Below are positions 1 through 37,623 of a stretch of DNA of 37,623 bases, piece by piece; position 1 is the stretch's first letter, and every line of letters starts with the position of its first letter. Origin of the DNA: Patescibacteria group bacterium. GTDB taxonomy: Bacteria > Patescibacteriota > Minisyncoccia > UBA6257 > UBA9933. Below the pieces are notes generated by a model. It ran no database searches and was not told where the DNA came from. It saw only the letters and a list, made by a program, of their open reading frames with translations. The stretch spans positions 1 through 37,623 of the forward strand of contig JBBTPY010000003.1 of NCBI GenBank assembly GCA_038065955.1, written 5' to 3'. The translations under genes and the position numbers were made by a program.

Positions 1-1
1 C

Positions 2-370
2 ATTGGGCCTGTTACTGGCGGCGGCGATGCTCAAGCGCCTTCCGTTCCCGCTGGATTTTCAGCGCAGGCCATTAGCAGTAGCCAGATAAATCTTTCTTGG
101 ACAGCTTCCACGGACAATGTCGGAGTAGCAGGATACAGAATATACCGTTGTCAGGGAACCGGCTGTACTCCCACAACTCAAATCGCCACTTCTGCCACTA
201 ATTCATATTCCAATACCGGTTTGATCGCCTCCATAGTTTATGTTTACAGAGTTTCCGCCTACGACGCCGCGGGAAATGTTTCCGGCCAATCATCTTCCGC
301 CACCGCCACCACTCAAACAGCGGCCGACACCACTCCGCCGGCAAGTCCGACGGGGTTGACGGTGATATAA
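2..370 (+). CDS. 3' end of FN3-domain surface protein (5'-truncated by window edge)
   Basis: Manual translation of frame 2: ...DAQAPSVPAGFSAQAISSSQINLSWTASTDNVGVAGYRIYRC...YRVSAYDAAGNVSGQS...DTTPPASPTGLTVI*; stop TAA at 368-370. Confidence 0.85.
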   Translation: MGPVTGGGDAQAPSVPAGFSAQAISSSQINLSWTASTDNVGVAGYRIYRCQGTGCTPTTQIATSATNSYSNTGLIASIVYVYRVSAYDAAGNVSGQSSSATATTQTAADTTPPASPTGLTVI

Positions 371-391
371 AATAATATATAATTATAAAAT

Positions 392-775
392 ATGAATAAT
401 CAAAAAACTGATTTTAAAAAATTAATTATTCCCGCGGCGATAATTTTAATATTGGTCGCGGTTGTTGTTTTTTTTGATTTTGTGGTAAAATTAACTAAAC
501 CATCCGGCAACGCCAATTTATCCTGGAACGCCAATATGGAATCGGACTTGGCCGGTTATAAAATATATTATGGAACTTCTCCGAGAACAGGAGATTGTCC
601 GCCCGGCGGATATTTAAAAAATCTTGACGCGGGAAAAACCGCTACGCCGGACAAGCCAAGTTATAAAGTTGAAAATTTGAAAGAGAATAAAACATATTAT
701 TTTTCAATAACAAGTTATGATGTTTCCGGGAATGAAAGTTGTTTTTCACCGGAGATGTCAAAAAGTATTTTCTAA
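392..775 (+). CDS. Membrane-anchored single FN3-like domain protein
   Basis: N-terminal hydrophobic helix, then LSWNANMESDLAGYKIYYG...YYFSITSYDVSGNES. Confidence 0.8.
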   Translation: MNNQKTDFKKLIIPAAIILILVAVVVFFDFVVKLTKPSGNANLSWNANMESDLAGYKIYYGTSPRTGDCPPGGYLKNLDAGKTATPDKPSYKVENLKENKTYYFSITSYDVSGNESCFSPEMSKSIF

Positions 776-816
776 AGGTCAATAATTAAATAAATTAAAA
801 TATAAATAAAATATAT

Positions 817-3800
817 ATGATAAAAAAAACATTGTTTCCCATATTATTTCTGTCAGGATTTTTATTATTTGTTTCTATTCAATCGGCATTTGCCGGCAGC
901 GCCACTTTATCCTGGAATGCCAATACGGAATCTGATTTGGCCGGCTATAAAATATATTACGGAACTTTTACTAGAACCGGTACGGACCCGAAAGTTTGCG
1001 GAATGTGCGGTTATTCGGCCAGCACGACTGTTAGTAGCGCGATTACTACTTATACTTTTAATAATCTGACAGACGGACTTACTTATTATTTTTCTGTTTC
1101 AGCGCGTGATGCGTCTAATAATGAAAGTTCTTTTTCCGGCGAGGTAAGCAAGATTATTCCGATAACCAATACTGTCGCTTCTTCTACTATTTTTTTTCAG
1201 GAGAACTTTGAGGATGCAAATCTTTCATCAAGAGGATGGTATGACGGTACAAACCTGAAACTCTCCGCAACGGAACGCTACGCGGGCAATTCATCAGTGG
1301 AATATCATTTCCTGCCAAACGCCACTACTCCGGAAATTTCAGGAGGCGCGATAAGGCATTTATTCACGCCTACTGATGAGGTTTACGCAAGCTATTACGT
1401 CAAATACAGCGCTAACTATACGGGTTCAAACAGAACCTACCACCCGCACGAGTTTTTAATATTAACCAATGAAAATACTTCTTACGCTGGGCCTGCTTTT
1501 ACGCATCTTACGGCCTATATTGAACAAAATGAAGGAATACCCCTCCTTGCCCTTCAGGATGGAATGAACATTGACCTTACAAGGCTCAATCAGGATTTGA
1601 CAAGCATAACAGAGAGCAGAGCAATAGGAGGCTGCAACGGAGTTCCGAGCGCTGAAGCGGCAAGCACTATAAGCTGCTACAGCATAGGAGGAGGAACTTA
1701 CTGGAACGGAAAGGACTGGAGGGCAGGCGGTTCCCCCAATTCACATGCTGGGACGGTATATTTTCAGGACACAGCAGGCCCTTATTACAAAAACAATTGG
1801 CACCGCGTAGAGGCGTATTTCAAATTAAACAGTATCGTCAACGGCAGAGGAGTGGCTGACGGGATATTGAGATATTGGTACGACGGCAATTTAATAATTG
1901 AAAGAACAAACGTAATAATGAGAACCGGTCAGTATCCGAATATGAGATTTAATCAATTTCTAATTGCTCCATGGATAGGCGACGGCTCTCCTGTGGACCA
2001 GACAATGTGGGTAGATAACCTGACAGTCGCCACCTCCAGACCTTCCGGCCAGATTCTTCCGCTAACAGACACCACTCCTCCATCTATTCCTTCTAATCTT
2101 TCCGCCATAACCATATCCACCACCCAAATCAACCTCTCCTGGACGGCTTCCACAGATAACACAGCTGTAACAGGATATCGAATCTATCGCTGTACCGGAT
2201 CTTCCTGTACTCCTTCAACCCAAATCGCCACTTCAACGACAAATTCATATTCAAATATCGGCCTTACCGCTTCCACTTCTTATACCTACCGAGTGGCAGC
2301 TTACGACGCCGCCGGCAATGTCAGCGGCCAGTCAACAAGCGCCAGCGCTACTACGCAGGTGGCGTATGGTTCGGCAGTTGTTTCCTGGAACGCCAACACG
2401 GAATCTGATTTAGCCGGTTATAAAATTTATTACGGGACTTCCACTAGAACTGGCGCTTGTCCTCCTGGCGGCTATCTCAATAATTTAAATGCTGGGAATG
2501 TTTTAACTTACACTATTAATAATCTTTTAGTCGGCTTAACTTATTATTTCTCAACAACTGCCTATGATTCTTTAAATAATGAAAGCTGTTTTTCCAATGA
2601 AGTCAGCAAATTAATAGCGGCCACATCAACTCTGCCGGCTCCGGATACCACAGCTCCTTCTTTGATTTCCAATCTTTCCGCTTCCAATATCACCCAAACT
2701 TCAGTTAATCTTAATTGGCTCGCTTCCGGCGATGACGGAAATATTGGAATCGCAGCTTCATACGACATCAGATATTCAACTTCCAATATTACGAGTTCTA
2801 ATTGGAATACCGCAGCTCAAGTTTCTGGAGAACCTACCCCTCAAATTTTCGGTTCAAATCAGTCTTTTACGATAGTCGGTCTTTCACCTAATACTCAATA
2901 CTATTTTGCCATTCGTTCGACCGATGACGCCGGCAATATTTCTTCAATTTCCAACATCGCTTCGGCTATAACCCAATCGCTTACCCTTTCCGTTTCCTTT
3001 TCAGCCACTCCTAATTCAGGAACAAATTTTCTTTCCGGAGTAAGTTTGGCCGCTTCTGTTTCCGGTTCCGTCCAAGGCACAACCAACTACACTTTTTACT
3101 GCAACCGTTCCGATTCCGGAACTAATATCACCACTCCTTACGCCGCTAAATACGATAATTCCACTTCAACAACCATAACGGCTTCAAATATTTGTTCTTA
3201 CCCAAGCGCCGGAACTTATACCGCTAAAGTTATTGCGGAAAAAGGGGCAATGTTTTCCGAAAATAGAACAACTATTATTGTTTCTGCGCCAACACCAACA
3301 CCAACACCAACACCTATGCCTACACCTACACCTACGCCTACGCCTACGCCTACGCCTAGCGGCGGAGGAGGTGGCGGCGGCGGAGGCGGCGGTTCATATT
3401 CCGATACAACTCCTCCTTCAACCCCTTTATCTTTTTCCGCTTCGGCTTTCAATAAACAAATAATCCTTTCTTGGAAAAATCCCGCTGATTCGGACTTTGT
3501 CAGAGTTCTTATTACAAGAAAAGAAGGTTCTCATCCAACATCTCGAACCGACGGAACTTATGTTTATGAGGGAACTTCGGAAACTTTTACCGATACAAGA
3601 GTTGAAAATAATAAAACTTATTATTACGCCATTTACGCTTACGATAAAAAACCTAATTTCTCGCAGTCGGCGATTGTTTCTGCCACGCCTTTATCCTCTC
3701 TTATTTCCGCGCCGGCGCCAACAACACCAACAACACCAACAACACCAACAACACCAACACAAAGTCAAATATCAACTCAGGGAATTATTATTGTCGGACC

Positions 3801-4182
3801 TTTTGCCGTTGGCCAGAGGTCGGAACAAGTTAAGGTTCTTCAACAAATGCTTTCTCAGGATGAAGAAGTTTATCCCGATAAGTTGATTACCGGTTATTAC
3901 GGAAATATGACAAAAATTGCGGTTGCCAAATTTCAGCAAAAATATGGCATTGTTTCGGATGGAATCGCCGGTCCGGCGACCAGAAGTAAATTAAATGAAA
4001 TTTTCGGTGGAAGTCAGAAAGTTTCTTCTCAGCCCGTTCAAATTCAGCAACCTTCTTCTTTGGCCGCGGCAAAACAAGTTCTTATTGAAACAATTCAAAA
4101 ACAAATACAAGTTCTTCAACAGAAACTTATTGAATTACTCGCTAAACTCGCTGAAGTTTTAAAGAAAGAAGCCGGGCAATAA
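817..4182 (+). CDS. Secreted multidomain surface protein: FN3 repeats, polysaccharide-lyase/ConA-like domain, PKD-like domain, PT/G linkers, peptidoglycan-binding domain, C-terminal coiled coil
   Basis: Signal peptide ending AFA; about five FN3 motifs; WHRVEAYFKLN...DGILRYWYDG; GQRSEQVKVLQQML...TGYYGNMTKIAVAKFQQKYGIVSDGIAGPATR (PG_binding_1-like). Confidence 0.8.
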   Translation: MIKKTLFPILFLSGFLLFVSIQSAFAGSATLSWNANTESDLAGYKIYYGTFTRTGTDPKVCGMCGYSASTTVSSAITTYTFNNLTDGLTYYFSVSARDASNNESSFSGEVSKIIPITNTVASSTIFFQENFEDANLSSRGWYDGTNLKLSATERYAGNSSVEYHFLPNATTPEISGGAIRHLFTPTDEVYASYYVKYSANYTGSNRTYHPHEFLILTNENTSYAGPAFTHLTAYIEQNEGIPLLALQDGMNIDLTRLNQDLTSITESRAIGGCNGVPSAEAASTISCYSIGGGTYWNGKDWRAGGSPNSHAGTVYFQDTAGPYYKNNWHRVEAYFKLNSIVNGRGVADGILRYWYDGNLIIERTNVIMRTGQYPNMRFNQFLIAPWIGDGSPVDQTMWVDNLTVATSRPSGQILPLTDTTPPSIPSNLSAITISTTQINLSWTASTDNTAVTGYRIYRCTGSSCTPSTQIATSTTNSYSNIGLTASTSYTYRVAAYDAAGNVSGQSTSASATTQVAYGSAVVSWNANTESDLAGYKIYYGTSTRTGACPPGGYLNNLNAGNVLTYTINNLLVGLTYYFSTTAYDSLNNESCFSNEVSKLIAATSTLPAPDTTAPSLISNLSASNITQTSVNLNWLASGDDGNIGIAASYDIRYSTSNITSSNWNTAAQVSGEPTPQIFGSNQSFTIVGLSPNTQYYFAIRSTDDAGNISSISNIASAITQSLTLSVSFSATPNSGTNFLSGVSLAASVSGSVQGTTNYTFYCNRSDSGTNITTPYAAKYDNSTSTTITASNICSYPSAGTYTAKVIAEKGAMFSENRTTIIVSAPTPTPTPTPMPTPTPTPTPTPTPSGGGGGGGGGGGSYSDTTPPSTPLSFSASAFNKQIILSWKNPADSDFVRVLITRKEGSHPTSRTDGTYVYEGTSETFTDTRVENNKTYYYAIYAYDKKPNFSQSAIVSATPLSSLISAPAPTTPTTPTTPTTPTQSQISTQGIIIVGPFAVGQRSEQVKVLQQMLSQDEEVYPDKLITGYYGNMTKIAVAKFQQKYGIVSDGIAGPATRSKLNEIFGGSQKVSSQPVQIQQPSSLAAAKQVLIETIQKQIQVLQQKLIELLAKLAEVLKKEAGQ
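3289..3393 (+). repeat. Coding low-complexity repeat: (Pro-Thr)n hexamers followed by poly-Gly
   Basis: ccaaca/cctaca/cctacg units, then ggc/gga/ggt run. Confidence 0.9.
3718..3759 (+). repeat. 9-bp tandem repeat (ccaacaaca)x4+ encoding a PTT linker
   Basis: Directly visible. Confidence 0.9.
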
Positions 4183-4222
4183 TTGCCTTGTTAATAACTT
4201 GTTGATAATTTTTTAGATATCC

Positions 4223-4255
4223 TTAAAAAACCCGCTATTTTAGCGGGTTTTTTAA
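4223..4255. terminator. Intrinsic, potentially bidirectional terminator
   Basis: ttaaaaaacccgcta-ttt-tagcgggttttttaa: hairpin with A/T tails, 40 bp after the surface-protein gene. Confidence 0.85.
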
Positions 4256-4280
4256 TTAGCGAAAATATTTTCATAAAACA

Positions 4281-4348
4281 TTGACTCGTTTGTGAATGTG
4301 GAGCATTATTAAATGAAAGTGGGGAACTGTGGATAAGTGTGGGGATAA
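4281..4348 (+). promoter_or_regulatory. dcw promoter with MraZ-type GTGG repeats and a DnaA box
   Basis: TTGACT(4281)-N17-CATTAT(4304); GTGG at 4319, 4329, 4339 (10-bp period); TGTGGATAA at 4328-4336. Confidence 0.7.
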
Positions 4349-4366
4349 CTATGGTTTTCTGTGGAT

Positions 4367-4798
4367 ATGTTTATCGGCGAATTTCAACACAATTTAGACC
4401 TTAAAAGCAGAATCGCGGTGCCGGCGAAATTTCGGCCAAAACTTTCAGGCGGAGCGATTATTACTCGCGGCCTTGACCATTGTCTTTTTGTTTTCGCGAA
4501 TAAAGAATGGGAAGTTTTGGCGCAGAAACTTATCGCTTTGCCGTTGGCGCAAGCGAATTCCCGCGCGTTTGTCCGGCTGATGCTTGCCGGCGCGATGGAT
4601 GTGGAAATTGATAAACAAGGGAGAATTTTAATTCCCGATTATTTGCGCGAATACGCCACTTTAAGAAAAGAAACGATAATTGCCGGATTGTATAATCGCA
4701 TTGAAATTTGGGACGCTGAAACATGGAAGCAATACAAGGCAAAAACCGAAAGCGCGTCCGACGAGATAGCGGAAAAGTTGTCAGAACTGGGCATATAA
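4367..4798 (+). CDS. mraZ: Transcriptional regulator MraZ
   Basis: MFIGEFQHNLDLKSRIAVPAKFR...DKQGRILIP...NRIEIW; ATG at 4367 preferred to GTG at 4361. Confidence 0.97.
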   Translation: MFIGEFQHNLDLKSRIAVPAKFRPKLSGGAIITRGLDHCLFVFANKEWEVLAQKLIALPLAQANSRAFVRLMLAGAMDVEIDKQGRILIPDYLREYATLRKETIIAGLYNRIEIWDAETWKQYKAKTESASDEIAEKLSELGI

Positions 4799-4823
4799 CA
4801 ACTATGACTAAGTAATTTGCGCG

Positions 4824-5717
4824 ATGCACAAACCCGTTCTTTTAAAAGAAGTCATTGAAATTTTAAATCCAAAGCCCGGAGAATTTTTTATTGACGGAAC
4901 CGTCGGCGGAGGCGGGCACAGTTTGGAAATTTTAAAAAAAATCGGTAAAGGCGGAATTTTTTTAGGAATGGATTGGGATGAAAAAATAATTGAACAGACA
5001 AAGTCAAAATTAGACGCAGTATGTCAGATGTCAGACGTCAAATGTTATTTTGTTCACGGTAATTACGCCGATTTGCCGGAAATATTGAAAGAAAATAATT
5101 TGCCGAAAGCCGACGGATTAATTTTGGATTTAGGAATGTCTTCAATTCAGCTTGAACGCTCGGGAAGGGGATTCAGTTTTTTAAAAGATGAGCCATTGGA
5201 TATGAGATACGACATAGCCGAAAGTTTGACGGCGGCGGAAGTTATAAACAGTTTTAGGGAAAATGATTTGAACGATATTTTTTGGAAATATGGAGAGGAA
5301 AGATATAGCCGAAGAATCGCTAAGAAAATTGTTGAAGAAAGAAAGGAAAAAAGAATTTTAACTACATTTGATTTAACGGAAATAATTAAAAGAGCTGTTC
5401 CAAAAAATTATGAAAGAGGCAGAATTTATCCGTCCACCAGAGTTTTTCAGGCATTGAGGATTTATGTCAATTGCGAATTGGAAAATTTAGAAAAATTGCT
5501 GAAAAATATGAGTGAAATTTTGAAACATGGAGGTCGAGTGGCGATAATTTCATTTCATTCATTGGAAGACAGATTGGTAAAAAATTATTTTCGGGAGACG
5601 GCAAAAAAGGGTAAAGCGGAAATTTTAACAAAGAAGCCTATTGAAGCGATTATGGAGGAAATTCAACAAAATCCAAGGGCAAGGTCGGCGAAAATGAGAG
5701 CGATAAAAATAATATGA
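4824..5717 (+). CDS. rsmH: 16S rRNA m4C1402 methyltransferase
   Basis: HKPVLL, DGTVGGGGHS, DLGMSS, PLDMR, ISFHSLEDR, NPRARSAK. Confidence 0.97.
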   Translation: MHKPVLLKEVIEILNPKPGEFFIDGTVGGGGHSLEILKKIGKGGIFLGMDWDEKIIEQTKSKLDAVCQMSDVKCYFVHGNYADLPEILKENNLPKADGLILDLGMSSIQLERSGRGFSFLKDEPLDMRYDIAESLTAAEVINSFRENDLNDIFWKYGEERYSRRIAKKIVEERKEKRILTTFDLTEIIKRAVPKNYERGRIYPSTRVFQALRIYVNCELENLEKLLKNMSEILKHGGRVAIISFHSLEDRLVKNYFRETAKKGKAEILTKKPIEAIMEEIQQNPRARSAKMRAIKII

Positions 5718-6025
5718 CTTTTATTAAACTAAATAAAAACCAAAATAAAATAAATTTTTTGATTTTAATTTTGACGTTTGCCGCGATTTCATCAGCCGTT
5801 TGGGGCGTATTTTTATATAATCAATTAGTGAATTTTCGTCATGAAATAGTCAATTACGAAAAAATTGTCAGTCAAGCGGAAGTGGAAAACGCGGAATTAA
5901 AAAATACTTTATATCAAATAATAGACGTGAAAAATCTTGAATCGGCGATTAGCGGCCGCTTATTAGTTATTGAGAATAAGCCGCAGTATGTCAAAGTCGC
6001 GGAAAGTTTAGCTGAAAAACATTAA
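5714..6025 (+). CDS. FtsL-like cell division protein
   Basis: TM helix plus coiled coil, located between rsmH and ftsI. Confidence 0.65.
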   Translation: MTFIKLNKNQNKINFLILILTFAAISSAVWGVFLYNQLVNFRHEIVNYEKIVSQAEVENAELKNTLYQIIDVKNLESAISGRLLVIENKPQYVKVAESLAEKH

Positions 6026-6026
6026 A

Positions 6027-7610
6027 ATGCGCTGGCGTTCTTATTCTATAATTTTTATATTCGGCGTTTTTTACGCGGTTTTAATTTTTAATCTTTATAA
6101 TATTCAATTAAATAAAAATGTTAAAGCCGGCGACGCTTTATCGCCGGAAAGGGGCAATATTTATTTTACCGATAAAAACGGCAATTTAGATTCGGCGGTT
6201 TTGAATAAAGAGTACGATATAATATACGCCGTTCCGAAGGAGACGCAAAATCAAAATAATAATTACGCCGAAATATTAAGTCCGATTATTAATCTTTCGG
6301 CCGAAGAAATTAAAAAAAAATTAAGCAAACCGAACGATTTATATGAATTATTGGTTCAAAAGGCGTCATCGGAGCAAATTAATAAAATTAAAGAATCGGG
6401 ATTAAAGGGAATTTATATTAATAAACAGAAATTGCGTTTTTATCCATTTGGCAGTTTAGCTTCGCATGTTTTGGGATTTGTTTCTCCAACGGTGGATAAA
6501 GAATTTTCCGGCCGTTATGGAGTAGAACTTCAATATAATTCGTTATTAGCCGGCGCGCCCGGAGAGACGGACGGCAAGGATATTATTTTAACGATTGATA
6601 AAAATGTTCAGGCGCAGGCGGAAGAAGTTTTTAAAAAAATGGCGGAGAAATGGCAGGCCGAAAGCGGCGCGATTATTATTCAAGAATCGTCAAGCGGCAG
6701 GATTTTAGCAATGACCGGAATGCCCGATTTTGACCCGAATAATTATTCAAGTTTTGAAATAAAAAATTTTCTTAATCCGGCGGTTCAGTCAGTTTATGAA
6801 TTCGGTTCTGTGGTAAAAATAATGACCATGGCGGCCGGCATTGACAGCGGGAAAATTACTCCGGAAACAAGTTATGTTGATACGGGCTCGGTTACTTTAA
6901 ACGGCAGAACTATTCAAAATTGGTGGAAAAAAATTTACGGCCGAGTCACAATGACGGAAGTAATTGAAAATTCAATCAATACCGGTTCGGTTTTTGCCGA
7001 ACAGAAGACTGGTCATCAGATTTTTTACAATTATTTGATTAATTTCGGTTTTAATAATTTAACCGGCATCGGTTTGCCCGGAGAAGTAAGGGGCGATATT
7101 AAAAATCTTAAAAACGGCCGCGATATCAATTACGCGACGGCTTCTTTCGGCCAGGGCATTTCAATGACGGCAATTGAATTAATTAACGCTTTTTCGGCGA
7201 TTGCCAATAACGGCGTTTTAATGAAACCGTTGATTTTAGCCGATGAAAAATCGGAAGTAATAAGGAGAGTTGTTTCCGCGAAAACGGTTAGGCAATTAAC
7301 AGAGATGATGGTTTCCGCGATTGATAAAAATAAGGCGGCCGATATCGCCGGTTATTCAATTGCCGGAAAAACAGGCACGGCTTACATTCCCGATTTTAAG
7401 AACGGCGGCTATAGCGATAAAGTGATTAATACTTTTGTCGGTTTTCTTCCCGCCTTTGCCGATTCGGCTTCCGTTCAAAAATTTACGGTTTTAATCAAAC
7501 TTGATAAACCGAGAGGCGTACCGTTTGCTTCGGAAACGGTCGCGCCGGCTTTTAGAGAATTGGCGCGGTTTATTATAAATTATTATAATATCGCGCCGGA
7601 CAAATTATAG
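6027..7610 (+). CDS. ftsI: Class B penicillin-binding protein (FtsI/PBP3-like)
   Basis: N-terminal TM, RGNIY, RFYP, GRYGVE; SxxK (SVVK), SxN (SIN), KTG. Confidence 0.88.
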   Translation: MRWRSYSIIFIFGVFYAVLIFNLYNIQLNKNVKAGDALSPERGNIYFTDKNGNLDSAVLNKEYDIIYAVPKETQNQNNNYAEILSPIINLSAEEIKKKLSKPNDLYELLVQKASSEQINKIKESGLKGIYINKQKLRFYPFGSLASHVLGFVSPTVDKEFSGRYGVELQYNSLLAGAPGETDGKDIILTIDKNVQAQAEEVFKKMAEKWQAESGAIIIQESSSGRILAMTGMPDFDPNNYSSFEIKNFLNPAVQSVYEFGSVVKIMTMAAGIDSGKITPETSYVDTGSVTLNGRTIQNWWKKIYGRVTMTEVIENSINTGSVFAEQKTGHQIFYNYLINFGFNNLTGIGLPGEVRGDIKNLKNGRDINYATASFGQGISMTAIELINAFSAIANNGVLMKPLILADEKSEVIRRVVSAKTVRQLTEMMVSAIDKNKAADIAGYSIAGKTGTAYIPDFKNGGYSDKVINTFVGFLPAFADSASVQKFTVLIKLDKPRGVPFASETVAPAFRELARFIINYYNIAPDKL

Positions 7611-7620
7611 AGTATAGAAT

Positions 7621-8766
7621 ATGCGTCAAATTTCAATAAATATTTTTAAATATATTCTTAAGCAAATTGCCAAATTAACGATTTGGCGTTTTAAGCCGGA
7701 AATTATCGTTGTTACCGGTCCTGTCGGAAAAAGTTTAGCTAAAGAGGCGATTTTTGCGGTTTTTAAAAATCACAAGCGTGTAAGAAAAGAGAGCGATGAT
7801 TTTAACGGTGAATTAGGCGCGTTTTTGGCTGTTTTGGGCGGATGGCGGAAAATCGGCCGGCCGCTTTTTTTATTTTGGTTAAGAGTGTTCGTTTCATCAA
7901 TTTTAAAACTTGTTTTTTTGCCGAAGTCGTTATATCCGAAAATTTTAATTTTAGAATCAGGCGAATTTAAACCGAAAATCGCCGTTTTAACCGCCGTAAG
8001 CGACAGCGCGGTTGAATTTCCTCAATCTTGCGATTTCGCGATTTTAAGTTTTGATTCCGCGTCCGCCGTAAAAATTAAAAAACGGATAAAAAATTATGGG
8101 AAAATTTATGACGAAGAATCAGATGTAAAAATAATAAATTTTGAAAATCGGATTAACGGAGACGGTTTATCCGGTATTTCTTTTAAAATTGAATATGGCG
8201 GCAGTTTCGTGCCAATTGTTTTAAAAGAAGTTTTGGGGAAATCTCACGCTTTTGCCGCGGCGGCAGCCGTTGCGGTCGGCTTGATTCATAATTTAAATTT
8301 AGTGGAATCATCGGAGTTGATTATGTCGAATTATCGGCCGTTAAAAGGCAGGATGAACTTGACCGTCGGACTAAAAAACACTTATATTATTGATGACAGT
8401 TATGGCGCTTTGCCGATTTCCGCGCGGTTGGCGCTTGAAACCGTTAAAGAATTGAAAGCGCCGAGAAAAATCGCGGTTATAGGAGATATGCTGAATGAGG
8501 GAAAGTTTACCGTTGAAGCGCATAAAGCAATCGGTCAGTTAGCCGCTGAAAGCGTTGATGTTTTATTAACGGTCGGTCCGCGGGGAAAATTTATCGCTGA
8601 AGCGGCGCTTGACGCCGGTATGGCAAAAAATAAAGTTTTAAGCTTTGATATTTACGAGGAAGCGATTGAGCCGTTAAAAAAAATAATAAGAAAAGGGGAT
8701 TTGATTTTAATCAAGGCATCAAGAGCGGTGGGATTAGAAAAAGTCGTTGAAGAATTAAAGGTTTAG
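7621..8766 (+). CDS. murF: MurF-like Mur ligase, shortened
   Basis: VTGPVGKS P-loop, GRMN, IIDDSYGA, IGDML, LIKASRAVGLE. Confidence 0.7.
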   Translation: MRQISINIFKYILKQIAKLTIWRFKPEIIVVTGPVGKSLAKEAIFAVFKNHKRVRKESDDFNGELGAFLAVLGGWRKIGRPLFLFWLRVFVSSILKLVFLPKSLYPKILILESGEFKPKIAVLTAVSDSAVEFPQSCDFAILSFDSASAVKIKKRIKNYGKIYDEESDVKIINFENRINGDGLSGISFKIEYGGSFVPIVLKEVLGKSHAFAAAAAVAVGLIHNLNLVESSELIMSNYRPLKGRMNLTVGLKNTYIIDDSYGALPISARLALETVKELKAPRKIAVIGDMLNEGKFTVEAHKAIGQLAAESVDVLLTVGPRGKFIAEAALDAGMAKNKVLSFDIYEEAIEPLKKIIRKGDLILIKASRAVGLEKVVEELKV

Positions 8767-8770
8767 CGAT

Positions 8771-8842
8771 GCCCCTGTCGTCTAGTGGCCAGGACGGATG
8801 GTTCTCAGCCATCAAACCGGGGTTCGATTCCCCGTGGGGGCG
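8771..8842 (+). tRNA. tRNA-Glu (anticodon CTC), CCA not encoded
   Basis: Acceptor GCCCCTG/TGGGGGC; D arm with TAGTGG; anticodon arm GATGG-TTCTCAG-CCATC; T arm CGGGG-TTCGATT-CCCCG. Confidence 0.95.
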
Positions 8843-8847
8843 CAAAT

Positions 8848-9195
8848 ATGAGCATTTTATCATCAATTATTAAAGATAAATATTTGTTTGTTATTTTTGG
8901 GCTAAGTTTTTTAATTCTTCTGGCAATTTTGCCGTTTATTTATTTTAAGTTGGCGGGCGGCGAAAATTTTTTAGTGATTCATTTTGACGCTTATAAGGGC
9001 ATTGATTTTTTTGGCGACCGTTTGAAAGTTTTCGGAATTTTAATTTCCGCTTTGGCAATTGTTTCCGTAAATTTATTTTTAGCGGATTTTCTTTATAATC
9101 GGGAACGATTTTTGTCTTATTTTTTTTGTTTTGGCAGTTTTGTCCTGACAATCTTGATTTTAATCGCAATAGGAGTTATCATAAGTGTTAATTAA
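8848..9195 (+). CDS. Small membrane protein with three TM helices
   Basis: Three hydrophobic segments, VIHF...GIDFFG loop; start moved to ATG 8848 downstream of the tRNA. Confidence 0.75.
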   Translation: MSILSSIIKDKYLFVIFGLSFLILLAILPFIYFKLAGGENFLVIHFDAYKGIDFFGDRLKVFGILISALAIVSVNLFLADFLYNRERFLSYFFCFGSFVLTILILIAIGVIISVN

Positions 9196-9215
9196 ATTAA
9201 TAAATATAAAAAGTT

Positions 9216-9518
9216 ATGGCATTCGCAATTATTCAGACGGGAGGCAAACAATATAAAGTTTCTTCCGGACAAAAATTAAAAATTGAAAAATTAAGCGCCA
9301 AAGAAGGCGAAAATTTTATTTTTGATAAAGTTTTATTAATCGCCGACGGTGAAAATATAAAAATCGGCGCTCCTTATATTGAAGGAGCCAAGATTGAATC
9401 AAAAATTTTAAAACAGGGGAGAGCTCAAAAGAAAATTGTTTTTAAATATCATTCTAAAACCCGTTTTCGAAAGAAAAAGGGCCATAGGCAGTCGTTTACG
9501 GAAGTGGAGATATTATAA
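9216..9518 (+). CDS. rplU: 50S ribosomal protein L21
   Basis: FAIIQTGGKQYKV...KGHRQ. Confidence 0.98.
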   Translation: MAFAIIQTGGKQYKVSSGQKLKIEKLSAKEGENFIFDKVLLIADGENIKIGAPYIEGAKIESKILKQGRAQKKIVFKYHSKTRFRKKKGHRQSFTEVEIL

Positions 9519-9519
9519 T

Positions 9520-9547
9520 TAGCCACTAGCCACTAGTGATTAACTTG
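9520..9547. repeat. Heptamer tandem repeat between convergent rplU and recR
   Basis: tagccac tagccac tagtgat taacttg. Confidence 0.65.
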
Positions 9548-10147
9548 TTAATTTCTTCTTTCAATCGCGTGCGTAAGGGTTTCTTCGTCGGCGAATTCTA
9601 TTTCTCCGCCAGTTGGCATTCCGCGTCCAAGCCGGCTTATTTTTTTACTTAAACCTTCAAGTTCTTTGGCGACGGTCATTGCCTGAAGGTCGCCATAGGT
9701 CGTCGGGTTAGTGGCGATAATAATTTCTTCGGCAATGCCCGCAAGCTCTTTTTTAATGAAATTTTTAAGATTGTTAAGCCGCAGTTTTTGAGCGCTTTCC
9801 AATAAGCCGCTTTTATTCAGTTCACCTAATATCAGATACCGTCCTTTGAATTTTTTTGGCCGTTCCAGAGAAATAAGGTCGGTTTCTTTTTCAATAATCA
9901 TAATAGTTTTTTTGTCGCGATTTTGGTCGCGGCAAATATCGCATAAACTTTCCCGATTGGAATGGACAAAAAAGCAATTTGAGCAGATTTTCATTTGTTT
10001 AAGATTGGAAACGGCGTCGGAGATTTGTTCAATTTTATTTTTTCCTTCAGCGACGAATTTAAAAGCCAGGCGCGTCGCTTGGCGCGGGCCGATTGAAGGA
10101 AGCCGGGAAAAAACATCTATGAAATTTTGAATCGGTTCGGGGAGCAT
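9548..10147 (-). CDS. recR: Recombination protein RecR
   Basis: LPSIGPRQATRLAF, C4 zinc finger, TOPRIM (EIIIATNPT), GGEIEFADEETL. Confidence 0.96.
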   Translation of the reverse strand: MLPEPIQNFIDVFSRLPSIGPRQATRLAFKFVAEGKNKIEQISDAVSNLKQMKICSNCFFVHSNRESLCDICRDQNRDKKTIMIIEKETDLISLERPKKFKGRYLILGELNKSGLLESAQKLRLNNLKNFIKKELAGIAEEIIIATNPTTYGDLQAMTVAKELEGLSKKISRLGRGMPTGGEIEFADEETLTHAIERRN

Positions 10148-10164
10148 TTTTTTTAAATATAATT

Positions 10165-11496
10165 TTAATGAATTTTATCAATTGACTTAAAACTTACTTT
10201 TTCCGGGTCAAATTTAACCTGAACCGAGCCGATTGGGCCGTTGCGGTGTTTGGCGATAATGATTTCCGCTGTGTTGATTTCTTCAATTGAAGGATTAATT
10301 TTATCGCGGTCTTTGCGATAAATAAAAAGCACGATATCGGCGTCTTGTTCCCAGCTTCCGGTTTCACGGAGGTCTGAAAGCCTTGGAATTTTTGTGTCTC
10401 TTTGGTCAACGGCCCGGGTTAATTGAGAAACGGCTAAAATCGGCAAATTAAGTTCGCGCGCCAAAGCTTTCAGTCCATGGCTGATTTCGGTAAATTGCTG
10501 AACGATATTTTCCGAATTCGCGCGCGGCATAATTAACTGGACATAGTCAATAATAATTAAAGACAGATTGCGGCATTCGGCCTGTAATCGGCGCGCCATT
10601 GCCCGGAGATGTAAAATGTTTGGCGAGGGCGTATCGTCAATGTAAATAGGGTGTCTTGACAGGCGGTCCAGCGCTCCCTGAATCATTTCAAATTCAATGG
10701 CATCGGTAAGCCGTCCGGTGCGCAATCGCCAAAGAGGCACACTCGCTTCGGAAGCTATTAAGCGGTCAATTACTTGTTCGCGGGACATTTCCAGTGAAAA
10801 TATCGCCACCGCTTGACCGGTCGAAGACGCGGCCCTGGCAATATCTAATGTTAATGTTGTTTTTCCGAGCGACGGCCGCGCGCCCAAAATTATTAAATCG
10901 GATTTTTGTAACCCGGAAAGGCAATTGTCCAATCCTTCAAAACCGGTAGTAACGCCTCTTAGGCCTTTTTCTCCATGGTGCATTTTTTCTATCCGTTCGT
11001 AGGCGTTTTTAAGTTCGTCTTTAACGAGAATAAAATTTTTGGAAATTGATTTCTGAGCGATGGAAAAAATTTTTTGTTCAATTTCATCAAGCAGATTTTC
11101 GGAGTCTTCGGGATTGTCAAAAACTTTTTCATTGATTTCTGAAGAAGCGGCGATAAGGTCTCTTAAAACTTTTTTGTTGCGGATTATTTTGGCGTAATGG
11201 GCGATGTGGCTTGCCGTCGGCACAGAATTGATAAGTTCGGTAAGGTAGCTGGAGCCGCCGATTTCCGCCAATAATCCTTTATTTTTTAATCGACTAGTGA
11301 CGGACAAGATGTCAATCGGTTCGTTTTTCTCAAAAAGTTCCAAAATTGTTTCAAAAATTTTAATATGAGAATTTGAATAAAAATCTCTGGCCGTGATTAA
11401 GTCAGCCACTCTGATTACGGCGTTTTTATCAAGCATCAGAGCGCCCAAAACAGAGCGCTCGGCTTCTATATCTTGCGGAGGCAATTTAATATTCAT
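10165..11496 (-). CDS. dnaB: Replicative DNA helicase
   Basis: PPQDIEAERSVLG, GARPSLGKT, FSLEM, IIIDYVQL, SDLRETGSWEQDAD, AKHRNG. Confidence 0.98.
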   Translation of the reverse strand: MNIKLPPQDIEAERSVLGALMLDKNAVIRVADLITARDFYSNSHIKIFETILELFEKNEPIDILSVTSRLKNKGLLAEIGGSSYLTELINSVPTASHIAHYAKIIRNKKVLRDLIAASSEINEKVFDNPEDSENLLDEIEQKIFSIAQKSISKNFILVKDELKNAYERIEKMHHGEKGLRGVTTGFEGLDNCLSGLQKSDLIILGARPSLGKTTLTLDIARAASSTGQAVAIFSLEMSREQVIDRLIASEASVPLWRLRTGRLTDAIEFEMIQGALDRLSRHPIYIDDTPSPNILHLRAMARRLQAECRNLSLIIIDYVQLIMPRANSENIVQQFTEISHGLKALARELNLPILAVSQLTRAVDQRDTKIPRLSDLRETGSWEQDADIVLFIYRKDRDKINPSIEEINTAEIIIAKHRNGPIGSVQVKFDPEKVSFKSIDKIH

Positions 11497-12853
11497 AATT
11501 TTTTTTGGCTTTCGGCCCTGAATCCGTGTCTTCTATTACATATCCTAACTTCTCAATTTCTTTTCGCAAGGCGTCCGCCTGAATAAATTGTTTATTAGTT
11601 CTGGATATCTCCCTTTGTTTAATTAAATCATTGATTGCCGGCGGGATTTTAAATGGTTTAATTTTATTTAAATTAAGGCCAAGAACAGCATCGAATTCAA
11701 TAATTAATTTTTTTTTGGTCGTATTGGATATTTTTTTGTTTTTGATAATTTGCCAAATAACGGCAATTGCTTTTGGCGTATTTAAATCGTCATTGATGGC
11801 CGTTAAAAATAATTTTTCATACCCCTTTATTTTTTTATCGTTATTAGCAGTCAGTTGTTGATTATTAGTTGTCGATTGCAAATTGTAAATCAAATTATTC
11901 ATCGCGTTTTGAGCGGCCTTCAAACTGTTCCATGTAAAATTCAGTTTGGAGCGATAATGGGAAGTTAAAATTAAATAACGGAAAGAAGAGGGCTTAAAAC
12001 TTCTGTTTTCAATGTCTTGAAGCGTGTAAAAATTTCCGAGCGATTTGGCCATTTTTTGCCCGTGGACAAGGAGATGTTCGCCGTAAATCCAGTAGTTGGC
12101 GAATTTTTTGCCGGTGGCCGCCTCGGATTGGGCGATTTCGTTTTCGTGGTGAGGGAAAATTAAATCAATGCCGCCGGCGTGAATGTCAAAAGTTTCGCCC
12201 AGATATTTCATGCTCATGGCCGAACATTCAATATGCCAGCCCGGACGGCCGGCCCCCCAGGGACTCGGCCAGGACGGTTCGTCGCGGGCGCGGCGTTTCC
12301 ATAAAACAAAATCTTGCGCTTGTTCTTTATTATATTCATCGGCCGCTATTCGCGCGCCGATTTTTATTTTTCTTTTTTCCAGTCGCGAAAGCCGGCCGTA
12401 ATTTTTAAATTTGGAAATACTGAAATAAATTGAGCCGTCTTGGCCTTGATAGGCGATTTTTTTCGCCATTAATTTTTTTATCAAACCAATCATTTCTTTG
12501 ATGTGCGCGGTAGCCTTGGGATAAACTTCGGCTTTTTCAATATTGAGTTTTTTCAGGTCATTAAAGAAAATTTTAGAATAAAATCCGGTGATTTCCGTCA
12601 GGCTTTTATTTTCCTGCTTCATTTTTTTGATGATTTTATCTTCAATATCCGTGATATTCTGGACTTGTTTGATTTGATAGCCGTTATATTTCAGCGTCCG
12701 GCGCAAAATATCCTCAAAAATATAGGTTCTTAAATTACCCAGATGGGCGGGAGCGTAAACGGTCGGCCCGCAGGTATAGATTTTAGCGAGATTTTTTGAA
12801 ATCGGCGTAAATATTTCTTTTTTTCTTGAGAGAGTATTATAAAGTCTAAGCAC
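11486..12853 (-). CDS. cysS: Cysteinyl-tRNA synthetase
   Basis: [39 protein letters not shown]. Confidence 0.98.
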
Positions 12854-12931
12854 GTTTTAATTGTATGAAAAAAATAATCAAACGGCAATCGGCTTTTAAT
12901 GATATCTTAATTTTGATAATATTAACCTTGA

Positions 12932-13477
12932 ATGACGGAATATTTTACCGAAGCTTTGGTTTTGGATAAAATGGAAAATAAAGAAGCCGACGGCACGGTT
13001 GTTTTTTATTCTTTTAATTTAGGGAAAGTGTCGGCCAAAGCAAGGAGTCTTAAAAAAATCACTTCAAAATTATCGGCTCATCTCGAGCCGCTTAATTTCG
13101 TCAATGTTCGGTTGATAGAAAAAAACGGTTTTCAGGTCGCCGACGCCTTAACCGTTAATCGCCAGCCGGAATTGAGAAATGACCCGGATGTTTTGGCAAA
13201 ATTTTTAAGAATTATTCAATTTATAAAAACAGCGACTTTTGAACTTCAGCCGGACCAACAGTTGTATTCCGCGATTAAGAAAATTATGTTCGCCAAATAC
13301 GACGAACGGCAGATTTATCGTTTATTGCTTAAAATTTTAGGTTTTGACCCGGAATTCGCCACTTGCCATTTTTGTAATAACGAAAAAACGGAATATTTTT
13401 TAAAAGAGGACGGCATTTTTTTATGCAGGCAATGCGGAGGTTCAAAAATAAAAGAAAATGAGATAGTATTAGTATAA
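12932..13477 (+). CDS. recO: DNA repair protein RecO
   Basis: EAD...GKVSAKARSLKKITSKL..HLEP OB fold; C-terminal CxxC...CxxC. Confidence 0.88.
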   Translation: MTEYFTEALVLDKMENKEADGTVVFYSFNLGKVSAKARSLKKITSKLSAHLEPLNFVNVRLIEKNGFQVADALTVNRQPELRNDPDVLAKFLRIIQFIKTATFELQPDQQLYSAIKKIMFAKYDERQIYRLLLKILGFDPEFATCHFCNNEKTEYFLKEDGIFLCRQCGGSKIKENEIVLV

Positions 13478-13481
13478 CAGT

Positions 13482-15359
13482 ATGTTGGAAGATTTGGAAA
13501 AACAACTTTACAGCCGGAAAGGGATTAAAAAAGAAGAAGACAATAAAGCGGAATCGTCGTTATCAGCCGAACAAAAAAAATCGTATCAGACTGTTTGGAA
13601 TGACAAAGAAATAAAGCCGGTCGGCGGAAGTTTAACGCGGCTGATTTCAAAAATCGGCCATTTCGGGAAAATCGTTTTTTGGTTCGCGGCCGTAACAATG
13701 ATAATTTTAATCGGCGCCACCGGTTTTTATTTTTATGAGTATTTCTCGTCTGACAGAGAAATACTTTTTGAAGTTTCCGGTCCGAAAACGGCAATGGCAG
13801 GCGTTCCCTTTGATATCACGGTTAATTTCAGCAACGATTCAAAAGACGCGCTGGAAGGCGTTTCTCTGTCAATATTTTTACCGGAAAACGGCATTGTTTT
13901 AGGGGGCGAAGCGGATAAGCGCGTTGTTTTAAAAGAAATCGGCGCCGTTGAATCAAACGGCAGTTTTCAGGAAAAAATTTCAGTAGCGGTTTTTGGCGAA
14001 GGGCAAACAATAAAAAATTTTAATATTTCCATCAGTTACGCTTCGGTTCTAAAGAGCCGTTTTGAAAAAAAACAAGAATTCGGGATAACAATTAAAGAAC
14101 CGGGGATAAAATTGGATTTAATCGCTCCGGAAAAAGTTTTAAATAATGAAGAGTTTGAAATTGCGGTCAATTATTCAAACGTTTCAGATTTTGATTTTTC
14201 TGGCGTTCGACTTAATCTTGATTTTCCCGAGGGATTTGTTTTGAAAAAATCCGAACCTCAACTTGTCGCCGGATTTTCAGGAAGCGTTTTGGAAATAGGC
14301 GGTCTTCCTAAAAACGGAGAAGGAAAAATTTTGATTTTCGGAAAAATAATAAAAACAGAACAAAAGTTTTTTGACATTAAATCGCGCCTTTCGGCCAATT
14401 ATAAGGGAAAAATTTTTGAAGTCGGCAATAAAACGGCGACTGTCAATATCGCGCCGTCGCCTCTTATGTTTGCGATTAACTTAAATGATTTTCAGGGGCA
14501 GGCCGTTTTTCCGGGCCAATCATTAAGATATCGTTTGGATTATCAAAATACTTCTAATGTCGGATTAGTTGACGCGGTGATAAAAGTTAAACTTACGGGA
14601 GAAATGTTTGATTTTACCGTCTTAAAAACAAATGGATTTTTTGATTCACGGACAAATACCGTTATTTGGAACGCGGCCAATACGCAGTCGCTTTCTTTAA
14701 TTGAGCCAGGCGGCGGAGGAAGCGCGGAATTTGAAATCGGAGTAAAAGAAAATTATCCGATAAAAAGATTATCCGATAAAAATTTCATTTTAAAAACGGA
14801 GGGAGAAATTTCGTCGCCCACCGTTCCTTATTATGTTTCAGCCGATAAAACAATCGGCTTAGCCAGTCATAGCGTTAAAGTGGCGGGCAATGTCGTCATT
14901 GAGTCTCTTATTTATTTTAATAAAGGAGCGTTGCCTCCGAAAGTCAATTCGCCGACGACTTTTACGGTTCATTTGGTAATCAGAAATTACGCCACTGACA
15001 TCAAGGATATAAATATTAAATCTTATCTTTTATCGGGCATTCATTTTATCGGCGTTTCTTCCAGTACGAGCGGTTTGGCGCCGGTTTACAATGAAAGAAC
15101 TCAAGAAATAGTTTGGACGATTGATAAAATTTTAGCGGGCAAAGGAACGGCGACTAAACCGATTGAAGCGGTTTTTCAAATAGAGGCCGTGCCGAATATT
15201 ACTCAAATCGGGGCGGAAATGCCGTTGATGTCGGAGGTTTCAATTATGGCGGTTGACGAATTCACGAATATTGAATTAAATAACAAAGCCGAAGGATTGA
15301 CTTCCGGTTCTTTGATGGACGCCGGTTTTGATAAAAAAATGGGAGAAGTGGCGCCGTAG
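13482..15359 (+). CDS. Single-pass membrane protein with repeated Ig-like (DUF11-like) domains
   Basis: TM near aa 64-85; repeated beta-rich modules (YRLDYQNTS..., VIWN, IVWTI). Confidence 0.6.
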   Translation: MLEDLEKQLYSRKGIKKEEDNKAESSLSAEQKKSYQTVWNDKEIKPVGGSLTRLISKIGHFGKIVFWFAAVTMIILIGATGFYFYEYFSSDREILFEVSGPKTAMAGVPFDITVNFSNDSKDALEGVSLSIFLPENGIVLGGEADKRVVLKEIGAVESNGSFQEKISVAVFGEGQTIKNFNISISYASVLKSRFEKKQEFGITIKEPGIKLDLIAPEKVLNNEEFEIAVNYSNVSDFDFSGVRLNLDFPEGFVLKKSEPQLVAGFSGSVLEIGGLPKNGEGKILIFGKIIKTEQKFFDIKSRLSANYKGKIFEVGNKTATVNIAPSPLMFAINLNDFQGQAVFPGQSLRYRLDYQNTSNVGLVDAVIKVKLTGEMFDFTVLKTNGFFDSRTNTVIWNAANTQSLSLIEPGGGGSAEFEIGVKENYPIKRLSDKNFILKTEGEISSPTVPYYVSADKTIGLASHSVKVAGNVVIESLIYFNKGALPPKVNSPTTFTVHLVIRNYATDIKDINIKSYLLSGIHFIGVSSSTSGLAPVYNERTQEIVWTIDKILAGKGTATKPIEAVFQIEAVPNITQIGAEMPLMSEVSIMAVDEFTNIELNNKAEGLTSGSLMDAGFDKKMGEVAP

Positions 15360-15413
15360 CAAGTATTAAGTATACAAAATAATAATTTTATAGGGGAACA
15401 TTTAATGTTTCAG

Positions 15414-15457
15414 TCAATTTCGGTTATTTCAACGATCGTTGAAATAACCGAAATTGA
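15414..15457. repeat. Perfect 44-bp palindrome
   Basis: tcaatttcggttatttcaacga|tcgttgaaataaccgaaattga. Confidence 0.95.
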
Positions 15458-15468
15458 TATGATATAAT
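15439..15468 (+). promoter_or_regulatory. Sigma70-type promoter of glyS
   Basis: TTGAAA-N18-TATAAT with extended -10 (TGaTATAAT). Confidence 0.7.
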
Positions 15469-15479
15469 AAAAAATCAAA

Positions 15480-16865
15480 ATGCAAAATGACAATTTTCCG
15501 CCAGTGGCGGATCAGCCTCGGGCTGAAAAATTTAAAAATGATTTAATGGATAAAATTGTAAGTCTTTGCAAGAGAAGAGGTTTTATTTATCCGGGGTCGG
15601 AAATTTACGGCGGCTTGTCAAATTCATGGGATTATGGCCCTTTGGGCGTTGAACTGAAAAATAACGTTAAAAGCGAATGGTGGAAAGAAATGACAAGGCG
15701 GCGCGAAAATATCGTCGGCCTTGACGCAGCAATTTTGATGTCGCCGAAAGTTTGGCAGGCTTCGGGCCATTTGACGGCCGGTTTTGCCGACCTATTGGTT
15801 GAATGTAAAAAATGTCATCATCGTTTCAGAAAAGACCATCTTCAAAATGAAAAATGCCCGGATTGCGGAGGCGATTTAACGGAGGAGAAAAAATTCAATT
15901 TGATGATGAAAACTTTTGTCGGGCCGGTGGAAGACGAAGCGGCAGTCGCTTATTTAAGAGCGGAAACCTGCCAGGGGATTTACGTCAATTATAAAAACGT
16001 TTTAGATTCAACGCGCTTGAAAATTCCTTTTGGAATCGCCCAAATCGGCAAAGCGTTCCGCAATGAAATCACGCCGGGTAATTTCACTTACCGGACGAGA
16101 GAATTTGAGCAGATGGAAATGCAATTTTTCATCGCGCCGGGCGAGAATAAGAAATGGTTTGATTTTTGGAAAGAAGAGAGAATGAAATGGTATTTAAATC
16201 TGGGAATCAAAAAAGAAAATTTGAGATTTAAGGAACACAAAAAAGAAGATTTGGCCCATTACGCCAGAGCCGGCGTTGACATTGAATATAAATTTCCGTT
16301 CGGCTGGAACGAAATTGAGGGCATTCACGACCGGGGCGACTGGGATTTGTCCAATCACGGCAAACACAGCGGAAAAGATTTGTCTTATTTTAACGAAGAG
16401 ACGAAAGAAAAATTTATCCCTCATATTATTGAAACTTCGGTCGGAGCCGACCGTTCAACTCTCGCGTTTTTCATAGAAAGTTATCGTGAGGAAGCCGTGC
16501 TTGCCGGCAGGCAGGTCATGCCTACCGGTAGGCAGGAAAAGCGCGTTTATTTGAATTTCGCGCCGGTTTTGGCGCCGTATAAAATCGCGGTTTTTCCGCT
16601 TTTGGCGAATAAGCCGACATTAGTTGAATTGGCCGGAAAAATTTACGGCGATTTGCGCGAGGAGTTTATGGTTGCTTACGATGACCGCGGGAACATCGGA
16701 AAGCGTTATTATTCCCAAGACGAGATAGGCACGCCGTTTTGTATTACTGTTGATTTTCAAACATTAGAAGACGATGCCGTTACCGTTCGTGAACGCGATA
16801 CGGCAAAACAAGAAAGAGTGAAAATTGGCGAATTATCCGATTGGCTGAAAAGTAAATTGGTTTAA
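15480..16865 (+). CDS. glyQS: Glycyl-tRNA synthetase, alpha2 (class IIa) type
   Basis: KRRGF..GSEIYGG, WDYGPLG, YLRAETCQG, AQIGKAFRNEI, REFEQME, QDEIGTP. Confidence 0.97.
   Translation: MQNDNFPPVADQPRAEKFKNDLMDKIVSLCKRRGFIYPGSEIYGGLSNSWDYGPLGVELKNNVKSEWWKEMTRRRENIVGLDAAILMSPKVWQASGHLTAGFADLLVECKKCHHRFRKDHLQNEKCPDCGGDLTEEKKFNLMMKTFVGPVEDEAAVAYLRAETCQGIYVNYKNVLDSTRLKIPFGIAQIGKAFRNEITPGNFTYRTREFEQMEMQFFIAPGENKKWFDFWKEERMKWYLNLGIKKENLRFKEHKKEDLAHYARAGVDIEYKFPFGWNEIEGIHDRGDWDLSNHGKHSGKDLSYFNEETKEKFIPHIIETSVGADRSTLAFFIESYREEAVLAGRQVMPTGRQEKRVYLNFAPVLAPYKIAVFPLLANKPTLVELAGKIYGDLREEFMVAYDDRGNIGKRYYSQDEIGTPFCITVDFQTLEDDAVTVRERDTAKQERVKIGELSDWLKSKLV
15497..15526 (+). repeat. Twin-hairpin mini-element in the GlyRS N-terminal extension
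   Basis: tccgcc-agt-ggcgga followed by tcagcc-tcg-ggctga. Confidence 0.75.
16498..16536 (+). repeat. Two tandem palindromic mini-elements inside the GlyRS gene
   Basis: tgcttgccggcaggcagg and tgcctaccggtaggcagg. Confidence 0.8.
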
Positions 16866-16867
16866 AT

Positions 16868-18139
16868 ATGCGAAATTTCAATAAAATTACATTAGAAAAC
16901 GGTTTAAGAATTATTACCGCGCCGAAACCGGATAGTTTGACGGTTACGGTTTTGGTTTTGGTTGAAGCCGGTTCAAAATACGAAACAAAAGAAATAAACG
17001 GCATTTCGCATTTTTTAGAGCATATGTGTTTTAAGGGGACGAAAAAGCGTCCGCGTTCAATTGATATTAATTCGGAATTTGACGGCATAGGAGCTGTTAA
17101 TAACGCTTTTACCGGCCATGAATATACCGGTTATTACGCTGTTGCCGAGCCAAGGCATTTTGATAAAATTTTGGATTTAGTTTCGGATATTTATCTTAAT
17201 TCCGTATTGCCGGAGAAAGAAATTGACAAAGAAAGGGGAGTGATTATTGAAGAAATAAATATGTATGAAGATTTGCTGAAAAGAAAAGTTCAGGAATTGT
17301 TTACGGGTTTGCTTTACGGCGACCAGCCCGCGGGCTGGGATATTGCCGGCAGAAAAGAAGTCATTCAAAAATTAAGCAGAAACGATTTTTTAAAATATCG
17401 CGACGAGCATTATTTGGCTCAAGCGACGATTATCGCGGCAGCCGGCAATATTCCGGAACAAGCCGTTGAAAAAATAAAAAAAATATTCGGCGGCGTAAAA
17501 ATCGGCGATAAAATCGGTAAAATCAAAACTATTGAAAAACAAAAGAAGCCGGAAGTTATGACGCGATTTAAAAAAACCAGTCAGGCGCATTTGGTATTGG
17601 GGGTTCGGGCTTTTGATATTTTTGACGAACGCCGCCACGCCGTAAATGTCTTGGCAGACATATTGGGAGGTTCAATGAGTTCGCGGCTTTTTCAGAAAAT
17701 ACGCGAGGAAATGGGTGCGGCTTATTATGTCGGCGTGGACGCCGATTTATACACGGACCACGGTTATTTGGCCGCTTTCGCCGGCGTTGACAATAAAAAA
17801 ATCATAGAGGTAATAGAGGCGATTCTTGAAGAATTTAAAAAAATGGCCGTTCAAAAAGTCGCGGAAAAAGAACTTCAAAAAGCCAAAGACCATTTAACCG
17901 GTACGATGATGATTTCTCTGGAAACTGCCGACGCTTTGGCGAATTTTTACGGCGGTCAGGAACTTATGACAAAAGAAATTTTGACTCCCAAAGAATTGGC
18001 GGTGAAAATTCAGGCGGTCAAAGCCGAAGAAATTCAGGCGGTCGCCAAAGATATTTTTCAGAATAATAAGCTTAATCTGGCTATTATCGGGCCGTTTAAA
18101 GATAAGGAACGGTTTGAAAAGATATTGACTTTGCGATAG
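16868..18139 (+). CDS. M16 (pitrilysin-family) zinc peptidase
   Basis: GISHFLEH (HxxEH), NAFT, ERGVIIEE, SSRLFQKIRE. Confidence 0.93.
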   Translation: MRNFNKITLENGLRIITAPKPDSLTVTVLVLVEAGSKYETKEINGISHFLEHMCFKGTKKRPRSIDINSEFDGIGAVNNAFTGHEYTGYYAVAEPRHFDKILDLVSDIYLNSVLPEKEIDKERGVIIEEINMYEDLLKRKVQELFTGLLYGDQPAGWDIAGRKEVIQKLSRNDFLKYRDEHYLAQATIIAAAGNIPEQAVEKIKKIFGGVKIGDKIGKIKTIEKQKKPEVMTRFKKTSQAHLVLGVRAFDIFDERRHAVNVLADILGGSMSSRLFQKIREEMGAAYYVGVDADLYTDHGYLAAFAGVDNKKIIEVIEAILEEFKKMAVQKVAEKELQKAKDHLTGTMMISLETADALANFYGGQELMTKEILTPKELAVKIQAVKAEEIQAVAKDIFQNNKLNLAIIGPFKDKERFEKILTLR

Positions 18140-18149
18140 AATAAATTAT

Positions 18150-19169
18150 ATGGCTAATTTTGAAATTTCATGGGAATCTTTATGGCGCGTTCTTTTTATG
18201 ATGGTTTTTGCCGTCGCGCTTTTTCTGATTAAAGACGTTTTAATGATTCTTTTTCTGGCGTTGGTGATTTCTTCCGCTCTTGACGCGCCGGTAAATTTTT
18301 TGGAACGCCGCAAAATTCCAAGAATTTTAGGAGCGCTTATTATTTTTATATTCGCTTTGGCGGTTTTAGCGTTGCTTTTATATATTGTCGTTCCGATCGC
18401 TTTTGACGAATTAAGAAGCGTTTTAAAATTATTCTTGCCGCAGATTAAAATAGAATCTCTTTTCAAAAGTTTGGATTATAACCAGCTTATCAATAATTTT
18501 GAATCCAGTTTTAAAAATCTTGCGAATATCTTGGTATCCGGCGGCGTTTCTTTTATTGACGCCGTTTTGGCGGTTTTCGGCGGAATCGCTTTTGCGAGCG
18601 CGGCGGCGGTTATTTCGTTTTATATGGCGGCGAGCCGCAATGGAGTGGAGAGATTTTTAATAGCTGTTTTACCGGCCGATGCCGAAGAATACGTGCTTAG
18701 AATTTATCTTAGGGCTAAACATAAACTTGGTCTTTGGGCAAAGGGGCAATTAGTTTTAAGTTTTGTCGTCGGCTTGTTGGTTTTTCTCGGTTTGCAGATT
18801 TTAGGAGTAAAATACAGTTTGATTTTGGGAATTTTAGCAGGAATTTTTGAGATTGTGCCGTTTGTCGGGCCAGTAATAATCGGCATTTTAGCTTTTCTAA
18901 TAGCGGTCGCCGAATCTTGGGGGATTGGTTTTGCCGTTATGGCGCTTTTTTTGGCGATTCAGCAATTGGAAAATCACTTATTGATTCCTTTAGTAATGAA
19001 GCGAACAGTTGGTCTTCATCCGATTTTCGTGATTTTTGCGATGCTCGCCGGCGCTCAAATAGCCGGTTTTATCGGCGTAATTTTGGCGGTGCCAACTGCG
19101 GTAATTATTCAAGAAATTATTGAAGACAGAGCCGCGAAAAAAAAGAGACAAACAGAAATTGAATTCTAA
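18150..19169 (+). CDS. AI-2E family (PerM-like) transporter
   Basis: Multi-TM; IVPFVGP, QQLENHLLIP, VGLHP, GVILAVP. Confidence 0.92.
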   Translation: MANFEISWESLWRVLFMMVFAVALFLIKDVLMILFLALVISSALDAPVNFLERRKIPRILGALIIFIFALAVLALLLYIVVPIAFDELRSVLKLFLPQIKIESLFKSLDYNQLINNFESSFKNLANILVSGGVSFIDAVLAVFGGIAFASAAAVISFYMAASRNGVERFLIAVLPADAEEYVLRIYLRAKHKLGLWAKGQLVLSFVVGLLVFLGLQILGVKYSLILGILAGIFEIVPFVGPVIIGILAFLIAVAESWGIGFAVMALFLAIQQLENHLLIPLVMKRTVGLHPIFVIFAMLAGAQIAGFIGVILAVPTAVIIQEIIEDRAAKKKRQTEIEF

Positions 19170-20618
19170 ATGTTTAAAAAAAAGTTTTATATTACCACTC
19201 CCGTTTATTATGTTAACGCTCGACCGCATTTAGGCCACGCTTATACCACTGTTTTTGCCGATATTCTGGCGCGCTATCATCGCTTGAACGGCAAGCGCGT
19301 CTTTTTTTTAACCGGCATCGACGAACACGGCGCTAAAATTGAAGAAGCCGCGAAGCGAGCCGGCAAAGAGCCGAAAAAATTTTGCGACGAACAAAACGCC
19401 GTTTTTAAAAAAATATGGAAATTATTCAATATCAGCAATGACGGTTTTATCAGAACCAGTTCGGATTCTCATAAAAAGGCGGTAAGCCGGGTCTTAAAAA
19501 CATTGTTTAACAATGGATTTATCTATAAAGGCGTTTATGAGGGATTATATTGCGAGGGTTGCGAACAATATAAAAGCGAAAGAGATTTAGTCGACGGTAA
19601 GTGTCCAGACCATCAAAAAGAACCGGTTTTAATGAAAGAAGAAAGTTATATGTTTAAATTATCGGCTTTTGGAGAAAAATTAAAAAAAATAATCAATAAC
19701 GATAAATTAAAAATTAGGCCATTGGGGAAAAAGAAAGAAATTTTAAGTTTTTTATCCGGCGGACTTAACGACATTTCTATTTCGCGCAAAAATGTCAAAT
19801 GGGGCGTTTCTCTTCCTTTTGATAAATCTTCAACCGCTTATGTTTGGCTCGACGCATTTTTAAATTATTTGACCGGTATCGGTTGGAACGGCGATTTAAA
19901 AAATCTGCCAAATTTCTGGCCGCCTGACGTTCAATTGATGGCAAAAGACATATTGAGAGTTCATTTAAGCATTTGGCCGGCTTTACTGTTGGCTCTTAAA
20001 ATTTCTCTTCCAAAGATGATTTTCTCTCACGGATTTTTTACTTTAAACGGTTGGAAAATGTCCAAATCTTTGGGCAATGTCATTTGGCCGGAAGAATTGG
20101 CGGAAAAATTCGGCGTTGACGGAGCGCGATATCTTTTGATTTCGTCCCTGGCTTACGGCGCCGACGGCGATTTGTCTTTGGAAAAACTGGCGGAAAAATA
20201 TAATGCCGATTTGGCCAATGGTTTGGGTAATTTTACGGCGCGGGTTTTAACATTGGGTTCGCAAATCGGGAAAATTAAAATTTCCGGCCTTAATAAAAAT
20301 ATCGGTAAAAAAATTAAAGAAATCCAAAAAAACACGGACAAAAACATTAAAGAATTAAAAATTCAAGAAGCTTTGGCGGAAGTTTGGCGGTTAATTTCTT
20401 TCGGCGACGGCGAACTTAATAAAACCGAGCCGTGGAAAATTGAGGACACGGAATGCAAAGTCCGCGTTTTGTTTAATTTGATTATTTTATTAAGGAGCGT
20501 CGCCGAATTATTGAAGCCGTTTATTCCTCAAACAGCGGAAAAAATTTTTAGAAGCGTAAAAATTTCAGGGAAAACCATAAATATTAAAAAGGGCGGAATT
20601 TTATTTCCCAGAATTTAA
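19170..20618 (+). CDS. metG: Methionyl-tRNA synthetase, short form
   Basis: YITTPVYYVNARPHLGH, TGIDEHG, YVWLDA, KDILRVH, KMSKS. Confidence 0.97.
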   Translation: MFKKKFYITTPVYYVNARPHLGHAYTTVFADILARYHRLNGKRVFFLTGIDEHGAKIEEAAKRAGKEPKKFCDEQNAVFKKIWKLFNISNDGFIRTSSDSHKKAVSRVLKTLFNNGFIYKGVYEGLYCEGCEQYKSERDLVDGKCPDHQKEPVLMKEESYMFKLSAFGEKLKKIINNDKLKIRPLGKKKEILSFLSGGLNDISISRKNVKWGVSLPFDKSSTAYVWLDAFLNYLTGIGWNGDLKNLPNFWPPDVQLMAKDILRVHLSIWPALLLALKISLPKMIFSHGFFTLNGWKMSKSLGNVIWPEELAEKFGVDGARYLLISSLAYGADGDLSLEKLAEKYNADLANGLGNFTARVLTLGSQIGKIKISGLNKNIGKKIKEIQKNTDKNIKELKIQEALAEVWRLISFGDGELNKTEPWKIEDTECKVRVLFNLIILLRSVAELLKPFIPQTAEKIFRSVKISGKTINIKKGGILFPRI

Positions 20619-21406
20619 TGTTAATTGACGCTCATTGCCATCTTCAATTTCCGGCCTTTGATAGAGACCGCGATGAGACGATTCGGAGGGCTTTTAAAAA
20701 TAATATTGGAATAATAAACGCGGGCGCGAATAAGGAGAGTTCTAAAAAAGCGGTTGAATTGGCGAGAAAATATCCTCAAGGTCTTTGGGCGGCGGTCGGT
20801 TTGCATCCGACGGAAAAAGAGGTTTTTGATTATGAATTTTTCAAAAAACTGGCGTTGGATAAAAAAGTCATAGCAATAGGAGAGTGCGGTTTGGATTATT
20901 ATAGAATTAAGAATAATGAATTAGGAATTAGGAATTTACAAAAAGAAGTTTTTATTAAACACATAGAGCTGGCCAATGAATTAAAAAAGTCTTTAATGAT
21001 TCATTGCCGCGACGCGTTTGACGACTTAATAGAAATTTTAAAAACTCGTCTGCATTACGATCGCGCGATGGACGAGAAATTGGCGCCCGGCGTTCTTCAT
21101 TTTTTTACCGGCTCTCTCGATGACGCTAAAAAACTTTTGGCAATAGGATTTTATTTTACTTTCGGCGGTTTGATTACTTTTAACAGAAGTTTTGACGAAA
21201 TTATTAAATTTATTCCGTTAGAGCGGATTCTTTTGGAAACCGACGCGCCGTATGTGGCGCCAGAGCCGTATCGCGGTAAAAGAAACGAGCCGCTTTATGT
21301 CATTGAAATAGCGAAAAAAATGGCGGAAATTAAAAATGTTTCTTTTAATGAAGTGGCGCGGCAAACAACGGAAAACGCTTTGAATCTTTTTAAAATAGCC
21401 GGCTAA
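20618..21406 (+). CDS. tatD: TatD-family nuclease
   Basis: IDAHCHL, VGLHP, IGECGLDY, IHCR, LETDAPY. Confidence 0.93.
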   Translation: MLIDAHCHLQFPAFDRDRDETIRRAFKNNIGIINAGANKESSKKAVELARKYPQGLWAAVGLHPTEKEVFDYEFFKKLALDKKVIAIGECGLDYYRIKNNELGIRNLQKEVFIKHIELANELKKSLMIHCRDAFDDLIEILKTRLHYDRAMDEKLAPGVLHFFTGSLDDAKKLLAIGFYFTFGGLITFNRSFDEIIKFIPLERILLETDAPYVAPEPYRGKRNEPLYVIEIAKKMAEIKNVSFNEVARQTTENALNLFKIAG

Positions 21407-21433
21407 ATTAAGATTGTTTTCGGGCTGAAAATA

Positions 21434-21442
21434 TGATATAAT
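21434..21442 (+). promoter_or_regulatory. Extended -10 element upstream of gyrB
   Basis: TGATATAAT, identical to the element before glyS. Confidence 0.6.
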
Positions 21443-21473
21443 AATTTTAATTAAAACAGCATTTATTTTTTTT

Positions 21474-23444
21474 ATGCCTAAAAAATCCGTTAAAAAAGAA
21501 GAAATTTCAAAAAAAACAGAAAATAATAATGTTTCTTACGAAGCCAAAGACATTTATGTTTTGGAAGGTTTGGAGCCGGTGAGGAAACGGCCGGGGATGT
21601 ATATCGGTTCAACCGGCGTTGACGGCTTGCATCATTTGGTGTGGGAAGTTTGCGACAATTGTTTGGATGAAGCCATGGGGGGCCACGCTAAAAATATTAA
21701 GGTGGAAATTTTAAAAGATAATAAGGTCGCGATTACCGATGACGGCCGGGGCATTCCGGTTGATATTCATTCTCACACGAAAAAATCGGCGCTGGAAACG
21801 GTAATGTGCACTTTGCACGCCGGCGGAAAATTTGGCGGCGAATCTTATAAGGTCGCCGGCGGGCTTCATGGCGTCGGAGTTTCCGTAGTCAACGCTTTGT
21901 CAAAATGGCTACGGGTTGAAGTTTGCCGCGACAACAATCTTTATTCTCAAGAATATGAAAAGGGCAAACCGAAATACAGCGTTAAAAGAGAGGGAAAATG
22001 CGAACAGAGGGGCACAAAAGTTATTTTTAGTCCGGACACGGAGATTTTTTCCAATATTGAATTTGACCGAAAAAAAATTATTGACCATCTTCGTCAGCAA
22101 GCCTTTCTCACTAAGGGAATTAAAATTGAAATTATTGATGAACGCGAAGAAATTCCGTTTTACCGCGCTTTTTATTTTGAGGGCGGATTATTATCTTTTA
22201 TTGATTATTTAAATCGTTCCAGTCGGTCAATTCAAAAAGAGGCTTTTTACGTTAACAAGACTTATGAAAATATTGAGGTGGAAGCGGCTTTTATTTATAA
22301 CCAGGAAATTGAAATTAAAGAATTAAGTTTCGCCAATAATATTTATACGCCGGACGGCGGCATGCATTTAACCGGTTTTCGTTCGGCTTTAACCAGAACT
22401 TTGAACGATTACGCGAGGACGAATAGTTATATTAAAGAATCGGAAGAAAATTTTACCGGAGACGACGTAAGGGAAGGTTTGGCGGCGATTGTTTCGGTTA
22501 AACTCGGCGAACCTCAGTTTGAAGGCCAAACAAAAGCGCGTTTGGGAAATCCGCCGGCAAGAACGGCGGTGGAAGCGGTAGTCGCGGAATCTTTAAAAGA
22601 ATTTTTGGAAAAAAATTCCAATGACGCCAGAATAATAATTGAAAAGTGTCTTTTAACCGTTAAAGCCAGAATGGCCGCCAAGGCGGCGAAAGAAACGGTG
22701 TTGAGAAAAGGCGCTTTGGAAGGGATGACTTTGCCCGGTAAATTGGCCGATTGTTCCAGCCGTAATCCCGAAGAATCGGAATTATTTATTGTAGAAGGCG
22801 ATTCGGCCGGCGGTTCGTCAAAGCAAGCTCGCGACAGAAGAACTCAGGCGATTTTGCCTCTTCGCGGAAAAATTTTAAACGTTGAGAAATCGCGCATTGA
22901 TAAAATGCTTGCCAATAAAGAAATCCGTTCTTTAGTGGTGGCGATAGGAACGGCCATTGGCAAAGAATTTAATCTCGATAAATTGCGCTATCATCGAGTG
23001 ATTATCGCCACCGACGCGGATACCGACGGCGCTCATATTAGAACTCTTCTTTTGACTCTTTTTTATCGTTATTTCAAGCCGATTATTGAAGGCGGTTATC
23101 TTTATATCGCCCAGCCGCCGCTTTATCGGATTCAACTCGGAAAAGAAATAAAATACGCTTATAATGATTCAGCGAAAGAAAAAATTATTAAAGAATTACT
23201 TGCCGACGGCAAGCGTCAATTGTCAAATATCAATATTCAGCGTTATAAAGGTTTAGGAGAAATGAATCCCGAACAGCTTTGGGAAACGACAATGGACCCG
23301 TCTAAAAGAATATTGAAATCAGTGGCCATTGCCGACGCTCAAGAAACTGAAAAATTATTTGATATTTTAATGGGCGAGGTTGTCGAACCGCGAAAGCATT
23401 TTATCGCCAGCCATGCGGCAAGCGTCAGAAATCTTGACATCTAA
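21474..23444 (+). CDS. gyrB: DNA gyrase subunit B
   Basis: VRKRPGMYIGST, DDGRGIP, LHAGGKF, EGDSAGG, PLRGK, DADTDG, QRYKGLGEM. Confidence 0.95.
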   Translation: MPKKSVKKEEISKKTENNNVSYEAKDIYVLEGLEPVRKRPGMYIGSTGVDGLHHLVWEVCDNCLDEAMGGHAKNIKVEILKDNKVAITDDGRGIPVDIHSHTKKSALETVMCTLHAGGKFGGESYKVAGGLHGVGVSVVNALSKWLRVEVCRDNNLYSQEYEKGKPKYSVKREGKCEQRGTKVIFSPDTEIFSNIEFDRKKIIDHLRQQAFLTKGIKIEIIDEREEIPFYRAFYFEGGLLSFIDYLNRSSRSIQKEAFYVNKTYENIEVEAAFIYNQEIEIKELSFANNIYTPDGGMHLTGFRSALTRTLNDYARTNSYIKESEENFTGDDVREGLAAIVSVKLGEPQFEGQTKARLGNPPARTAVEAVVAESLKEFLEKNSNDARIIIEKCLLTVKARMAAKAAKETVLRKGALEGMTLPGKLADCSSRNPEESELFIVEGDSAGGSSKQARDRRTQAILPLRGKILNVEKSRIDKMLANKEIRSLVVAIGTAIGKEFNLDKLRYHRVIIATDADTDGAHIRTLLLTLFYRYFKPIIEGGYLYIAQPPLYRIQLGKEIKYAYNDSAKEKIIKELLADGKRQLSNINIQRYKGLGEMNPEQLWETTMDPSKRILKSVAIADAQETEKLFDILMGEVVEPRKHFIASHAASVRNLDI

Positions 23445-23462
23445 AGGGCCAATCACTATCAT
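23434..23462 (+). promoter_or_regulatory. Promoter of secE-nusG, likely leaderless transcript
   Basis: TTGACA-N17-TATCAT, 7 nt before ATG 23470. Confidence 0.7.
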
Positions 23463-23469
23463 ATCTTTT

Positions 23470-23655
23470 ATGATTTCTAAATTAATTTCCTATATTCAAG
23501 AATCTCGGCGAGAGCTTGAACGCGTTAACTGGCCGACAAGAAATGAAACCATTCGTTTGACCGTGGTGGTAATCGGAATGTCTTTGGCGGTGGCGTTTTT
23601 TTTGGGCGCGATAGATTTTTTATTTTCATTTTTAATGAAGTCATTTTTATTATAA
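23470..23655 (+). CDS. secE: Preprotein translocase subunit SecE
   Basis: ELERVNWPTRNE plus one TM; upstream of nusG; start set at ATG 23470. Confidence 0.93.
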   Translation: MISKLISYIQESRRELERVNWPTRNETIRLTVVVIGMSLAVAFFLGAIDFLFSFLMKSFLL

Positions 23656-23662
23656 AATTATT

Positions 23663-24232
23663 ATGGAACAAACAATTAATAAATCTCTGGAAATCAAAAA
23701 AAAAGGCGAACGCCATTGGTACGCGGTTCATACTTATGCCGGATATGAAGACGCCGTTTGCCGTTATTTGAAACAGAGGATTGAGGCGCTGGATATGAAA
23801 GACAGAATTTTTAACGTTATCGTTCCGAAAGAAAGAAAAATCAAAATTAAAAACGGTAAACGGAAAGAGGAAGAAGAAAAAATTTATCCGGGTTATGTTT
23901 TGGTTGATATGCTTATGAGCGAGGATTCTTGGTATGTGGTCAGGAATACGCCGCGAGTAACCGGTTTTGTGGGGGCCGATTCCACCGAGCCGACGCCGTT
24001 GTCAAAAGAAGAGGTTGAAGCGATTACGGCGCGAATGACCGCGGAAGGGCCGAAATTTAAAGTGGAATATAGCGTCGGAGAGACCGTAAAAATTATTGAC
24101 GGGCCGTTTAAGGAATATGAAGGTAAAATCAGCAATGTGGACGAAGAACACGGCAAAATCAAAGTAATGGTGTCTATTTTCGGCCGGGAAACGGCGGTGG
24201 AGCTTGATTCTCTTCAGGCGCAGAAAATTTAA
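23663..24232 (+). CDS. nusG: Transcription factor NusG
   Basis: WYAVHTYAGYE, YPGYVLV, VRNTPRVTGFVG, KOW (DGPF), FGRET. Confidence 0.98.
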   Translation: MEQTINKSLEIKKKGERHWYAVHTYAGYEDAVCRYLKQRIEALDMKDRIFNVIVPKERKIKIKNGKRKEEEEKIYPGYVLVDMLMSEDSWYVVRNTPRVTGFVGADSTEPTPLSKEEVEAITARMTAEGPKFKVEYSVGETVKIIDGPFKEYEGKISNVDEEHGKIKVMVSIFGRETAVELDSLQAQKI

Positions 24233-24263
24233 AGAGCAATCGCGAATACAAATAAAAGGTTTT

Positions 24264-27200
24264 ATGAATAAAATCATTAAAATATTCAAAACCAAGAACT
24301 CGCGTCGAAAGATTTTAACCGTGATTTTTTTGTTAATTTGCCTTACTTTTTTAATTAACACTGCAAACGCTCAGGAATATAATATCCCCGGCGCCATAGA
24401 AGGCGAAGGAACTCATTTTGAAATAACCGACAGCGAATATCTCAATATAGTTTTAGATAGCTCCGAATCAATTAAAATCAGAATGGAATCAATCCCGGAG
24501 ATGCTCACGATGATGATTGAGCCGGTTTCTTCATCAACGCTTTCAACACAAATAATTTTAAGCGATTTTGTCCCACAAAAAACATATTATAAATACCAAA
24601 ACGACTACCATAATCTAACCGAATTTACTGCCGATGAAAACGGCAGCTATTTTTATATTCAAGACCTGTTAAAACCTCACTTTGTTTTTATTCAAACCAA
24701 AAAATCCACAAAATTCATTTCTGACGACGCCACAGGCGGAGATTGCTATCTGATAGGAAATTGGGATTTAACAACTAAAACCTGCGTTTTAACCCAAGAC
24801 ATTTTTGAAGTAATCCAGATAGACAGTAATAATATTACGCTTAACGGGGACGGACATAAAATAACGGGAAATAATAATGGATTTGGTGTTTATCTTTATC
24901 AAAAAACAGGAGTTACGATTAAAAATTTAAATGTCCAAAAGTTTTTGTATGGAATTTATATTAGTTCTTCTAATAACAATATTTTGACAAATAATATCGC
25001 GTTGAATAATTTTGATGGAATTGTCCTTGACAAATCCTTTAATAACACTATTACAAATAACACCGCGTCAAATAATAACTACTTTGGAATTATCCTTTCT
25101 ATATCCAGTAATAATATTTTGACAAACAATATCGCGCAGGAAAACAGATATGATGACGTTTATATTGGAGCGTGGTCAGACAATCATTGTAATAATAGCA
25201 TTACAAATACTATTGGTTCGGGCGGCAGGCAAATTAAATATTTCAGTAGCGCGGTGAATTTGAGCAACGAAAACCTTTCCGAGTTGATACTGTGTAACGC
25301 CGATGGTTCAAATATAAACAACATTATTATTAACGGTTCGGCAGTCTTTAAAAATAATGGTTTGTTTTTAATATTAACGGATTCATCAATAATTGCGAAT
25401 ATAAATTCTTCTAATCATTATTCAGGAATCTATGTTTCACGGTCAAATAATAACACCTTAATAGACAATACAGCGTCAAATAACGATTATGACGGAATTG
25501 TCATTGATAATTCTTTTAACAACACCTTAATAAATAATATTGCGTCAAATAATAATCGTTACGGAATCCTTTTTTATCATTCCGGCAGTAATATTCTGAC
25601 AAGCAGTGCTATATTAAATAATTTTCATGGAATTTATTTTACTTCATCAAATAATAACCAAATCTACAACAATAATTTTATCAATAATCAAACGCAAATT
25701 AATGCTTATATCAGCAACAATATTTTTAACCTTTCATCGCCTATCGGCGGCAATTATTGGAGTGATTTTGACGAGTTAACAGAAGGCTGTATTGACCTAA
25801 ACAGTAATAATTTCTGCGATTTTTCTTATGTTTTTACTGGCGGGCAAGACAATTATCCTTGGACAATTCAAAATGGTTGGGCAACTAACCAACAGCCGAT
25901 TTTTTCAAATCTTAATCAATACAAATCTGACGGAGAAACGTTAATTAACGAAAGCGGGATAACAACAGAAGACACGGCTGTTTTCAAAGCGACCTTAAAT
26001 GACCCCGATAATGACCAAGCTAAACTTCAAATTGAATTAAAGGAATACAATCAATCTTTTGACGGACAGAATTTACTGGAAAGCGGGTTTGTCAATTCCG
26101 GAAGTGAGGCGGTTGTCAGTCGTTCGTTGTTGGTTGATGGTCAGTATCATTGGCGGGTAAGAGCAATAGACAGTCAGGGAAATGTTTCACAATGGCAGGA
26201 GTTTGGTATAGCGGGGAATGTTGATTTTGAGGTGAAACTTGTGCCGCTTTATACGCAGGGGTTATCACCGTATCCATCGTGGACAAAAACAGACGAATGG
26301 GACGGCCTTGATTATGCGAAGGGCGCCGCAGGCAATTACAGATGCGGATCAACAATTGCTCAATGCGGCTGCGGTATTACCTCTGCAGTTATGATAGGCC
26401 GTTATTATAAGATTACCGAAAGTATTGATAAAAATGATGTTAATCCAGGGACCATAAATAAATGGCTGAAAGATTATAACGGTTATCAACAAAGCGAAAA
26501 TAAACAAATAAACGGCAATATTAAATGGGATAAAGTAATTGAATATCTTGGTTTTCTTGATGAAAATGGTATTAAGATGAAACAATTAGAGTTGGCTTAC
26601 GACAAAACCACAAAAGATTTCTATAAATTCGGAAATTCAAAAATTGAAGAGTATTTACAATCGACAAAACCAATCATTGCCTTCAAAAAAGAAATCGGTC
26701 ATCTTTTCGTGATAGACGGAGAAATTTTTGATAGCGTAAATACTACCTCCACTTATACCATAAAAGATCCGGCGTGGTATAAAACTACTCGTCTTAATCA
26801 GCAAAAAACCTACGACCAAAACGGCAATGTGGAAATTCAAGGCTACGGAAACGTCTTTGCTAACGCCAGATTATTTGATTATCTCGCGGCGCCAAAGAAA
26901 ATAACCGGCTCAATTACTCTAATGCTCGGCTCGCCGGCAGAATTGTTAGTCACTGATCCTCAAGGAAAAAAATTAGGAAAAGATCCTATTACCAACGCTT
27001 TTTACGGTGAAATCCCTGATGGTTTTTATACCGCAGAAAGTATTTTATCTAGTGAATCGGAATTATCGGAAATACCTGATGCCACAAAAATTCTTTATAT
27101 TGCCGAACCTCTTTCGGGGCAATACAATGTAAAAATTATCGGCACAAACACTGGAAGTTATACTTTTGATTTATTAGTTTATGATGATAATGGTCAATCT

Positions 27201-27626
27201 TTAAGCGTCGTATCAGAAGGCATTACAGAATCCAATAATATTCAAACATTTGAATTAAATTATTCTACAACTACTACTCAAGAAACGGAGATTTATCGCC
27301 TCGTAGATATTGACATTAAACCAGGTAGCGATCCTAATAGTATTAATCTCAAATCCCAAGGCGTAGTGCCGGTGGCTATTTTAACTAACCAATTCTTTAA
27401 TGCCAAAGAAATTATTATTATAGATAGTGTGATTTTTGCCGGAGCTAAACCCGTAAGGGGAAATCTTGAGGATGTAGATAGTGATAATGATTTGGACTTA
27501 ATTCTGCATTTTGATACTCAATTTTTGAATTTAACCCCCGCCGATATTGAAGCCGTTTTAACCGCGAAATTAAATGATGGTGGATTAATTAAGGGCATTG
27601 ATCCCGTGAAAATAATTAAAAAATGA
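24264..27626 (+). CDS. Secreted protein A1: NosD/CASH beta-helix, Ig-like domain, C39-like cysteine peptidase, C-terminal beta domains
   Basis: Signal peptide ending ANA-Q from ATG 24264; GI.L..S.NN.. repeats; GCGITSAVM / GHLFVIDG / YTIKDP; SPAELLVTDPQGKKLG; VDIDIKPGSDPNSIN. Confidence 0.75.
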   Translation: MNKIIKIFKTKNSRRKILTVIFLLICLTFLINTANAQEYNIPGAIEGEGTHFEITDSEYLNIVLDSSESIKIRMESIPEMLTMMIEPVSSSTLSTQIILSDFVPQKTYYKYQNDYHNLTEFTADENGSYFYIQDLLKPHFVFIQTKKSTKFISDDATGGDCYLIGNWDLTTKTCVLTQDIFEVIQIDSNNITLNGDGHKITGNNNGFGVYLYQKTGVTIKNLNVQKFLYGIYISSSNNNILTNNIALNNFDGIVLDKSFNNTITNNTASNNNYFGIILSISSNNILTNNIAQENRYDDVYIGAWSDNHCNNSITNTIGSGGRQIKYFSSAVNLSNENLSELILCNADGSNINNIIINGSAVFKNNGLFLILTDSSIIANINSSNHYSGIYVSRSNNNTLIDNTASNNDYDGIVIDNSFNNTLINNIASNNNRYGILFYHSGSNILTSSAILNNFHGIYFTSSNNNQIYNNNFINNQTQINAYISNNIFNLSSPIGGNYWSDFDELTEGCIDLNSNNFCDFSYVFTGGQDNYPWTIQNGWATNQQPIFSNLNQYKSDGETLINESGITTEDTAVFKATLNDPDNDQAKLQIELKEYNQSFDGQNLLESGFVNSGSEAVVSRSLLVDGQYHWRVRAIDSQGNVSQWQEFGIAGNVDFEVKLVPLYTQGLSPYPSWTKTDEWDGLDYAKGAAGNYRCGSTIAQCGCGITSAVMIGRYYKITESIDKNDVNPGTINKWLKDYNGYQQSENKQINGNIKWDKVIEYLGFLDENGIKMKQLELAYDKTTKDFYKFGNSKIEEYLQSTKPIIAFKKEIGHLFVIDGEIFDSVNTTSTYTIKDPAWYKTTRLNQQKTYDQNGNVEIQGYGNVFANARLFDYLAAPKKITGSITLMLGSPAELLVTDPQGKKLGKDPITNAFYGEIPDGFYTAESILSSESELSEIPDATKILYIAEPLSGQYNVKIIGTNTGSYTFDLLVYDDNGQSLSVVSEGITESNNIQTFELNYSTTTTQETEIYRLVDIDIKPGSDPNSINLKSQGVVPVAILTNQFFNAKEIIIIDSVIFAGAKPVRGNLEDVDSDNDLDLILHFDTQFLNLTPADIEAVLTAKLNDGGLIKGIDPVKIIKK

Positions 27627-28660
27627 CGATGATCTATTCTAAAAAATTAATTTTATCAACATTATTTTTATTATTGGTATTAGGCGTAGCGGTTTATTAT
27701 GCGCCCATTCTTATTAAAAAAGAAAATCAAGATGTTGTTAAGAATGGTGGAGCTGCGCCTTCTTGTCTAAAAGAAAATCAAATGGCGATTTATGAAGAAA
27801 ATAATAAAGCGGCGGACATTATTATTTTAGATAAAATAAATAATCAAAAAACAGCTCATTTTTTTATAGATGGTATAATCCCAGATCATTATCACCCTTA
27901 TGAATTTTATAAATGCAAGGCTTATATTATAAGGCAGTTTAATTATGATTCAAAATTAGGGCGCGGAACTCCTAATTACAGCATTGAATTATGGTCCTAT
28001 AATTATACAGGAGAAGGAACAAGTACCCTTTTGTTTAGCAGAACAGACGATCGGGGTAATTATATATCTTTTTATAACGATGACTTTCGTATTAACTCAA
28101 TCGAAAATTATATCGTTTTAGAAAAAAGTTATCCCGGCAGTGATAATTATGCTTTAGTATTTAAGAATTTAGCTATTAAAGAAAACGCGTTCGTTTTGTT
28201 ATATAGAGATTTAACGAGTGAATATCCAAATCTTCAAGGAACTTTTGGATTAAAAGAATGGACCAAAGACGGCAAATACTTTTGGGCCAACTTATTTGAA
28301 GGCGCCAATGTCAACGCCTTTTTAAGAATTGAGAAAGACACTTGGAAAGTAGAAGTTTTACCGGCGCCGAAAGGCACGATGGGCGGAGACGTCTTAAACC
28401 CGGAATTTGGATATATTACTTATGATACGGGAATTCTTTGGACAGGTATTGATATTATCGCCGAAGAATTAGAAAAAGAATGGGAACAAGAAGGCAAAAA
28501 GAATAATTTTTATCTTTATAATCTTTTCACTAAAGAACAAATTCTTTTGGAAACCTTTAATGATCCAACTTGGTTTACCAAACCCCGCTGGCTTTCCGGC
28601 TTTGAGTTAGAATATCAACTTCCTTCTGGTGAAACAAAGATATATAAACTTAAAGATTAA
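27623..28660 (+). CDS. Membrane-anchored partner protein B1, unknown function (beta-rich)
   Basis: N-terminal TM; ATGA overlap with A1; paralog of 30538-31473. Confidence 0.75.
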   Translation: MTMIYSKKLILSTLFLLLVLGVAVYYAPILIKKENQDVVKNGGAAPSCLKENQMAIYEENNKAADIIILDKINNQKTAHFFIDGIIPDHYHPYEFYKCKAYIIRQFNYDSKLGRGTPNYSIELWSYNYTGEGTSTLLFSRTDDRGNYISFYNDDFRINSIENYIVLEKSYPGSDNYALVFKNLAIKENAFVLLYRDLTSEYPNLQGTFGLKEWTKDGKYFWANLFEGANVNAFLRIEKDTWKVEVLPAPKGTMGGDVLNPEFGYITYDTGILWTGIDIIAEELEKEWEQEGKKNNFYLYNLFTKEQILLETFNDPTWFTKPRWLSGFELEYQLPSGETKIYKLKD

Positions 28661-28669
28661 CTTATATTA

Positions 28670-30439
28670 GTGAAACTCAAAAAATTTAATCAATCTTTTG
28701 ATGAGCAAAATTTACTGGAAAGCGGGTTTGTCAGTCCTACCAGCGAGGCAATAATAATTAGAATCGGTCTTATTGACGGCAAATATCACTGGCGGGCAAG
28801 AACGATTGACGATAAAGGCAACGCCTCTCAATGGCAGGAATTTGGTATAGCGGGGGATATTGATTTTGAAGTAAAATTGGTGCCGTTGTATACGCAGGTG
28901 GAGTCGGATTATCCATCGCGAAGCGAAACTATAAGATGGTTTGATGATAAATATGGTCCTGTTGGTATAAATTATAATTGCTTTGACAGTCTTCTTGGTT
29001 ATTCAAGTATCCGCAGTTGTGGCTGCGCTATCACATCAATGGTAATGCTTGGCAGGTATTATAATATTAATATCGGAATTGATAACAGCAGTGTTGACCC
29101 TGGTAATATTAACAATTGGTTTACGAATAATAGCGGCTATACAAATACAGGAAAACTTTTCTGGGACAAAGCAATTGACTATTTGGGTTATATAGATCAA
29201 ACAACCGGTAAAAAAATGGTCAGGTTTGATTTTGATTTTCAAACCGATTGGAATGTGGTGTCCACTAGTTCTCGTATAGACGATTTTGTTAATTTCGCCA
29301 AGCCGGCTGTTGTCTATAACGATAAATTCGGGCATTACTTTATCGCTGACGGTAAATTGGCCGCTACCTATACAATAAAAGATCCGGCTAAATATAATAC
29401 TAAAACCTTAAATGACGATGAAAATCCGGATAATAAAATTAGAGATTATAATAACTATTTTGCTACTGCCAATTTATTTACTTATTTGGAAACCCCAAAA
29501 TTGTCTTCCGCTTCAATGTATATCGCTCTTGCTTCGCCGGCAGAACTTTTAATTACCGATTCTCAAGGCAGAAAACTCGGAAAAGACCCAACTACCAATA
29601 CGTTTTACGATGAAATACCTCGCGCCAAATACGGCCAAGAAGGACCAATTTTAACCAGCGATATAACTCTTGACCCAAATCAAATCCATAAGACTAAAGT
29701 AATCTATATTTCAGAACCAATTAACGGACAATATCAATTGCAAGTAATTGGCACAGGAGAGGGAGATTATTCCCTAGAATCAGCTTTTTTTGACACCCAA
29801 GGAAATATTAATCAACAAGAGTTCCAATCAGAAACAGCTCTCGGTTATACCGCCCAATATAATCTTTTCACTAATTCAGAAAATTCAGCCAGCACCACTA
29901 TTGAACTCTTTGACGAAACACCGCCGGAAGCGAAAATTTATTTCAATTCCGAAACTCAAGAATTAGAAATCAAAGGAATTGATAACATGACAGTTAATCC
30001 AATCGTTTCTATTATTGAACAAAATAATAAGAAAAAAGATGAGGATGATGAAGATAAACACAAAGAAAAAGAAAATATTATCTACCAAATCCGAGACGAA
30101 GCGGGAAATACCACAAAACTTTTTTTTAAAAAAATAAAACAAGAGGGGAAAAAAATAAGGGCGGAATTGGAAGGCATTCAATACAATAACGGCGGAATAA
30201 TAGAATTTAAAGCTGAATTCAAATATGAATGGTCGCTCAACCAAGACAACACAATTAAAGAATTAGAGCAGAAAATTAAAGTAGAAGATCAATTCAGAAT
30301 TAAGACGAAATATAGTAGCAAAAAGGACGAGACAAAGATAGAAATAAAAACAGAGGAAGGCAAAGAAAAACAGATTTTACCAGGACTTGTTATTATTAAA
30401 CTGACTACAGAATTGGGAGTTTTTGGTTTTAATTTTTAA
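28670..30439 (+). CDS. N-terminally truncated paralog A2 carrying a divergent C39-like domain
   Basis: Begins mid-domain (FNQSFDEQNLLESGFV vs A1 YNQSFDGQNLLESGFV); no signal peptide; GCAITSMVM / GHYFIADG / YTIKDP. Confidence 0.7.
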   Translation: MKLKKFNQSFDEQNLLESGFVSPTSEAIIIRIGLIDGKYHWRARTIDDKGNASQWQEFGIAGDIDFEVKLVPLYTQVESDYPSRSETIRWFDDKYGPVGINYNCFDSLLGYSSIRSCGCAITSMVMLGRYYNINIGIDNSSVDPGNINNWFTNNSGYTNTGKLFWDKAIDYLGYIDQTTGKKMVRFDFDFQTDWNVVSTSSRIDDFVNFAKPAVVYNDKFGHYFIADGKLAATYTIKDPAKYNTKTLNDDENPDNKIRDYNNYFATANLFTYLETPKLSSASMYIALASPAELLITDSQGRKLGKDPTTNTFYDEIPRAKYGQEGPILTSDITLDPNQIHKTKVIYISEPINGQYQLQVIGTGEGDYSLESAFFDTQGNINQQEFQSETALGYTAQYNLFTNSENSASTTIELFDETPPEAKIYFNSETQELEIKGIDNMTVNPIVSIIEQNNKKKDEDDEDKHKEKENIIYQIRDEAGNTTKLFFKKIKQEGKKIRAELEGIQYNNGGIIEFKAEFKYEWSLNQDNTIKELEQKIKVEDQFRIKTKYSSKKDETKIEIKTEEGKEKQILPGLVIIKLTTELGVFGFNF

Positions 30440-30448
30440 AAATTAAAA

Positions 30449-31473
30449 ATGAAGAAAATATCTTTACAAGTTTTTATATTATTCCTGATAGCGAGCTTGA
30501 CTATTTTCTATTATTTTTTATTTTATCAAAAAAAAATGTGACAGAAAAAAAATGCCTAAATGAAAATGAAATAGCCGATTTTGATTACATTGCCGATTTA
30601 TATGAATCCACAGGAGTAAAATTGCCAAGTAATGCGACAACAACAATTTTTGTAAACGACAAAAATACAAATAAAGAGTTGTTTAGGTTTATAATTAGTA
30701 ATGTGCCCGACAAATCTTCAAGTATTGAAATTCACAGGTGCGGAGTGTATGTGATAAGGGATATTTTTTCTGATGCTAAAAAAGGAATTTATAAGACGCC
30801 TCAATTTTGGATATATACATATGATGGCAAAGGAGAAATATTGATAAATGAAAATGATTTTTATCCATATAGTCCCATTCCTCGCATAGATTCTTTAGAA
30901 AATTATTTGGCATTAACTAGGTATCATTTTGGTCGTCCAGACCATGCTGTTGTTATAAAAAATCTTCCACAATTAGAAGATGTCTTAGTGATAATGCCCG
31001 ATGATATTTGGCAAAAATCTCCGAAATTAGATAAGGAAAGAGATATCGGTGTAGTTGGCTGGTCAAGCGATGGCAGATATTTATGGGGCGGCAGTTATGG
31101 TCAAGGTCAAGATAGCGCTGTTTATTTCCGAATAAACATAAATGATAAAAACAAAGAAACGCTCGAAGTTTTTCCGATGCCCGATGACGCCATTCATCAC
31201 GGCCCGCCTCGTCTTAACACTGGTTATATTTGGTATATTTATGGTCCTCCATGGGTAGGATTTTATGAAATGAGCGAGAAAATTTATGATGAATGGCAAA
31301 AACAAGGGAAAAAAGTTCATTTTTACCTCTACAATCTTTTTACTAAAAAACAAATTCTTTTGGAAGTTTTTAACGACCCGACTTGGTTTATAAAACCCAA
31401 CTGGCTTTCCGATACAGAGCTTCAGTACGAATTGCCAAACGGAGAAAAAAAGATTTATACCATTCAAAAATGA
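30449..31473 (+). pseudogene. Partner protein B2, frameshifted at an A9 tract
   Basis: ATG 30449 gives MKKISLQVFILFLIASLTIFYYFLFYQKKM*; the body continues in the -1 frame from 30538. Confidence 0.7.
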
Positions 31474-32255
31474 TTAATAATCAAGTAAAATCCCAAGCCA
31501 ATAATAGAGCAGGTGATTATATCAGAAACTACGAAAACGGCTTTGACGGTTTAAGAATCTACAAAAAAGGAGATAGCATAGCCCAGAGCGCCATTACTAT
31601 TGCTTTAGGTTCGCCGGCAGAACTCTTGATAACCGATTCACAAGGTAAAAAACTCGGAAAAGACCAGAATGGCATTGAATATAACGAAATACCAAACGCT
31701 TGGTATTTTGAAGACGGTTTTGACGATCCGTTCGGAAAAAATCCAGCATCTCAAGAAAGAAATAAACTGATTCAGATTTTAGAACCAATTGACGGACAAT
31801 ATCAACTTCAAGTAATCAGCACAGGAGAAGGAAGTTATTCCCTAGAATCAGTTTTTTCTGACACCCAAGGAAATACTAATCAACAAGAATTCCAATCAGA
31901 AACTGCTATTGGTTATACTGCACAATATAATCTTTCTTTTGATTCAGAAAACTCAACAAGCATCACCATTGAATTATTTGACGAAACGCCGCCTGAGGCG
32001 GAAATTTACTTTAACTTCAACACTCAAGAATTGGAGATAAAAGGAATTGACAATACAACGGTTAATCCAATAATATCTATAATTGAATCTGATGAAGATA
32101 AAGAAGTGATTTATCAAATAAAAGACGAAGCTGGTAATACCACAAAACTTTTCTTTGAAAAATTAAAACAAGAAGGAAAAGAGATAAAGGCGGAATTGGA
32201 AGGTATTCAATACAATGTCGAAGAAATTATTAGAACTGAAGCCGAATTCAAATAA
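31470..32255 (+). pseudogene. Remnant cassette A3, truncated at both ends
   Basis: Starts at the tail of the C39 region (DYIRNYENGF), has SPAELLITDSQGKKLG, stops at AEFK where A2 continues AEFKYEW. Confidence 0.65.
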
Positions 32256-32400
32256 GAGATATAATAATTATTCAGTAGAAGTAAATATTTAAGTAGTTTA
32301 TTTTGATATAGTAGTTTTTTAATGTTAATCTTCAATATGAACTTCCAAATGGCGAAAAGAAAATTTATAGAATAAAATAAATGAAAATAAATTATCGCAT

Positions 32401-32817
32401 ATGGCATTTTCTTCAAAAACAATTTTTAGCCTTTTAATTTTTATTTTATTTATTCACGCGTTGGCGACGGTTAATTTTTGGTATTGGCGGTTTCCTTGGT
32501 TTGACATACCGATGCATTTTTTCGGCGGTTTTTGGGTGGCGATGGCGTTTCTTTATTTTGACCCGAAAATTGAAATATTAAAAATTAACGGTTTAAAATT
32601 TTTAACGGACGCGGCGGCGGTTTTGGCTTTTGTCGCTTTAATCGGAATTTTTTGGGAATTTTTTGAATTTATTTCCGACTTCTTAATTGAATCAAAACGT
32701 TCCGGTCTTTTTCAGGCGGGAGCGGCCGATACGCTGGGCGACTTGTTTTTTGACCTTGTCGGAGGCGCGTCGCTTTTTGTTTTTTATAAATTAGCGAGAA
32801 AAGATTTTTTATCGTAA
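32401..32817 (+). CDS. Membrane protein with four TM helices (VanZ/DUF2238-like)
   Basis: WFDIPMHFFGG, IGIFWEFFEF, DTLGDL. Confidence 0.7.
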   Translation: MAFSSKTIFSLLIFILFIHALATVNFWYWRFPWFDIPMHFFGGFWVAMAFLYFDPKIEILKINGLKFLTDAAAVLAFVALIGIFWEFFEFISDFLIESKRSGLFQAGAADTLGDLFFDLVGGASLFVFYKLARKDFLS

Positions 32818-32826
32818 AATATATTA

Positions 32827-34218
32827 ATGGATGATAAAAATAAAAAAATAAAAGTTGCCGATGTTGTTCAAGATGGCGGCGAAGAAGTTTTAAATTTAAA
32901 GACAAAAGTTTTTATTGAACCAAAAATTGCCGTTAAACCGGAAATTGTTGAAAAGCCGGAAGCTATTGCAAAAACGGAACCTGTTCTTGCGTCTCTTTCG
33001 CCAAAAATTGTTTTTGAAAAATCGGCGGCAAAAGAAACGAAAGTAAAAGAAATAAAAACGGCGAAGTTTGGTAAAAGCCGGGGAATACGCCGATTCGCCA
33101 TATATTTTCTTATGGCGGTTGTTATTGGCGGGGCAGTTTACGGCGCCGTCGCGTTTTTGCCGAGAGTGGACATAAAAATTATCGTTAAAAAATCAGATTG
33201 GCAATTTTCTAATTCAATTTCGGCTTCAAAAAACGCGTCAAATATTGATTTGTCGGCCAAATTGATTCCGGCGGAAGTTTTTTTCGAGAAAAAAAACATT
33301 ACCTTGTTTTATCCGGCGAGCGGCGTAAAACAAATTGAAAAAAAGGCCGCCGGAGAAATTACGATATACAATTCTTACAGTTCTAAATCTCAAAATTTAA
33401 TTGCCGCCACCAGATTTGCGGCGCCGGACGGAAAAATTTTTCTTTTAAATAAAAAAGCGGTCATTCCCGGAACGACGGTTGAAGGAGGAAAAATTATTCC
33501 TTCGAGTGTTAAAGTTGAAGTGACGGCGGAAAACGCCGGGAAAGAATATAATATCGGGCCTGTTGAGCGTTTTACTTTGCCCGGTTTCAGCGGTTCGCCC
33601 AAATACAACGATTTTTACGCCAAGTCGGAAAAATCGTTTAAGGGCGGTTTTGTCGGCGAGGCGGCTTATCCGACAGAGAAAGACATTTCAGAAGCCAAAG
33701 AAAAAACGGTAAAAACACTGGAAGAAAGTTTAACGGCTTTTATTTTATCGCAGATTCCAAAAGATTTTAAAATTATTGACGGCGCCTCGCGGTTTAATGT
33801 AATAAAAGAAACAGTGAATGAAGAAGTTGACGAAAAAGGAAATTTTTCGGCAACTGTTGAGGCCGAATCAAAAATAATTGTTTTTAAAGAATCTGATTTA
33901 TTGAAACTGCTCGGTGAATCGGCAAAACAGGTTCTGGGAGCGGATTTTGAAGTTAAGAATTATGAATTAAAATATCTTTCCGGACAGCCGGATTTTGAAA
34001 ACGGGAAACTTCAATTCGTGATTGATTATAAAGGAATTTTTTGGCGGCCGATTGACGTTGAATCTTTTAAAAATTCAATTTTAAAGAAAAAAGAAAATGA
34101 ATTGAAAATGGCGATTTTTTCTTTGGCGGGCGTGGATAAGGCGACGGTTTCTTTTTGGCCTTTTTGGGTTAAGGCGGTTCCGGAAAATATTAAAAAAATC
34201 AAAACAGAAATAGAGTAG
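32827..34218 (+). CDS. Single-pass membrane protein with a baseplate-J-like domain
   Basis: TM near aa 91-111; KAAGEITIYN...TRF...V.VTA..AG.EYNI...F.GG pattern. Confidence 0.55.
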   Translation: MDDKNKKIKVADVVQDGGEEVLNLKTKVFIEPKIAVKPEIVEKPEAIAKTEPVLASLSPKIVFEKSAAKETKVKEIKTAKFGKSRGIRRFAIYFLMAVVIGGAVYGAVAFLPRVDIKIIVKKSDWQFSNSISASKNASNIDLSAKLIPAEVFFEKKNITLFYPASGVKQIEKKAAGEITIYNSYSSKSQNLIAATRFAAPDGKIFLLNKKAVIPGTTVEGGKIIPSSVKVEVTAENAGKEYNIGPVERFTLPGFSGSPKYNDFYAKSEKSFKGGFVGEAAYPTEKDISEAKEKTVKTLEESLTAFILSQIPKDFKIIDGASRFNVIKETVNEEVDEKGNFSATVEAESKIIVFKESDLLKLLGESAKQVLGADFEVKNYELKYLSGQPDFENGKLQFVIDYKGIFWRPIDVESFKNSILKKKENELKMAIFSLAGVDKATVSFWPFWVKAVPENIKKIKTEIE

Positions 34219-34247
34219 TTGACATTTTTTAATTCATCATTTAATAT
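34219..34247 (+). promoter_or_regulatory. Promoter of the infA-alpha operon
   Basis: TTGACA-N17-TAATAT. Confidence 0.6.
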
Positions 34248-34258
34248 TTTATACTATT

Positions 34259-34471
34259 GTGGCAGTTATTAAAGAAAAATCGATTGAAGGAATAATTATT
34301 GAAGCTTTGCCGTCAATGACATTCAGGACAAAACTTTCTAATAATTCCGAAGTATTGGCGTATTTGTCCGGGAAGATGAGATTGCATCATATAAAAGTAT
34401 TGCCCGGAGACAGAGTTTTAATGGAATTAAGTCCCGATGGAGGACGGGGGAGAATAATAAGAAGATTATAA
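34259..34471 (+). CDS. infA: Translation initiation factor IF-1
   Basis: EGIIIEALP...LSGKMR...ILPGDRV-like motif, GRIIRR; GTG start. Confidence 0.95.
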
Positions 34472-34477
34472 CTGATT

Positions 34478-34594
34478 ATGAAAGTAAGAAGTTCGGTTAA
34501 AAAAATTTGTAAAAATTGTAAAACTGTCCGCCGCCAGGGGCGGATTTACGTAATTTGCGATAAAAATCCGAAACATAAACAAAGACAAGGGTAA
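34478..34594 (+). CDS. rpmJ: 50S ribosomal protein L36 (absent from the ORF track)
   Basis: [38 protein letters not shown]. Confidence 0.97.
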
Positions 34595-34595
34595 T

Positions 34596-34979
34596 ATGCG
34601 TTTAGTTGGAATTAATGTTCCCGATAACAAAAAAATAGAGATTGCGTTGACTTATGTTTATGGCATAGGGCGTGTTTCGGCCGGAAAAATATTGGCGAAT
34701 GCCGATGTCGACCCGAATAAAATAGCGAAAACAGTAAACGCCGAAGAAATTAACAGAATTCAGAGTTTTATGGAAAAACATTATAAAACCGAAGGCGAAT
34801 TGCGGCAGGTGATAAAAACAAACATCCGGCGGCTTAAAGATATTAAATGTTACAGGGGATTGCGTCACGAAAGAAAATTGCCGGTAAGAGGTCAGCGAAC
34901 AAAGACTAATTCGCGCACGATTCGCGGCAATGTCAGAAAAACCGCCGGCAGCGGAAAAAGAAAAACTGATTTGAAATAA
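34596..34979 (+). CDS. rpsM: 30S ribosomal protein S13
   Basis: ALTYVYGIG, YRGLRH, LPVRGQRTKTNSRT. Confidence 0.98.
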   Translation: MRLVGINVPDNKKIEIALTYVYGIGRVSAGKILANADVDPNKIAKTVNAEEINRIQSFMEKHYKTEGELRQVIKTNIRRLKDIKCYRGLRHERKLPVRGQRTKTNSRTIRGNVRKTAGSGKRKTDLK

Positions 34980-34980
34980 T

Positions 34981-35442
34981 ATGGGACAAAAAAAGGTTAT
35001 AAAAAAAACCGGAGAAGAAATCTTAAAAGAAGAAAAGAAAATGGAAACGGCGACCGTAAAATCAGACGATGTTTCCGTTAAGGCGCCGAAGAAAAAGATT
35101 GATTTGGGCAAAGTTTACGTTAACGCTGGTTATAATAACACTATTCTAACGGCGACCGATAAAAATGGGAATGTTTTGGTTTGGACTTCCGCCGGTTCAA
35201 TCGGTTTTTCGGGCCCCAAAAAAGCGACGCCGTTCGCGGCTTCCAAAATGGTGTTGGTGGCGGCCGAAAAAATGAAAAAACTCGGTTTTTCCGATATTGA
35301 GATATTTATCAGAGGGATAAGTAAGGCGCGAGACGCGGCGATAAAAGCTTTGGCCGGCGCCGGATTTAATATTTTAACAATCAGGGATGTTACGCCGATT
35401 CCGCATAACGGTCCGAAACCGCCGAAAGTGAGAAGAATATAA
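34981..35442 (+). CDS. rpsK: 30S ribosomal protein S11
   Basis: YNNTI, KKATPFAA, DVTPIPHNG. Confidence 0.97.
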   Translation: MGQKKVIKKTGEEILKEEKKMETATVKSDDVSVKAPKKKIDLGKVYVNAGYNNTILTATDKNGNVLVWTSAGSIGFSGPKKATPFAASKMVLVAAEKMKKLGFSDIEIFIRGISKARDAAIKALAGAGFNILTIRDVTPIPHNGPKPPKVRRI

Positions 35443-35448
35443 AATAAA

Positions 35449-36072
35449 ATGAGACCGCGATCGCTTGAAAAAAAAGAACGAGCATTGGGAGTAAAACTCT
35501 TTTTAAAAGGGGAGCGTTGTAATTCGCCGAAATGCGCTATGGTCAGACGGCCATATCGTCCGGGGATGCACGGCAAGAGACGCCGCGGCGCCGCTTCGGA
35601 ATATGCTCAACAGCTTTTGGAAAAACAAAAGCTTAAAATAACTTACGGCCTAAAAGAAGCCCAGCTTTATAAACTTTTTAAAGAACTTACTACAAAATCC
35701 GGTTCTCTTGGAGAGGCGGTAATCGGCGTCTTGGAACGGCGGATTGATAATACGATTTTTAGATTGGGTTTCGCGCCTTCGCGAACCAGCGCCCGGCAGT
35801 ATGTAAGCCATGGCCATTTTTTGATAAACGGCAGAAAAATAACGATTCCTTCTTGTTTGGTAAAAATTAATGATATAATTTCCATTAGACCGTCTTCAAA
35901 AGAACGCTTGATTTTTAAAGATTTGTCCGATACTATAAGTAAGCGCGATTTGCCGGAATGGCTGGCGATAGATAAAGATAAATTGGAAGGGCGCGTTAAG
36001 TCATTTCCAAAAGATAAAGAGACTGAAGCGTCGTTTGATATTAATTTAGTAGTTGATTATTACAGCAGATAA
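35449..36072 (+). CDS. rpsD: 30S ribosomal protein S4
   Basis: PGMHG, SEYAQQLLEKQK, LERRIDN, ARQYVSHGH. Confidence 0.98.
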   Translation: MRPRSLEKKERALGVKLFLKGERCNSPKCAMVRRPYRPGMHGKRRRGAASEYAQQLLEKQKLKITYGLKEAQLYKLFKELTTKSGSLGEAVIGVLERRIDNTIFRLGFAPSRTSARQYVSHGHFLINGRKITIPSCLVKINDIISIRPSSKERLIFKDLSDTISKRDLPEWLAIDKDKLEGRVKSFPKDKETEASFDINLVVDYYSR

Positions 36073-36089
36073 AATTAAATATTAAAATT

Positions 36090-36872
36090 ATGGAATATCA
36101 ATATCTTAGCGAAGCCGTTAAAATTAAAAAAATTTCCGAAACCGACACTGACGGTTCATTTGAAATTGAAGGTCTTTATCCCGGTTATGGTTTAACATTA
36201 GGAAACGCTTTTCGCCGAACGCTTTTGGCGTCTTTGCCCGGAGCGGCCGTTACTCAAATAAAAATTAAAGGAGTAAAACATGAATTTTCCGCGATTGAAG
36301 GTATTAAAGAAGATATAATAGAAATTATTTTAAATATTAAGCGAATCAGATTTAAATTTTACGCCAAAGAGCCGCAAGTTATTTCTTTAAAAGTTAAGGG
36401 AGAAAAAAAGGTAACGGCCGGCGATATTGAAACTAATTCCGAAGTGGAAGTCGTTAATTCAGATCTTCACCTTTTCACTTTAACCGCTAAAAATGCCGAA
36501 ATTGATATGGAGCTTACGGTTGAAAAAGGACTTGGTTATGTGATGGCGGGGAATCGAAAAGCCGAAAAGTTGCCGGTCGGGGTTATCGCGATTGACGCTT
36601 TTTTCACGCCGGTCGTTAATGTGAATTTTGAAGTTGAGAATATGCGCGTTGGCGAGCGTACAGATTATAATAGATTGAAGTTTTTTATAACGACGGATGG
36701 CAGTATTACTTCTTCAATGGCTTTGCATAAAGCAGCCAGTATTTTAAAGGACCATATTGAAAAAGTTCTGACAATTGAAACGGGAGAAACGAAAGAAATA
36801 AAAGAGAAAGAAATAGAAAAACCGGCGAAAGCAAAAGCGGAAAAGAAAATTAAAGAAAAGAAAAAGAAATAA
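36090..36872 (+). CDS. rpoA: RNA polymerase alpha subunit lacking the alpha-CTD
   Basis: GYGLTLGNAFRRTLL, HEFSAIEG, GLGY, IDAFFTPV, TDGSI; ends in a K/E-rich tail. Confidence 0.96.
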   Translation: MEYQYLSEAVKIKKISETDTDGSFEIEGLYPGYGLTLGNAFRRTLLASLPGAAVTQIKIKGVKHEFSAIEGIKEDIIEIILNIKRIRFKFYAKEPQVISLKVKGEKKVTAGDIETNSEVEVVNSDLHLFTLTAKNAEIDMELTVEKGLGYVMAGNRKAEKLPVGVIAIDAFFTPVVNVNFEVENMRVGERTDYNRLKFFITTDGSITSSMALHKAASILKDHIEKVLTIETGETKEIKEKEIEKPAKAKAEKKIKEKKKK

Positions 36873-36886
36873 AAATAAAAATAAAA

Positions 36887-37237
36887 ATGCGGCATCTTAA
36901 AAAAGGAAAAAAATTTCACAGAAAAAAAGGGCAGCGCAACGCTTTGATGAAATCGCTGGCGAATAATTTGATTATTCGAGAAAAAATTGAGACGAGCGAG
37001 GTTAAAGCCAAGGAAATTAAGCCGATGGTTGAAAAATTGACGACAGTGGCTAAAAAGCAGACCTTGGCGGATTTTCGCCTTTTAATGTCCCGATTGCCGA
37101 AGAAATCGGCGGAAAAATTATATTATCATATTGCTCCGCGCTACGCCGACAGAAAAGGAGGATATTTAAGAATTATTAAAAGCGCCAAAATGAGAAAAAA
37201 TGACGGAGCGAAAATGGCGATAATAGAATTTGTTTAA
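36887..37237 (+). CDS. rplQ: 50S ribosomal protein L17
   Basis: MRHLKKGKK, RKGGYLRI, DGAKMAIIEFV. Confidence 0.98.
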   Translation: MRHLKKGKKFHRKKGQRNALMKSLANNLIIREKIETSEVKAKEIKPMVEKLTTVAKKQTLADFRLLMSRLPKKSAEKLYYHIAPRYADRKGGYLRIIKSAKMRKNDGAKMAIIEFV

Positions 37238-37243
37238 AAACTA

Positions 37244-37272
37244 TTGACATTGAATTGCCGGTGGATTATCAT
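37244..37272 (+). promoter_or_regulatory. Promoter upstream of tuf
   Basis: TTGACA-N17-TATCAT. Confidence 0.7.
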
Positions 37273-37316
37273 AATCACTATCGTTTATAAATATTAAAAA
37301 GTCGTAAATAAAAATA

Positions 37317-37412
37317 AACTAAACTAAACAACTAATAACTAACGACTAACGACTAACGACTGATAATAAACAACAGTTTTTGTCGTAAGTAGTAAGTCGT
37401 AAGTTGTAAGTC
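37317..37412. repeat. Two opposed heptamer tandem arrays in the tuf leader
   Basis: (aacgact)x3 with degenerate flanks, then gtcgtaa gtagtaa gtcgtaa gttgtaa. Confidence 0.85.
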
Positions 37413-37420
37413 AAATAAAA

Positions 37421-37623: not shown

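Follow-up and report, generated by a model that had tools for sequence, protein, structure and literature searches.

How can a cell that has no outer membrane keep hold of the enzymes it secretes? The ultra-small CPR bacteria account for a substantial part of bacterial diversity. They live bound to other cells and lack an outer membrane that could retain secreted enzymes. To our knowledge, almost nothing is known about the organisation of their surface. The first genes of the window, which is the whole 37,623-nucleotide stretch of DNA that was analysed, raise this question in a particular form. The first gene ends in a short peptide that matches strand A of an FN3 domain, and the two genes that follow encode FN3 modules in which strand A is absent (Table 1). 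The enzymes probably plug into an anchor protein at the cell surface and complete its FN3 domain, because the 14-residue tail resembles the missing first strand of the anchor domains encoded alongside.

Table 1. Features of the first three genes of the window (nucleotide positions)
Feature	Position	Strand	Remarks
Secreted lyase-like enzyme gene (gene 1), 3' end (122 codons + stop)	2..370	+	5'-open, cut by contig start
Putative donor tail DTTPPASPTGLTVI, orphan FN3 strand A	326..367	+	C-terminal end of gene 1, stop directly after
127-aa membrane-anchored putative acceptor protein	392..775	+	Basic N-terminus, membrane helix, spacer, FN3 module without strand A
1121-aa wall-bound scaffold/enzyme	817..4182	+	Signal peptide 817-894; PT-rich and poly-Gly linkers between domains
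Putative acceptor module 1, GSATLSWNANTESDLAGYKIYYG	895..1164	+	A1 profile E 1.3e-37; opens at predicted mature N-terminus
Concanavalin/lyase-like domain, FFQENF...WVDNLTVATSRPSG	1192..2061	+	PF14099 E 6.4e-5, 23.4 bits, under 29.9 cutoff
Complete FN3, own strand A DTTPPSIPSNLSA	2068..2358	+	fn3 best stretch 424-507, profile 2-79
Putative acceptor module 2, GSAVVSWNANTESDLAGYKIYYG...SKLIAA	2368..2622	+	A1 profile E 1.0e-41
Complete FN3, DTTAPSLISNLSA...	2644..2937	+	Pur_ac_phosph_N/fn3 at residues 619-707
Complete FN3-like, DTTPPSTPLSFSA...	3403..3700, end approximate	+	DUF4959 at residues 861-958, weak
Peptidoglycan-binding domain PG_binding_1	3817..3993	+	PF01471 E 5.1e-12, residues 1001-1059

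The C-terminal tail of gene 1

The window opens contig C3. As this contig begins inside gene 1, the gene is truncated by the assembly. The remaining fragment contains a complete FN3 domain at residues 15-99 (Pfam fn3 E 2.1e-9, profile positions 2-80 of 84), followed by the tail. The open reading frame ends in ...TATTQTAADTTPPASPTGLTVI, with the stop codon at 368-370. The initial annotation had noticed that this end matches the motif that opens complete FN3 domains, and this is indeed the case: the motif recurs as DTTPPSIPSNLSA, DTTAPSLISNLSA and DTTPPSTPLSFSA from nt 2068, 2644 and 3403 in the gene of the 1121-aa protein.

Gene 1 is one of six paralogs, of which four are complete on contig C5 (about 390 aa) and two are cut by contig starts, as contig C2 also begins inside a tail-bearing paralog. 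The complete paralogs consist of a signal peptide, a PF14099-like domain, an FN3 domain and the tail, and gene 1 aligns with all four. Of the 649 open reading frames of at least 100 aa in a six-frame translation of the complete 639-kb genome, six end in D[TI]TPPASPTGLTV[QMI]-stop. The core PPASPTGLTV is invariant in the six paralogs, with synonymous changes at 8 of its 10 codons, and the tail is thus a feature of the family and no local accident. An assembly artefact or a pseudogene was considered and rejected, as the tail and its stop lie inside the contigs, recur in all four complete C5 genes and have been conserved through synonymous changes. Read-through or a frameshift that would fuse gene 1 to the gene of the 127-aa protein was also rejected: in-frame stops are present at 368-370, 380-382 and 386-388, and a membrane helix lies between the tail and the module.

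The consensus of the tail is D-T-T-P-P-x-x-P-x-G-L-x-V-x-COOH, 14 residues in length. In other genomes, the stop codon follows exactly one residue past the last hydrophobic position in all 29 tail-bearing open reading frames, where the search pattern permitted zero to two residues before the stop. In the monomer model of a paralog, the tail has no secondary structure, is not packed against the enzyme's own domains and falls from pLDDT 73 to 58 across the last 23 residues. The SPTG within the tail resembles the LPXTG of sortase substrates. A sortase-like signal was rejected, as no hydrophobic or basic segment follows SPTG, and neither a sortase (LPXTG) nor an exosortase (PEP-CTERM) signal was recognised in a protein that stops one residue past L-x-V and has no helix there.

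Enzymes that carry the tail

The tail is found at the end of multiple non-homologous enzymes, including PL14-like, chondroitinase B, beta-helix, apiosidase-like, Pel9A-like, heparinase II-like, PcRGLX-like, GH42-like and PF14099-like types. Many of these tail proteins, such as the lyase-only forms of about 290 aa and the beta-helix enzymes, have no FN3 domain of their own. For the paralogs of gene 1, a role as lyase is predicted: the 393-aa paralog matches PF14099 (heparin lyase I-like) with 26.1 bits, under the cutoff of 29.9, and homologs carry precomputed PF14099 labels. In addition, the predicted lyase domain resembles alginate lyase Aly36B, glucuronan lyase and TtX122 in Foldseek, with target-normalised TM-scores of 0.47-0.62. 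The 1121-aa protein contains a similar lyase-like domain inside its chain, and like domains in other organisms (P0082, L151, L153 and L168) run straight into a tail and a stop, with the proteins ending in ...DNLTVAT...PxxPxNLxVx-stop. In homologs of the lyase-like enzymes that are free of the tail, its place is taken by a membrane anchor, a PEP-CTERM-like anchor or a dockerin. No match to dockerin PF00404 was found in the 26 tail proteins scanned or in the proteins of the window.

FN3 modules without strand A

The claim that three modules start directly at strand B, without a strand-A motif, was borne out, and a six-frame scan showed that these are the only three in the 639-kb genome: one at 503-772 in the 127-aa protein and two in the 1121-aa protein. 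All three open at G-x-A-x-[LV]-SWNAN-x-ESDLAGYKIYYG, of which the tryptophan is W45 in the 127-aa protein. In agreement with the earlier description of this protein as a membrane anchor with a single module as ectodomain, its membrane helix covers residues 9-33 (nt 416-490) and is followed, after a five-residue spacer, by the module at residues 38-127 (nt 503-772). The protein matches Pfam fn3 (PF00041) with 29.5 bits (cutoff 25) at profile positions 13-75 of 84 only, and since the match starts at position 13, the strand-A part of the profile is absent. Across modules of this subtype, the matches begin at profile positions 10-16.

The AF2 monomer model of the 127-aa protein has a pLDDT of 87.8, with the helix at residues 9-33 and strands at 39-44, 53-61, 76-81, 90-96, 100-110, 115-117 and 122-126. 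No strand precedes residue 39. The possibility that the protein uses its own flank (for example DFVVKLTKP) as strand A was therefore rejected; this had been named beforehand as an observation that would speak against docking, and it is not seen in the monomer model. The module itself is folded by AF2 at a pLDDT above 90 without any strand A, so there is no sign of instability in its absence. Its best Foldseek matches are the FN3 domains 5dft, 1va9 and 4wtw (probability 1.00, target-normalised TM-score 0.5-0.7). AF2 and Foldseek thus agree on an FN3 beta-sandwich, in which the seven strands A-G are not all present within one chain. The module is further marked by a long C-C' insert, a conserved cysteine pair (C69/C117) and a conserved NESCFSxExxK motif, and its profile, run against solved structures, retrieved nothing but generic FN3 domains.

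The 127-aa protein has 169 relatives at E<=0.001, which, where named, are mostly from Patescibacteria or Parcubacteria. Across 120 relatives, the spacer before the module differs in sequence and spans about 3 to 40 residues. For the module subtype as a whole, representative genomes yield at least 534 relatives, from CPR, Nitrospirota, Desulfobacterota, KSB1, Bacteroidota and others. Among 180 distinct modules of the subtype, most directly follow a signal peptide or a membrane helix, none has a strand-A motif (PxxPxxLx) within 30 residues upstream, and none is fused to a tail in one chain.

The 1121-aa protein combines modules of this kind with complete FN3 domains (Pfam fn3, 112.3 bits, cutoff 25). 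Its first module directly follows the predicted signal peptide (AFA, then GSATLSW) and the second opens with GSAVVSW, five residues past the preceding FN3 domain. A coiled-coil-like C-terminus follows the PG_binding_1 domain.

Model of the tail bound to the module

Complex modelling had been proposed as a check and turned out favourably. The ectodomain of the 127-aa protein and the FN3-tail fragment of gene 1 gave an ipSAE of 0.82 (three runs, 0.81-0.83), compared with 0.00 for the best of three controls, a set that consisted of unrelated proteins only. In benchmarking, 116 of 157 solved complexes attain this mark, as do 2 of 215 mismatched pairs, although these counts hold only roughly here because custom alignments were used. 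The runs agree in 100% of the contacts, with a partner pLDDT of at least 88. In the model, only the tail (residues 108-122 of the partner) contacts the module, at its residues 41-46, 104-110 and 114-124. The modelled tail lies antiparallel to strand B in the slot of strand A, with the pairs 45:119, 43:121 and 42:121. The model may reflect no more than a completion of the very familiar FN3 fold. Covariation between tail and strand B, inspected by eye in about 12 adjacent pairs, gave no interpretable pattern.

The model bears on two other readings. The tail could be a tag for another partner or process, such as sorting, processing, wall attachment or another receptor, with the strand-A-less FN3 proteins merely co-encoded and not binding it. 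A C-terminal tag common to a large number of secreted proteins is what one would typically expect of a sorting signal, the anchors at the tail position of homologs would fit with this, and one genome (G143) encodes a tail protein and no strong module. We nevertheless regard it as unlikely, as the tail has neither the hydrophobic helix nor the basic end of known sortase and exosortase-type signals, and the window encodes no processing enzyme beside these genes, which are followed by mraZ, rsmH, PBP and Mur ligase genes. In addition, the tag is precisely the strand that is absent from its neighbour, ending at the A-B turn, and it is the only part engaged in the complex model. Self-association, in which the tail would swap into the enzyme's own or a sister's complete FN3 domain, or in which modules would pair through their open strand-B edge, is very improbable given the many tail proteins without an FN3 domain and the monomer model, which shows no packing of the tail against the enzyme's own domains. 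The edge strands of beta-sandwiches do commonly mediate dimerisation, and the genome has six tails for three modules.

Co-occurrence and gene order across genomes

If the tail is bound by the module, both should be found in the same genomes, and the survey that the initial annotation had suggested was strongly positive, also with respect to synteny. A loose DNA pattern for the tail has a background of about 2-7 matches per genome, and a G-L pattern was used instead. The tail pattern covers PxxPxx[LIVMF]x[VIM]x-stop only, so that other tail variants escape it in genomes with and without the module alike. Of 301 sampled genomes of the order, six have a strong module match (E<=1e-15), and all six have true tail-bearing open reading frames (six in G000, nine in G017, two each in G011 and G208, three in G025 and one in G056). 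Among the 295 genomes without such a match, 12 pattern matches from nine genomes were fetched, of which one is a real end of an open reading frame, that of G143. A sample of 401 genomes of the class adds seven module-positive genomes, which belong to six other families, and tails are present in five of these (G317 with two, G342 and G514 with five each, G626 with one and G662 with about 16). These counts include related genomes and are hence not independent observations.

In several CPR families, tail genes also directly precede the gene of the membrane-anchored module. In six genomes (G000, G011, G208, G025, G056 and G626), a tail gene stands before the module gene, with 8-330 bp between its stop codon and that gene. 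The same order is observed in 8-9 of 27 CPR loci taken from genome_contigs, and in two more the tail gene lies directly downstream. Up to five tail genes can stand in an array before the anchor gene, for example in L049 and L055. Outside CPR, a gene for a protein with a strand-A-less module is found directly upstream of tail-bearing lyase-like genes in the metagenome loci L151, L157 and L168. A tail-bearing open reading frame is absent from the flanks (up to 10 kb) of 62 of 78 module-centred loci. The genome G019 has an anchor and a module-dockerin protein, with no tail in the pattern search, and in G594 and G635 the module matches are weak and a clear tail is lacking. There are thus genomes and loci with modules for which no tail gene turned up, and complementation may not be obligatory.

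The case of G019, together with the confident folding of the module alone and its spread over many phyla, often without a nearby tail gene, would fit a different explanation. The strand-A-less FN3 could be an autonomous six-strand variant, for example for binding glycans or partner cells, and the tail an inert, proline-rich remnant of truncated FN3 repeats, their co-location reflecting a shared function without contact. This explanation has only a small chance of being right. Residues that stay invariant through synonymous change are not expected of a remnant, and neither is an identical stop position in 29 of 29 unrelated proteins. Moreover, the tail is present on at least nine different enzyme folds and tracks the module across genomes (six of six, against one confirmed case in 295).

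A putative split-FN3 docking system

The earlier proposal that the tail completes the acceptor fold in trans, and so docks secreted proteins onto membrane and peptidoglycan anchors, is supported by the complex model and the surveys, as far as a modelled interface can do so. The reading that we favour, and hold to be fairly likely, is a split FN3 domain acting as a dockerin-like tag and its receptor, by which enzymes are tethered to membrane and peptidoglycan anchors. Glycan-degrading enzymes, secreted through Sec, would end in a free tag that equals strand A of an FN3 domain with nothing behind it. The receptor would be an FN3 subtype that is always without strand A and usually opens at the mature N-terminus, with one site on the 127-aa membrane anchor and two on the 1121-aa protein with its peptidoglycan-binding domain in this genome. 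The tag would run antiparallel along the exposed strand B, its PPxxP part packed on the F-G/G region that holds the conserved NESCFSxExxK, and docking would rebuild a seven-stranded FN3 domain that is split at the A-B turn. The enzymes would thereby be kept at the surface of a cell without an outer membrane, much as cohesin-dockerin pairs do in cellulosomes. Binding of the tail to the module and the display function are what we infer, with the geometry of binding taken from the model, and the affinity of an added edge strand of 10-14 residues could be only weak.

A literature search found no description of a split-FN3 docking mode. If this reading is correct, a 14-residue tag and an anchor of about 90 residues would explain the arrays of unannotated secreted proteins in many CPR genomes and would form a third principle of enzyme display, besides cohesin-dockerin and covalent sorting. 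Also, donor-strand complementation would be extended from the building of fibres to the modular docking of enzymes, and the pair would be a very small natural tag and catcher for protein engineering. It is possible, though we consider it doubtful, that this tag and socket serve generally, across phyla, to assemble extracellular enzyme machinery, with the strand-A-less FN3 as universal socket and PxxPxxLxVx-COOH proteins as clients. If so, they could form, together with the dockerins of scaffolds, a hierarchical, cellulosome-like surface organelle with which CPR bacteria attack host or environmental glycans.

Comparison with known systems

A close parallel in organisation is cohesin-dockerin. 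In both, one short C-terminal tag is common to many non-homologous polysaccharide-degrading enzymes, the genes of tag and receptor co-occur and those of tag and scaffold are clustered, and the receptor modules are single on a membrane anchor and multiple on a wall-bound scaffold. However, the tag described here has 14 residues and no Ca-binding repeats, the receptor is an FN3 module of about 90 residues and no cohesin, and the proposed contact is a completion of the fold and not a surface-to-surface interface. In relatives, proteins with the module may themselves end in a type I dockerin.

C-terminal tails are also bound by PDZ domains, through beta-strand augmentation. The tails of PilC1 and PilC2 on the Kingella type IV pilus are reported to be added likewise by beta-strand augmentation (PMC13711793). 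As in these systems, a conserved extreme C-terminal peptide would be added here as a strand to the edge of a partner's sheet, whereas their acceptors are complete folds with a binding groove and here one canonical strand is removed.

Strand donation is already used at the CPR cell surface in the Pam pili, for which PamR, a membrane-anchored tandem-FN3 protein, is predicted to insert an extra strand into a pilin (PMC13278184, bioRxiv 2026). Like the acceptors of chaperone-usher Pap/Fim and Pam pili, the module has an Ig-like fold that is short of one strand and would be completed by another polypeptide. The missing strand differs, as it is edge strand A, at the N-terminus of a true FN3 domain, whereas a pilin is short of core strand G at its C-terminus. 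The donor differs as well, as it is the extreme C-terminus of enzymes, and its apparent purpose is tethering and not fibre assembly. Since the donors here have no acceptor domain, no polymer or chain can form, and no chaperone- or usher-like genes were found beside these genes within the window.

Finally, the module and the tail together match the complete FN3 domains of the same proteins and thus canonical bacterial FN3 (PF00041; chitinase A1, 1k85). Unlike in canonical FN3, two genes share the domain, with the break at the A-B turn, and the module has the C-C' insert, the cysteine pair and NESCFSxExxK. The likeness can be read from the sequences side by side, with APSVPAGFSAQ-AISSSQ-INLSW in a complete FN3 domain comparable to PPASPTGLTVI-stop plus SGNANLSW in tail and module.

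Organization of the locus

The source genome (G000) comprises 639 kb in nine contigs and is 99% complete, and the window covers the opening 37.6 kb of its contig C3. Homologs with a named source carry the labels Patescibacteria or Parcubacteria, which places the bacterium in the CPR. ORF reading confirms the orphan strand A of the initial annotation: ORF 1 ends at a 14-residue strand-A-like peptide, the tail, and a stop, and is followed by 21 AT-rich bases with two more in-frame stops before the gene of the 127-aa anchor. The three complete FN3 domains of the 1121-aa wall-bound protein open with DTT[PA]P-x-x-P/S-x-x-[LF]-S-A, matching the claimed likeness to the tail. The claim of three modules starting directly at strand B also held, and a six-frame scan of the whole genome found exactly these three, all inside the window. 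Directly after the 1121-aa gene lies a cell-division and wall cluster, so the putative surface-display genes adjoin the dcw cluster. The 1121-aa gene contains a (PT)n linker and, after it, eleven glycines in a row; long spurious low-complexity ORFs arise there on the opposite strand and in other frames.

Features of the first genes of the window, positions in nucleotides
Feature	Position	Strand	Description
ORF 1	2-370	+	Runs off the contig start; complete FN3 (Pfam fn3, profile 2-80 of 84), then ...ATTQTAADTTPPASPTGLTVI-stop
Tail	326-367	+	End of ORF 1
127-aa protein (anchor)	392-775	+	Basic N-terminus, membrane helix, five-residue spacer, then GNANLSWNANMESDLAGYKIYYG...
Module of the anchor	503-772	+	
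1121-aa protein	817-4182	+	Signal peptide (cleavage predicted by eye between AFA and G); module from the mature N-terminus (GSATLSW); concanavalin/lyase-like domain; complete FN3; second module; two further complete FN3-like domains, with PT and poly-G linkers between; PG_binding_1
First module of the 1121-aa protein	895-1164	+	
Second module of the 1121-aa protein	2368-2622	+	
Low-complexity stretch	3216-3463		(PT)n and glycine run
dcw-type cluster	4361-8766		mraZ, rsmH (MraW), small membrane protein, class B PBP, Mur ligase

The FN3 module without strand A

Of 180 candidates, 169 are relatives of the 127-aa protein at E<=0.001. In all 120 relatives listed, a hydrophobic N-terminal segment is followed by a spacer, variable in both sequence and length, which leads into G-[ST]-A-[TN]-L-S-W; in several, this motif comes right after a signal-peptidase-type site (ALA/GSATLSW). 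The signature of the subtype, W...GY-x-[LIVM]-Y-Y...YYF...NES..S, is shared by 180 distinct modules collected from loci and proteins, and PxxPxxLx is absent from the 30 residues upstream of every one of them. An AF2 model of the 127-aa protein, built on a 120-sequence alignment, reached a pLDDT of 87.8, with one helix (residues 9-33) and with strands at 39-44, 53-61, 76-81, 90-96, 100-110, 115-117 and 122-126. This set corresponds to an FN3 domain without strand A, and the Foldseek matches of the model are ordinary FN3 domains. When complete FN3 domains of paralogs were aligned by eye with the tail plus the module (APSVPAGFSAQ/AISSSQ/INLSW against PPASPTGLTVI-stop and ...SGN/ANLSW), the split point fell at the A-B turn.

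The confident folding of the module alone speaks against docking. The same applies to its distribution, as it lacks strand A in every phylum, including at many tail-free loci. Among the 1338 ORFs of 78 genome-contig loci built around module relatives, 29 are tail ORFs; they are confined to 16 loci, and the other 62 have no tail gene within their flanks. An inert tail beside an autonomous module is considered an unlikely reading. The computational tests run all supported docking.

Tail paralogs and their conservation

A six-frame scan of G000 gave 649 ORFs of 100 aa or more, six of which close with D[TI]TPPASPTGLTV[QMI]-stop. The four complete paralogs, about 390 aa long, lie on C5 and consist of a signal peptide, a PF14099-like jelly-roll domain, FN3 and the tail. 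The other two are truncated by the starts of C2 and C3, indicating that the assembly broke within this repeat family. Six tails against only three sockets, as the modules would be, argue against docking. True copy number and linkage are uncertain because C2, C3 and C5 all break in the FN3-plus-tail family. The end of C5 falls in the N-terminus of a further paralog (C5:56-490).

PPASPTGLTV is identical in all six copies despite synonymous differences in 8 of its 10 codons, which places the tail under purifying selection; the FN3 body of these paralogs is likewise under purifying selection, so selection alone does not set the tail apart. At C5:575-8839 (loci L002 and L004-L006), the four complete paralogs are interleaved with toxin-antitoxin-like pairs, namely nucleotidyltransferase with HEPN and nucleotidyltransferase with HepT-like proteins (PF01909/PF18765, PF05168, PF01934). 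A similar pair is found upstream of the anchor gene in genome G017.

The tail across enzyme families

PxxPxx[LIVM]x{1,3} closes 17 of the 120 best homologs of a complete paralog, and ten of the 17 are about 290 aa long, lack any FN3 and end in ...GPADTLAPAAPTNLTVQ. Some homologs end instead in a hydrophobic helix and a basic tail. In 41 metagenome loci of the lyase-like family, many non-CPR proteins have tail ends (PPKNLRVN, PSPPTGLTIVQ, LPAPTDLHVQ and similar), and others end in membrane or PEP-CTERM-like anchors or dockerin-like repeats. In CPR loci, the tail is common to proteins with very unlike catalytic domains: the Pfam matches among 26 scanned tail proteins include PL14-like, chondroitinase B, right-handed beta-helix, apiosidase-like, Pel9A-like, heparinase II-like, PcRGLX-like and GH42-like domains, and 14 of the 26 have no Pfam match. 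In all 29 tail ORFs near module genes, the stop comes exactly one residue past the final hydrophobic position, where the search pattern permitted zero to two.

At L059:11762-18234, L055:371-8234 and G662 C5:88355-99003, unrelated enzymes of one genome have genome-specific tail endings (...APSGLxVL in L059 and G662, ...PSAPSGLSVS in L055). Co-adaptation to the local socket or a recent recombinational spread of the tag would fit these endings. P0002, a 685-aa protein labelled Nitrospirota, has an N-terminal A-less module, two FN3 domains and an internal anchor-like hydrophobic segment, after which a second signal-like segment precedes a lyase-like domain and a tail. The gene caller may have fused two genes here. 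The conserved gene end PGKP-I-I-L-L-M-stop, from some housekeeping gene, recurs in most relatives (e.g., G000 C3:76168-76200 on the minus strand, G003 C4:36447 and G009 C4:14919) and is consistently matched in error by the loose tail pattern.

Gene order and co-occurrence

In a conserved order, the anchor or module gene closely follows the end of a tail gene in G000 (22 bp apart), G011, G208, G025, G056 and G626. In the 27 best CPR loci, the next upstream same-strand gene is a tail gene in eight (nine including L065), and in two more the tail gene is the next downstream; these loci and the genomes were counted as separate sets, and some loci may belong to the same genomes. In CPR loci, as many as five tail genes stand in an array ahead of the anchor gene. 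The gene after the anchor usually encodes a second module protein, with PG_binding_1 at its end in G000, G208 and G017; in G019 and G013 it has a type I dockerin there. In the non-CPR metagenome loci L151, L157 and L168, a protein with the A-less module as its last or only domain is encoded directly upstream of tail-bearing lyase-like genes.

Strong module matches among 41 relatives were found in G000, G011, G013, G017, G019 and G025. An evenly drawn order sample of 301 genomes yielded the module (E<=1e-15) in six, namely G000, G011, G017 and G208 from one family and G025 and G056 from one genus. The pattern PxxPxGLx[VIM]x-stop gave true tails in G000 (6), G011 (2), G017 (9), G208 (2) and G025 (3), and the G056 tail (...PAAPTGIRVK), outside the pattern, was seen on inspecting the locus. 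In the 295 module-negative genomes, pattern matches were at background level, similar to a reversed-pattern control. Inspection of 12 places in nine of these genomes revealed a real tail protein in G143 only, the other matches being assessed from translation alone. The survey proposed initially was thus positive, with tails in six of six module genomes of the order sample and one confirmed case among the 295. A class sample of 401 genomes added seven module-positive genomes from six other families, five of them with tails (G317, 2; G342, 5; G514, 5; G626, 1; G662, about 16). Among the 41 relatives, G013 has at least 10. The genomes counted are related and not independent, and cover at least seven CPR families.

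Exceptions count against docking: no recognisable tail was found in G594 and G635, which have the weakest module matches of the class sample, one at a contig edge, nor by pattern search in G019, where modules are present; conversely, the tail of G143 comes with no strong module. A tail that serves as a tag for another partner would accommodate such a genome, but is considered an unlikely reading.

The modelled complex

The module ectodomain (residues 34-127, alignment A1) was modelled with a 122-residue FN3-plus-tail fragment (alignment A2). The complex model proposed as a check gave an ipSAE of 0.82, with three runs at 0.81-0.83. The best of three controls, all of them unrelated proteins rather than scrambled tails or complete FN3 acceptors, scored 0.00. 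In the benchmark of the modelling tool, 116 of 157 solved complexes attain this mark of 0.82, as do 2 of 215 mismatched pairs; these numbers are only a rough guide here since custom alignments were used. Contacts agreed at 100% between runs, and partner pLDDT was at least 88. The predicted interface involves only residues 108-122 of the partner, i.e., the tail, and residues 41-46 (strand B), 104-110 and 114-124 of the module, the latter two covering the end of strand F, the FG loop and strand G with the conserved NESCFSxExxK. The closest pairs (45:119, 44:120, 43:121 and 42:121) give an antiparallel register like that of FN3 strands A and B. The 15 C-terminal residues of a complete paralog, modelled as a monomer, show low confidence and no secondary structure. 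Self-association of tail or module parts is considered very improbable. A serious reservation about the complex is that a predictor trained on thousands of FN3 domains may seat any strand-A-like peptide in that slot; the model shows that tail and module are compatible, short of demonstrating binding.

Proposed docking and known systems

Docking of enzymes through a split FN3 domain is the most economical reading and is held somewhat more likely than not. Tail enzymes would be exported by Sec, and their free C-terminal strand would extend the open edge of strand B in an FN3 socket, held at the membrane by the 127-aa anchor or in the wall by the 1121-aa protein, which has a peptidoglycan-binding domain and would offer two sockets. 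Glycan-degrading enzymes would thereby be retained on a cell without an outer membrane. The donor C-terminus would abut the acceptor N-terminus at the place of the A-B turn; the fixed stop one residue after L-x-V would fit this arrangement, which would also explain why the socket is so often first after the signal peptide.

A full-text literature search found no description of FN3 split between enzymes and anchors. The system is apparently undescribed in print, a variant of donor-strand complementation and tag-receptor enzyme display. It resembles donor-strand complementation in structure and cohesin-dockerin docking in logic, and belongs to neither family. The nearest paper, a 2026 preprint on Pam pili, shows that truncated Ig-like pilin domains of Saccharimonadia exchange donor strands, and it predicts a strand-donating membrane-anchored FN3 protein (PMC13278184). 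It is a precedent in CPR for the strand-donation principle, but the proteins and purpose differ. Kingella PilC tails are reported in a 2026 paper as another case of C-terminal beta-strand augmentation (PMC13711793).

Type I dockerin (PF00404) ends were also observed on CPR module proteins (L037:7176-8495, L037:9160-11001, L041:5566-6369 and L134:313-903). This suggests that a cohesin-dockerin layer may exist alongside the proposed split-FN3 layer. Small A-less-FN3 proteins with dockerin-like ends are often encoded downstream of the anchor, as ORFs of about 207 aa in L044, L046, L047, L050, L054 and L097.
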